A stretch of 63,465 bases of DNA, filler included, from Craspedostauros australis (lineage: Eukaryota): assembly GCA_030167865.1 (NCBI GenBank). It is 10 parts of 10 records of this genome, joined end to end, with 100 filler letters (N's around TTAATTAATTAA, not from the genome) between each part and the next. Parts side by side here need not be neighbours in the genome. Positions count along the whole stretch, not along the records: positions 49,609 to 53,574 come from JALAGF010002938.1; 9 more parts are not named here. One strand, written 5' to 3'. The position numbers were made by a program, and so were the translations under genes. Each line of letters opens with the position of its first letter. Within the stretch, counting starts at the first letter, position 1. Under the pieces are notes generated by a model, which did no database searches, was not told the origin of the DNA, and was given only the letters and a program-made list of their open reading frames with translations. Positions 1 through 63,465 of this stretch are shown in pieces.

Positions 1-225
1 TTTTGCAAAATGATGGGGATGATGTGTTTTGTGTGATGTGTTTTGTGTCACGTGTTTTGTGACGAGCAGAATGTGGAATCATGCACCACATGCTAACGTG
101 TAATTAACGTGTACCAAACGACTGAGACCTTCGGAAGCAAGTTCGTGACTGATCACCAGACGATAAATACTTGAGAGCATCATCGAACCTTCGGCAGAAA
201 CTAACAAATTTTGTGCTGTTGGATT

Positions 226-400
226 CACGCGACTAGACTAAACACATTGATTGATCCATAAAACTTAAAATGAAACTAACTACAATCTGAAAGGTTCCAT
301 TATACATAAAGAGACTACAAGGACTGCGAATATGTGCTTAGTTTGAAAATCCCAGAAATCCGATTAGACTTTTCATTTCAAGGTCTTGATCGACTCACTC
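226..400 (+). repeat. Dispersed non-coding element family 1, copy A
   Basis: Shares TCCATAAAACTTAAA, TCTG, GAnACTAnAA, TATRTGCTTRGTT and TCGACTCACTC at matching spacing with 47186-47361. Confidence 0.75.
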
Positions 401-2078
401 GGGGGGCTCATAACCGAAACATATTCACAACGTCACAGTGACGTCAAGGCATGCCAAAGCGCTTATCGCAGGGCATCGTACCAACACTGGGTCGGTACCA
501 CTGCCAAAACCTCTCCAGAGAAGAAAACCCGAACCACAAGAAGAAGGTGGTCGGAAAAGAAGTATCAACCTGTTCTCATACCATCCACAACAGGCACAAA
601 AGAAAAATAGGTTAAATCATTGTATTTGTGGACTCCATTGTCGTGTGTCACTATTCATCAGTTGTAACCGTTTCGCATGTTGGCAAGACACCAAGCCGGA
701 CGGTATCAACTCTCTGATTGGGCAACGCGGCTCTTCGCTGGTCCGTGGATCACACACAAAGACAACCACCATTGGCGAACATGCCTGCGAGCCCCCGTGA
801 TTAACCTTCGCGTGGGAGTCTTTCCGTACGGCTGTCCGTCCGACCACGCCGATCACATGCAGCGAAAAGGCCCGATAATGTCAATCCCAATCCAGCGAGA
901 CAAGCATGCGTCATCACTCCATCTCTGTCTGCGTTGACGTTTCACAAAATGAGATTGACAAAAATTCATGACACCCTCAACATCGATTGGACTCCATCGA
1001 CTCATCCAACAATACCAGTCTCCACCCAAAGCGGCGTGTCTGGACAGTGGAAAACTCTTTGGCCCCGAGCGAAAAGGAGCCAGATTCAACAACATCGCCG
1101 CCGAACATCCTCGGACTATTTTCAGGGAGCGTGTTCATGAAAACAGCGAGTCGTGAATAGCCCAAACCGCATACGCATCCCGGCCATGCGAATATCACTT
1201 TGTGTCGTTGCATGGTCAATTGCTCGGAGGCACGATAAATCTTGTGTGACTATTCGGTTCGTGACGGCGACAAGTGACGAACTAGATGGAGCGTGCAAGA
1301 AGGGAAAGAAACTCGGTTTGTCATCGTCGCGTACAAAGACAAACTGAGCATTCCTCAAAGCGGGCCACTTCTGTCAGTCAGTTTGTTGACATGACTGTCT
1401 GTTTGCAAGTCAATGCAAGCAAAACGATCCTGACAGATGAGGGACAGCCATCGCCTCCCATACTATGTAATTGTAGCTAGAGAGGCGAAACGAAAAAACG
1501 GGGCGTCGCGTTGTTGGCGTCTGCGAATTGTGGGTCCCATGGTTGCGCTGATGCTGCTGCCGCCACTGCTGTACATACGAGACGACGGCGAGCTACCAGT
1601 AAATCTGTTTACGTTAAACTCTATGCGTCTTCTTTGAATTGGCGTTCTGCCATCGAATGTATAACTATAATACCTGTTGCATCGCTCTCCTCCTCATAAC
1701 TGCAGCATGCTCGTACACGGTATTTCTGTGGTACGGATGCGAAAAAGCACCGAACCTCGATCCGTCCTTGTTGTGACTTTGGTCATCAGCAAGTCGGCCG
1801 CTCGTATAATATAATACCTGAGATAGGAATGCGTTTGCTCATGTGTCTCATTGCTTGTGCGCAGTTGCAGCACGACTCCTTAACATCAATATGTCGTGTG
1901 CCTGCCCTCTGTTTGCTTCTGCTCGTGTGATACCAGTGCCAGTGCCACACGATTCCTGAAGTAATCTCTCCCCCGTTGCTTTGAAAATTACGTCCTCAAG
2001 ATAGGACAGTGTTCTGCTCCATCCGTTTTGCTGCGAATGGAGCATGTATGGCGATAGGCATTCACGCCTACGCGTACT

Positions 2079-5000
2079 CTAAGCAAAGACGCCCATGCCT
2101 TCCAAATCGAAGTCGCTGTCGGTGGGCTCGACATCGGCATCGTCGTTCACCAATGACGACTTGGCAGCCTTGAGGGCCAGCTTGCGGCGGCCCCCGGTGC
2201 CGTCACCTGTGTCGTCGACCGTCTTGGCTCCCTTCGCGGCCTTCACCGCTCTCACTTCGGTCGGGCTCTGTGTCATGGTCGGGCTGGACGTTGGCACGCG
2301 GGTCCGCGTTGGTGACTGTGTCGGTGACTGCGTTGGTGACTGCGTGGGGGGATCCGTGACGAGCGGCGCGGGCACCGGTTCGATGGTGTTGACAAACTCC
2401 AGCACGCCTGGGAAGACGCTGAAGCCACTGTAGAATCCATCGTTGGCGTATGAGGTGTACGATCTACCGTACATGACCTCGAAGGGGCACGCTGGGCAGA
2501 GGAAGTAACGCTGGGGTGTTTCGATTGCACTAGACGTCGCCTCTGTCACCAGGGCTTGATCCATGTCGACGCGGAAAGAGATGACGCCGTCTTCGGGTGT
2601 GAACTCCACGGCCGATGTGAAGGAAAACAGCTCCGAGAACTCGTTGTGGCCCGTGGCGTCCGTGACTCCGGATGCAATCATCTGCCAGGCGATGTCGCTG
2701 TTGGAGCTGGCCTGCCACGACGTGCGGCTGTAGTAGATGGTGTACGGCCGGTCTTCGTCGACGTAACCTGGCGCGATCCTCATGCCGGTGAAGACCACCG
2801 CGTCCTTGATCTTCACATCGAAGGTGAATGTGGGGAAGGAGTTGACGAAGAAACCCTGCGGCAGCTGGGTGTTGACCCACGCACGCTGATCGGGAACCCC
2901 AGCCAGGGAGCTCGGCGCCATGGAGCTTGTGGGAGGGTACGTGCCATCCATGATGGAGATGGTCGCGCAACGCAATGGTGCGTCGTACGGGTCAATGTCA
3001 AGAACTTGAATTGTCACGCCACCGAACACACCGTCCGGAATACGGTAGGAATCGCCAGCAGCCAGCTTTGCCTCGAGGTAGGATTTCTGCGAAGACGAAC
3101 TCACGGGAGTTTTCGTCACCATGACCTGGTTCGGGGCCTCCCCGGACTGCGTGTTGAAGGATGTTGCTCGGTTGAATGCGACGAAGTAATCTTCCTGGCT
3201 GACGGCGTCATCAAGCTTGATCAGCACCTTGTAACTCGTGTCTGATGGGTTGTAATCCGTGACGCCGCACAGCCTGCCATTAAAGTCCACCTCACCCAAC
3301 GTGAGGACTTGGCTTTGCTGTTGGTACCAGCCCATCTCCCAGCTCTTCGCGCCTGTTGTGGTGCAGTAATTGAATGTAAAATAGTGGATATGTGAGTTTT
3401 GTGAGTGTGTAGCAGGCATCATGCTCGTACCGGCACGAGTTGGCATGCGTGAAACACTCGTCTCGAAACAACCAACAACTCTTTGTTGGACGTACCGTTG
3501 AATCCCTTGATCTCCAAACCCGAGATGGCCCTATCTCCCACGTTGATTCCGGCGCCTTGTGCCAGGCCCATGATTCCACTGTGGTGGTTGTGCCGAAGAA
3601 GTGAAGTAGTAGAGCAGAGAAATGCGATGCAAAGATGGATGAAGAGTGAGTTTGTTGTGGGAGGAGAGTGACAGAGTTGGCGGATGCTGTTGCGACCCTT
3701 CCTCCAATCCTCGTACGGTACAGAGAACGCCATACTCTACAGAGCACTCGAGTGCCCCAAGATGCACTCACCTGATGTCTCCGTATTCTCCACTGGGTGC
3801 CGTGCCTTCGCTGGCATGACGCAGGCACAGATTGTGTCCAATCTCGTGCATGACCGTGGAGAGATGGTAGGAGGCATGCCACTGCCCGCTTTGGATGTTG
3901 TTAAAGACGGAATACTTGGAAACGAGATTTGCGTAAGCGAACCAGGTCGTTGATGGATCGCGCGAGCTGTAGGAAGTTCCATACGGCATGATGTAGAGGA
4001 AATGCTCATAGTCATCCCAAATTTGCAGATCGTTCATGAGGTGTGCATTGACGAATGAATGAATGCTCGAGGCCGTTGTATCTGCGGAAGCCGGAAAGTC
4101 GGCGGTGACATCAAGGATGCCGTCCGGGGCGGAGATGGGGGCACGCGGCGCAGGCGATGTGAAGGTGATCTGTCCAAACGAGATATCGGTGAACTGCTGC
4201 GGAAAGGTGGGCTCCGAATTGACGAGATGCTCCACGATGTCGGCCCGCGGGATGCCGGTGGCGCCGTTGTCGAGCAGGACGCGCACAATGAGGTATCTCT
4301 TGGGTCCGGAGGTCGAGACCTCGTTGAAGAGAAGCTTGCGGTGTGGTTGGCTGCCGTTGGCACGCAGCCTCCCCGATTGCTCCATTCTGCGCGTGTCGGC
4401 TTCCAGCTCGCCAATCAGCATGTCGTCGATGGTGGTGCCATCCGGCAACTGGATTTTAAGCTCCTCCATGTCAATGACGGCTCCCTCGGCGAAGAGCGTG
4501 AATCGATGCGTTCTGGTGGGAAACGTTTCGGTTCGCTGCAGCCATTCCTCATCCATGCCATCGATATCCAACTCGATCTCACCGAATCGCTGCCCATCGG
4601 CACCCTGAAGTCTGCAGTTGGCATCAATGGAGTCGAGCTTGTACTCGAAGGATGCATACGTTGCAGTGACTACGCATGGCTCCTGCAGCGTGACGACCGT
4701 CTCTGCGGCCGATCTGCGGATGTTGCCACGGCCATTGTCGGTTGTCTGCAATGGCACGAGTGGAGAGATGTGTCAAAGCAGGAGCAAGTGGGGAGAGAAC
4801 AGAGGAAAGAGAGGGAATGCGTGAGAGAGATCATCATCTGGTTGGGTTAACATTCCACATCGATGTACTTGTACTTGCTCGGAGAGGCAAAGAAGGCACA
4901 GACACCGAAATGAAATGGGCGCATTGAGAAGACGCGCAGCAACTCCCAACCCGCGGCCTCCAGATGAATGCACAAAGATACGGAAAGAACTTACGCTGGC

Positions 5001-5081
5001 ATCAACGAACGCGTTATTCATGTAGGCAGCTGCCATGGAGGCAAGCAGCATGCCGCGGACAGCGTTGGAGCCGAATCCCAT
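2079..5081 (-). CDS. Secreted gametolysin/peptidase M11-family zinc metalloprotease, 4 exons (5081-4995, 4745-3772, 3578-3496, 3352-2079)
   Basis: Signal-like N-terminus MGFGSNAVRGMLLASMAAAY and zinc motif HEIGHNLCLRH. GT-AG splicing rebuilds EYGDISGIMG and FNGAKSWEMGWY, typical of M11 enzymes. The C-terminus carries PTQS repeats. Confidence 0.85.
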
Positions 5082-7449
5082 GGTCACGGTGATCTATTGG
5101 CTGCTATAGTATATATCGCAGGGATGTGCGTGCGTCTCTGGCCGAAAGCAATGCCAATGGATGAGCAAAGGGGAAGGGCTGCTGATCTGGTGATGGTGTT
5201 CTTCGGAGATGATTGCGTCTCTTGTAAGTTGCTGAGCTGCGCACTATTGTACTTCTGCTCAACCTGGCTATGCTCTTTGAATATTCTGTTCTTGCGCTGT
5301 CTGCGAGCGGTGAGGTTCCTTCTGATGGGTTGTTGCTTCTTTGGACGCTTGGTGACTTCACTCGGTCGGTTGTTGGTTTGTCGGTCGTTTTACAATGAGA
5401 TTTGGATGGTCTGTATCGCTGTGAGTATTATGAACGATGCCAACGAGCGCGGAAGGATTGAGAAAATGCAGAAACTTCACGATGCGGGGCAAAAGCGTGA
5501 ACAAAAGCGCGATGCAACACCGTGGAACGAGCTGCGCCCAGCGTGCGCATCCAAGTCCTGTGACGAGGTGCGGAGTTCGTTCATCCCTCTCGTTCACGTA
5601 CAGAGACATATCTTCTTCCGTTTGGATTACCACAGCAGTGCGCCAAAACACTGGCAAATATCACCATCACATCCTTTCTGTGCGCATCCCACTTAAGCTG
5701 ACAAGGGCCGGCGGACGTCTTCAACGACTTGAATCCTCGGCTATATTTTTTTAAGCACGCAGCTCTCACACGACCCCGCCATAAAACAAATCACGTGTTC
5801 TCTGCACAACAGACAAGCTGTGACTCGATGACATTATGACGCAAATTCGCTGGATCTTCGACTCCAACCACCCAAGAGGACACTCCAAGCCAGGCGAAGG
5901 GGTGTGTTGGTTGGGCTTCCCACAGAGCATTGCGGGAGTGTCATGCTCCATGCGACTGTTGTGCCTTCTACCATACTACTACTGTACGAGTCGCACAAGC
6001 ACAAGATGAGCACTGGTGAGAGTGTGCTCTGGTGTCACCAGTCAAAGACATCGACATCGACACCACATCCGTCACAGCAACCACAACTGCAACTGGCAAA
6101 CAAACAAGGGAATCAAGATCGCAGCTTTCCCGCCATGGCCCACCATAAATACTGCAGAGAACGCTTCGTCACCTCTTTTGATCGTGTACTCGTAGATTGA
6201 CACTTGCGCGAGCAACGCAGACAAGCAATCGTGCTTGGGAAGTGCGAGCATGAAAAGGGATCAACTGTGTTGCCGCTCCTCTTGCCAGCTTTCTCACAAG
6301 AACGAAGCCTCCAACCTCTCGTGGCCGGCGAGGACATCTGCTCTCTCGGGGAACACCTCGGTTCTCGTTTGATCCGTTGTTGCGGTACCCATGTCGCCAT
6401 TTTCGGCGTTCACGGCAACGGCAAGAACGCACATCATCACGCGGGATGATGCAACCATCGTGTGTGATCATCGCTGACTTTTCACCACTTGGCGATGGCA
6501 ACAACGCCCGAGGGGTCTTTGATTCTCTCGACCTCCACAGAGAGAAAGATCTCACCAGTTTTCTTCGATTCCTCCTCTTCCTTCCTGTGCCGAACTCGGT
6601 ATCTTCGCCAGGGGTGGCAGGGGTGATCATTGGTCGCAAGAGGGGAAGCATGTCGTGACGTTCGCTATCTCCTGGTCCTCTCTGAACACATCAATCACGA
6701 TCGTCACCGGTCATTTCTGTTTCGTGTGATGTGATCATGGATGCGACCACCCAGGGTATTGGAAGGTCGTGGGTACTCCATTGTTGTTATTAGCACTGCT
6801 GCTATCATCGCGACCGTGTCCTTCTTGTTGCGCCACACATGTCATCACAAAGCGCATCGGCGCTCGCTCCTCACTGCGCGCACATCACTCTTGTGCTGAA
6901 CATGTGATGCACACGATGGAGCCAAGAAATAGCCATTCTGCCGCGCTGGGATGCGCGCACTTGCAAACAGGTTGGGACAAAACCACACACGACTGCCACC
7001 TCTCTCTGGCGCGAAGTGATGATGTGTTTCGTCATTGGTGGGAGGCACATAAACATGTCCGAAATAACACCGAGGAGTTGGTGGGCGTTTGATTCGTGGA
7101 GGAACGTGATTGGTAGCCGTGATACGACAGAGCAGACCACCATTCTACCGAAGACTCCTGTACAATACTATTAGTACAACAACTTGTGCTCCAGCAAGCT
7201 GTTGATAGCGTGGGTCGACACTTGCACTATTACGAGTACGGCCAACAAGAGCAACTCAAGATAAGTGATAGTTTGGCATGGAGGAAGGACGCCGCGGACG
7301 CGTGATGGATCAATCACTTTGCTGCGCGAAGACTTCTCAGATGAGAGACGGCAATGGCGGAAGAGCGAGCGCACAACAAGTGCAATGTGTCCCCCAGCCA
7401 CCTCTACTATATGTATTCCTGTCCCAAGATCGCTACCTTTTCTCCCTTA

Positions 7450-9378
7450 CTAATACTTCGGCCTCCGTTGACCTGCCGGAACCGTGACTTGGTTCCTCTT
7501 CGCGGCGGGGTGATCGGGGTCATCAGCCAGCCTCGACGACTCAAGCAAAGCCAAGATCTTCGCATCACTCCGGAAATCCCTCTGCGCATATTCCAACGCG
7601 GTATCACCAGCCCTATTTTGCACGTGCGGATCGATCTCCTCCAATGTCATCAGGTACTCGACCAACTCGAAGCAGTTGCCTTTCACCGCACAGTGAAGCA
7701 CCGTGTCCCCGTCCTTGTTCGGAAGATTCACATCCACCTTCACGTTGCTCGAATCAATCAACAGCTTCATCCTCTCCACCTGATCATCGTCATGGTCGCC
7801 ATCGTCGTCGTCATTATCGTCGCCGTCATTATCGTCGTCGTGAAACTCGTGGAGGTAGTTGCTGTCGTTGTTGGCTTTGCAAATGTAGTGTAGCGCGGTG
7901 TCACCATCGCTGTCCTGAAGTGTTGCATCCACTGAGTCACGCCCCACTAACTGCTGAAGGGTCGACAATCCACTCTCCCTACGTATGCATGCAAGGTGGA
8001 GGAGCGTGGTGCCATGGCGATTCTGAATGTTTGCGACTGGTTTGGCCTCTTCTATCAATCGTTGGAGGATGGCCGTGTCTCCCATATGATTGTTTGGATG
8101 AGAGAGATCGCTGAGGTTGGTGGTGGGGATGACTTGATGTTGGATGAAATCGAAGAGGCGGGTGATTATGGCGGTGTCATTGAACGTATCAAACAAGCCT
8201 CTGCCAAAGGCAATGTGCAAGGGTGTGCTACCGTCATGATTTTGGATGTACTCGCCAAGACTGTCATTGGCCTTGTGCGACTGGAGCAGGTACTCGATGA
8301 TATCATGCTCCTGATGTTCGCATGCAACATGGAGAGGGGTGTTTCCGCGGCTGTTTTGAATCTTGAGGATTTCATCGATACCCCTCTTGTTGTCGTTGTT
8401 GTTGTTGTTGCGGCAAACTTCCATCAACATCTCCAAGTTTGGTAGAATATCGAAGTGCCTGTGAGTGCAAAGAAGATGTATTGGCGTGTCGCCATCGTTG
8501 TTTTGGGTGCGGATATGGCTGCCCGTATGGAATTTGCCGCACTCGACCACATACGAAATCAAATCCCCACCATCATACCAGTGCGTGTTACACGCCAGGT
8601 GAAGAAGTGTATCGCCGTCGCCGTTGCGAATATTGAGATCGATGGCAGCGCCGGCATCATCCAATTCCAGCAGGTACCGCAGGCTGTTCATATCCATGCC
8701 CATGAACTCAAATGCTACATGCAAAGGAGTGTCGCCATTGTTGTTCTGCTTGTTGATGTTGGTATTCACATCAACTTGATGGCATTGCACCAAGTACTCC
8801 AGCACGTCGGTCCGTCCTCGTTTACAAGCGTGGTGGAGTAAATTGTTGCCATCGTTGTCTTCCATGATGAAGTGGATTCGATCAGAATCAATCAAATGCT
8901 CGACAAGATCTCTGTTTCCGCTCTTGCAAGCCAGATGGAGTAATGTCTGCCCTTTGTTGTTTCGGGCGTTGATATCCACATCGCTTTGATCAGACCGCAT
9001 GAAGTACTCAACGATGTCTTGGTGTCCAGCCTTGCATGCAGTGTGCATTGGCGTGTTGCCGTCATTGTCTCGAATGTTGACATCGACGTGGGCATAGTCC
9101 AATTCCATCAGGTACTCCACGGTGCTCCTGCGCCCGCTTTTGCAAGCTTCGTGGAGTGCTGTCCAACCTCTGCGATCTTGGAGATTGATATTCACCTTGA
9201 TTCGATCGGACTCCAGCAAGCACTTCATAATGGCTATGTTTCCGTGATAGGAGGCACAATTGAGTGGCGAATCATCGAATCCATCCGCGATACCACAGAA
9301 CGTGCCCTCGTCACATGATTCGACCAAGGCTTGCACCGTTGGCAATTCGTTCCTGTCGCATGCTTTGTACAATCGCAC
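7450..9378 (-). CDS. Ankyrin-repeat protein (about 14 diverged repeats); true start unresolved
   Basis: 642-aa ORF with recurring G(D/N)T(P/A/L)LHxAC motifs. It opens at GTG, with an in-frame stop shortly upstream. Confidence 0.85.
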   Translation of the reverse strand: MRLYKACDRNELPTVQALVESCDEGTFCGIADGFDDSPLNCASYHGNIAIMKCLLESDRIKVNINLQDRRGWTALHEACKSGRRSTVEYLMELDYAHVDVNIRDNDGNTPMHTACKAGHQDIVEYFMRSDQSDVDINARNNKGQTLLHLACKSGNRDLVEHLIDSDRIHFIMEDNDGNNLLHHACKRGRTDVLEYLVQCHQVDVNTNINKQNNNGDTPLHVAFEFMGMDMNSLRYLLELDDAGAAIDLNIRNGDGDTLLHLACNTHWYDGGDLISYVVECGKFHTGSHIRTQNNDGDTPIHLLCTHRHFDILPNLEMLMEVCRNNNNNDNKRGIDEILKIQNSRGNTPLHVACEHQEHDIIEYLLQSHKANDSLGEYIQNHDGSTPLHIAFGRGLFDTFNDTAIITRLFDFIQHQVIPTTNLSDLSHPNNHMGDTAILQRLIEEAKPVANIQNRHGTTLLHLACIRRESGLSTLQQLVGRDSVDATLQDSDGDTALHYICKANNDSNYLHEFHDDDNDGDDNDDDDGDHDDDQVERMKLLIDSSNVKVDVNLPNKDGDTVLHCAVKGNCFELVEYLMTLEEIDPHVQNRAGDTALEYAQRDFRSDAKILALLESSRLADDPDHPAAKRNQVTVPAGQRRPKY

Positions 9379-10114
9379 AAGCCATGTGTCGTTGGCATCA
9401 TCACAGTTCTCAATCCAACTTCATTTCGATTCCGTCGCAGAATGGAATATGCCCCGAAGGATGCATTCAGAGTTGGATAGAAGAGAGGAAGAGAATGGAT
9501 TGCATCAACGCAAGTGCATGGTAAGCAGCAGTAGATCGGAGTGTCATGCGCACTCAGATATGTGCTCACATGTACGAACACATAATAATACGCAGATGCG
9601 ATCAAGAGGCAAGGGAGCATACTGGTGCACAAACAGGAAGATGAACGTCTCCTTGCTCATGCAAGGAAGAACGCCATCATCTGCGCAACCACATCGTTTC
9701 ATGTATTGGCACATGGACGCGCTCGCTTCGGAAGACACCGGCACAAGGACAAGTGCGAATACAAGCACGAGCACAAATGGAAGCACAGCTATGAACTCAC
9801 CCACGCCAGCTCATGTCTTTGCGGTTACTCCTTCACGAATACGAATGGATGCTTGGGTGGACAGGCCGGTGGATGGAGGTGCGTTGGTTGCGGCGGTGAT
9901 GCTCTGTCCTTGGAACGATCTGCTCTGCGTTGTTGGGCCTTGAAGCGCTGCAGTTGGATGAATTGTAGGCGTCGACCAGAGTAGAGTGCTCTCTACTCGT
10001 ACCATGCATGTATTACAGAATTTTATGAAATGGATGAATGAATGAGCAGGATGTGGCTTGTTTGGAATCAAGTTGGATTCTCCCACCGTGTGCTGTTCTT
10101 TGATGTTGATGCGT

Positions 10115-10210
10115 GATGTTGATGTTGGTGATGTTGGTGTTGTTCGTGATGTTGGTGTTGTTGGTGTTGTTGGTGTTGTTCGTGATGTTGGTGTTGTTGG
10201 TGTTGTTCGT
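10115..10210. repeat. Imperfect 9-bp tandem repeat (GTTGGTGTT/GTTCGTGAT)
   Basis: Visible 9-nt periodicity between the ankyrin and FAAL genes. Confidence 0.8.
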
Positions 10211-10593
10211 GTTTCTGTCGTGCTTCTGGCATGTTCCTGTCTCAGTCGTGTCCCTTGAGAGAATTGTGACTGAGGAAACTGGATGCGGGGACACCCGGCA
10301 AATCCAGAAAATTGGTCGATGTCCGACTAATCCGACCTCTATTTCGTTGACGATCTTTTCGGGATGTGCTTCACAGGGACACGAGGGACAAATGCCCCGG
10401 AGCCAACCATGACCAACTCGTTTCCGTCTTGATCCGAAACTGTATCAACTGTGGGTGATGACCAACCAACAGGGACAAACAACAACGGAATCGCAGTGGA
10501 TGGTCACAAAATGAAGAAACAGCGCCAATTCATCCCGCATAATCTAATATTATACGAGTATCTGTTCACATACCCATCTTCTCTCCCTCCATC

Positions 10594-12095
10594 ATGCGCG
10601 ACGACGACCATCACCAAGCGACCGAAGACAGTTCTGGCGATGTCGCAACAATCGCATCCGATACACCCAGCGGCAATGACGAGGACTCCCCTGCGCCAGA
10701 CATCACAGATGAAGTTGAAGCCGACATCATCAAGCCACCATCATTGCCTCCGTCGCAGGCATCAACGATGTTGACTTCGTCCGACGGCATCAGTAGCCCT
10801 GCTGTCATCAGCGAGCATGATGTCATCCACAAATCCATCCAAAACAAATCCTTCCTCGACCATCTCAAGTTCGTCGTCGAGCTCAAGCCCGACACCGTCT
10901 TCTCCACTTGGTACAACGAGAAGGGAAAGGCAATCAACAACTACACCTTCCAACAGCTTTGGGATGAAGCCGGCCACTGCGCCCATCTCCTCCGCAACAA
11001 ATGGAGCACCGACAAAGGTGACCGCGTCGTCCTCTGTTACGACTTCGGACTCCACTTCTTCGCCATGTTCCTCGGATGCCTCCGTGCAGGAGTAACAGCC
11101 GTGTTAGTCTACCCTCCGGGACCGCCGCTCGTCAAGTCGCTCACCAAGATGAACAAGGTGATCGAGGATTGCGCTCCAGCACTCATCCTCACCCAAACAT
11201 CCATCAATCTCCTTCGAGCCGCCGATCGCGCCAACCCAACATCCAAAAGTCGCGCCCTGTGGCCAAGCGGGGTGAAATACCAAGTCACCGATCGCATCAT
11301 TCGTCACGATCCGTTTATCATCAACAAAAAGAAGAGCAACAACAACTCCAACAACAACTCCAAGCAGGCAAAGAAAAGTATCCTTTCCAGCTTCGTCTCT
11401 GGCCGCTCCTCGTCGCCACCACCTTCCTTTGACGAGCCTGGCATTGAGGGGTCGGACCTGGCTTTCCTCCAGTACACATCTGGAAGTACCGGCAACCCAA
11501 AGGGCGTCATGGTGACTCATGATGCACTGAGAGCCAACATCGAGCTTCTCCATGGTGGTTGGTTGAAGTGGTTTGAAGATTACTTGGGCCACCGAAACAA
11601 AACACCGAAGCGAATCACGGCATGTTCGTGGCTACCGCAGTATCATGATATGGGTCTGATCCAAATGGGCATTGCGCCATTGGCGGGTGCCTTTCGTCTC
11701 CACATGATATCACCGGTCTCGTTCATCCGCAACCCGTTGCTCTGGATTGACCTCATGTCGCAACACAAGTGCCACATCAGCGCCGCTCCCGACTTCGGTT
11801 ATCGTCTTGTCGCGCGCAAGTTTAGCGAGGCGATGAGCAAACAAAACGGGCAAGCTCATCCCATCCCCAACCTTGACCTCTCCAGCGTGTATCATCTGCA
11901 GAACGCGGCGGAACCAACGCGGCTTGACACGGAAAAACACTTCTCTGACTCATTCTGTTCGTATGGCCTGCGCAAGGACTGGTTCCTCGCAGGGTATGGA
12001 CTAGCAGAGAACGTTGTTGGTGTCAGCTACAATCACGGCTCTCATCTTTCCGCCATCCGCGAAGGTGAAGATCTTCAACCATTTATCGCCATCGC
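10594..12095 (+). CDS. Fatty acyl-AMP ligase (FAAL)-type adenylation domain protein, 3'-truncated at contig end
   Basis: Motifs FLQYTSGSTGNPKGV, SWLPQYHDMGLI, AAPDFGY, AAEP and GYGLAENVV. The ORF runs into the spacer. Confidence 0.85.
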
Positions 12096-12195
12096 NNNNN
12101 NNNNNNNNNNNNNNNNNNNNNNNNNNNNNNNNNNNNNNNTTAATTAATTAANNNNNNNNNNNNNNNNNNNNNNNNNNNNNNNNNNNNNNNNNNNN
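12096..12195. other. Artificial contig-joining spacer
   Basis: 44 N + TTAATTAATTAA (stops in all six frames) + 44 N. Confidence 0.98.
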
Positions 12196-12855
12196 AAGAA
12201 CGAACCATTCCAACTCATCAAGCATCGCCTGTTCCTGTCAGGTTTAACAGCGTCCGCCATGTACAAGCAGACCAAGCAACGCATGTACAGAAGAAAGCTA
12301 TGCTCCCAGCTGAAGACTCTGCGAACCATCGTGGCCAACAAAGGGGACAGCCTCTGTCTCTGTAAGCTGCTGATGGAAGCAGAACATGCATCTTTGTCGG
12401 ATGCGAACGGCAACCCTGCCAAGATCCAAAAAGTCTTGAATGCGTACGAAGCTGTCATCCAAACAGCAATCAAGGAACCTTCCATGCAGATCACCGCATT
12501 GGGGTACGATCTCGCCGCAGAATATCTCATCCGATGCAAAGAGCAAGCAGGAGGTCAACGAGGAAGGGGCAACGGCGGCGATGGCGATGGTTCCGGTTTG
12601 GAAGAAATCGTTTCGGACGGTACCATCAGACAGTACCTGCTGCAGGCCCTGGATCATTACCATGCCTGGGGATGTAGATTGAGAATCGAGTACATCCTGA
12701 GGCATCGAAGGGAGTACGTCGGAAACTGGCATCCAACAAAACCGGAACAGAAGATCAGGACGAGCGAAGCGGCCTCCCACGAAACGATGGATGGCATCGC
12801 TTTGGCATCGGATGGATCATCCGGGAGTGCCCTGGTGGCGTCAAGCGTCGTGTAG
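12196..12855 (+). CDS. C-terminal fragment of a TPR-like tail as found on large AAA/STAND-type ATPase proteins; 5'-truncated
   Basis: Open frame from the contig start. The pattern YEAVI...ALGYDLAAEYL...YLLQALDHYHAWG resembles the C-termini of this expanded diatom family. Confidence 0.6.
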   Translation, partial: KNEPFQLIKHRLFLSGLTASAMYKQTKQRMYRRKLCSQLKTLRTIVANKGDSLCLCKLLMEAEHASLSDANGNPAKIQKVLNAYEAVIQTAIKEPSMQITALGYDLAAEYLIRCKEQAGGQRGRGNGGDGDGSGLEEIVSDGTIRQYLLQALDHYHAWGCRLRIEYILRHRREYVGNWHPTKPEQKIRTSEAASHETMDGIALASDGSSGSALVASSVV

Positions 12856-13085
12856 ATCCTGGTGCGCAGTTAAAGTATGGGTGCGCAGTAGTGGATGTGA
12901 TGTGCCGTAGATCAATACATAATAGTTGCATCTAGATGAAGTTCAAAGGCGGGAAGAGCTGAGTGGGTTAGGCATAGTCTTGGTTCTGCTTCAGTGTTCT
13001 GCGTGGCTGATGCATCAAGGGTGATGTGGTGGTGTTCGAGATATCCTCTCCACCAATCCAAGTTGGTGGTTTTGCTAAACCCAAC

Positions 13086-13523
13086 ATGGCAAGCATCTAC
13101 GAGCCTCCTTCGATCAACGACAACAATGGCGACACCAGCGTCAAACAGGCCGGATTTGAGGAAGAGCAGTGCAAGTTCATCCGGGGGGTCCTCCGCGTGG
13201 CGTGCATGAAACAGAATACCAAGTACGACGTGTACAGAGCCACCGCCATCAAGTTCATGGAGTTGATCTGGTTGATTGTGGTCGTTTGGACGATCGTACG
13301 GATGACTCTGAATGGATTGAATAGCGACAGTGTGGACGCTGCCATGTACACCATGCTCGGGTTGCCGGTACTGCAGGAGCTGTGGGATATCTGGAGGTCG
13401 TACTTCATGCAACCAAGAGAGGTGCTCGCCGTGGAAGAAATGACACAGAGTACAATGAAACCGGACATCAAGAATCGATGCGGATGCGATGTGGAGCACA
13501 GCGTCGAGAAGACATGGTGCTGA
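13086..13523 (+). CDS. Small hypothetical membrane protein (145 aa, 1-2 TM)
   Basis: ATG-initiated ORF with coding-like codon usage and hydrophobic segments FMELIWLIVVVWTIV and AAMYTMLGLPVL. Confidence 0.55.
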   Translation: MASIYEPPSINDNNGDTSVKQAGFEEEQCKFIRGVLRVACMKQNTKYDVYRATAIKFMELIWLIVVVWTIVRMTLNGLNSDSVDAAMYTMLGLPVLQELWDIWRSYFMQPREVLAVEEMTQSTMKPDIKNRCGCDVEHSVEKTWC

Positions 13524-13770
13524 CGGCGTGGAATTCATTGTATCAGGATCGTACCGACGCAAGGAACCAGCGACAACACCAACTGATGGATGCGATAGGC
13601 ACGCAGAACATACAATTGTAAGTCGGCTTTGCCTGTAATCTATCCTGCGAATATTGGTATGAATGTATGTGTGTACTCGCATGATACGGTTACGGCTTGC
13701 CACGAGCGTCGTTGTACCAGTTACCTGCGATGATGAACATCCGGAGATGACTTCTGTGTCCATCACTGCA

Positions 13771-14894
13771 TCACTGCATCACCGTCGATCCGTGCACCTC
13801 CTGAGTCATGCGTTGATACCACGCCACGATCTGCGTGCGATCTTCGCGCATGACCAGATCAAGCACGGACAGACCTTCCAATCCCTGCAGGACACCGTAC
13901 ACGGCGATATCTCCCAAACAAGGTTGATCGGTGCCGGACAAGTAGACGTTTCCATTTTCCGAGAATCCCTCGTCTTCCAGCCGTCGCAGGGCATCTTCCA
14001 AGGCTTGCACCTCGTCGGTGATGTTGCGCTTGGACTTGATCTTGGATGCGGCCAGGTACATGGCGAGGCTTCCGACAGATTGCACGAGGATGCGTTGCAG
14101 CGGCGTGAACGTGGGCACGTTGTGGACGTAGGCGAAGGCATTGTACGCGTTGGAGAGGGAATTGCAGAGGTTGGGATAGAGGAGGGGTGCCAAATCATCG
14201 ATCGCAAATGTTTGCCACTTTTTGGATGCTTCGGAATGGACGAAGCTGCTGTCGTTGAGTTGCGGATTCCTCCGAATGATTTCTTGGACGATGACATCGG
14301 ATCCCTTGAGGACCGTGATGTCGCTGCCATCGTCGAGCATGTTGGTGGATGCCTGCAGCGTTGCCACCGGCACTTTTCGGTAGTCCTTGGACCTGCGGGT
14401 TCGATGGGGAACGTGGGTTGGTTGAGTATAACATGTTGGAGTACGTTTCAATATGCGCATGCATGCAGGGATGTAGTGTATGGGCAGGAGGCCACACAAG
14501 TGCAGACTCTCGCAGAGAATGTGGTGCAATGCCATGCCATGCAATGTAATGCGATTGTTCGCAAGCAGCAGCCCACTCACCATTTGAGCTCCGCCTTGGT
14601 CAATGGATTGACTTCGACATGATCGTATGGCGTGTTGGTGTATGCCAGCATGGCTTTGGCATAGTTGCAGAAGGGACATATCTGGTACTGGTAGAGCGTG
14701 AGGCGCTGCGCATCGTCGTTGTTTGCTGCAGGCGCAGCAGATGAAAGGAATCGAGATGCATTGGCCCAGTTGCGCAGATGGGAAGCAGATGCGGCAGCAA
14801 CAGATGCGGCAGCAACAGATGCGGTGATGGACGAAGAGGAGCCGAGCGAAGGATGAACGCGGGCAAGTCGGTTGATCGTGAGGACTGATCTCAT
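13771..14894 (-). CDS. PTGES2: Prostaglandin E synthase 2-like protein (glutaredoxin/GST fold), 2 exons (14894-14581, 14392-13771)
   Basis: LTLYQYQICPFC, EVNPLTKAELKW|SKDYRKVP across a GT-AG intron, and C-terminal PCLGDIAVYGVL. The N-terminus is Ser/Ala/Arg-rich, like a mitochondrial presequence. Confidence 0.9.
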
Positions 14895-16189
14895 TGTGGA
14901 TTGCATGGTGGATTGCATGGTGGATGAAACGGAACTGAATGGCGATGCTGATGTCGATGCCAATGTCGATGCTGATGCCAATGGAGAGGGAGGGTGAGAT
15001 CTTTGAGATCTTTCCTTTGCATTTGGCTTTGGCTTTGATGCTGTCTTCGTGGTTCTCTTGCCTTCCATTCCTGTGTTTCGGCAACGTCACCTTTGTGATG
15101 AATTCATATATTGTATGTAATTATAATTGCACCGCGTATCCCATTCCCTTTTCCCTCAATTTTATTGACTACTTGGACCAAGCTGATCGAATTATTCTAC
15201 TTTCTTCCTTGGCCACCCATTGTTCACGACATCCAATTTGTTGTGGAGCCCGATCTTCCTGTCCTCGTTGTCGTACACGCAGAAGCAGCAGATGCGTTGT
15301 CGTCGTTGATGTGCTGTTTCTTTTTTTCTGATTCTGCTGTCGCCGAACGACGAAAGTTCCATCTGCGTTCCTTCGCTGTTGGCTGGCAACCAGCCATTGG
15401 AGGTGGCGCGGATGGATCGCCAGACTTCTCCACATCATCGGAGCATGGTACGTGTGTTGGTAGTGGTACAGAAGCACTTGATTGATTGATTGATTTGTCG
15501 CGGCCATCGTGGTTGGAGACGTCGGCAACTTGGTTCTTCTTTCGTTTCTTTGTTCTGATGGATCGACGACCACCGAAGTTGCTCCACTCCACTCCACGCT
15601 GCTCAACTCTCCGTCTGCCACTTGAGGACAGAATCCTTCGCAAGAGGAGAGCGAAACCAGCGCGCAAAAGAACGGCTGCCATTCGTTCTGCTCATTGACT
15701 TGCCTTTGGGAGCCTCTCTCCATCCATTCATCCATCCATCCATTTATCCATTCATTCATTGATCCATCCGCTCACCCTTCCGCAACACAAACAACAACGG
15801 TGCTACTCTGCAAGGCACTCCTGTTTCGTTGCATTCTGTTCCTTCGCGTTGCAACAGACCACAACTGCGTTCTGCACCCATTCGCAACACAATTCCCAAG
15901 TTTTGGCGACACATCGCACACAACTCCGCCAGATCCAATTGGGCTGTACGAACATTGGTACTGTAAGAGTATTCCACTCCGTCGAATCGGATTGTGCCAC
16001 AGTATTCGCACTGGCACTCTCCTCCCAAACCACAACCACAACCACAACCAAATCAGATCAAATCAAATCAGAGTATTCGCAACAGAGAAACCCACAACAT
16101 ACTCTTTTATGACTTCGTCAGCCACAAGCCGACGTCAAAGTCAACTATCATCGCGGTTCCAGACGAAGTTTGTGAAGGGCGTGACGACC

Positions 16190-19024
16190 ATGATGATTCT
16201 GACGCTCATTTCCAAGCTCGGCAGGCAGGCGCGTCCATCATCCTCCGCGATGGTGCGCGCCTTCTCCACCACCGCTTCCCTCGCATCCACTCCAGCGACC
16301 GCCTCGATACGCTCCAGGCAGCGCGGCAGATCGATGGCGCCGCGTGCTCTCACGCCGTTCTCTGCCGTGCACAGCACATTCCAGCTGCGTTCGGAATCCA
16401 CCTCGGCCCTCGAAAACGCCGCGCAGGTCGATGAGGAGCTGACCTCCACCTTGGATGACACCTTAGATGACATCTTGGGCGAAAGCATCAAAGTCATGGA
16501 AGGCGTCGACGACATCGACGGCATCGAAGCGCCCGTCAAGGAGCCAGCGGCACCAGCCAAACCCGTCAAGGAGGTCATCGATTTCAACGACCCCAACTTC
16601 CTGGCCACCACCAATCCGCGCTGGGTCGAGGCGGGACTGTCGCAGAAGATCATCGACGTGCTCTCCGAGAAGGGCATCACCCATTTCACCCCCGTCCAGG
16701 GAGAGGCCTTCGACCCGGTCCTCGCCGGAAAGGATCTCATCGGACGCTCGCGCACGGGAACGGGCAAGACCCTGGCCTTCGGTCTCCCCTCCATCACGCG
16801 CCTCGTCAACAAGGCGCTCATCGCCAAGGGCGCGCGTGATGCAGACACCGGCCGCATGGTGCGCGGACGTCCCGTCAGCATGATCATCCTCTGCCCCACG
16901 CGCGAATTGGCCCGTCAGGTCCAGGAGGAGCTGGCCGGCGCCTGCCGTCCCGTCGGCCTCTTCACCGAAGTCTTCCACGGCGGCGTCAGCTACGAGCCCC
17001 AGGCCCGGGCCCTGCGCCAGGGACTCGACATCCTCGTCGGCACGCCGGGTCGCGTCATCGATCACATGAACCGCGGCAACCTCAACCTCAGCGAGTGCGA
17101 CATCGCCGTGCTCGATGAGGCCGACGAGATGCTCAACATGGGATTCGCCGACGACGTCGAGACGATCCTCGACGGCATCGGTTCCAACAACCCAGACAAG
17201 ACGCAGGTCCTCCTCTTCTCCGCCACCACGCCACCGTGGGTCAAGGAAATCGGCAGGAGCTACCAGAAGAACGTCGTCACCATCGACGCCACGGGCGAGC
17301 AGAACGGCGCTCGCGTCGCCACCACCGTGCGGCACACCGCCATCCAGATGCCGCCCGGCGCCGCCTCCAAAAAGTCCGTCCTCGAGGATGTCATCGCTGT
17401 CGAAATATCCAAGGACATGAAGAGCATCGCGCAGATGAATCTAGATTCCGAAAGCGAGGATGAAGCTGCCCCCGTCAATGTCATCGCGGCGGCCGCCATG
17501 GCCAAGAAGAAGAAGAACACCAAGCTGCAGCAGAAGATCTTTGGAAAGACCATCGTCTTCACCGAAACGAAGCGCGAGGCCGATGAGCTGGTCTCTGGCG
17601 GGATCTTCAAGAGTCTCTCCGCGCAGGTGCGTTGGCAGATGTAGATCGTGTGTGAGCTGTTGATGATGTTGATGGTGTGTGTGTACTGCAATGTCATCAA
17701 GTGAATTTGCAGCAACAATGACGACGACGACGACGACGACGACTCACACAAACAATACGTTGTGGCATTGGTCCATTCCAATTTGATTTTTATTTCTATT
17801 TCCATTTGCTCTCTCCTAAATTACAATCCATGATGCGATGGTTGCACATGACAGGCACTTCATGGAGATGTCGGACAGAAACAGCGTGATTCCACACTCG
17901 CCGCATTTCGTGCGGGAGCCTTCAACGTCCTCGTAGCCACCGATGTCGCCGCTCGTGGTATCGACATCCAAGACGTGGACCTCGTCATCCAGTTCGACCC
18001 ACCGCGCGACGTGGACACTTACGTGCACAGATCCGGACGTACGGGACGTGCCGGCAACAAGGGAGTCAGCGTCCTCTTCTTCAACCGCAACCAGCAACGT
18101 GACATCGTCCGCATCGAGCGCGATCTTGGACACGGATTCAAATTCGAGCTCGTCGGTCCCCCATCCATCGAATCCGCCCTCAAGGCAGCAGCGAAGACTT
18201 CTGCGGTCGCCTGCACGGCCATTCCGGAAGACACGGCCGAGCTCTTCAAGGATTCCGCGAGGGAACTGCTGGAAAGCGGCATGGCAGCCGAGGATGTCAT
18301 CGCCAAGTGCCTGGCCGCCATCTCGCGACGATCCACCGAAGTCCAGAGCCGATCCCTCATCACAGGTGAGGAAGGTCTGCTCACCATCGAGATGGCCAAC
18401 TCGCGTGGTCGTTCCGTGACCAACGGCGATGTCATGTTCACCGTCGGCAAGCTCTCCCGCATGAGCCGCAAGGAGGATCCGGAAGTTGCCTTCGAGAGCG
18501 ACGTCGGTCGCATCCAGACCAACCCAGACAGCGGCGTCGCCATCTTCGACATGGGCATCGAGGATGCCAAGAAGATGATCCAATTCTCCAAGGGCATCGA
18601 TGCCGGCGGTAATTCCTTCAAGATTTTGGAGGCACTTGAAATCGAGCGTGACAGAAACTTCGGACGTCAATTCAACAACAACCGTCGCAACGGCGGTGGC
18701 CGCGGAGGCGGTGGAGGATACCGAGGTGGTGGCGGCGGTGGCGGATACCGTGGCAACAACAATCGTGGAGGTGGAGGTTACCGCGGCGGTGGCGGCGGCG
18801 GTGGTGGATACCGAGGCGGTGGTGGAGGAGGAGGCTCCCGTGGAAGCGGTGGCGGATACAGAAGCCGCGATGGAGGCGGTGGTGGGTACAGAAGCCGCGA
18901 TGGCGGCGGAGGCGGAGGCTACCGTGGTCGTGATAGCGGCGGCGGCGGTGGTGGAGGAGGCTACCGTGGACGCGACGGTGGAGGTGGTGGTAACAGAAGA
19001 CCACAGAATAATGATGGTTGGTAA
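16190..19024 (+). CDS. DEAD-box RNA helicase of the DDX21/RH3 type with organellar-type presequence and RGG tail, 2 exons (16190-17626, 17855-19024); alternative ATG at 16109
   Basis: Motifs RTGTGKT, PTRELA, GTPGR, DEAD, SAT, LHGD, ATDVAARGID and YVHRSGRTGRAG, plus a tail of GGGYR repeats. Confidence 0.93.
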
Positions 19025-19379
19025 AAGCATATCTCACCATTTCAACGCACTGCAAACCATACGACGATGATGCAACGATCATCAACACAAAACTCTCTAG
19101 AAAAATAACAGCCACAACACAAATTTAATCGAAGCAGCAAGCAGGGCTCGTGCTACCTTCAAGTTGCCCCGTCAATGTTCGTTCGTTGGTTATGATTGGT
19201 GGGCACATGGAACGACTACAATTGAGTCCTCAACGAGAACTGTGGTGCATGAGAAGACAGAACGAGTTCAAGCTTGCGTGCATGTACATATGTAGAGAAC
19301 AATAGTTGTGAATGTAACATAGATGTGGATGTTGTATGTAGATGTGAATGCATGTTCACTCGTTTGAATATGTGCAGTA

Positions 19380-21535
19380 TTAGTAGATAGGCCGCAGCGA
19401 TGGCATCGTCGTCATGCTATCGTCGTTGTGCCGCAGCCATAGTTTGAATCGTCTCCAGACGAGATAGCAGAGAGTGACAATCGGAACCGTGATGCCGCCG
19501 ATCAGGATCGCAGCCGTGATGGTCCAACGCAACCAAATGTAGGACCGCGTCACACGCCCTCGATGCGGCAAGCAGATCCATTCGGCGCCATCGCCTCCTG
19601 GATGCTGCTGCTGTCGTCGTCGAGCTTCTGCCTCTTGTGCAAAATCTTCGAACGTGAGATGCATCAACGGCTCCTGATCGTTCAATGTGCTGGTGTGCTG
19701 CAGCAGAACCTGCCGCTGCTCGCCGATCGTCCGCATGGTCACGGCCTGCCGATCCCAGTCAAACTCCAGCTCCCCAAAGTTCTTCTCCAACGAGTACTGC
19801 AAGCCGCCATCGGCGTAGTCCTTGCGCAGCAACGTCGTCCACGGATTGAGCTGATGCAAGGTGTGCATGAAGGTTCGCGACAGGAGAGCATGAAGATGAT
19901 CTCGCCACGTGATGGACGATGGTGCGTTGTGGTGCGGATTCGTGATCGTGCCCCACGAATGGGTCATGCCGCTCGTCGTCATCTCGAACAACGACTGCGG
20001 TTGGTCGCTGCCCTCCTGCATGCAGTCCATGCGCATCATCTGCGTCATGTGGACGTCGCCGCTGACCAGGATGGGGGAGCCGGGAGCGTTGAGCACGGTG
20101 TTGAAGAGGCGACGCTGCGACGATGGGAATCGCGACCAGCTCTCCGCGAGGTTGGGATCGGGGACGATGTCGGCTTCGACCTGCAGGCCAGTCACGATGA
20201 CGTTGATCGTCGCAGGGCTGTTCATGATGGCCTGTTCGAACCAGGTCCATTGTTTGGGACCCAGGAAGTCACCGTCAAAGTCAGGTGTGACGGCGTCAGC
20301 ACCAGTGCGCCATGGGTCCTTGTTGGTGCGGACGTCCAACACGAAGATGGCGACCGTCCTGTTGCTCGGGATGTATTGCGATATGCCTGTTGCAGCCGCA
20401 TGTTGTGGTTGCCGCTGCTCAATGCGCTGGACGATATCAGGGTCGATCCTTGCATCTTGCTCAGAGATGGCATGGGAACCATGATCCAAAGCGAAGTCAA
20501 AAAGCTGGACACCGTAAACACCATCCCCAGCCTTGGCACGTTGGGCCATGGTGGAATCTTCCTCCAGACCCAGGAAATCGATGAAGGACTGTGTTGTCGC
20601 ATGCTTGTGATCGAACGTTTTGTCAGCGTTGTTGCAACCATAGTCGTGATCTGTCATATGATATGTACATATAGAGTATAACGATGTCGGGTGTGATTGT
20701 TATTGCACAATGAAGGATGAAGTCGTGAAAGAGAATCATGAAGAGCATGAGATTTGCAGCACGAGCAGAGCGTGTTCGTATGTGAGTTGACGGACGACAG
20801 AGACGACGTTTGATGGTGCATATCAGTCTATGCTGCCACTCTCAAAGAATCACGTACCATCGATGGTGCCAAAGATTGTGAGATCTGGGTTCTGCTCCAG
20901 CAGCTCTCTGTACTCCGGCACCTGCAGTTGGTCTCGGTAGAGTTGTTCGACGTGTTCGGGCGTGCCGCATTGCGTCCATGAAGGCGTGGGTGGGAATGTA
21001 GACCAATCGGTCGGGTGGTGTGTGTCTGTTTTAGAAGAAGGGCATGGATGCGTATGTGCGTATGCGTTGTGTGAGGGAACGAATGAGGGATGGAATCTCA
21101 TGACGTACACATACACGCACATATGCATGCATATGGCATAGATTCGAGGAGAGTACAACTAATAGTAGTAGAAGATGGCAACATTGACATTGCCATTGCC
21201 ATTGTCATGGACATACCTGCATAGATTGCATCGCCACCCCAAATGAATCCTGATGGTTGACGATCGGCGATGATCTCCCACATGTTGTTCTGCCGATCTT
21301 GATCGTTGCATGATCCGAATGCGATTCGATCGTGCCGTCTCTCATGTTGCTGGTGACGTTGCTGCCCTTTCCATTCGTCTGCATGGATGGGAGTGCGCTG
21401 ATTCAGCACGGGTGGCTCCAGAATTGGAAGATTCTTGCCGAATCCCATCGTATCATTGGGATGCCAAGGCACAGAGGGAACTGCCGATACGTTGGCAGGT
21501 GGAAGCGCTGCTGCCGTCACCATGTTGGTGTTCAT
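19380..21535 (-). CDS. phoD: PhoD-type alkaline phosphatase/phosphodiesterase with C-terminal TM anchor, exons 21535-21217, 21025-20858, 20650-19380 (start uncertain)
   Basis: Motifs RIAFGSC, FIWGGDAIYA|D, IFGTID|DHDYG, VLDVR, LGPKQW and SGDVH are rebuilt across GT-AG introns. A hydrophobic helix lies near the C-terminus. Confidence 0.9.
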
Positions 21536-22117
21536 CCTTCCTCTTGCGTTGGAGCCTGGTGCATACGAATACAGCAAGAGATGCAGGTGCGATTGAGCTG
21601 GCTGCTCCGGACAGCGAGATCAAGGAATCGGATGATGACTTGCAAGGATCTTGCTGTGCGTTCAGCTTGAGTTGGGTTTGTGACCGTGAGTTGATGCAAG
21701 CGAGTGAGTGCCTGGTGCCACTTCCAATTGTTCGAGCTGTGGTCGTCGTACACATGTGTGGATTATGCAACTCTCTTGATGCAACCACAAGACTGCATGA
21801 ATGCAACTGCGGATCCCATGGGACGCTCTTGGGTGGAGCACGACTTTGATTCATGCTCTGCTCAAGAAGCCACGTCGATCCTCTTCCTTACGTGTTTGGG
21901 TGTTACGCACCACGCTCCATGCCGACACCTCCTTGATTCGTCCTCATGAATTCTGCTTCAACTCTTCTTCACCTTCATCGACAGAGGATTGCGCGAACCC
22001 TCCCATTCCAACACACACACATCCACCCACGCACCAGATCATTCATCAAGCCGACGTAACTCAACAACTCGCAAACACACAGAACAACCCAAATGCGGTC
22101 GACGAACGGCCGATCTC

Positions 22118-22801
22118 AGATTCTGTCGATGTGTGCAGATTCTTTGCTTTCGGTTGAAAATGTGGCGCCAGATTCTCGCGTCTCTCCGAGTTTGCCAACG
22201 CGACATGACACGTTGTGGTGATGGCAAGTCAGGAGCTCCTCAAGTACAATATCTATATTTGAACGAGAATCTAAAACAGCTCGTGTTCGACCAAGTCGAC
22301 CATTTTGGAACAACAAAGAACAATTTCTTGATCGGCACAAACACATCATGAATGACGAAGTCACGAGCATGGAAGATCAAACACGAGTGTCCCAAATTGA
22401 CATCTTGCAACGCTTTTTTGTTTTGCATCTGAGGGAATGTGGAGAGAGCCGGCCGAACAACCGTGCGATGCACATTCAACGTACAGATTCACAGGAGATA
22501 TTTTTGGCGGGAGAGTGTTCGTGTGCTGTTTGCGCAACAATCATCCCAATCATGCCGAAGAACCCGAACTCGAGTCGACTGCGCGGTTGTGATTGGCTGA
22601 ATGTTGAGATGGTTCGTGTCTGGAGCAACAAACAGCCGGATGCATAACACAGACAGACAGCCAACCAGGTTTTTTCCATACTGACCGTGACAGACGGCTT
22701 CTCATTCATGCGCAAGTGGAAGTGCAGATGGTGAATCTTTAACATTCAGTGAACAAAACAATTTTGCTTGTCCGTTGTTAGCCGAATCTCTAAGCGAATC
22801 T
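22118..22801. promoter_or_regulatory. Cluster of eight GAATCT/AGATTC boxes (putative PSR/GARP-Myb binding sites) in a divergent promoter
   Basis: AGATTC at 22118, 22137, 22170 and 22485; GAATCT at 22267, 22733, 22784 and 22796. The cluster lies between two phosphatase genes. Confidence 0.65.
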
Positions 22802-23456
22802 CACAACATGGAGGAGGTCCATGTCCCACCTGCCTCCAACCACGCGCTGAGAGTCATCGCTGCCAACCTTCGTGATGTATTGTGGTGTGCTGTGTTGTGT
22901 TGATTTGTACTCCTTCACCAAACATCGAAAGAGTGGGAAACAAATTTGGCCGAGGTTTTGGTTGTGCTTCACATGGTCGGTACGACGATCTTCAAGGTCG
23001 CGAACCAGGGAGCGGAGTCGTTCTGGCACGCGGTGGGATGGCATGGAGCACCTTCACATAGCGCTAACTTTGTCGCAGTCGCAGCTTCGAGTATAGTACT
23101 ATGAATACGTTGGGAGTCTTGCGGAGGGAGCTGTCAGGAACTTGTCGGTGTCAGATGCGTCGGGTGGGCGATCTGGCGAAGGATCGCACGCGTGCTTTGT
23201 TGATGGGGTTGAGCCGATCTTGTGCATCCTGATTCGGGAGGAGATCCCATCACGAGGAGAGACTGGCGCATCACTTGCTTTACTTCCTATAATGCGACTG
23301 TACGTGCGCGCTCTCAAGATCCTCGCGAGTTGCCTCCATCCCATCCTCATAAAATCAACTCACTTGTGTTGACAAGCAGTGCTCCCACAAGCGCTCGACT
23401 TCACAGCTCGCACTTCACAACATTCACAACATTCACAGTCCACGAGCAACACCACA

Positions 23457-26447
23457 ATGAAGTTCACCAACTTCCTCCTCCCGCTCCTCATGGTAGCTCC
23501 AGCCTCCGCGGAGGCAGAGCACTTCAGCCGCCGCCAGCTCAAGGGCGCCAAGGCCGGCAGGGACGAGTACACCGTTAGTACCTTTGACCGCATCGCCACC
23601 TTCCTCGTCTGCTCTCAGCTCGAGCCGACCTGCAACATCGACACTGAGACCGTGGCCGAGATCGTTGTCGCATCTGATGATGGCATGACCCTCATCTACG
23701 GAGACAGCGAGAATGACTCAGTCGGCTTCGTCGACATCACGGATCCTTACAATCCACTGGCCGCGGGAGCCATGGATATCGGCGGCGAGACCACTTCCGT
23801 CGCCGTCGTCGGCAAGTACGTCCTCGCTGCCATCAACACCAGCGCCGACTTCGTCAACACCTCCGGAGAGCTCGTCGTCATCAACATGGAGACCATGTCC
23901 GAGGTCACCAGAATCGACCTGGGCGGACAGCCGGATGCCATCGCCATCTCCAAGGACTACCGCTACGCCGCCATCTGCATCGAGAACGAGCGCGACGAGG
24001 ACCTCGGCGACGGTGCCCCACCGCAGGCGCCAGCCGGCTTCCTCGTCGTCCTGGACCTCATGGGAGCGCCCACCGACTGGGTCAAGACCGACATCGATCT
24101 CGTCGGATTGGACGGAGTCAAGTTCCCAGACGATCCAGAGCCAGAATACGTCTCCATCAACGAGCACAACATCGCCATCGTTGGTCTGCAGGAGAACAAC
24201 GCCCTGATCGAGGTCGATCTCGCCACCAAGATGGTCATCGACTCCTACTCTGCCGGCACCGTCGACCTCACCGACATCGACGTCACCGAGTAAGCGCCTC
24301 CGTGCTTGTGCCTTGGTTTGTGCCTGTATTTGCTAGTATATGTTTGTGTTGGACTGACTGACTGACTGACTCACCGAACACGTTCCACTCTACCACAACC
24401 TTTCTGCATTCCATCTCTCCGCATGATATCACAGGGAAGAGATCGTCACCTTCACAGACTCCCTCTCTGGGGTCCCCCGCGAGCCAGATGGTGTCGCCTG
24501 GATCGACAACCAGTACTTCGTCACCGCCGACGAGGGTGACCTCGACGGAGGCAGCCGCGGGTTCACCGTCTTCGATAGCTACGACAACAGCGTCGCCTAC
24601 TCATCCGGCAACATGCTCGATCACATGGCCGCCCGTCTCGGACATTACCCTGAGCACCGTTCCGAAAACAAGGGAAATGAGGTGCGTCGCAACATTGATG
24701 AGTACCTCCACATACACATACATACATGTGTGTATGTGTGTGTGTGTGATATTCTTTCCTCATGATGTCCTTCTAATGTCCTTATGGTGTCCTCGCGATG
24801 TCCTTACGTTGTCATGCACTCACATGTCTTCATCTGCCCCCATTCACATCCATCTTCCTTCATCTGTTCATCCACTCGTTCATCCTTCAACACATTCTGG
24901 ATATCGTACAGCCTGAGAACGTGGTCGTCGGCACCTTCGACGGAGACAGACTCCTCTTCGTCATCTCCGAGCGAACCGGCCTGATCTTCGTCTTCAACAT
25001 CAACTACCCGACCTCGCCCAAGTACGTCCAGGCCCTGCCATCCGGCGTCGGCCCAGAGGGTGGATTCGCCATCCCATCCCGCGGACTCTTCGTCGCTGCC
25101 GCTGAAGTCGACGACCGTGGCGACAAGATCCGTTCCAGCATCTCCATCTACAGCTACGGCCTTGGAGAGCCAGAGTACCCGTTCCTCATCTCCGCCGACC
25201 GCGAAGGATCTCCGGGCATTCCAATCCCATGGGCTGCCATCAGCGGATTGGCCGCAGAGACCCGCATTTATGATTACCACATGGATGACCGACTCACCAA
25301 GATGCCAAAGATGAGCAAGGAGCCAAGCGAGTACGACGGCGACGTGACCACCAAGGCACCAAAGCAATCGAAGGGCGTTAAGGGCCGCAACCTCAAGGGT
25401 AACAAGGGTGTCGTCGCCGATGATGGAGCCACCAAGTTGCCCAAGGCTGCCAAGGGCTTCAAGGAAGAGAAGGAATACAAGGAAGAGAAGGAACCCAAGG
25501 CTGCCAAGTTCGACAAGAAGCGCTCCTCCTCTGAATATATCCTCTACGCCGTCGAAGACTCTGCTTACGACAAGAGCCGCATCTTCACCATCGACACCGA
25601 GGAATACCCATCCGTCCTCACCAAGGAGACCCGCATCATGGACACCATGGACGTTCTCAAGAACATGGACACCTACGGAGAGTTCACCGCCGACGACCTC
25701 GCTGCCCTCGTCAACGACGACGATACCGTCAACCTCGACCTCGAGGGCATCGCCGTCACACACCTCGATGATGGTTTCTGGGTAGTCCACGAGGGACGTG
25801 GAACCGCTGGAAGTGCCCAACGCCCCGTCGAATCTCTCAACATGCTCATCAAGGTCAGCAGCTACGGCGTCATCGAGAAGGTCGTCACCCTCCCAGACGA
25901 GCTCAATGACGCCCAGTACCGATACGGTTTCGAGGGTGTCGTCGAACCCACCGGCGAATTCGAAGGCTATGTCGCCATCACCATGCAACGCGCCTGGCCA
26001 GGCGACGACCACCCACGCATCGCCGTCTACGACATCGAGGACGACGAGTGGATGTTCTTCTTCTACCCACTCGACCCCGTCGAATCCCAGAACGGAGGAT
26101 GGGTCGGCCTTTCCGACATCGCATCGATCGGCGAAGCCGAATTCCTCGTGCTCGAGCGCGACAACCAGGCAGGCCCGGATGCCGCCATCAAGAGAATCTA
26201 CTACATCGACCTGGGCGAACAGGAGCCGGGCGATGTCGTGGACAAGACCCTCGCCTTTGATCTGCTTGAACCCCTCGAGGAGATCACATTCGATCTCATC
26301 CTCGAGAAGATGGAAGGTTTGACCATCGACAATGAAGGATATGTGTGGGTCGCCAACGACAACGACGGCACTGACGACAACAACGGTTACACCGTGGTTG
26401 GTGTCCCCGTCTCACTCGATGAGATCGAAGACGAGTTTGAACTCTAA
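23457..26447 (+). CDS. Secreted alkaline phosphatase / phytase-like esterase, 3 exons (23457-24289, 24435-24681, 24912-26447)
   Basis: Signal peptide MKFTNFLLPLLMVAPASA. Motifs FDRIATF, ENERDED, DPEPEYV, REPDGVAW, TADEGD, KGNE|PEN, DLEGIA, GFEGV, LERDNQ, EKMEGL and NDNDG match this bacterial-type family. Confidence 0.88.
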
Positions 26448-26927
26448 GACAAGGACCCATGATCACGAGAGGCAGATGCCGATACCGATATCGATGGTGA
26501 GCATGATGCTAGCATCCTCACATGGCGATTGTGGCCATGGATCACAACGTAGCACCATTCGTCCAAAGTTGCTTGAGTCCAAAGCACATGTAATTACATT
26601 AATGTTTATTCTTAAATGACGAGCAGTACGAGCAATAGTGTTACTGTTGATGGAATGATGTCGGCTTGCGACGGGCGCATGCACATAACGGCGCGCCTCA
26701 ATGCAAGGAATCTAGTCGACAGAGAGCCTCCCATCTCCGGCATCGCGTTGATCTGTGGACACGTTCCCTTGGATGTACATGCTAGTGTTACTCAGGCTAT
26801 TGTGAAGGTCAACCAGTCTGTGGTGGAATATTCCATTATGAACTCTAGTATCATCCTTTTATTATGTTTCTGTTACAACATATGCTCCAATATATACATG
26901 CACACAAGTATGCACACAAACAGTGCT

Positions 26928-29900
26928 CTACACCTGCCCCGAGCTCATGTGTGATTCGATGCTGCTGTCGTTGGAGTAGTAGCTGGAGGACATAGAATGC
27001 GTGCTGGACATGGTGGACTTGCACACGGCGTCGACGGCGTTGGAGGTGGTGCATTCCTGCTGCGATTCGTCGATCGTGGTGAGGGATGGGTTGATGTTTG
27101 TGCCGGGCTTGTTTGTCTCTGTTGCGATATCGCTGGTGTGCAGATTCGGGATCGACGGCATGTACGTGTTGGCGGTGGTTGTCGGCGTGACGGGAGTTGT
27201 GGTGGTGGGAGTCCACGGCGTCATCGGCGGCGAGTTCATCGTCACGACCGGCTTGCCCGTTGCAAGTGGTGTGGAAGACGCACGAACGTGGCTGCTGCCC
27301 GATGTGTAGGCGGCTCCGCGACCGACCTGCGACGGAGATTCGGCTTGGCTGTTGTTGGCGTACTGCGAAAAGTTGGTCGAGAGTCCGTATCCTTGTCGAG
27401 CACCGCAGGTGCAGTATCCGCTGCCCTGTTGCAAGGTGGCGCCGCTGACGCGGACCTGGCCGATGGAAGAGCCGCGCTTGGATCTCTTCACGGCGACCTC
27501 CTTGCGGAAGTGGACGTAGTACAGCTTGGGCGCGAATATGAGCGTGATGGTGGTGATAGAGAAGAGGAAGAAGACGCTGCTCTGTCCCACGTACCGCACG
27601 GTCGTCGACTTGTCATCGACGAAGAGGATGACGGGGATGCTGATCATGAGAAGCTGGAACTGGGCGATGATCATGCTGAAGATCCACCGCGTCTCGGCGT
27701 ACTTGTTGTCAATATCTCTCGTCTTCCACACGAGACTCATGGTGAGGACGGGTGGAATGAGCATGACGAGGAAGATGGGCGTGAACCAGTAGACCGTTCC
27801 ATCGCCTTTGCAGTTGCCCGTCGTCTCGCCTGTGAGCTCGTCCACCACGGTCCTGCGCCAATCGAAGCCGCCCATGACCGTCCACGCGGCCATGGTGACG
27901 ATCACGACGAAGAGCAACGCGGACGCCGGGCCGATGACGGACAGCGCCGTCGTCTTCTTGCGCGAGAACTGCAGGACCTTTTGGATGCGCCACAGCTTGC
28001 ACCACAGCGCGCTGTAGATGAGCGTGAAGCCAATGACGATGAGCCAGGGACTGGAGGTGCAGGCCCGGCCCAGTTCATCGGGCGTCCACCCGTAGCTCTC
28101 GTCGAAGGAGTTGGAGATGATGGAACCGCACAGGCACATGGAACCGACGATGAGGACGTAGAGGAATTCCGGCTGCGCCGCCTTGAGGGCCTTCGTCTCG
28201 CGCTTCCAGAAGACCCACGCGATGAGAGACACATGCAGGATCATGGAGAGCGTGAACAAGGTGAATCCGTAGACACGCGCCGCTTGCTCCAAGTGATTCT
28301 CGTTCACGATCCGTCTGAGCAGAGACGGCGGTTCCAAGGCACCGTGGAAGTACACGAACGGTCGCACGGATTGCCACTGCCGATCATCGTTGTCGGTGTG
28401 ATTGCTGACGAGCAAGACATCGGTGATGCTCTTGACCAGGTTGGATGCGGCGATCTGCGACGACTCATCCTCATCGAATTCTTCATCGAGAGTGCCTGGC
28501 TGGATCATGCTGTCGCGGAAGAGGTTGAATATGGCGATGGGCAGGAAGGATCCGAAGCGCTCGCCCTCATCCCATCCCGACTGGTGGAACTTCACGTGTC
28601 CCGTGGCGCCGTCGAATTTCAGCCGCCGTATGTAGGCCGCCACATCGTTTGGAACGAGAGACGTGCTGTTGCTGTTGTCGTTGTTCGTTTGTTCCGCATT
28701 CATGGACTGATGCAAGGCCTTCGCCAACGAGATGGTCGCATCGTAGACGTAGGCAGAGTTGGAGGATGGGAAGGTCGTCTGGAAATAGTCTTCGCGCTGG
28801 ACGGAGTTGAGAATGGAATCATCCATGCTGAGATGGTGCGATGGCTCCCATTGCGATGCCCGCCACGCCTTGAGGAACGGATCGCGATCGGCATTGTAAA
28901 TGAAACCTTCGACGGGACAGATGATGGCGCTGCCCATGATCAGGCGCAAGATGCGGTCGTAACCCTGTTTCCTGCTGTCGCCGGCCACGAAATCCTGCTG
29001 CCGCTGCTTGATCTGCAGCAACGCTTCGGGACCGACGTCGCCAATGAGCGTCCAGACGTATCCATCCTCGGGCATCATGTTCTTCTGTTCCGCGATCTTG
29101 GCCATATAGGGCAGCTCGAGCCACACGTCCTCGACGATCCAGACGATCGTGAGGAATCCGCGATCGAAGATCTCCTGCAACGCCGACGCGATGGACCGAT
29201 CGTCGATGTTGGCAATGCTGGTGGCGTCATTATCCGCGGCATCGAAAGTGGAGGCCACCCTCTGCGTGAGCGCGGCCGCATCGAGATTGAAGCTGACGGA
29301 CATGGTCGAGTCTTGCGTCGTCTGCGCGTCGATCGATCTGACGAGGAGCATGGCCTCGTGCAGATTGATGCTGGTGGGATTCGTGGCATGCAGCAGGGCG
29401 ACGTACTTGGAACGATGAATGTACTGCAAATATTTGCTCGCCGCCGTGGCCAAGCTGAAGGCATCGATGCTGAGACGCGTCGTCATGTGCGTTGGGGCAT
29501 CTGTGGTTGGCTGTGTGGAGGGTTCGGACATGGCCTGCATCGTCATGGTGGCCGCGTTGGATGCCGTGGCCGCAAGGGAGCGTTGGTAGCCACCCCCGAT
29601 GACCAGCAAGGGGACGTTCCACGCTTCCGCCAAGGCGCTCCATTCCAGGAACGATCGCGGGCGCAGGAAGTTGGACAGGAGCAAGGCATCGAACGCGGCA
29701 TCCTGCGATGCGGTGGTGCTTGATTTGGCCAGGTCGTCGAGAGCATCCAACGCAATCCTCAATGCCGATTGCTCATCCGATCCATCGTTGGGCAGGAAGC
29801 GCACGTGCACCTTGACATTGAAGTCGATGTCGACGTCAATGTCGTGGGTCGCAGAGTCATTATGTTGCTGATCGGAGTTGGCACCCACAACGAAGCTGTC

Positions 29901-30596
29901 GCCTTGATGGAAATGACGCAGCGCCAGATCGATGGCTGCCGCATGCGAGATGCCCATGTCACACAGAACCTGGCCGTCAGCTTGGCCAGCCGAAGAAGAC
30001 GGCGATGGTTGGCCAATCTCGGTTGCGATGAGTGGCTTGGCGACTGTGCAAGGCAGCAGAGCAAGGATGTGCTTCGTCGTTGTGTTCGTCGATCCTGATG
30101 CGGCTCGTGGTGATGGACTCCACGGTTCCTCCGCATCGTTTGCCTCATCTGCATCATCTTCCGTCAGTTGTCTCTGACCTCGCCGTTCCTGCTGAGTTCG
30201 CTGTTGCGTTTGATCTAGCTTCGATCGTTGTCTATGTCTTTGTTGTTGCCTCCTTCTCTGTCCTGATTGCCGTTGCTGCAGATTGTCGATGGAGGGATTG
30301 CCGTGGTCCTGTGAGAACTGAGATGCTGCCTCCGCTGTTGCTGGTGATGCCTGTGCTTGTGTGAATGCCGAAGTCAGCAAAAGCAGAGCCATCATCATGG
30401 TCATCATCATGGTGATCGACCAAACACGAGCTGATCGAAATCCGACCGTTCTTGCCATCGTCTGTTTGGACATCTTCATCTCTTTCTGTGCTTCTGACTG
30501 TGCTTCTGACTGTATCTCTGTTTGTGTTTGTGTTTGTGTTTGTGTTTGTGTTTGTGTCATCATCATTGCCATCTCCCTTCCGTTTGTTGGTACCAT
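26928..30596 (-). CDS. Class C (GABA-B-like) GPCR with extracellular ligand-binding domain, single exon
   Basis: Signal-like hydrophobic stretch, AYVYDA and FDGATGHVKF in the ectodomain, then seven TM segments with AAQPEFL, KLWRI and IFAPK. The start may be a later ATG. Confidence 0.88.
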   Translation of the reverse strand: MVPTNGREMAMMMTQTQTQTQTQTQTEIQSEAQSEAQKEMKMSKQTMARTVGFRSARVWSITMMMTMMMALLLLTSAFTQAQASPATAEAASQFSQDHGNPSIDNLQQRQSGQRRRQQQRHRQRSKLDQTQQRTQQERRGQRQLTEDDADEANDAEEPWSPSPRAASGSTNTTTKHILALLPCTVAKPLIATEIGQPSPSSSAGQADGQVLCDMGISHAAAIDLALRHFHQGDSFVVGANSDQQHNDSATHDIDVDIDFNVKVHVRFLPNDGSDEQSALRIALDALDDLAKSSTTASQDAAFDALLLSNFLRPRSFLEWSALAEAWNVPLLVIGGGYQRSLAATASNAATMTMQAMSEPSTQPTTDAPTHMTTRLSIDAFSLATAASKYLQYIHRSKYVALLHATNPTSINLHEAMLLVRSIDAQTTQDSTMSVSFNLDAAALTQRVASTFDAADNDATSIANIDDRSIASALQEIFDRGFLTIVWIVEDVWLELPYMAKIAEQKNMMPEDGYVWTLIGDVGPEALLQIKQRQQDFVAGDSRKQGYDRILRLIMGSAIICPVEGFIYNADRDPFLKAWRASQWEPSHHLSMDDSILNSVQREDYFQTTFPSSNSAYVYDATISLAKALHQSMNAEQTNNDNSNSTSLVPNDVAAYIRRLKFDGATGHVKFHQSGWDEGERFGSFLPIAIFNLFRDSMIQPGTLDEEFDEDESSQIAASNLVKSITDVLLVSNHTDNDDRQWQSVRPFVYFHGALEPPSLLRRIVNENHLEQAARVYGFTLFTLSMILHVSLIAWVFWKRETKALKAAQPEFLYVLIVGSMCLCGSIISNSFDESYGWTPDELGRACTSSPWLIVIGFTLIYSALWCKLWRIQKVLQFSRKKTTALSVIGPASALLFVVIVTMAAWTVMGGFDWRRTVVDELTGETTGNCKGDGTVYWFTPIFLVMLIPPVLTMSLVWKTRDIDNKYAETRWIFSMIIAQFQLLMISIPVILFVDDKSTTVRYVGQSSVFFLFSITTITLIFAPKLYYVHFRKEVAVKRSKRGSSIGQVRVSGATLQQGSGYCTCGARQGYGLSTNFSQYANNSQAESPSQVGRGAAYTSGSSHVRASSTPLATGKPVVTMNSPPMTPWTPTTTTPVTPTTTANTYMPSIPNLHTSDIATETNKPGTNINPSLTTIDESQQECTTSNAVDAVCKSTMSSTHSMSSSYYSNDSSIESHMSSGQV

Positions 30597-32324
30597 GCGC
30601 TGCTGCTGCTGTTGATGGTGGTATTGCTTGTAATCGATGGCACTTTCCCCGCTTGCGTTCGATCGGGATTGATGGATGGTACTGTGATGTGATGTACTGT
30701 GATGTGATGTGATGTAGTGCGATTTGATGTGATGTTCGTAAAATTGAATATAGCGAGTTTCTGGTGGAGCCCTTGTTGTTGCTTCCGTTGATGGTTGATG
30801 CTGTTGGTTGATGTTGGTAATGCTGTTGTTGGTAATGCTGTTGTGGAGGCTGGTGCTGATGGTTTTGGACCTTGGTCGTCAAGTGAACCCTCTGTGTCTT
30901 CGTTGCCGTCTGTTTGCTGTCGAACCAACCGACCAACAAAGTCGCCGACGAAGTCGCCGACCTGGTGCTGTTCCTGTGATGGTTGCAATACTGTTGCTGT
31001 CGCCGTTTCCCGTGTTCTTCCTCTGTTTGCCACGGTCCTTTCTCTTTCTTTCTGTTTGTCTGTTGGGCTTTCTACCTTACGTTTGGCGTTTAATGGCGTT
31101 GTGTTTGTGTGCGTCCTCGCGAACTTCGCGACGCACACGAAGTGCTACTAGTATGTCCCAACCAACCAGTGGCCGTGTGTTCGCGCTTTCGTTCGCACGA
31201 GTGGGCATAATGCACACGTGGCCTTCAAACGGAAGAGCATCACAGAAGAAGCGGCGTCCAAGGTGACGTTTGGACTCAAGCAAACAACTACCCGTAACAG
31301 CGTGAGCGCCACACGCACAATGACAAAAATAACAAGATTGTATGTCTCCCGTTTGCACCCCGTTCATACGAGTACGATCGTTTGTAGAGTAAAGGTGACG
31401 GTCCGAACGACAGCGCCTCGATAAGTATTTGTAGAAACCGCGGGGTCAACACCAACCACGTTCCATACGCTTCTCAAGAAAAAGAATAAATGTGAACTCT
31501 TGAGCAGCCCAAGCGTTTTTCCGCTTCTTCTTTCCATTCTCTGAAGAATAGCGTTGATCAAATGTTGCTCAAGTAGTACTCCACGTAGTCAATACTAAGA
31601 ACACAATATTACGTCTACCATTTGTACGGTAGTAAGTCCGTCATGTAGAAGAAAGCGACGTTCTGTATTGTTCATTGCCAATCCGGTCATTCCGAGTACT
31701 TCGACCAAGATTCAACCAGTGCGGTACTACCTACGCACCTTTGGACATTTGACTTCAACAACAACAGCGGCAACTCCGTGGAACGATGGTCTTGGACTTC
31801 TCAGGAACAATTTATACCAACTCGTGATGATTGGACGGTTGCAGGGCTTTGGGATGCGCGTGTTTCCTTGTTCACTTTCGCGTCGTGCCAGATGTGAACA
31901 GAAACATTGAACCATAAGTAGCCCTGTTCGGATTCTCCCTCGTGTGACTCTACCTCTTGTGTCCAATCCATGGATGGAGCGCTGCGAAAAGATGGCGCTG
32001 TCTCGGCTTGCGGACGATCGTTCGCCTCCGCCTTTACACTCTTATCACAAATTGCATCCGCAACGCGCAATACCGCCATTCTGTGCATCGCCGCCATCAT
32101 CCCACCAGGTTCTCGTGTACTTAAAACATGACGCACAGCGTGGAATACATAATTCGGCGTGCTGATGCACAGAGGTTGGTGTACAGAGGTCGTTGGGCAG
32201 AGATCGCATCACAAATAGCAACAACAACAACAACAACAACAACCCTGGAGAGGTGAGACCAGCGAAGCCACTACCTCCTGCAGCTCCATTCATCACATCC
32301 ATACTCCACACTCATCGATAGACA

Positions 32325-33872
32325 ATGGACACTCGCACGCTGATGACTGGTCCACTCATACCCTCAGACAACAACAAACACAATGACAAAGGCGGCAACG
32401 ACCACAAGCAGCAACGCGAACGAGCCCGCGCGTTGCTGCTGGTCACCATGGGCACAACGACGAAGCTCAAGATGCCCGTGCTGTGCCTCATGGCGATCTT
32501 CTTCCTCATGGGACAGACCTTCATAGCAAGCAACGTGCCGCAGTTCGCGTATCGTGCAACCTCGGAAGTGGAAGATGCCAACGTGCAGGTGCAGGTGCAG
32601 GACAGTGGCAAACCCCGCTTCATCATTCATCTCGGACCGCCCAAGACGGCGACGACCTCGATGCAGACGGATCTGGTGGAGCTCGTTCGCAATGGGATGC
32701 TAGGCGAAGACCAGTACGCGTATGCCGGCCATCTGTGTCTCAAGAAACCCTTCCGCGGTCTCCATATGTGCCGATTGAAGATGCTGTTCGACAAGAGAGC
32801 GATGGTGGACCAGTATCCCGTATACATGGAGCAACTGCAGCAGCAGCAGATACTGTCGGTGCTGGACAATCAGACAGTGCCACACGACTCTGTTGATGCT
32901 GCACCATCAACTGTGTCGCAATCACGTGCCTTACAATCGTCGTCAGAGATCCAGATACCGCGAATCTTGCGACAGGCGAAGTCGGTGTTGGACGGCGCCA
33001 GACAACAGGGCCTCTCTATCATCTACAGCGAAGAGATGGAGTCACGCCGACAAAAGTTCGAACCCGGCGGCGCCTTCCACAGCCCCAAGTACTTCGACAG
33101 CTTGCGCCATCTCCTCGAGGACTGGGACGTCTCGGTCGTCATCACGTACCGCCGCGTCTTCGATTGGGTCCTCAGCAGCCACAAGCAGACGATGGGCGCC
33201 GACGTCGAGAAGCACGGCACCTCGTCGCGTTGGATTGATGCCACGCGCTACAACGACACGTGGGACTGCATGCGGAACTGGATGCAAGAACATACGGCGC
33301 CGACGCGCAGCATGGGCTCCAAGTACGTCTTCATCGATGGTATCCTCCCGGCGTGGCGTGGATTCCCCGTGCGCATCCTCAATTTCCATGACGAGCGACA
33401 CATCTCGCAGCAGTTCCTCTGCGATTGGGCGCCGCGATCGTGCGCGTTCCTGCAGGACAAGACGCAGAATCCTCCCAAGAATGCGCGGCATATGGTGTGG
33501 TACAGATACAACGATATCGTCTTCACTGCGGCGCAACGCGGCGTCATCGACGCGAGTCGCAACCGTTTGGAGATGGTCAACGAGCTGTCGCAGTATCATT
33601 CCGGCGTGCTCAACAAGACCATGGCGGATTTGCCGTTGCGTTGCCCGCCCGAGGATGAGCTGCAGCAGCTGTTGGCCATGTCGCTTGCGGTCGAGAAGGA
33701 ATGGATGCCACAATGGTACGCGTCTCCGCAAGGTGAAGCGGCGCATCGGCTGGCGTTTCATCGCACCGCGTACGAGAAGCGCGAATTTTGCAGCGTGGAC
33801 ATGGATCGGTTGTTTGAAGGTGTGGACTCGTGGGATGGTCTGTTGGATAGACTCAAGCATACATGGCTATAA
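32325..33872 (+). CDS. Sulfotransferase-like P-loop protein, type II membrane
   Basis: N-terminal TM; motifs FIIHLGPPKTATTSMQ, IIYSEE and VVITYRR...WVLS. Confidence 0.7.
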   Translation: MDTRTLMTGPLIPSDNNKHNDKGGNDHKQQRERARALLLVTMGTTTKLKMPVLCLMAIFFLMGQTFIASNVPQFAYRATSEVEDANVQVQVQDSGKPRFIIHLGPPKTATTSMQTDLVELVRNGMLGEDQYAYAGHLCLKKPFRGLHMCRLKMLFDKRAMVDQYPVYMEQLQQQQILSVLDNQTVPHDSVDAAPSTVSQSRALQSSSEIQIPRILRQAKSVLDGARQQGLSIIYSEEMESRRQKFEPGGAFHSPKYFDSLRHLLEDWDVSVVITYRRVFDWVLSSHKQTMGADVEKHGTSSRWIDATRYNDTWDCMRNWMQEHTAPTRSMGSKYVFIDGILPAWRGFPVRILNFHDERHISQQFLCDWAPRSCAFLQDKTQNPPKNARHMVWYRYNDIVFTAAQRGVIDASRNRLEMVNELSQYHSGVLNKTMADLPLRCPPEDELQQLLAMSLAVEKEWMPQWYASPQGEAAHRLAFHRTAYEKREFCSVDMDRLFEGVDSWDGLLDRLKHTWL

Positions 33873-33930
33873 TGCATGTGGACATGTGCGTACGGGGTAT
33901 GCATGTGAGTAGTGTAGAACTAGAAAGAAT

Positions 33931-33955
33931 GAGAGAGAGAGAGAGAGAGAGAGAG
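33931..33955. repeat. (GA)n microsatellite
   Basis: Directly visible. Confidence 0.9.
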
Positions 33956-34100
33956 GCATGGGGAGAGTCTGTAAAATATAAAAGGGAGCACTGTATTATA
34001 TCATATCATTTCGTGCCATATCATATTATGCCATATCATAGACCAGAGTAGAACTTCTGCGTACTTGGGTGTAAGCACACTCTTGTGATCCACCGCCGTT

Positions 34101-35666
34101 CTACATCTGAAAGGCCATACACGTCCCGACACCACCAATGACGACGCCGAATGTGGCAATGCACGAACACAGTTGGCATTCCCACCGCTGCACCGTCGTG
34201 AGAGGACGCCGCAACGCCGCCTGGTACATGAGGGCGGGATAGATGAAGATGAGCGACGATCCCAGAACGGCGCCCGAGATGGACGCCACGAAGGTAAGGT
34301 CCGTGATGCGCAGCGCGAAGGCGGTGATGACGAGCAGCAGGATCACGGTGATGTGATCATGGCTATGCTGCGGGATGCGCAAGAAGTCCATCACGCCTTC
34401 TCTGGCGCCGACGAAGAGCAGCGGATAGGAGAAGACCAACGACACCGCCATGGCGAAACGGCTCGTGCTGATCCAGACGTCGCCGGTCGAGTAGTTGTTG
34501 AGGATGCATCCGTCCGACGCGCTGCCGAAGGTGAGGAAGCCCATCGTGGGGAGGGCGATGTAGAACGCCATCGATGCCGCGAAGGACGACGCCACGACGG
34601 TGTTGAATCGCTGCATCGTGTTGTTCTTGAGTTCCCTGTAGAACTTGGGCGCGTTGAAGTGCGCGATGTACGCCGTCGACAGCATGGAAACGAGGACGAG
34701 AGATTTGGGATTGAGGACGCCGACGGCACCAACCGAACCGAACGTCGGCTTCGAGACGATGTCGGCCACGAACTCGCCGGCCGGCATGGCGTAGGCGCCG
34801 CCGAAGTAACGCACGGCGATGGCGAGGAAGGTGTAGGCCATACCCAGGATGCCCGCGAGCGAGAACGGGGCCAACGAGGACAGATCGCGGATGAGGCACA
34901 GCGGCAGCAGGACCGTGACGGCGAGTCCCACGAGGGCGTGCGATCGTGAGACGTGCAGACCGATGCCGGCCAGCAGGTCCTTGGAGGTGTCGGCCAACAC
35001 CATGCTGCAGGTGACGGTGCCCGCGAAGCAATCCAAGGCCGACGACGCCGCGACGATCCAGGCCGTGCCTCTGCCTCTCGTTTTGTCCCAGCAGTCGGCG
35101 TAGGTCGTCGCGCCGGTGATCTTGCAGACCTTGGCGATGAGGCAGAAGGTGTAGGCGGAGATGACGCCCATGATGGCGATGAGGACGGTGGCGGGGATCA
35201 GCGCGCTGGGTGCGTCTCCGTATTCCGCAATGCCTGATGGCAGACTCAGCACGCCCGCGCCGATGATGTTCTTGATGAGGTTGAAGATCTCATCGGGGAT
35301 GGTTGCCGTGCCTCCGTTGGGATTTGACGCATCCACGTGGATCGCTGGGGTGACCAACGTTGTCTGGCCTCTACTGCTCGCACTCGCACTAACAGTATTG
35401 TTGTGAATTCGTTTCCGTACTTGAGTCTGGTGATGCTGTTGCTGTTGCTGATGATGTTGATGCACAGGCGCACTCATGTGGATACTGGTGTTCATGCCTG
35501 TATTCATCTCCACATCTATGCACTTACTCGTGGCCGCGATTGTCATCGTCATCGCCATCGTCGTTGTTTCCGTCATGTTGGTTGCAGTTGTTGATTGTCG
35601 TGGGTTGCCGCGGATTGTGCGTATAGTATTAGGACTATTCGGACTACTATATGTGTATTGTCCCAA
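34101..35666 (-). CDS. Amino acid transporter (AAAP / SLC38-like); start may be a downstream ATG
   Basis: FNLIKNIIGAGVLSLP, AYIAHFN, GFLTFG, ILNNY and SYPL, with about 11 TM segments. Confidence 0.9.
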   Translation of the reverse strand: MGQYTYSSPNSPNTIRTIRGNPRQSTTATNMTETTTMAMTMTIAATSKCIDVEMNTGMNTSIHMSAPVHQHHQQQQQHHQTQVRKRIHNNTVSASASSRGQTTLVTPAIHVDASNPNGGTATIPDEIFNLIKNIIGAGVLSLPSGIAEYGDAPSALIPATVLIAIMGVISAYTFCLIAKVCKITGATTYADCWDKTRGRGTAWIVAASSALDCFAGTVTCSMVLADTSKDLLAGIGLHVSRSHALVGLAVTVLLPLCLIRDLSSLAPFSLAGILGMAYTFLAIAVRYFGGAYAMPAGEFVADIVSKPTFGSVGAVGVLNPKSLVLVSMLSTAYIAHFNAPKFYRELKNNTMQRFNTVVASSFAASMAFYIALPTMGFLTFGSASDGCILNNYSTGDVWISTSRFAMAVSLVFSYPLLFVGAREGVMDFLRIPQHSHDHITVILLLVITAFALRITDLTFVASISGAVLGSSLIFIYPALMYQAALRRPLTTVQRWECQLCSCIATFGVVIGGVGTCMAFQM

Positions 35667-36184
35667 TGATGATGGTGTGATGATGTTGTGGTGATGTCAA
35701 TGATGGCTATCGAATGGAGTTCCAAGAATCTGCGACTGCTGCTGCTGTGGAGGTCGACAGCGTCGTCAACGATCTGTTTGCGGTATTGGCAACATCACCG
35801 ACTCTGCAATGGAGATTTCGTGGGCATGGCTGCTGGTATTGGTAGATCGCAGCATGGTATGGTGGATCGTCATGATACTCAATTGTTCTGTGTATTGGTG
35901 TTGCGAGAAAAGGAGGAAAAGTGGTTCTCCCAAACAGGATCTTCGTGCCGGATTTATTGGAAGGCGCAAGGATACTTGCGATCGACGAACCTGTTCGAGC
36001 CGAGGAAGATTTGGTTGTTGTGTGTCCTTTGGGTCGAGGCAGAGGAGTATTCTCTACATCCATTCTCATAGACTTGCGCAACCTCGATGATGATTGAATG
36101 CGACCATGATTAGACGAGCATCACACCTTGGGCTTGTAATGTGATGTACGAGTATTGCTGCGATAGCGTATTCCATTGCGATCA

Positions 36185-37897
36185 TCATGACGACGTTGCG
36201 TCTTGCACAGCGTGACACTGCGGAAGCAAACTGGGCGCCACCGCTGGCCGCCCACAACATCGCACCACGATGCATCCCAACGAATGCAACATCCACGTGA
36301 CGAACATGACGAACGCCATGCATCGGTACATCGGCTTGGATCCGTAGTGCTGCATGGCCCATCCGCCGATCACGGACCCCAATCCAACCCCGACTGCGGA
36401 ATACAGCATCTGCACCGTCGTGGGAATCGTTGTGGACCACGTTCCTTTGGCTTGATTGTTTGGGCCTGCGTTTGAAGTGACATCCGGCGGACAATCCTCC
36501 TGAGGCGCCTCAGCCACTCGCTCGCGCTGCCATACTTCAACCTGCTCCACCAACGCCTTGCTGACGTCGGCCAGCACGATCCAAAAGCAACCGAACGTGA
36601 TGCCATGCAACGACTCCAAAGGCAGGATCCACAATCGCGTCGCCGGTTCCAGCAGGGTGTATCCGTACGCCCGCGTGGCGAAGCACAGCATCGCGATCCA
36701 TTGCAGACCATCGAGGCCGAACCAACCGTGCACCGTCTCGGCGTAAAAGAAGAGCGGCAATTCGAAGATGACATTGACGGCCACCGACATACCGCAAAGC
36801 ATCGTGCTGGATTGGAGGTCATCGACCATGTAGAGGAAGAGGAGGCGTTCCGAGGTTGCCATTGCAGCGCCCATCACGACGACCTGCAACAGGAACAGCA
36901 TCACCTGTGGTCGACAGAACACTCGCAACAACAACCAAACATCGCTTGGTGTGTCGCGATCATGAGCATCCGCTTGTCTGCGCTGCTGTTCTGACACTTC
37001 GTCGTCGTCTTGAGCATCAAGCAGTGGCTCCGTTAGATTATTCGCATCTCGCATTAACGATTGGTCCCCACTCTCCTCTTGTCCCATATTGTTTGGTCCA
37101 CCGCCACCATCATCACCATCATCACCATCGTTGCCGTCATGATTGTTGCCGTCATGATTGATGGATTGCGATGCCTCCGGTCGATCGCCAGGAATGAAGT
37201 AGATCACGAGCAACAGGCACAGCAGCCCCAGCGAACCATAGTAAACGAAGTTGGGCTCGAAGCCGAAGTGATCCGTGGACCAACCCATCCCCAGCGCGCC
37301 GATACCCCAGCTCAGAGACGCGAACAGTCGGTACCGCCCGTACAGCAGCTTGTTCTTCGTCCCCAGCAAATCGAGCGTGTAGCTATCCAAGATGCCGCCG
37401 GCCACGAACAGCTTGGTCGCCACCGTCACCATCCATATACGCTCCTTGTGATTGTACACGGCAGGCGCCGCCAGCAGCAACAGAATGACGGTCGAGCACG
37501 CCTTCGTCGTGACGTAGACCATCTTGCGACAGTTGTGCACATCGGACAGGTATCCCCACATCGGAATCACGACGATCGGCACGACCGTCAGCACGAACTC
37601 CACCAGCCCGATCTCGCGGCTGCCGAATCCATGAGCGTGGTAGTACAGCACGCCGAAGCGTCCCCACGTGGCACTCGACAGCGCCTCCAGGAAGTACAGC
37701 GACTTGATCAGGCAGGACGTGCGCCATGGCAGTCCGTCCATCAGCGCCGTCCTCATGTTCTCGCGAATGTCCGCATTGCTGTCTTCTTCTGCTTCTTCAT
37801 TGTCATTATCGTCCTCATTCGCATGCACTTGATGATCTGAAGGCTGAGCAGGTTGTGCAAGGCTGGATCCGCTTTCATCTTCACTTGAAGCCACCAT
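36185..37897 (-). CDS. Major facilitator superfamily transporter (MFSD6-like)
   Basis: PMWGYLSD, YGRYRLFASLSWG, FELPLF and ESLHGITF; two TM bundles separated by an acidic loop. Confidence 0.88.
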   Translation of the reverse strand: MVASSEDESGSSLAQPAQPSDHQVHANEDDNDNEEAEEDSNADIRENMRTALMDGLPWRTSCLIKSLYFLEALSSATWGRFGVLYYHAHGFGSREIGLVEFVLTVVPIVVIPMWGYLSDVHNCRKMVYVTTKACSTVILLLLAAPAVYNHKERIWMVTVATKLFVAGGILDSYTLDLLGTKNKLLYGRYRLFASLSWGIGALGMGWSTDHFGFEPNFVYYGSLGLLCLLLVIYFIPGDRPEASQSINHDGNNHDGNDGDDGDDGGGGPNNMGQEESGDQSLMRDANNLTEPLLDAQDDDEVSEQQRRQADAHDRDTPSDVWLLLRVFCRPQVMLFLLQVVVMGAAMATSERLLFLYMVDDLQSSTMLCGMSVAVNVIFELPLFFYAETVHGWFGLDGLQWIAMLCFATRAYGYTLLEPATRLWILPLESLHGITFGCFWIVLADVSKALVEQVEVWQRERVAEAPQEDCPPDVTSNAGPNNQAKGTWSTTIPTTVQMLYSAVGVGLGSVIGGWAMQHYGSKPMYRCMAFVMFVTWMLHSLGCIVVRCCGRPAVAPSLLPQCHAVQDATSS

Positions 37898-38626
37898 ACT
37901 CTTCACACCTCCTTTGGCTTTGCTGTTGCAGTCGGAGATGATGATGATAGAGGTGGTGATGATGATGGTTGATGAAACCAATGATGGTTGATGACAAACG
38001 TGATGATGTGCCGATCTCGCGTTCGGATCTCGGTTTCCATCACGTGTTCCGGTTCCGTTTGATGTCGGCTGATGTGCGGAGAGTTTCGCCAAAAGTCACT
38101 GCAGTCGTCTTGGTCGAGCGATTGCGTTTCGCCAAAAGAGAACACGATTTCGAGGAAATTCATCAACCAGCCCTTTTGAAGTGCCGATTTGCATCAACCA
38201 GCCTGTTTTTGCAACACTTAGTGGCACAAAACGTCCAATTGTCCATGCGACATCCCATGGACACAGGGATTTCGCATCGACTGCCATGGTTAGTGCATAA
38301 ATATAGACTACCTGTACCACACAGGAAAACTTCAAGCCACATTATATTATACATGTTCATCATCATCTTCATATTGCCAGTATAGTCCACACGAATGTAA
38401 ATCATCCAATGAGGGGAATACGTGACTACTTTAGTTGCAGATATGTACATCATCCATCTGTTTGCTCCAATTTCTTGCGTTGTGGATCGTATTCTGACGA
38501 CATCTTCATTGCAAGGGACAAAAATAGTACAGTTTAACAAATTCAGCGCATCGAAGGCATTCCAATGGGTATACAAATAGCTTGTGAGTGACTGGATCCA
38601 TCTAGAAGGTGTTGCGGATTGTACGC

Positions 38627-38726
38627 NNNNNNNNNNNNNNNNNNNNNNNNNNNNNNNNNNNNNNNNNNNNTTAATTAATTAANNNNNNNNNNNNNNNNNN
38701 NNNNNNNNNNNNNNNNNNNNNNNNNN
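38627..38726. other. Artificial contig-joining spacer
   Basis: 44 N + TTAATTAATTAA + 44 N. Confidence 0.98.
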
Positions 38727-39497
38727 CGCCGTTGGATCCTGCGGCATGTACTGTCGCAAGGCATCAAACATTTCCTGCAGGAAGGGCAGCTTGTGGTAGG
38801 ACTTGTGCAGCGGTAAGATGGCGTCGAAGGCGACGTTTGAAGCGGCCGTGTCGTTGACAAAGATAGCAGCGACGAGGTGGACGACGATGTGACGATGCGC
38901 ATGTTGTTTGGCACGCAACATGCTTGCGATCGTGACGTTCTGTGCTTTGTTGAATGGATGGTAGGTTGGATCGGATGGGACGGAGTAGAGGTTGATGAGG
39001 TGGTAGATGTGGATCGTGGTGTTGTCGCTAGTCGCAGATGGTCTGTCATTCTGTGTCATGACATGATCCACCACCTGCGGACGTTGCTGAACGGACTCTG
39101 CAATGCCGGATTCCCGGAGCATCAAATGACTATGCCAGCCACCGCAGACGCCAATCGCAAGAGCGACGCAGAGAATGGTTCTGTCGCGCCATCGTCGCTG
39201 AATCAGCTCCATGATGATCGTCAAAGTGCGGCTTGTTCTTGTTGAGACAACAGCCTCGCGTCAGGGCCTTACCAAGCTTTGAGCTAAAGAGTGGAGCCAG
39301 AGCGAGTGCTGTGTGATACCACTGAGGTTGTGTTTGCTCAGATACGGTTTGTTTGATTGTATGGTTCTGTTTTGTTGTTTGCTGTTGTGATGATCAGGAG
39401 ACGATACAAGTAGTGGAGGGGTTCGAGTGGCTATTTTTTGGCGTGGCCGGCGACTCCAGCCAATCAAATGGCTTAGACTTTATCACTGGCACGAGCA
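38727..39497 (-). repeat. 771-bp reverse-complement copy of 39993-40763 (5' part of the glycosyltransferase-like gene)
   Basis: End sequences and length match, and the translated ORFs are identical in both copies. Confidence 0.95.
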
Positions 39498-39892
39498 AGC
39501 CATCCCATTGAAGGGTGAATTGAGGGGAGTTTGGGTCATTTCTCCCGAGCTTTGTTGCGCTTGGAGTTCTCATTTGGAACCGTGTGACGCAGATGATCTG
39601 TTTCGTCTCGGATCGATTCTCGTTGTGAACGCTGACAGAGACGTTGGGATTGCGTGGTTGGTTTCGCACGAGGATTTGTGGAACTTTGACACTTTCTCAG
39701 AAATCACGTATTGAGCAAATAAAATGCAATTTTTACTTGCAGTATCTCCGTGTGAGTATCTCGACGTGGCAAACTCCATTGTCGTAACTGAACGACGATT
39801 CCGACCGATACCTTCATGATATCATGGCGATGGGACTATCGCATACTCCGTATTGTTGTCGTTGATCGCAAGTACTAACGCCATAATACCAA

Positions 39893-39992
39893 NNNNNNNN
39901 NNNNNNNNNNNNNNNNNNNNNNNNNNNNNNNNNNNNTTAATTAATTAANNNNNNNNNNNNNNNNNNNNNNNNNNNNNNNNNNNNNNNNNNNN
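39893..39992. other. Artificial contig-joining spacer
   Basis: 44 N + TTAATTAATTAA + 44 N. Confidence 0.98.
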
Positions 39993-40277
39993 TGCTCGTG
40001 CCAGTGATAAAGTCTAAGCCATTTGATTGGCTGGAGTCGCCGGCCACGCCAAAAAATAGCCACTCGAACCCCTCCACTACTTGTATCGTCTCCTGATCAT
40101 CACAACAGCAAACAACAAAACAGAACCATACAATCAAACAAACCGTATCTGAGCAAACACAACCTCAGTGGTATCACACAGCACTCGCTCTGGCTCCACT
40201 CTTTAGCTCAAAGCTTGGTAAGGCCCTGACGCGAGGCTGTTGTCTCAACAAGAACAAGCCGCACTTTGACGATCATC

Positions 40278-41276
40278 ATGGAGCTGATTCAGCGACGATG
40301 GCGCGACAGAACCATTCTCTGCGTCGCTCTTGCGATTGGCGTCTGCGGTGGCTGGCATAGTCATTTGATGCTCCGGGAATCCGGCATTGCAGAGTCCGTT
40401 CAGCAACGTCCGCAGGTGGTGGATCATGTCATGACACAGAATGACAGACCATCTGCGACTAGCGACAACACCACGATCCACATCTACCACCTCATCAACC
40501 TCTACTCCGTCCCATCCGATCCAACCTACCATCCATTCAACAAAGCACAGAACGTCACGATCGCAAGCATGTTGCGTGCCAAACAACATGCGCATCGTCA
40601 CATCGTCGTCCACCTCGTCGCTGCTATCTTTGTCAACGACACGGCCGCTTCAAACGTCGCCTTCGACGCCATCTTACCGCTGCACAAGTCCTACCACAAG
40701 CTGCCCTTCCTGCAGGAAATGTTTGATGCCTTGCGACAGTACATGCCGCAGGATCCAACGGCGCTGATCGTCTTTACCAATTCCGATATAGGTCTATATC
40801 GTGACTTTTACAATATCATCGCGGATATACCGCACGCATCGTTCACGATCAATCGGCGCATCGTGCCTGCGACGCTTACCGATCTCGATCAGATTGAGGA
40901 ACGCATCCCGCGGGGCGGGTACCATCCTGGCAAGGATTGTTTCGTGATGCGTCAGTATATCGACGTGCAGTTCGGTGATCTGTTCGTGGGGCATCCGCCT
41001 TGGGGGTTCGCCATCGACTTGCAGCTGCATCGTGCAGGCCACGGCCATGTCAATCTGAACAGCGGGACCAATGCGACGTTTCATCTGGGGGATGATGCGG
41101 GCTGGAAGCGCAAGACCAACCTCATTGACATTCACAGCAAGGAGCGCGAGGCCATGCGCGACTGCGCGTCCATCCCATGGAAGTTGGAAAAGATGCGGTC
41201 AATAACGCAAGAAGGCTATCAGAACACCATCAACTGCGCCAAACTATTTCGGTCCTTGGATCGGGACAAGCAATAG
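40278..41276 (+). CDS. Putative glycosyltransferase-like type II membrane protein
   Basis: N-terminal TM (TILCVALAIGVCGGW), a DxD-like IVFTNSDIGL motif, and HPGKDCFV and VGHPPWG. Confidence 0.6.
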   Translation: MELIQRRWRDRTILCVALAIGVCGGWHSHLMLRESGIAESVQQRPQVVDHVMTQNDRPSATSDNTTIHIYHLINLYSVPSDPTYHPFNKAQNVTIASMLRAKQHAHRHIVVHLVAAIFVNDTAASNVAFDAILPLHKSYHKLPFLQEMFDALRQYMPQDPTALIVFTNSDIGLYRDFYNIIADIPHASFTINRRIVPATLTDLDQIEERIPRGGYHPGKDCFVMRQYIDVQFGDLFVGHPPWGFAIDLQLHRAGHGHVNLNSGTNATFHLGDDAGWKRKTNLIDIHSKEREAMRDCASIPWKLEKMRSITQEGYQNTINCAKLFRSLDRDKQ

Positions 41277-41347
41277 ACTATGACACCGTGGTGTGGAATA
41301 TTGATAGAACGTGCGAGTGTACCCACACAATAGTCTGTTCTCTATGA

Positions 41348-43145
41348 TTAGGCCGCCTTGCGACGACTGCTGCTTCTCGTGCTGCGAACGCTCGTTGCGC
41401 TGGTTACCGATTGCTCGTCCGGATCGGCCTTCTTGGCGCGTGTGCCACGTGTGGACCGTGTGGAGGGTTTGGGGGGCAGCGGGGGTTTCGACACCTCCGA
41501 TTTCTCCTCCGAGATCTGCTTGCGCTTGCGCCGAGATCGCTTCGTGACGGAGGAAACGGAGGGTTCAGCGGATGCCTCGGAGGTGCGGGTTGCGCGCTTG
41601 CGGGTGGTTGCGCGCTTGCGCGGTGTGGGAGCCGTGGGTTCGTTCTCCTCGACCTCAGCCATTGCTTCCTCTGCTTTGCCTGCGCCTTCGTCTTCGGATG
41701 CCGCCGCTATTGCCTTTGCAGCTGCTCTGGTGGACGATCGCGTCGAACGTCGGCTGGAAACGGACATGACGGAGGCCGTGTCATNATNTTTTGTTGCGCT
41801 TGCCTCNTCATCCNCGGACTTGCGGCTTCTTGCTGTTTGTCGACGACTGCGACGGGTCGGAGTTTTGGGAATCGTTGATGTCGGCGGCTTCTTTTTGCGG
41901 GCACTGCGCCGGGTGAGTGGCCTCTCCTCTTCCGCTTCTTTCTCATTCGCAGCATCTTGCTCTGGACCCTTCTCGGCATCGGCTTGCTTGTCATCATCCT
42001 GAGGTTGAGTGGCAGCATCTCCTGCCTCTGTCTTTTCAGCTGCTGTTGCCGCCTCGCCTTGCAAGACTGTGGTGATCTCCACAGGGATGTCGGAGCCGTC
42101 CTTCTCCTTCCCCTGTTCATCGTCCGCCTTGGTCGCGTCGTCGTCGTCGTCGTCGTGGTTACCATGATCTTCTTTATGATCGTCGTGGTGAAGCTCGCTG
42201 ACGTCGTCGTCCGCATTGTCGACGACGGCTTTGCCAGCGTCTGCATCGTCGTTGACTTCGGGCACTGGTGGCAGTGCTGCCTCCATTTCTTCGACACGTT
42301 TCTTCTTCCGCCGTGGCGTGCGTGCCATAGCACTGAGTGCGGCAGCCTTGGTCGTTGGCTTCCTCGACCGGGTGCTTCGGCGCCGTCCACTCACAGTGGA
42401 CTTCGAACCGACGCTCGAAATGTCGCTCTTGTCATCCTCGCTGACCACTTCTTGAGGTGTCTCACTTTTCTTGGATCTCGTTCGCCTGCGTGGTTTTCTC
42501 CGTGCCGGTGACTCAGCTACCATTGGCGATGGTTCCTCTGCTGCTGCCTTGTCGTCAGTCTCTCCCTCTTGCCCCTTGGGATCGTCCTGCTGCTGAGCTT
42601 CCGTTGGCTGCTCGTCGTTGGACGGCTGCTGATCCTCGGCTGTTTCCATTGATTCCTTCACGGCTGGAATCGGCACAGGTTCTGCTTCTGCTTCGGCCTC
42701 CGTTTCTACTTCTGCTTCAGCCTCAGCCTCAGCCTCCACTTCAGGAGCACCCTCGTCCGAGACATCGATTTCAATGACTTCACTCGCTTCTGGAATATCT
42801 ACATCTTGCGCCTCGTCAGATTCCAGCTTCACTGCCTGATGGAGCGTCTCTTCCGGCTCCAGCTTTGCAGATTCTCGTGGCGGTGTAGCTTCTATCTTCG
42901 CCTCCTCTTGCTCAGCGACTTGCTCTTCTGCGACGGCCTCCTCGACGTCTGCTACATCGGGTGGGGCATCCGATGCTTGTCCAGCAGATTCCAACACAGC
43001 TGCATCAGGAGCATCAGCAGTATCGTCTGGTTGCTCGATCTCTCTTTCGTTTTGCATTGGCGAATCGGCCTCCGCTTCGGCCGTTTCGATTGGTGCGTTC
43101 TCGTCTTGTTGCTGTACTTCTGATGCAGTAGGGACGGTCGACTCG
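41348..43145 (-). CDS. Disordered protein with acidic N-part and Arg/Ser/Lys-rich C-part; 5'-truncated
   Basis: The frame stays open to the contig edge (about 600 codons). TP/SP sites and basic clusters suggest a nuclear protein. Confidence 0.7.
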
Positions 43146-43245
43146 NNNNNNNNNNNNNNNNNNNNNNNNNNNNNNNNNNNNNNNNNNNNTTAATTAATTA
43201 ANNNNNNNNNNNNNNNNNNNNNNNNNNNNNNNNNNNNNNNNNNNN
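43146..43245. other. Artificial contig-joining spacer
   Basis: 44 N + TTAATTAATTAA + 44 N. Confidence 0.98.
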
Positions 43246-44421
43246 GCAGTCTCGTCGTGCGTTTTCACTCGTGTGCCAACCACTTTTCCATCCTCATCTT
43301 TCGATGCAACGCACAATTGTCGCACACCCATACGTAGTCCCCTGCTCTTTGTGACGAATTCATCTCCTCCTTTTGCCTCCAAGATGGCGTACGCCACTTG
43401 ATGGTGATGGATGTACGCGCGAGCGACCTTGTCCATCTCCAAATTTTCCCAACACTGTTGGCAGGCCTTCCACAGTGCATCAGTTGTCAAAATTTGGCTT
43501 CCGTTGTTCTTACCTTGGGACGACGAGACATGTCTTGATAATGCAGGAAATATGCTTTCGTCTTTCACATTTGTGATGGGAGAATTTGGCGGTTGGATGC
43601 GATAATGCCATCCCCGTTGATCGAATTGCTTTGTAAGGAATGCCAGCAGCAATGTATCTCGGTGGGGACCGGCTCCATCCATTTGATAACGCACAACAAC
43701 TCTCTTTCCTGTTTCCGAACCAATCTTCATGCAGAGACTTTCGAGGTTGGGGATTTCATGGTTGCGGAAGAAACTCACAAGGTCGTATTTTGGCTTCTTC
43801 TTGTACTNCTTCTTGCTCCCAGTTATCTCCATGGCCTCGAAGTAGAATTGGCCCTTCACTCGCAAAATGTTCTCTGGGATGTGAGGATGGCGACGTTTCC
43901 CATTCTTGTCGATCACTTGTTTGTAAGTGCTCACAAGAGCCTCTTTCATGCGTCCCACATGTTCAAAGGTGACACAATAGGCCTTGCCCCCAAGTTCGAA
44001 TGAGTTGTTGATTGGTGCAAATGCAGTTGTTGCAATTACCATGGTCTTGCCTAGATGATTCTTATGGTGGGTGTGATGGACAATTGGGAGGACACCGTAC
44101 TCAAGAACTTCTTTGATGTTGTTGCGAGATACAATCACCCAAAACCACTTCTCGTCCATGTGGGCTATCACCACTTGGGTATTGTTGAATTGTTTGGCCG
44201 ATGCCCAGAATACACAAAACTCCTTTGCCCAAGTCACACGTTGTATCTTTGTTGCTTTTGTGAGGAGCGGCAAGATCTTGGTCTGCTTGTATTTGCTTCC
44301 TTTCAAAGACATGACATGACGCCGAATGGTCTCCGCACTGACAATTTGCGGGTTGCCACTGCCCGCAAGCTCATTGGCCACATCCTCCCATGAGAGGGTA
44401 CCATTGCATCGCTGTAATACC
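43246..44421 (-). mobile_element. Tc1/mariner-superfamily transposase fragment (DDD type)
   Basis: Motifs HMDEKWFW, YQMDGAGPH and QPPNSPITNVKD; the frame is open across the whole contig. Confidence 0.88.
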
Positions 44422-44521
44422 NNNNNNNNNNNNNNNNNNNNNNNNNNNNNNNNNNNNNNNNNNNNTTAATTAATTAANNNNNNNNNNNNNNNNNNNNNNN
44501 NNNNNNNNNNNNNNNNNNNNN
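44422..44521. other. Artificial contig-joining spacer
   Basis: 44 N + TTAATTAATTAA + 44 N. Confidence 0.98.
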
Positions 44522-47085
44522 CGCGTGGCCGAGCATTCGGTGCAGGTTCACTGCGCTGATCTCCTTGGATGGATTCTTGACGATGGCTGTGCAAGCCTTG
44601 TCGTCATCTGTCGGCATGATGGGATGCATTTGCACTCCCGTGATGAATCCGTTGGATGTGGGGAAGACTCGATCGAACACGATTTTCGTTCCGGATCCGT
44701 TGATGATGTCCATCAGAATGCCGTTGTTACCAAGCTGGTAACCGTTGTACAGAGCCTTGTTCGTGGAGAAAAGGTTCACTGCCATTTTCGGTGTGTACTT
44801 CACATCATCGAGCCGGATGACGTGGCCAGTGTTGTCTCGCTGCTTGACCTTCAGGCGAATGGATCCCATTTTGGGAGAGTCCAGCTTCGTGCTGTCTCCC
44901 ACTTGGACGAAGGACTTGATGTGCCGCACGTTGAAGAGAGCGGCGTCCGAGTTGACGATGTGACACGAAGCTCCGCTATCGGCGAGCCAGGTGTCCTTGT
45001 TGACCTTGTCCTTGTATCTGGTGCTCAGCTCGTGGAGTTGCTCCACGGCTGCCGCAGCTATCTCGTCGTTGAAGCTGCCGTCATCGTCGTCTTTGTGGAC
45101 TCCATCTTTGTTGTATGGATTGCGGTGGTCCTCATCGTCCATCTCATCGGGTAGTTGCGCATAGTCCGATGGAATCGTATTGCTTCGATGAGATCCTGTG
45201 GCTGGATCGTATGGGTGGACGCGTGATCGCTCGCGTAAGAGCACGCGCATGCATCCTCCAAGGATGTAATGTAGATCCGTCTCTGGGATCGTTTCCGAGT
45301 TGTTCGCTTCCAGTATGCGGTTGATGATGATCGCATTGACGAGGATCTCTTCGATTGATTCGAAGTGCTCGGATAGGATGGATCCCATCATGTTCACCCA
45401 TATTGGCATGAGTGCTCCTCGTGTGGTTCCTGGGAACAGTCGCATTCCCGCTTCCATTACAGCGTCAAAGATGAGCTGCTTTTGGATTATCAATGCTGTT
45501 GCTGTTGCATTTGGGATGGTGCTGTGACGGAGGAGGTAATCGACGCTGTTGGGATACTCAATAGGTGGGAAGTCGATGTTCCCTGGGTAGACGACACGCT
45601 CGTTTGGATTGAAGCTGTCGTCTGGATGATTGCTGTCCTTGGATTCGTCGCTGTCATCCTCGTCGAAGATGCCCGATCTGTTGTTCCCCGCCGCTGGAGG
45701 AGGCGGCGCCGCGCCGCGGTTCGTTTCGCCTTGGCCTCGATTAATGAAGGTCCCCNTTCTCTCGTATCTCCCAGCTTGAGGAGGAGGCAACTCGTCGCGG
45801 TTCACCTCGTCGTCTTCATCTACGCCGTCCTCGTCGGCGTCGTCGTCGTCATCGCTCATGGCCTCTTCGATGTCGCTATCGTTGGCCTCGTTGTCCATCT
45901 CAGCTTCGTCGCCGTATGAACCGATCAGGTCGTGCGCGTTGAAGCAGCATTCGTAGCTCACTTCGCGTCTTGGATCCACCTCGTGGATGATTGGCTCCTC
46001 ACTGAGCCACTCCGGGACGATCTCATCGTCCTGTACTTCGTCGTCACTCCCGACGCATGCGAAGTTATCGAAGAAGGAGTCTTCGATGTAGTCGTTGGAC
46101 ACCAACATGCAGAGCGGCATGTCCTTTGCTGAGAGTACCATCTCGTGCCCGCTCTTGTCGTGTCCTTGTGTTGCTGTGTTGGCCTGCTCGTCGGCCTTCT
46201 TCTTCTTGTTGAACTTCTTCTTTCGGCACTCCGCCTCGCGGTGACCGAAGATGCCGCAGTAGTTGCACTTGCCCTTGAAGCCGCTTCCCTTGTTGCGCTT
46301 TCCGTTCATCTTGTTGTTGGTGTTGTTGTTTTTCTTGTTGTTCGATTTCTTGCGTTCTGGGCAATCGGCGGATCTATGGCCATACACGCCACAGTTGTGA
46401 CAAGTACCCTTGAAGTTACCGGTGCTTGTGAAACCGGTGTCGTTGCTCTTCGTGTTACTGTCTTGGAAGTTGTCGACGTACGCCTTGCCTCCTTGATGAG
46501 TGGCGTATGCTGTGCGGAGTACTCCTTTGATCGTGTTGATGGTGACCAGTTCCGGATTGAACGTGAGTTGATGTTGGAAGTTCACGACGTGAGTTCTGTA
46601 TTCGTTGCTCACCGTGCTGAGGATTTGCATGATCATTTCCTCGTCCGTGATCTCGTACTTGACATCGTGGAGACGCGATCGTAAACCTTCGAGTCGCGTG
46701 ATGTAGATGTCGGGGTCCNNNNNNNNNNNNNNNNNNNNNNNNNNNNNNNNNNNNNNNNNNNNNNNNNNNAATTGGCGCTTGAGTTTGATCTTCGTCACCG
46801 CGTCGGATGGTCGGAACTTCTCCGCGAGAACGTTCCACGCTGCGTGTGCGTCTCCTTCGGGGTAGTCGTCGGAGATGCATTGGTTGATGTACTGGATGGC
46901 CTGCTTACCTTTTCCTTTCTCTGCATCCATCATGAGGATCAGATCGCTGAAGCAGTCGCATCCCAGCTCGTAGATCTCCTCCATCGCTTCCTTGTCTTCA
47001 TCGGCAGCTGCCGCGATCTCGCTCACTGTTGGCACCTTGGTCTTGCCCAACATCACGTCTCTCGTCTTCTGTGCACGAGCGTATG
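44522..47085 (-). mobile_element. Ty1/Copia LTR retrotransposon gag-protease fragment
   Basis: Gag region (AWNVLAEKF, DPDIYITRLE), two CX2CX4HX4C zinc knuckles, aspartic protease WLADSGASCH, and pre-integrase LHRMLGH. Truncated at both ends, with an internal N gap. Confidence 0.92.
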
Positions 47086-47185
47086 NNNNNNNNNNNNNNN
47101 NNNNNNNNNNNNNNNNNNNNNNNNNNNNNTTAATTAATTAANNNNNNNNNNNNNNNNNNNNNNNNNNNNNNNNNNNNNNNNNNNN
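47086..47185. other. Artificial contig-joining spacer
   Basis: 44 N + TTAATTAATTAA + 44 N. Confidence 0.98.
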
Positions 47186-47361
47186 TGACCCCTACGACTT
47201 CAAATATTTGATGGTCCATAAAACTTAAACTATGAACTTTAAGTTTCTGGGTAATTTTCCTGTTGCTATGGACACTATAATAAGTTGGTTTATATGCTTG
47301 GTTGTGTTGAAATCGAAGAAAAATTGCCACTCTACTTTACCAAAGGTTGGTCGACTCACTC
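47186..47361 (+). repeat. Dispersed non-coding element family 1, copy B
   Basis: Same conserved blocks as 226-400. Confidence 0.75.
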
Positions 47362-48980
47362 ACCTGGGTCGTAAAAGTATGAGAGAAACCGTGGCGCAAT
47401 GCCTGGGTGAAAACTCTCGTTACGCGTCCGCAGTGACCGCACAAAAGATTTGGGTCTTTTGTGGCCACCGCTCTATCTTACATCTGGCATTTTGACCGAT
47501 CCGATTCAAAAATGAGGAACGGAGACAAGCGGATGTTGAAATGTCCGGGTGCTGTAGACTTGTTGGTAAAAGTAGACTGTTTCTGTTGAGGGTTGGTAAC
47601 CTTTTCTCTGTCAATTTTATGAGCTATTCTATTTCCGATTCTGCTCTCTCTCTGCTGCTCTGCTTATCGTGATCTCGTGCTGTACATCAGCCACTCTGCT
47701 GATCTTATCTTGTGTATCCATGTTGCTTCCGGCTATGGAGCAATCCCATTCGTACTCGGAACCATTGGTGCATTCATCTGTGATTCTATCTTGCTCACAG
47801 ATTGCAATGTTGATGTTCCGAATCTGAACACATAAGGACACACATGGAGAGTCCTCCAATGTCAAGGTGTTTGCAAGTGTCATGTTCAATCTTGCATTCT
47901 GCACACTGGGGTAAAGTATTGAGACCACTACATTCGGTCACAGTTTCGGTCGTGGTACAGACACACGATTCATCTGACCTCCGCGAGTTTTCAGTCTCGA
48001 TCCGAGTCCCGCCTTCGTCTGGTCGGTGACGTCATGCCAAATCTCGACAAGCGGATGGTTCGCAATGTATTCGAATGGTTCGAACAGTTGATCGTACTCG
48101 TCCCTTCCTGTCTAGATACAAACAGAGAGACAGAGACAGACAGAGAGAGAGAGAGAGAGAGTTCGTCATCGTAAGAGCAGAGCAGTTGTATTCGTAGTGC
48201 TATGTGTACAACTGAATATTCATAGTATTCTTATGAATATGTCTAGATGGATCCTTCCCAAGTACCTGCCACGATCCCATGCCTCATGCATACTCGTGCA
48301 TGTTCGAGCCACAGGACACCACTTCCTTGGCCATCCACATGTTTCCGTAAATCATGTCTGAGTGCAGATGCTTCAGATGATTGGACCAATGCCACAGACC
48401 TGAGGCATGCATCCTCATATTTGTCCCATGCTCCAGCTAGGTCAACACGTCCGCTTGCAGTATCTTGGCCTGCTCCTGTTGGAAAGCTCTGTACACAGAT
48501 GACTCTTGCACTGTAGACAATGGTGGTGGTGATATTCCAATTCTGTTTGCTATTTCATTTCATTGTTGTTCCGATGGCCTGGCTATGAGTCGTCATGCAA
48601 GATGCTCTCTCACCATTTCTTGTTTTCTCTCTCTCTCTCTCTCTCTTGCATGTTGGTACTACATGATACTATGTAGTTGATACATACTCTGTATTTGATA
48701 TGTACTCAATTGTCTCACTTGGTCATTGAATCTGTGCCTTCTTGTTCTGATGTGGAGCCAGATGTTGGCATGGTGACACAATGCCATCATGTCAACACCA
48801 GCTGTCATCATTGTTCCACACTCATGTGGATTCCATATTCTGTTGATGATGCAGTGGTCTAGTGAAGGTATTGTCATTTGAGGTTTAGTTGTGAAGTACA
48901 TTGATGATTGCTTGATGTCATGCGTTTCTGCCAGTTGATGGAAGGAATGGATTCCTGGTGCTCTCAGAAATGACTGTTCA

Positions 48981-49126
48981 CAAATTTCCTTCCAAAATTC
49001 TGATTGTTTTGGTGTGTCCAAATTTGTGATGTGACCTCAATCAATCACAGTTCACTCATGACACAAATGTAGTTTTGCTGCTTGCGTGTAGAATAAGATA
49101 ACAATGGGTGAGCAATGCACATGTAT
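48981..49126 (+). repeat. Dispersed non-coding element family 2, copy X
   Basis: Aligns with one gap to the reverse complement of 63314-63458 (blocks CAAATTTCCT, AATCACAGT, TGACACnAATGTAGTT, GGGTGA, ATGCACAT). Confidence 0.75.
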
Positions 49127-49508
49127 GTTGGCAAGTTCCGCTCACGGTAACCTGCGATCGTGGAAGATGGTGTTGGTTGATAGTCGTCTGTTTGCTATTT
49201 CATTACGTTGGCACTCCGATACTCTCGGTGTCCGTTCGTTCTCTTGCCNNNNNNNNNNNNNNNNTCAATCTGTTTCGTAGATTCGGTCTCCGACTATGAG
49301 TCGGTACGCGAGATCCTCTCTCGCTCCTCTCTGTATTCTCTCTCTCTCTCTCACTATCGTGTGCTCGTGCTACACGATACTCCGTGTTCGATGCGTGCTC
49401 CGCATTCGACACTCCGTTCATTCGGTACTGGCTTCTACTCCATGAGTACTTACCATTTGAAGTTCACCTTCAGTATCCATGATCTTCATGGGTCATCGTA
49501 TCTTCGCC

Positions 49509-49608
49509 NNNNNNNNNNNNNNNNNNNNNNNNNNNNNNNNNNNNNNNNNNNNTTAATTAATTAANNNNNNNNNNNNNNNNNNNNNNNNNNNNNNNNNNNN
49601 NNNNNNNN
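49509..49608. other. Artificial contig-joining spacer
   Basis: 44 N + TTAATTAATTAA + 44 N. Confidence 0.98.
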
Positions 49609-50445
49609 GTTGTTCTTGATGTCGATATCGATGTTAGCGTTGGCTGATTCGATGAGGCACTTGACGCAGTCAGAATGACCTTCGGAGCATGCGAGATGAA
49701 GGGGAGTGTCACCATCGTTGTTTTTGCAGTTGGCGTTGGCCTTCGCAGAGTCGACGAGGTACTTGACACACTCCAGATGACCATTGTAGCATGCTAGATG
49801 AAGAGGAGTGTCATCATTGTCGTTGATGCAGTTGGCGTTGACCTTCGCAGAGTCGACGAGGTACTTGACACATTCGAGATGACCATTGTGGCATGCCAGA
49901 TGAAGAGGAGTGTCATCATCTTCGTTTTCGCAGTTGGCATCGGCCTTCGCAGAGTCGACCAGGTACTTGGCACACTCGAGATGACCATATTCGCATGCCA
50001 GATGAAGAGGAGTGGAATCATCTTCGTCTTTGCAGTTGGCATCGGCCTTCGCAGAGTCGACGAGGTACTTGACACATTCGAGATGACCTTCGGAGCATGC
50101 CAGATGAAGAGGAGTGTTACCATCGTCGTCTTCCCAGTTGGCGTCGGCCTTCGCAGACTCGACGAGGTACTTGGCACACTCTAGATGGCCATTTTGGCAT
50201 GCCAGATGAAGAGGAGTGTCATCATTGTGGTTGATGCAGTTGGCATCGGCCTTCGCAGAGTCGACGAGGTACTTGACACACTCCAGATGGCCATTTTGGC
50301 ATGCCAGATGAAGAGGAGTGTCACCATCATCGTCTGCGACCTTGTTGACATCAACGTCTTCCTTCTGCTTCTTCCATTCTTTCAACACAGACACTTCACC
50401 TGCCTTGGCGGCATCAAGGAGTTGTTGGTTCGAAACATCCTGCAT
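49609..50445 (-). CDS. Ankyrin-repeat protein with seven near-identical 34-aa repeats; 3'-truncated
   Basis: N-cap LLDAAKAG followed by repeats of TPLHLACxxGHLECVKYLVDSAKADAN; 102-bp DNA period. Confidence 0.93.
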
Positions 50446-51520
50446 GTTGAGATGATGGTTGGTGGTGGATGATTGTTGAGCGTTTGTTAGCTGGATGATT
50501 GTTGGATGTTGTTTGATTGGTGATTGTTGGATGATTTTATGAAATGGTGCCTGCTTTATGAGATGAAATGGTCAAGATCCAGATTGTGTGTCCCAATTCC
50601 ACCAGTGCAACGACGAGCACGTCTACGAGCACGAATACGAGTATGTACGCGTAGTTGTATGATGCCGTGTGATGAGCAGCATGCCAACGCCTCTTGTTGG
50701 TGGATTCGAGCGTGGATTTCGATACCTGGAGTAGGACTCGCACAACGTTGTTGTCTCCTTGCCTCAGTCTTTCATTGTCTTTCATTGTCTTTCTCTCTCC
50801 TTCTGTCGCTTTCTTTCTGTGTTGGCCTCCATCCCTTGATCACCATCCCTTGATCCCCATCCCACGATCGTGTCCTGCTTCGGCACGAGTACGATCTATG
50901 GAGTGTTGTGGAGGAGGATCACCAGCGTGGAGTCTCAACATCCATCGTGTCCTGGTTTTGTTGGATCATGTGGGACACCAAGAAGTGGAGTTGGACGAGA
51001 ACACTCTCCACGACACGATCTTTGTGGTTGTGGGAACGAAACCAGGGATCTTGTGTGATGAGAACGGAGTATCTTCGACTCGTGGGATCGTTGAAACAGG
51101 ACAATGACCAGTGTCACCAATCGAAAGCATGAAGAAGGCGATCGATCAATCGTTGTGACACACATCCAGTTCGAAAGGCTTGTACAGTGTTCTCATTGGT
51201 TCATGTGGTCATGAGAGGAAGAGCCATGTGACGCAATTGACTGTGTCTCGTGATGCATCCTCATCCATGTGGATGTGGTTGTGGTTGTGCTCCGATCCAC
51301 ACAAATAGAATACCAACTAGAGTACTCTCTGTATTTGGTATTATATAGTGATTCTTTGTAGTTTACGGCTTTGTGTTCATGAAGCAGCGTAGCCTTTGAT
51401 ATTCGTCTGATGCCAAGTGCATAGATCGTTCGTGGCAACGTGAATTGCCTTTCGGTCATTGCGAAGCCACTGTGCCGAACGCTGCTGAGTCGAGTGCCAT
51501 TGTTCGGACCAGCTCACATT

Positions 51521-52673
51521 TCACTTCTGTAACTGTGCCATGAGGGTCGCCATCTGATCCTGCAGGACTTGCAGCTGTGAGGCAGCCGTCGCCTTGAGGC
51601 TGGGTCCGAGCTGCTGGATGCCATCAGTATCATTGAGCCTGACGACCTGACCATCCCCGATGTTGATCTCGAAGTTGGCGCCCTCGTAGTTTGTTGGTGA
51701 CGTTTGGTTGTTGTTGCCCTTGTGCTTTTTGGCGACGGTTGCAACCAGTGCGCCGACATCACGTGGTTCCACTGGGGATCCATTCTGTGAGCTGTTGTTG
51801 CAGCATCGGCCGCAGCAGCAGCAGAAAGAATGCGTGTGCATGTGCAATGTGGTGCAATGTGGTGCAAGTAGGAGTATGTCACATTGAAAGAAATGAAAAA
51901 GATAGAGCAACAGTGTGAACCGAAGAGTTTCACCAGATATGTTGTGAGAGACGATGCATGACAGCAGAGTAAATGAACTGACGATGAATGATAGCTGTCC
52001 ATACCAAAGATCAGGACCACCGCAGAATCATCAGCAACGCACTTGCAAGATCTCGATTGCAATGATGGTTCCACGCAGCACATACAAACACAACAGAGCA
52101 TATGGAAGACAGTACGTACTACAGCACTTCCCCGCGCCGCGCCGTGCGCAGGATGCTCCCTGGCGCAACGTTGCCATACCGACGCGTCGGTGCGGGCGTC
52201 GCAGCCACGGGCGGCAAGGGCTTGTTGTTGGCTGGCAACGGACGCTTGTGACCTGCCACCTGCACGCCGTCCTTCTGCAGGAGCAGCTGCAGCAAGTTGC
52301 ACTCGTACTTGGCGTTGAAATCCCGGATCTTCATGCCTTTCACAGCCCTCGACAGCTTGAGCATGTTGGCGATGTGCGTGCCCTGCTGCTCGTGCGTGGC
52401 GCGCAGCAGATCGGTGCGCAGCAGATCGATCTCCTTGCGCTTATGCTCTTCGAGATCCTCGATGAGCGACTGCACGTGATGCGGGTTGGCTCCGTCGATC
52501 GTGTCAGCCGCGTTCGTGGTGTTCTGCGATGTGTCCCACATGCCCAGAATGTTGCGCTTGGCCGCATCGCGCGGGCGGTTCTGAGACGCGGCGCTGGTGA
52601 CCGCGATGCTCGGCGACGAGAATTGATTGTGGAAGGCATGGCGGCCTCCAGCGCGGATGGGTGATCTGGACAT
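51521..52673 (-). CDS. CDCA8: Borealin-like chromosomal passenger complex subunit, 2 exons (52673-52120, 51791-51521)
   Basis: N-terminal helix ending MLKLSRAVKGMKIRDF. Splicing (TA|gtacgt...acag|C) gives RTARRGEVLYSQNGSPV, matching the borealin GE..S.NGSP signature. Confidence 0.7.
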
Positions 52674-53370
52674 GGTGGTGCTCGTCGTGTGGTTTCTCTT
52701 ACTGTTACTGGTGTGGTTGTTGCTGTTCGTGCTGCTGCTCTTGTTGACGTTGATGTGGTGGTCGATGACAATGATGCTCCTGTTCGTGCTGCTGATGATG
52801 TGTGGGGATGTGATGAAGGGATGTGTGCTTCGGAGGTCTGTGAATTGTGGCACTGTGCTATCATCACGCGAACGCAACATGATGGCATCACCACAAGCAA
52901 CAGAAATGAAGGTGAAGCAGAAGAAGACGCAAAGTCCGTGACCTGCCCAAATTTGAATTTGTTCGGGTGTTCGCAACGACCGTTACAATCGTATCTTAGT
53001 CCATCGATTCGAATACTGAAGAAGCCAAGTCGACTGGTTCGAATAGAGTCTCCATTCCAACACGCCAAACTCACGCCGAACTACCGCCACGACACAAACA
53101 AAGGAGAACAACAGGGACACCCGGCAAAAGGCAACGGAAACGTATTTCGACTAGTACGACTACTTTGACATCCAAAACCAATTTTGTCACTCAGACACAA
53201 GAAGGCCGCAATTGACATTCCACGATTGGCGAAGAACGAATCTCCTTTCGAAGAACTTAGTGAGAAACCCTGTTGGACCTATTTCGGAGAAACAAAAGGA
53301 GGCATTGATGCCGCTGGCCTAATTGATCGAGTCCCGTCNNNNNNNNNNNNNNNNNNTTTCTAATTCTAAA

Positions 53371-53517
53371 TAAATCGAATGACGGATAAATAAATCGAGT
53401 GACGGATAAATAAATCGAATGACGGATATTTAAATCGAATGACGGATAAATAAATCGAATGACGGATATTAAAATCGAGTGACGGATAAATAAATCGAAT
53501 GACGGATAAATAAGTCG
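53371..53517. repeat. 20-bp minisatellite TAAATCGA(A/G)TGACGGATA(AA/TT), 7 full units plus a partial
   Basis: Units start at 53371, 53391, 53411, 53431, 53451, 53471 and 53491. Confidence 0.95.
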
Positions 53518-53574
53518 CACAAGTTTGTCACTCGTGACCCAAGAAGACAAGGCCGGCAAGTGATCGAACTAATC

Positions 53575-53674
53575 NNNNNNNNNNNNNNNNNNNNNNNNNN
53601 NNNNNNNNNNNNNNNNNNTTAATTAATTAANNNNNNNNNNNNNNNNNNNNNNNNNNNNNNNNNNNNNNNNNNNN
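53575..53674. other. Artificial contig-joining spacer
   Basis: 44 N + TTAATTAATTAA + 44 N. Confidence 0.98.
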
Positions 53675-54234
53675 TCCACAAGTAGTCAATTTAGAATACT
53701 GGTAGATGGTGAAGAAACGTGCGGATTATGAGATTAGTGCTATGGTTCTTCCCTTCGATGGGGATCTCCTGTGGTGTCCTGAATGACAATGCGTGTGGGT
53801 TGTGTAGCCCAAGTACCGTGGGTCGAGATCCGTTGTCTGAGTTCTGTGAGAGACAATGGGCGATGGCGCGTGTTGTTGTGGCCTTGGTTCCGTGTGTCGG
53901 CGTTTTGGCGATGGTGGGTGTCAGAAACTTGGTTATCGGAACCCTATTGGTTCCCTGACATGAATTCCGAAGATCTGCTTCAAGGTTCTGGATCTGTCTC
54001 CAAACGTGGGGTCCGGCGAAGTGTTCGTTCGATCTACTGGAATGCTGACGAGTCGGATGATTCGTAGTCTCTCTCACTAAGGTGGTTACTAGTTTAGCTC
54101 TATTAGGTATATTATTGCATTTGGCCAGCAGCAACTCACGATCGATGGTCTGCGTGACACAGCTCGTACTAGAGTACTATGCAAGTTTAGGTATGTGCGT
54201 CCTCGTTTGTGCTCCAGCGACAACTGCCAGTACT

Positions 54235-57039
54235 TTACTGTCCCGGAATAGAGACCTTTGATGATCCCTTTCGTCTCTTCCGAGCTGATACGATCATCTT
54301 CTTTGAAGAAATGGAAGCGGCTGCGGATCCCGAGGGTGAGCTGATGGTAACGCTTGGCCTGCTGCTTTGCGGACCTGTTGCTCTGCTGCCGGTTCGTGCA
54401 TCATCCTGCCGCATGGATTGCTCCCATGGTCTGACGATCGTGGTTGCGGAAAGCAGCGAATGTGACGATGATGACTTCGTGCGTTTCCTTTTCTGAGAGC
54501 GGCCACGACGAGTGGACGAGGATGAGGAGATAGCGCTGCTGGTGTTGGCATTCGCATCCGCTGAATCTGCCGAATCAGACCGCTCTCGTCGTGGGTCCGG
54601 TGCTCTGCTGGTTGCTCTTTGCGATGCATCATGTTCCGGTGCCTGAGCCTTGGCTGCTGATTGTCGCTGCGCCAACTCTATCTCAGACACTTCTTTTGGT
54701 TGCGATTCTGATGTTTTGCGCTGTTGTTGCCGTTGCTTCTTCTTTGGTGTCTTCTTGGGAGATGATGGAGGTGATCGCAACGCAACGTTGGACGACTCAG
54801 ATGTCTTAGCCGCCGCCAGCTCCATCTCTTCAACTCGTTCCTCCCTCCGAAGCAGCTGTCGCATGTGGCTTTGCATCTTTCGTGTCTGCTCTTTGAACAG
54901 GGCCTCGCGGTGCTCCAACTCTTTCTGTTTCTGTTCAATGCGTTGCTCCGCTTCTCGCAAACGTTGCGATTTCCTCTTGACATCATCGTCATCGTCATCA
55001 TCTTCTTCATTTGCCGCGACAGGAGCTATGCGGATCTTCGATCGTGCCTTCCTCTGATCTTCGCGCGCATCGCGGTGCTCGGACTTATCGGATTCTAAAT
55101 GATCGTCGATCTCGATCGGCCGAGCGCGGCTGTTGCGGTTGCCTTCATTCTTGGGAGATGTTGGGGATAGCCGGTTCCGCAGCTTCGCATTTTCTGCCTT
55201 CAGGTCCATAACAGTCTTCTGGCTCTCTTGCACAACCTCTTGGAGGCTCACTATTTCGGACAGCAGCATCCCTTCTACATCTACCGTATTGTGGAAGAGC
55301 TCCATCGCAACGTCATTGGCGTCACTGTTGCTGCTGTTGCTGCTGCAGGTGTCCTTCAAGCTCTTCTTGGAGGGGGTGGCGACATCTCGTTTGGATTTCT
55401 TCGTTCTCTTCTTGTCGTCGTGGCTGTTTTTGCTGTTACTACTTTGTTGCGCAGTTTGATCATCCTCGTCCTCTTCGACGCGCCGACCATGGTTGCTTCT
55501 GGTGTTCTTGTTTCTTGCCTCCCTATCACCTTGCTCAAACGACGGCGATGGCGACGAAGACTGATGAGCATCTTTATTATCGTGGTCGGCATCATCGACA
55601 GCAGTCAGAGACTGATCGGAGACCATCATCCCATGCGGAGACCTTGTATTCGTGATCTTCGCGTAGATCTCTTCCATCATTGATTTCACCTTGGGCCACT
55701 CTGAGAGCATGGTCTGAAGCCCTTCAACATCCAAGCCGTTCGTGAGAATTGATGACGAAGAAACGCCTCCAGATTGTTTCGGAGACGACGACGACCATGA
55801 TGATTGCGGGGGCGTCAAAGAATGAGGTGCCATGCGCTCTTCATGTTGCGCGGTCGCGGAATCCACTTGTGCTGCATCCTTTGCTGCTGGTTTGGACCTT
55901 GTCTTGTTTGCGGCTTTCGAATTGGCATGGTCAGGGTCGGCGTTGTTTGGCCTGGGAGTGCATTGGGATGGCAACCGCTTTGCGCTCTTCCTTGCTTTCG
56001 GTGTCGATTCATTTTCAGTTTGATTCGTTTGCTGCGATGTGCTGCTCTGACGCCGGGATGTGGGACGTTCGCTGTCACTTCCATCCTCCTCATCCATGCA
56101 ATCCATCGTATCAGCCTCAGCGTTGTCATCTTCATTTGTATTGGCGTCGTTGGCACAATGTCGCGGTGCAGCTGGGCGTGAATTAACCACTTGTCGCATC
56201 TGCTTCTGCTTCTTCCCCTGCTCTTGCTGCGAGTTGGCAGATTCGCGCAGAGCATCTGAAAACGTCACATGCCTCCTGCCTGTCTTTGCTCTCGCAGATT
56301 TCGTTTTCGATAATGGCGCAGGCGTTACCAAAGATCCGTCGTTTTCAGAGATTTCTTCCGCTGCATGATTCGTTGCTGTCTTCGTTTTGAATCCATCGCG
56401 GTCACGTTGACTTGATTTGATGTGCTTGTGTTGCGAGATCGTTGAGGAGGTTCTGAGTATGGATTTTGGCCCGTTCCTTGTCGTGTCCTGAGCGTGGATC
56501 TGCGTCTGCGTCTGCTGCTTCTGCTGCTTGTGGTTGTCCGATTTATCCCTGTGCTGGCGTTTGGGTGGACTCTTGCGTTGATCCGTCCCGTCGTCTTCAT
56601 CTTCATCACCGCAGATATTCGCGCGCATACTTCTGCTCTGCTGCTGACTCCTTCGGTCTTCCTTTCTCTGACGTGGCTGCAAATGAACTGGCTGCGACAC
56701 CCGTTGCCTGTCGTTCTTCGACGAGTCTCCAGGCTCTGATGCAAAGATTTTCTCCCAGCACACCATTCCGGTCCCCGCTCTTGCGGGTATTGGAATTGTT
56801 GATGTTGCTGCTGCTTCCACAACTGCTCTTTCTTCTGTGGATGTGACTCGTTTCGTCGCCCCGGTCAACACCTCCGTTCTTGATGGCCTTGCTGCGGAAG
56901 GCACCTTCGAATCTGTTGATCCCGACCTTGCCTTGCCGTTCATCCCACGGCCACTCGTTCTGCTTCGGTTGCACGCAGGCGGCATGCCAGGCAAACTCGC
57001 GGTGCCACGACGTGGCGTCCCATTCAAAATCCTCGGCAT
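54235..57039 (-). CDS. Large disordered protein with coiled-coil segments, function unknown
   Basis: 934-aa ATG-initiated ORF with heptad-like stretches (LQEVVQESQKTVMDLKAENAKL; LREAEQRIEQKQKELE). Confidence 0.75.
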   Translation of the reverse strand: MPRILNGTPRRGTASLPGMPPACNRSRTSGRGMNGKARSGSTDSKVPSAARPSRTEVLTGATKRVTSTEERAVVEAAATSTIPIPARAGTGMVCWEKIFASEPGDSSKNDRQRVSQPVHLQPRQRKEDRRSQQQSRSMRANICGDEDEDDGTDQRKSPPKRQHRDKSDNHKQQKQQTQTQIHAQDTTRNGPKSILRTSSTISQHKHIKSSQRDRDGFKTKTATNHAAEEISENDGSLVTPAPLSKTKSARAKTGRRHVTFSDALRESANSQQEQGKKQKQMRQVVNSRPAAPRHCANDANTNEDDNAEADTMDCMDEEDGSDSERPTSRRQSSTSQQTNQTENESTPKARKSAKRLPSQCTPRPNNADPDHANSKAANKTRSKPAAKDAAQVDSATAQHEERMAPHSLTPPQSSWSSSSPKQSGGVSSSSILTNGLDVEGLQTMLSEWPKVKSMMEEIYAKITNTRSPHGMMVSDQSLTAVDDADHDNKDAHQSSSPSPSFEQGDREARNKNTRSNHGRRVEEDEDDQTAQQSSNSKNSHDDKKRTKKSKRDVATPSKKSLKDTCSSNSSNSDANDVAMELFHNTVDVEGMLLSEIVSLQEVVQESQKTVMDLKAENAKLRNRLSPTSPKNEGNRNSRARPIEIDDHLESDKSEHRDAREDQRKARSKIRIAPVAANEEDDDDDDDVKRKSQRLREAEQRIEQKQKELEHREALFKEQTRKMQSHMRQLLRREERVEEMELAAAKTSESSNVALRSPPSSPKKTPKKKQRQQQRKTSESQPKEVSEIELAQRQSAAKAQAPEHDASQRATSRAPDPRRERSDSADSADANANTSSAISSSSSTRRGRSQKRKRTKSSSSHSLLSATTIVRPWEQSMRQDDARTGSRATGPQSSRPSVTISSPSGSAAASISSKKMIVSARKRRKGSSKVSIPGQ

Positions 57040-57897
57040 CTTGGCTTGAAGTTAACGATGATGGCGATTGCGATGATCACGATGGTCGTGACAACGGTGG
57101 CGGTTGCGACGCAATTGGGTACGTCAAGTTCTTTGAGACAGTGATGGAAGAGTGCAATGCGCTTCTGTTCGTTCTTACTCTGTTCTGCCTTGCTGTGGAC
57201 TGCCTTTTGTTTTCGCTGCGCCAGAAGTGAATTTCCTTTTCTTGGCGAAAGTGATGCTGGCGAAAGTGATGCTGGTGATGATGACGATGACGATGATGAC
57301 AATACCATCTGATCAGCTCTCTGTTTCGGCAGTTGCTCCAAACAGGTCGATGTCCAACATCGTGTTGCCTTCCGCAATGCCGATCACAACGCACGCCATT
57401 TTTTCTTCATCTGGGCATCACTGTTTTCTGGCGAGTGATAATCGAACGAGTCAACTGGGCTGGATTTGAGCAAACACCAATGAACACACGTCATGTGCTT
57501 TTCCCTTGAGGAGTTCATGACAGACACAAAATGCGAAGTCATTTTGTTTTGCCGTTGAGACACAAATCGGACAACAATGTGACAACGCGGCCACTGTTCG
57601 ACATTCATTGGTAATCGGACAATGAAGAAGTCTAAACTGCCGTTCGAAGATAGAGAAGGATCATGCTTCCACGCGGAAAGAACATGGCGGCCAATCTCTG
57701 TTCTTGCGTGGACGCAGAAACAAACAGCACCAACACATCGCACGTTCTCTCGTTCCACCTTCCTGGATGCGCATCTCTCGGCGCAATCGCCAACACTTTC
57801 GTCTGTATCCAACAAGCGAGACGAGATCAGACAACAACTACATACCATCAAGCATCCAACGGAGAGCACAATACAGGTTACACATTACACAAGCAAC

Positions 57898-58125
57898 ATG
57901 GCAACGACACCACGCGAAGACGCCACCGCCGCAGCAGATGGATCGAATGACAAGCTGATGAATGGACCATGCAAGAAGCAATACGCGATGCTGCAAGAGT
58001 GCGGACTGCGCCGCCTGGGTACGGAAGCAGCGAGTGCCACTCCAAAGCAGCAACTCCAAGCATGTCCCAGCGAGACGGATCTGCTCATCAGATGCATCCA
58101 CAAGTTCCCCATCTACTTCCAATAG
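57898..58125 (+). CDS. Twin CX9C (CHCH) small protein, 75 aa
   Basis: C-KKQYAMLQE-C and C-PSETDLLIR-C. Confidence 0.75.
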   Translation: MATTPREDATAAADGSNDKLMNGPCKKQYAMLQECGLRRLGTEAASATPKQQLQACPSETDLLIRCIHKFPIYFQ

Positions 58126-58487
58126 CTGTGAACGCCAAGACTCATTTTTTGGCGCGGATACTCCAACTCTGCTCAGTATCTTGGTCAGGTTTTGGCGCAA
58201 ACCAAGCAAGATACCGACTCGCGGAGCAGATCGTGCTCCACTCCGTGTGGACAGCGTGTGAATGGATTAGAGCACTAGAGCATGGTACTCTACTCTATTC
58301 TACTCTATTCCACTCAACGATCTTTTCCACAGGAAACGCCACAACAAGACAGCACAACCACAAGACAACACAACAAGACAACACAACCAAACAAACCAAC
58401 AGGCAAACAAGGAGCACCCGCAAAAACAGCCACAGCAATAACAACACCGTCCATTCTGCAAGTCCCAACGGCGACGAACCTTCCAAC

Positions 58488-59183
58488 ATGAACAGCGCAA
58501 ACCAATCGTCAGACAAGAATGCCAGCGTCGTGTCCTTCAATGTTGGCGGCAAGATCTTCACGGTCAGCACGGCGACTCTGACGAAGTTCAGCAAGAGCAC
58601 CCTCTTTCGCCTGGCCAACGACGACACGCGCGCAAGCCCGACATCGGTCCGCAGCTTCGTGGGCACCGCCCGCAACGAGAACATCCAGAACAACACGAGC
58701 CAAGACGCCCAACCGCCCATCTTCTTAGACGGCAACTCCACCCGATTCGAGTACGTGCTGGACTACATGCGAAACGACAAGGTGTTCCTGCCGCAAACCA
58801 TCCCGCGCGAGGCATTCCTGAACGACCTCGAGACGTACAACATCGTGGCGAACCACGCGAAGATCCGCGCCGCGTCCAACTTCGGCATCGCCCGCGCCGT
58901 GGAGTTCAAGAAGTGCATGCTGGAAGGGCACTTCATGTCATTCGCGCTGTGGTCTCGCACCGTCATGATCCAGCCCGACACAGTGCTGGGCCCCATCGGG
59001 ACGTTCGTCGTCGTCCTGAACAAGAACAATGAGTACCCCTTCAGCTTCGACAACATCAAGAGCTACAACCACAACAAGGCGCTCTTCGAGGATTGCTTGT
59101 CGGAGGTTGGTCTCAGTCTCGTCAAGTTCTCGCAGAACGCCTTGTCGCTGTCCTTCACGCTAATGATCGCCAAGGCGAATTGA
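58488..59183 (+). CDS. BTB/POZ (KCTD/T1-type) domain protein
   Basis: VSFNVGGKIFTVSTATL...PIFLDGNSTRFEYVLDYMR. Confidence 0.88.
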   Translation: MNSANQSSDKNASVVSFNVGGKIFTVSTATLTKFSKSTLFRLANDDTRASPTSVRSFVGTARNENIQNNTSQDAQPPIFLDGNSTRFEYVLDYMRNDKVFLPQTIPREAFLNDLETYNIVANHAKIRAASNFGIARAVEFKKCMLEGHFMSFALWSRTVMIQPDTVLGPIGTFVVVLNKNNEYPFSFDNIKSYNHNKALFEDCLSEVGLSLVKFSQNALSLSFTLMIAKAN

Positions 59184-60193
59184 TCGTGATACCCTACGAT
59201 ACAATGCAATGCGGCATGCTGCAATGTAATGGATTCGATGTGTCGGAATTCAATGCAAGCATGCAAGCGCGAACTTGCACGATGTGGACAATACTGGAGT
59301 ATATAGGACTAACGATTACAACAGCAACAACCACTACTTCCTTGAACACTTCACGCATTGGAGTTGCTATAATACTCTCTCTAGAATGGATTACGATTAT
59401 AGCAGGTCAACCAACTCTTGCACGCAATGACTTGGATTACTGTGCGGTTTTGTCGCTGTTTTCATTTCTCACGCCAACGAACATGGTCGATGCGAAAAGA
59501 ACACAAATGATCGGGATTGAACGGAACTCTCCATTCCCGATTATCAGTCTGTCATTTGACCGCATGCGGCATCCCATCACGACTCATGACCAGCCAAGTC
59601 CTTTGATGCCGTCTGCGAACACGAAAGAAACCGGGGAAGATCTCCACAAACAAGCGCAGAGACCACCAGAATCATCACACTCCTCACAACACCGCAACTA
59701 CCACCAACGACACAACCCACAGAACCAAAACAAGACAAGGAAGCGCACTGAAACCAACACACACACAGACGCAAACATCATCAACAGAATCCAAACGTGC
59801 CATCCACCTCCTCGTGTGCAGCTTCCATCCTCCGCCAGCCTGACGCAGCATCAGCAACATCCACACCAAGAGCATCTCCGAGAGCAGCATCAAAAGAAGC
59901 AGGGGAAGTGGAGGAAGCCGCATGCTCAGTTGCTTCAAAGCATTCGAAGCAGTTCATCACACGAACGACAACAAAACCCAGCCTTGGCACGTTTGACTCG
60001 CAACTCGTGACGCAAGACCGAACCACATCCAACTCTCTCATCCCATCCACCATCACACCATAATCCGCAAGCCGAACCAAACTGAAACCCAAAACTGAGC
60101 TCAACAGATCAAACTCGACAAACCAATCGATTATACTACTCCAACAGTACGGAAAGCAATCAGATCAGATCATCCTCGTTATCAACATCCATC

Positions 60194-60943
60194 ATGGCCA
60201 CTCGTTGCGCATTCGAAAACTCACATGAAATCGGGGTGTTCTCCGCCCTGACGAACGCATACTGCCTGGCAGGAATCGGAGGTTCCGAGAACTTTTACTC
60301 CGTGCTGGAGGCGGAGCTCAGCGAGCACATCCCCGTGCTGCATGCCACCATCGGAGGCAACCGCTTCGTCGGCCGCGTCACGGTCGGCAACGTCCGCGGC
60401 CTCCTCGTCCCCACCACCACCACCGACCTCGAACTGCAACACCTCCGCAACTCCCTGCCCGATTCCGTGGTCGTGCAGCGCGTTGAGGAGCGTCTCTCGG
60501 CGCTCGGCAACATTGTCGCCACCAACGATCACGTCGCCCTCATCCATCCCGACGTCGATCGCGAAACGGAGGATGTCATCGCCGACGTCCTGGGCGTGGA
60601 AGTCTTCCGACAGACGGTCGGCGGCCAAGCCCTCGTGGGATCCTACAGCAAATTCACCAACCAGGGCGGCATGGTGCACCCGCGAACGACGGTGCAGGAT
60701 ATGGAGGAGCTGTCGTCGCTGCTGCAGGTACCGCTCGTGGCCGGCACAGTCAACCGAGGTTCCGACGTGCTAGGCGGAGGCATGGTGGTCAACGATTGGT
60801 GCGCTTTCACGGGCCTCGATACGACTGGTACAGAAATCTCCGTCATGGAATCCATCTTCAAGCTTCAGAACCAGCACCAGCAGAACATGCAGTCCGATAT
60901 CGTCACCAACATGCGAAGTTCGCTGATCGATCAGCTGTCGTAA
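60194..60943 (+). CDS. EIF6: Eukaryotic translation initiation factor 6
   Basis: [26 protein letters not shown] and [12 protein letters not shown]; 249 aa. Confidence 0.97.
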
Positions 60944-61449
60944 TTGCAAGCGGTCCAACATGCTCTCCGGAGAGAGGGTGTAATGGTATTGTAGAATACA
61001 TACAGGCCTAGTGCAATTTACACGTTCGACTCCTCGTGTGGTACTCGTGCACTACAAGTCTTGCTCTGGGACGACGTTGAGAGCCTACCAATATGCCTGC
61101 AGGCTACGAGCCAGAGTTGTGCTTTGACCCAGAATGGATGTGCATGGGAGATGGGACGTGTCCCCAACTGAAGGAGGCATTGTGGTTTCTACATTCCCAG
61201 CCGAAAAGTTGTACAAAGCAGAGTACATACTAAACAGCTTGTCATGGAAGCAATGTAGTACTAGTAGTACTGTATCACACATAATTTGATAGGAGCGTTG
61301 TCTATTACAGTGATTAGATCGTTGACATTGACAACTGGTGTGGAGTGCCTCAAGTGGAGCACCTCGTGCTGCTGGCAGAGTACGATTGATACCGCGATGT
61401 GCCGCCTTAACAACATCCGAAGTTCTGGAGTAACGCCCACCTCAAGTGC

Positions 61450-62177
61450 TCACTTGCAACCCTTGCAAGCAGACGAAGTGTCACACATCTTCGTGCGTTT
61501 CCGTCTCGGAGGCCAGGCGACTCCCATTCGCGTGACCGTCGTCTCGCCGTCGCTGTCATCAGACCCGGATCCATCCTTCCTCATGTCTGTCGTGGTGCTA
61601 CCGATGCTGCAACCTCCACTGCCAACTCGGTTTCTCATGACCGCTGCCACGGCGGATCCAGAAACAGATGCACCTGTGCCACTTATACCGCTACCATCAC
61701 CGTCTGATAGATAGGTTTGCGCCTGGATGGTCTTTTCCAATTCCCGCTTGCGTCGAAACCCGTGAGATACTTTCTCTCGTGCGGCCTCGTCGGAAGCAGT
61801 CACCCACATTTCATCTTCATCACGCCTCAGAAACTTCGCAGGGGTGGCCTTCACCAGCTTCACAATCTTCTCTGCCAGCTCCGTCTTCTCCTTCCGCCCT
61901 CCGTTGTTGTATTCATCGTAATGAGCAGCCAAGATATCGTGCAACCGGCGGTTTCCGGGATGACCTTGGAACGGCTTGCCGCGCCCTAACAGGACATCGC
62001 AAAGCGACGGAACTTCGACAGTGTTTCGGTACTTCTCCGGATCTTGATCCCGGAGCTTTCGGCGGGCGATCCATTTGAAGAAACCACCCTTCTTCCATTC
62101 ACCACGCGTGGTCACCGGGAACGACCGGACAGGCAACCCGAATGACATTAGGATGTAGTGCACTTCCTGATGCGTGC
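61450..62177 (-). CDS. DUF6824-domain protein, last exon only (5'-truncated)
   Basis: DVLLGRG...HPGN, KFLR...W and AREKVSHGFR; a CAG acceptor precedes THQEVHY. Confidence 0.82.
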
Positions 62178-62188
62178 CTGCGAGCCAT

Positions 62189-62288
62189 NNNNNNNNNNNN
62201 NNNNNNNNNNNNNNNNNNNNNNNNNNNNNNNNTTAATTAATTAANNNNNNNNNNNNNNNNNNNNNNNNNNNNNNNNNNNNNNNNNNNN
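62189..62288. other. Artificial contig-joining spacer
   Basis: 44 N + TTAATTAATTAA + 44 N. Confidence 0.98.
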
Positions 62289-63313
62289 AGTCTTTACGAA
62301 TGGGACACTCCTAGTCCGAAAGGGTATCATCACCGAGCGCATCAACATACGCCGGATCACCCCGTTCTTCGAGTAGTGCCCATCGGGAAGCGAATGACCT
62401 AGACTGATAACTAGCTAGAATATCCTAGTCTCCCAATTGAGTCCAGTCATGTATCTACTGTTGCCAGCACTGGATCGAGTCCGGTAACGTCCGTGACTGA
62501 GACCAGTCAGTCGAGTCCAACCATGCGAGACTCAACTCAGTCGTAACTGCAGGGCCAACATATGGAAAACATGCCACNACCAAACTTGATGCCAAAACAT
62601 GGAAGCAAGTAAATGAGCGACCAGGTGGCGCAGGTTTGGAATTCAGGCGTGGTTCTTGGAACAGGCACGGANTAAGCAGAGACGGCATGGCAGAGTGCGC
62701 TACTTGTGGAGTAACGCAAAGTAGAGCAGGTGGAGGCAAGAAGGAAGGAAGGTAATCATAATCTACAATTATCCCTCAATCGTCTGCTGGCATAAGGCAC
62801 ACACCAACATGAAAGCGGAGGCACACCAAAAAGCCTCCACAATGGCCGTCCAATGGTATGCTTGGCGCCGCAACAACCAGCTGACCAATCCAAGGTCCAA
62901 GAACATTTCCGTCACCTCCACGCAACGTTTGGTGGGTGGACGAACAGAGGTGGGAAGAGGGGTTGATTTGGGGCCGTCGTAGGCCCTGGAAATACAGCCA
63001 CAATTTGGCTCCAAATCGGCTCGTTGGTTTTGGCCTGTGTGTGGCACACACAAGTCATATCAGCGCCTACGGATGGGCAAGACGCCTCAGAAAGGGCAAG
63101 AAGAAGGTGCCCTCGAAGTTTGAGGCTCGCGGAACACCGGGAAGGTGTCCGCGTGGAGAGAAAGGTGGTTTTGAGAAGTTTTGGTTGGGGCTTGTGTGGC
63201 ACTGGTCACGTGGCTTTGGCTGTGAGGGGCAATGGGAAGACGCCCCTCAATCGCCAAGCCACCCATACAAGATGTGTCGAGATGTACATGTGAATATACG
63301 TCAAGATGTACGT

Positions 63314-63458
63314 ATATATGTGCATCGTTCACCCCTTTATTCTCTCATGCGCACTTGGACGGTATAACTACATTCGTGTCAATAGTATACTGTGATTCGT
63401 CAGAATTACAGCGGAAATGGAACACACAAAAAGGGGCAAGATTTCTGGAGGAAATTTG
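63314..63458 (-). repeat. Dispersed non-coding element family 2, copy Y
   Basis: Reverse-complement match to 48981-49126. Confidence 0.75.
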
Positions 63459-63465
63459 CAAATAA

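What the first reader, a model, noticed from the sequence alone, without database searches (positions are those of the whole stretch)
49615..50335. Natural DARPin-like ankyrin array with hypervariable binding positions and mosaic repeats
Seen: seven 34-aa (102-bp) units with an almost fixed DNA framework. The di-residue after LAC reads QN, QN, SE, EY, HN, YN, SE, and the beta-turn before TPLH also varies. Non-adjacent units share variant blocks: TCC GAA in units 3 and 7, and CIN(H/D)NDD at junctions 1/2 and 5/6. Known: these are the target-contacting positions randomised in engineered DARPins, and highly homogenised repeats with variable surface codons occur in fungal NLR sensors. Inference: a repeat-shuffling recognition protein, possibly an immune-like or non-self receptor system in a diatom. 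The contig breaks inside the gene, so any effector domain is unseen.
Basis: partly seen in the sequence, partly recalled or inferred. Interest (0 to 1): 0.72.

Follow-up and report, generated by a model that had tools for sequence, protein, structure and literature searches.

The report
Diatom's shuffled ankyrin degradation-tag family
This repeat array is the front half of one gene in a large, recently expanded diatom family whose members mix and match antibody-like binding repeats and mostly end in a domain of the kind that hands bound proteins to the cell's degradation machinery, which makes it a candidate recognition repertoire, though its targets are unknown.

Summary
The seven 102-bp ankyrin units and their shared variant blocks are real. 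An overlapping contig (681/681 bp identical) carries the missing 3' end: a SPOP-type BTB-BACK domain, not an NLR module. The gene belongs to a young family with about 120 motif matches in this Craspedostauros australis genome, with 2 to about 60 units per gene. Across 427 units, positions 2, 7 and 10 are hypervariable (3.5-3.8 bits; ML omega 5-12), units are patchworks shared among paralogues, and intact BTB tails are under purifying selection (omega 0.45). The tail descends from diatom MATH-BTB adaptors, with ankyrin repeats replacing MATH. One subfamily (33 genes seen) has lost the BTB by at least six separate lesions while keeping open arrays. Best reading: a diversified Cullin3 substrate-adaptor repertoire against foreign proteins, combining nematode MATH-BTB-like output with fungal-NLR-like repeat shuffling. 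Cul3 binding, targets and immune role are inferred, not shown; the Cul3-motif glutamate is absent and selection on single copies looks weak. New variant of a known kind.

The parts
49609..50442 (-). 5' part (278 codons) of an intronless ANK-linker-BTB-BACK gene of the 'S' subfamily; cut by the contig end
   Evidence: continuation into BTB-BACK on G000:C2050 (L003)
50326..50442 (-). Start Met and N-terminal capping repeat shared by the family
   Evidence: helices 5-14 and 17-26
50224..50325 (-). Ankyrin unit 1 (positions 2/7/10/11 = D L Q N)
50122..50223 (-). Ankyrin unit 2 (D L Q N)
50020..50121 (-). Ankyrin unit 3 (N L S E)
49918..50019 (-). Ankyrin unit 4 (S L E Y)
49816..49917 (-). Ankyrin unit 5 (D L H N)
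49714..49815 (-). Ankyrin unit 6 (D L Y N)
49612..49713 (-). Ankyrin unit 7, diverged terminal unit (D L S E)
49609..50289 (-). 681 bp identical in three contigs: C2938 (this one, 7 units), C6120 (9 units, different 5' end) and C2050 (carries the BTB-BACK tail)
50443..52380 (.). Upstream part of the duplicated segment, 88-96% identical in six S-subfamily paralogues; sharing stops at 52380
49509..49608 (.). Artificial contig joint (44 N, 12-base stop linker, 44 N); sequence to its left is not the gene's continuation

Best explanation
The gene is one member of a young, lineage-specific family of Cullin3-type substrate adaptors. Shown: architecture N-cap + n ankyrin units + linker + SPOP-type BTB-BACK; about 120 copies; unit number 2 to about 60; units exchanged among paralogues; diversifying substitution at three to six codons of the concave binding face; purifying selection on intact BTB tails; descent from MATH-BTB adaptors by replacement of MATH with ankyrin repeats. 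Inferred: segmental duplication multiplies genes, unequal crossover and gene conversion among the near-identical 102-bp frameworks re-deal the variable codons, each protein binds a different intracellular target on its ankyrin face, and the BTB-BACK tail dimerises and recruits the diatom's Cul3 so that the target is ubiquitylated and degraded. Inferred further: the moving targets are foreign proteins (virus, parasite or bacterial), which would explain the diversifying selection. The truncated subfamily supplies ankyrin-only binders and/or a reservoir of donor units.
For: Tail = BTB + BACK by Pfam in 5 of 5 full-length members, at or near cut-off; model pLDDT 85.6, best Foldseek hits SPOP BTB-BACK, E 3e-7, TM 0.79 on target; family-only profile also ranks SPOP first, E 0.004. 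Nearest relatives of the tail among 1.84 billion representatives are older C. australis ANK-BTBs, then MATH-BTB-BACK proteins; all ANK-BTB tails fall in one clade (100/99) nested among MATH-BTBs (40 rows). A Cul3 gene is present. Selection: six of the seven most diverse bases of the unit are the first and second bases of codons 2, 7, 10; pN 0.70 vs pS 0.31 there; nearest-neighbour pairs up to 3 nt apart pN 0.118 vs pS 0.014 (28 pairs); ML omega 12.4, 2dL 78.7 (150 of 403 units); the same three positions rank top independently in H and non-H units, omega 7.8 and 5.2; the a-priori DARPin positions give 4.1 and 2.1. Intact tails omega 0.45 (0.36-0.55, 24 genes); structural core of units 0.48. Shuffling: nearest unit is in another gene for 303 of 427 units, 330 different 2/7/10/11 combinations, 1068 of 1374 site pairs fail the four-gamete test. 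One young member is transcribed: a transcriptome-labelled peptide is 64/64 identical to L059. [quoted passage not shown]
Against: The Cul3-binding phi-x-E motif reads I-Q-H (15 of 16 rows) or I-H-H, with no Glu, and Glu loss abolishes binding in KLHL3 (PMC3616122 passage); many diatom MATH-BTBs also lack it, so this weakens but does not exclude binding. 36 of 74 parsed genes stop before or within the BTB. Rare variants in the unit framework show no purifying signal (N/S 1.2-1.7 relative to neutral, a count biased upward), non-core framework omega 0.97, H-subfamily framework 0.97, and only about 1.5-2.5 stops were expected in arrays, so their open frames are weak evidence. In the window's own subfamily alone the test is borderline (35 units, omega 2.4-2.5, 2dL 3.4-3.9). 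Tree-based omega is inflated by recombination. None of nine full-length young members is in the protein collection and transcript evidence is fragments only. No target, no infection data.
Confidence: 0.5

Rival explanations
1. Same molecular machine, but the targets are the diatom's own fast-evolving sexual or self/non-self proteins (mate recognition, incompatibility, meiotic-drive antidotes), as with multi-gene F-box non-self recognition in plant self-incompatibility (recalled analogy).
For: In Seminavis robusta a BTB/POZ family is strongly expressed in sexual stages and such families include genes with high piN/piS (PMC7335047 passages). Stage-restricted expression would fit the scarcity of young members among transcript-derived proteins.
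Against: The Seminavis genes were not shown to be related to this family; no ANK-BTB relative named from another species turned up. Copies are dispersed over more than 100 contigs rather than at one locus.
Confidence: 0.17
2. Largely non-adaptive expansion: a duplication-prone segment spreads, gene conversion homogenises and reshuffles units, surface positions merely tolerate change, and most copies are decaying.
For: About half the sampled genes are truncated; framework rare variants look neutral; flanks are nested duplications with Copia and piggyBac-type neighbours; a non-adaptive contribution was suggested for chlamydial F-box/BTB expansions (PMC4209131 abstract passage).
Against: Relaxed constraint predicts omega near 1, not 5-12, and would not leave third codon positions mostly fixed while first and second positions approach saturation at the same three codons in independent subfamilies. 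Intact tails stay at omega 0.45.
Confidence: 0.13
3. Intragenomic defence: the adaptors recognise and degrade proteins of the genome's own transposons or other selfish elements.
For: Retrotransposon and DNA-transposon ORFs lie beside several copies (3 of 38 flanking ORFs) and in the window; an arms race would give the same omega pattern.
Against: Proximity to transposons is expected for any duplicated region; no direct evidence.
Confidence: 0.1
4. The BTB-BACK tail has lost Cul3 binding and serves only to oligomerise the arrays into high-avidity binders that sequester targets; loss of the tail in one subfamily is then cheap.
For: phi-x-E glutamate absent; long insertions in the BTB; repeated tail loss with retained arrays in 33 genes; SPOP-type BTB-BACK is known to oligomerise (PMC3616122 passage).
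Against: The hydrophobic phi residue and the first BACK hairpin (3-box) are conserved; diatom MATH-BTBs deviate at the same motif.
Confidence: 0.1

Closest known systems
SPOP/BPM-type MATH-BTB-BACK Cullin3 adaptors, and their positively selected expansions in nematodes (Thomas 2006, seen only as cited in PMC4334554)
   Same: Homologous BTB-BACK tail; N-terminal substrate-binding domain diversifying, cullin-side domain conserved; birth-and-death family.
   Different: Substrate domain is a tandem ankyrin array of variable length that is reshuffled among paralogues; phi-x-E Glu missing; many members lack the tail.
Fungal NLRs with highly conserved ANK/TPR/WD repeats (PMC4986451, passages)
   Same: High internal repeat identity, repeat-number variation, exchange within and between genes, positive selection on the concave ankyrin face.
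   Different: No NACHT/NB-ARC or death effector; array is N-terminal; output is an adaptor domain; about 120 genes share unit pools.
Ectocarpus ROCO-LRR and NB-ARC-TPR candidate receptors (PMC3341825, abstract and outline)
   Same: Stramenopile family with shuffled, diversifying repeats and rapid birth and death.
   Different: There one exon encodes each repeat and the output is a GTPase or NB-ARC domain; here arrays are intronless and the output is BTB-BACK.
Other ANK+BTB proteins (ABTB1, NPR1, arthropod ANK-TDPOZ-like clusters, leads only) and chlamydial BTB-LRR/F-box expansions (PMC4209131, passages)
   Same: Domain pairing of a repeat binder with BTB; in chlamydiae also large expansions.
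   Different: Independent origin from diatom MATH-BTB; homogenised, hypervariable arrays were not tested in those families here.
Engineered DARPin libraries
   Same: Fixed framework with variation at unit positions 2, 10, 11, 31, 33, 34 (PMC8229355 passage on the randomised concave surface).
   Different: Natural, 34-residue unit, extra hypervariable position 7, up to about 60 units.

Membership tests
SPOP/BPM-type Cul3 adaptor | BTB domain followed by BACK/3-box with SPOP-like fold | tested here: met
   Pfam BTB and BACK near cut-off; model and Foldseek; profile search
SPOP/BPM-type Cul3 adaptor | N-terminal MATH domain | tested here: not met
   Ankyrin array instead; no MATH in five full-length members
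SPOP/BPM-type Cul3 adaptor | phi-x-E Cul3-binding motif | tested here: not met
   I-Q-H or I-H-H in 16 of 16 rows; hydrophobic residue kept, Glu lost (motif defined in PMC3616122; placing it on SPOP residues M-E-E is from recall plus the alignment)
SPOP/BPM-type Cul3 adaptor | Cognate Cullin3 in the genome | tested here: met
   G000:C2183, 70-82% identical to diatom proteins, many labelled cullin 3
SPOP/BPM-type Cul3 adaptor | Physical binding to Cul3 and target ubiquitylation | not testable with these tools
   Needs co-purification and an in vitro assay
Fungal-type NLR with conserved ANK repeats | Central NACHT or NB-ARC domain | tested here: not met
   No P-loop family in five full-length members; the only NACHT match in the genome is on contig C8, not among the listed family contigs; NB-ARC was not searched genome-wide
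Fungal-type NLR with conserved ANK repeats | Highly conserved repeats with number variation and exchange between genes | tested here: met
   (between paralogues; strains not available)
Fungal-type NLR with conserved ANK repeats | Positive selection on concave binding face | tested here: met
   recombination caveat; borderline in the window's subfamily alone
Diversity-generating retroelement target | Adenine-specific mutagenesis from a template repeat with a linked reverse transcriptase | tested here: not met
   All six substitution classes occur and A is not the dominant first base at codons 2, 7, 10; only Copia-type RT fragments beside 2 loci
Giant-virus or endosymbiont ANK/BTB genes inserted in the host | Viral or bacterial neighbours and nearest relatives | tested here: not met
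   Neighbours are host genes and transposons (38 flanking ORFs); tail nests among diatom MATH-BTBs; best ankyrin hits only 28-47% identical
Immune receptor/effector family | Induction by, or binding to, pathogen molecules | not testable with these tools
   No infection data or targets

The most novel reading that the evidence does not exclude
A single-celled alga keeps a combinatorial, DARPin-library-like intracellular recognition repertoire: more than 100 genes draw on shared pools of ankyrin units, truncated copies act as donors or decoys, ongoing recombination (perhaps mitotic) deals new specificities, and intact members route bound foreign proteins to Cul3-dependent degradation, a natural 'targeted degrader' immune system in diatoms.
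Probability: 0.25. Interest if true: 0.88.

Novelty: new variant of a known kind. Interest (0 to 1): 0.68.

Why it matters
I know of no defined pathogen-recognition gene family in diatoms (recalled; searches listed none describing this one). This family gives a concrete, testable candidate in a species used in cell-biology work (listing), and joins two strategies so far described apart: repeat shuffling with selected surface codons (fungal NLRs, brown-algal ROCOs) and diversified cullin adaptors (nematodes). It is also a natural experiment on which ankyrin positions tolerate diversification, pointing to position 7 in addition to the usual DARPin positions.

Tried and rejected
Complex prediction of a BTB-BACK tail with the N-terminal part of a Cul3 from another diatom (82% identical stand-in): no answer, score 0.01, alignments not used; no evidence either way. 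Look-ups in earlier findings returned nothing. DGR-type mutagenesis rejected. Viral or endosymbiont origin rejected. NLR membership rejected. A fixed-ended transposon carrying the gene was not found: flank sharing is nested and variable, and no shared transposase ORF was seen (the ORFs were read by eye, not scanned). Conserved stop read-through in the truncated subfamily rejected: lesions differ among genes, include frameshifts, and downstream tails are decaying. C2938 and C6120 as simple alleles is unlikely: upstream sharing stops at window 52380 and flanks differ by 5-12%. Ankyrin-only homologue search gave generic repeats. Literature: searches listed no description of this family; term searches found no 'ankyrin' or 'BTB' in the main text of 10.1101/2023.03.06.531300 or PMC12159174; supplements were not read and subscription papers are not covered. 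The script crashed after printing its table; lesion counts were taken by hand from that table.

Full report
Observation. The window is a string of contigs joined by artificial N/stop linkers. The stretch 49609-53574 is contig C2938 of the own genome. On its minus strand an ORF starts at 50442 and runs off the contig end after an N-cap and seven 34-residue ankyrin units; a single-sequence model folds as a regular ankyrin stack (best of five models pLDDT 85.4, the other four 40-64).

The missing end. Searching the genome with 301 bp of the array gave 127 matches on 39 contigs, with only 40 of 218 candidates scored. Contig C2050 overlaps the last 681 bp of C2938 with no mismatch and continues in frame through a linker into a further domain. 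All five other close paralogues that extend past the array do the same. The domain is BTB plus BACK by Pfam, at or near cut-off; a model from a 64-row alignment (pLDDT 85.6) matches SPOP BTB-BACK best, and a profile of 17 family tails alone also ranks SPOP first, weakly. The join is very likely but not read-verified: C6120 shares the same 681 bp behind a different 5' end with nine units, and C2050 has ambiguous bases at the same sites as another paralogue, so near-identical tails are partly collapsed.

Family size and organism. A 19-base tail motif has 119 exact matches and a 21-base N-cap motif 120, with 0 for reversed controls. These may count both alleles of some loci, and they miss divergent members, including the N-cap of the window's own contig. 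The genome encodes at 100% a protein labelled Craspedostauros australis, and holds an older layer of divergent ANK-BTB genes whose repeats are less alike (49-61% vs 78% over the first 22 residues). I fetched 79 regions chosen by best DNA match or by motif position, so proportions are rough. In 74 parsed genes: 26 have the tail in frame, 36 stop before or within it, 4 are interrupted by gaps, 8 run off contigs. Unit number is 2-17, and about 60 in C3870. Copies sit among ordinary host genes and transposons, some in tandem 3.6-8 kb apart, with nested flank homology typical of segmental duplication.

Origin. Among 1.84 billion representatives the tail has 85 hits; of 33 scanned, the closest are mostly ANK-BTBs, from C. 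australis where a label names a species, followed by MATH-BTB-BACK(-SAP) proteins. In a 40-row tree the young family is one clade (100/99, with one unlabelled tail-only row inside), inside an ANK-BTB clade (100/99, with one row lacking a Pfam ankyrin call), nested among MATH-BTBs next to C. australis MATH-BTB proteins; root at midpoint, 24 more distant rows of alignment A2 left out. The simplest reading is replacement of MATH by ankyrin repeats in this lineage.

Variation. From 521 units I dropped 94 (terminal, irregular spacing, or N) and kept 427, of which 403 differ in DNA. Entropy peaks at positions 10, 2, 7 (3.78, 3.68, 3.51 bits), then 34 and 11; about 19 amino acids occur at each of the top three. 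Positions 2, 10, 11, 31, 33, 34 are those that differ among DARPin repeats in solved structures; 7 is mostly Leu there. First and second codon bases are near saturation while third bases stay mostly fixed. Counting gives pN 0.70 vs pS 0.31 at the top three and 0.13 vs 0.22 in the framework. Likelihood gives omega 12.4 (8.6 under a second model) for 150 sampled units; split samples rank the same three positions top and give 7.8 and 5.2, and the a-priori DARPin set gives 4.1 and 2.1 (110 of 180 and 110 of 223 units). Against this: recombination inflates such tests; the window's subfamily alone is borderline; positions 11, 31, 33, 34 together are not significant (1.47, 2dL 3.0); the non-core framework is at 0.97 and rare framework variants look neutral. 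The structural core is at 0.48.

Shuffling. S-subfamily arrays are patchworks of the same unit types in different orders; two paralogues share units 1-3 exactly and then diverge; the nearest unit is in another gene for 303 of 427 units, in the same gene for 91, tied for 33; linkage decays with distance (rho -0.09, p 0.0075). Some cross-gene matches are allele pairs, and four-gamete failures can also come from recurrent mutation. Subfamilies S and K keep separate pools, whereas H and Q exchange (33 of 181 and 41 of 125 nearest units cross over). Assembly error can rejoin units but cannot create 403 distinct ones.

Truncated subfamily. In subfamily H, 33 genes lack an in-frame tail; one (C3870) is intact. 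At least six distinct stops or frameshifts lie in the 35 codons before the BTB, with more inside it. Their tails show relaxed selection (singleton N/S 0.78 vs 0.41). Of 90 array stretches (68 kb) found without regard to frame, 2 hold a stop and one array is split by an insertion. Few stops were expected, so this contrast rests mainly on frameshifts and is moderate evidence. Decoy proteins and donor pseudogenes both fit.

Mechanism. Known SPOP-type BTB-BACK proteins dimerise and bind Cul3 through a phi-x-E loop and the 3-box (PMC3616122, passages). The genome has Cul3 and intact tails are conserved (omega 0.45), but the motif's Glu is absent here, as in many diatom MATH-BTBs. Cul3 recruitment is therefore inferred (about 0.65), and foreign targets are a further inference from the selection pattern and the nematode precedent (PMC4334554, passage). 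A sexual role is a real rival (PMC7335047, passages). Expression evidence is one 64-residue transcriptome-labelled peptide identical to member L059 and one fragment 89-92% identical to K members.

Comparison and verdict. It works like fungal conserved-repeat NLR sensors (PMC4986451, passages) and brown-algal shuffled receptors (PMC3341825, abstract and outline) on the input side and like MATH-BTB adaptors on the output side; it is a member of neither by the tested features. ANK+BTB pairing exists elsewhere (leads only). Other papers seen: PMC8229355, PMC4209131, PMC12062965 (passages); no supplements. I found no description of this family. New variant of a known kind; interest 0.68.

Noticed in passing
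window 7450-9228 (-): 592-residue ankyrin protein with heterogeneous repeats and no BTB hit; only faint matches to the family unit. Similar ankyrin genes lie beside family members in L045 and L057.
   Followed up: partly
window 57969-59183 (+): Protein with a KCTD-type BTB_2 domain, a different BTB class.
   Followed up: no
window 44522-47085 (-) and 43246-44421 (-): Copia-type gag-pol fragment and an ORF that looks transposase-like by eye but has no Pfam hit; both on separate small contigs.
   Followed up: no
window 26928-30596 (-): Class C GPCR (ANF_receptor plus 7tm_3).
   Followed up: no
window 52119-52982 (-): 287-codon ORF without Pfam hit straddles the duplication boundary at 52380, so paralogous segments carry only its 3' part; this locus may be the source or an odd insertion site.
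   Followed up: partly
window 53367-53517: 20-bp tandem repeat, 7.6 copies, beside a gap.
   Followed up: no
L065 / L104 (G000:C3870:19479-26735): Family member with about 60 units and an open frame of 2469 codons, the only intact member of subfamily H seen.
   Followed up: partly
L053 3103-3471: About 370 bp insertion with a gap splits an ankyrin array.
   Followed up: no
L034 (G000:C5470): BTB segment repeated on both sides of an N gap, probably an assembly artefact.
   Followed up: no
G000:C8:18111-18605 (-): The only NACHT match in the genome, in a 1613-codon open frame.
   Followed up: no
L096:3955-5295, L105:3-1010: A related ORF without Pfam hit travels with some tandem copies of the family.
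   Followed up: partly
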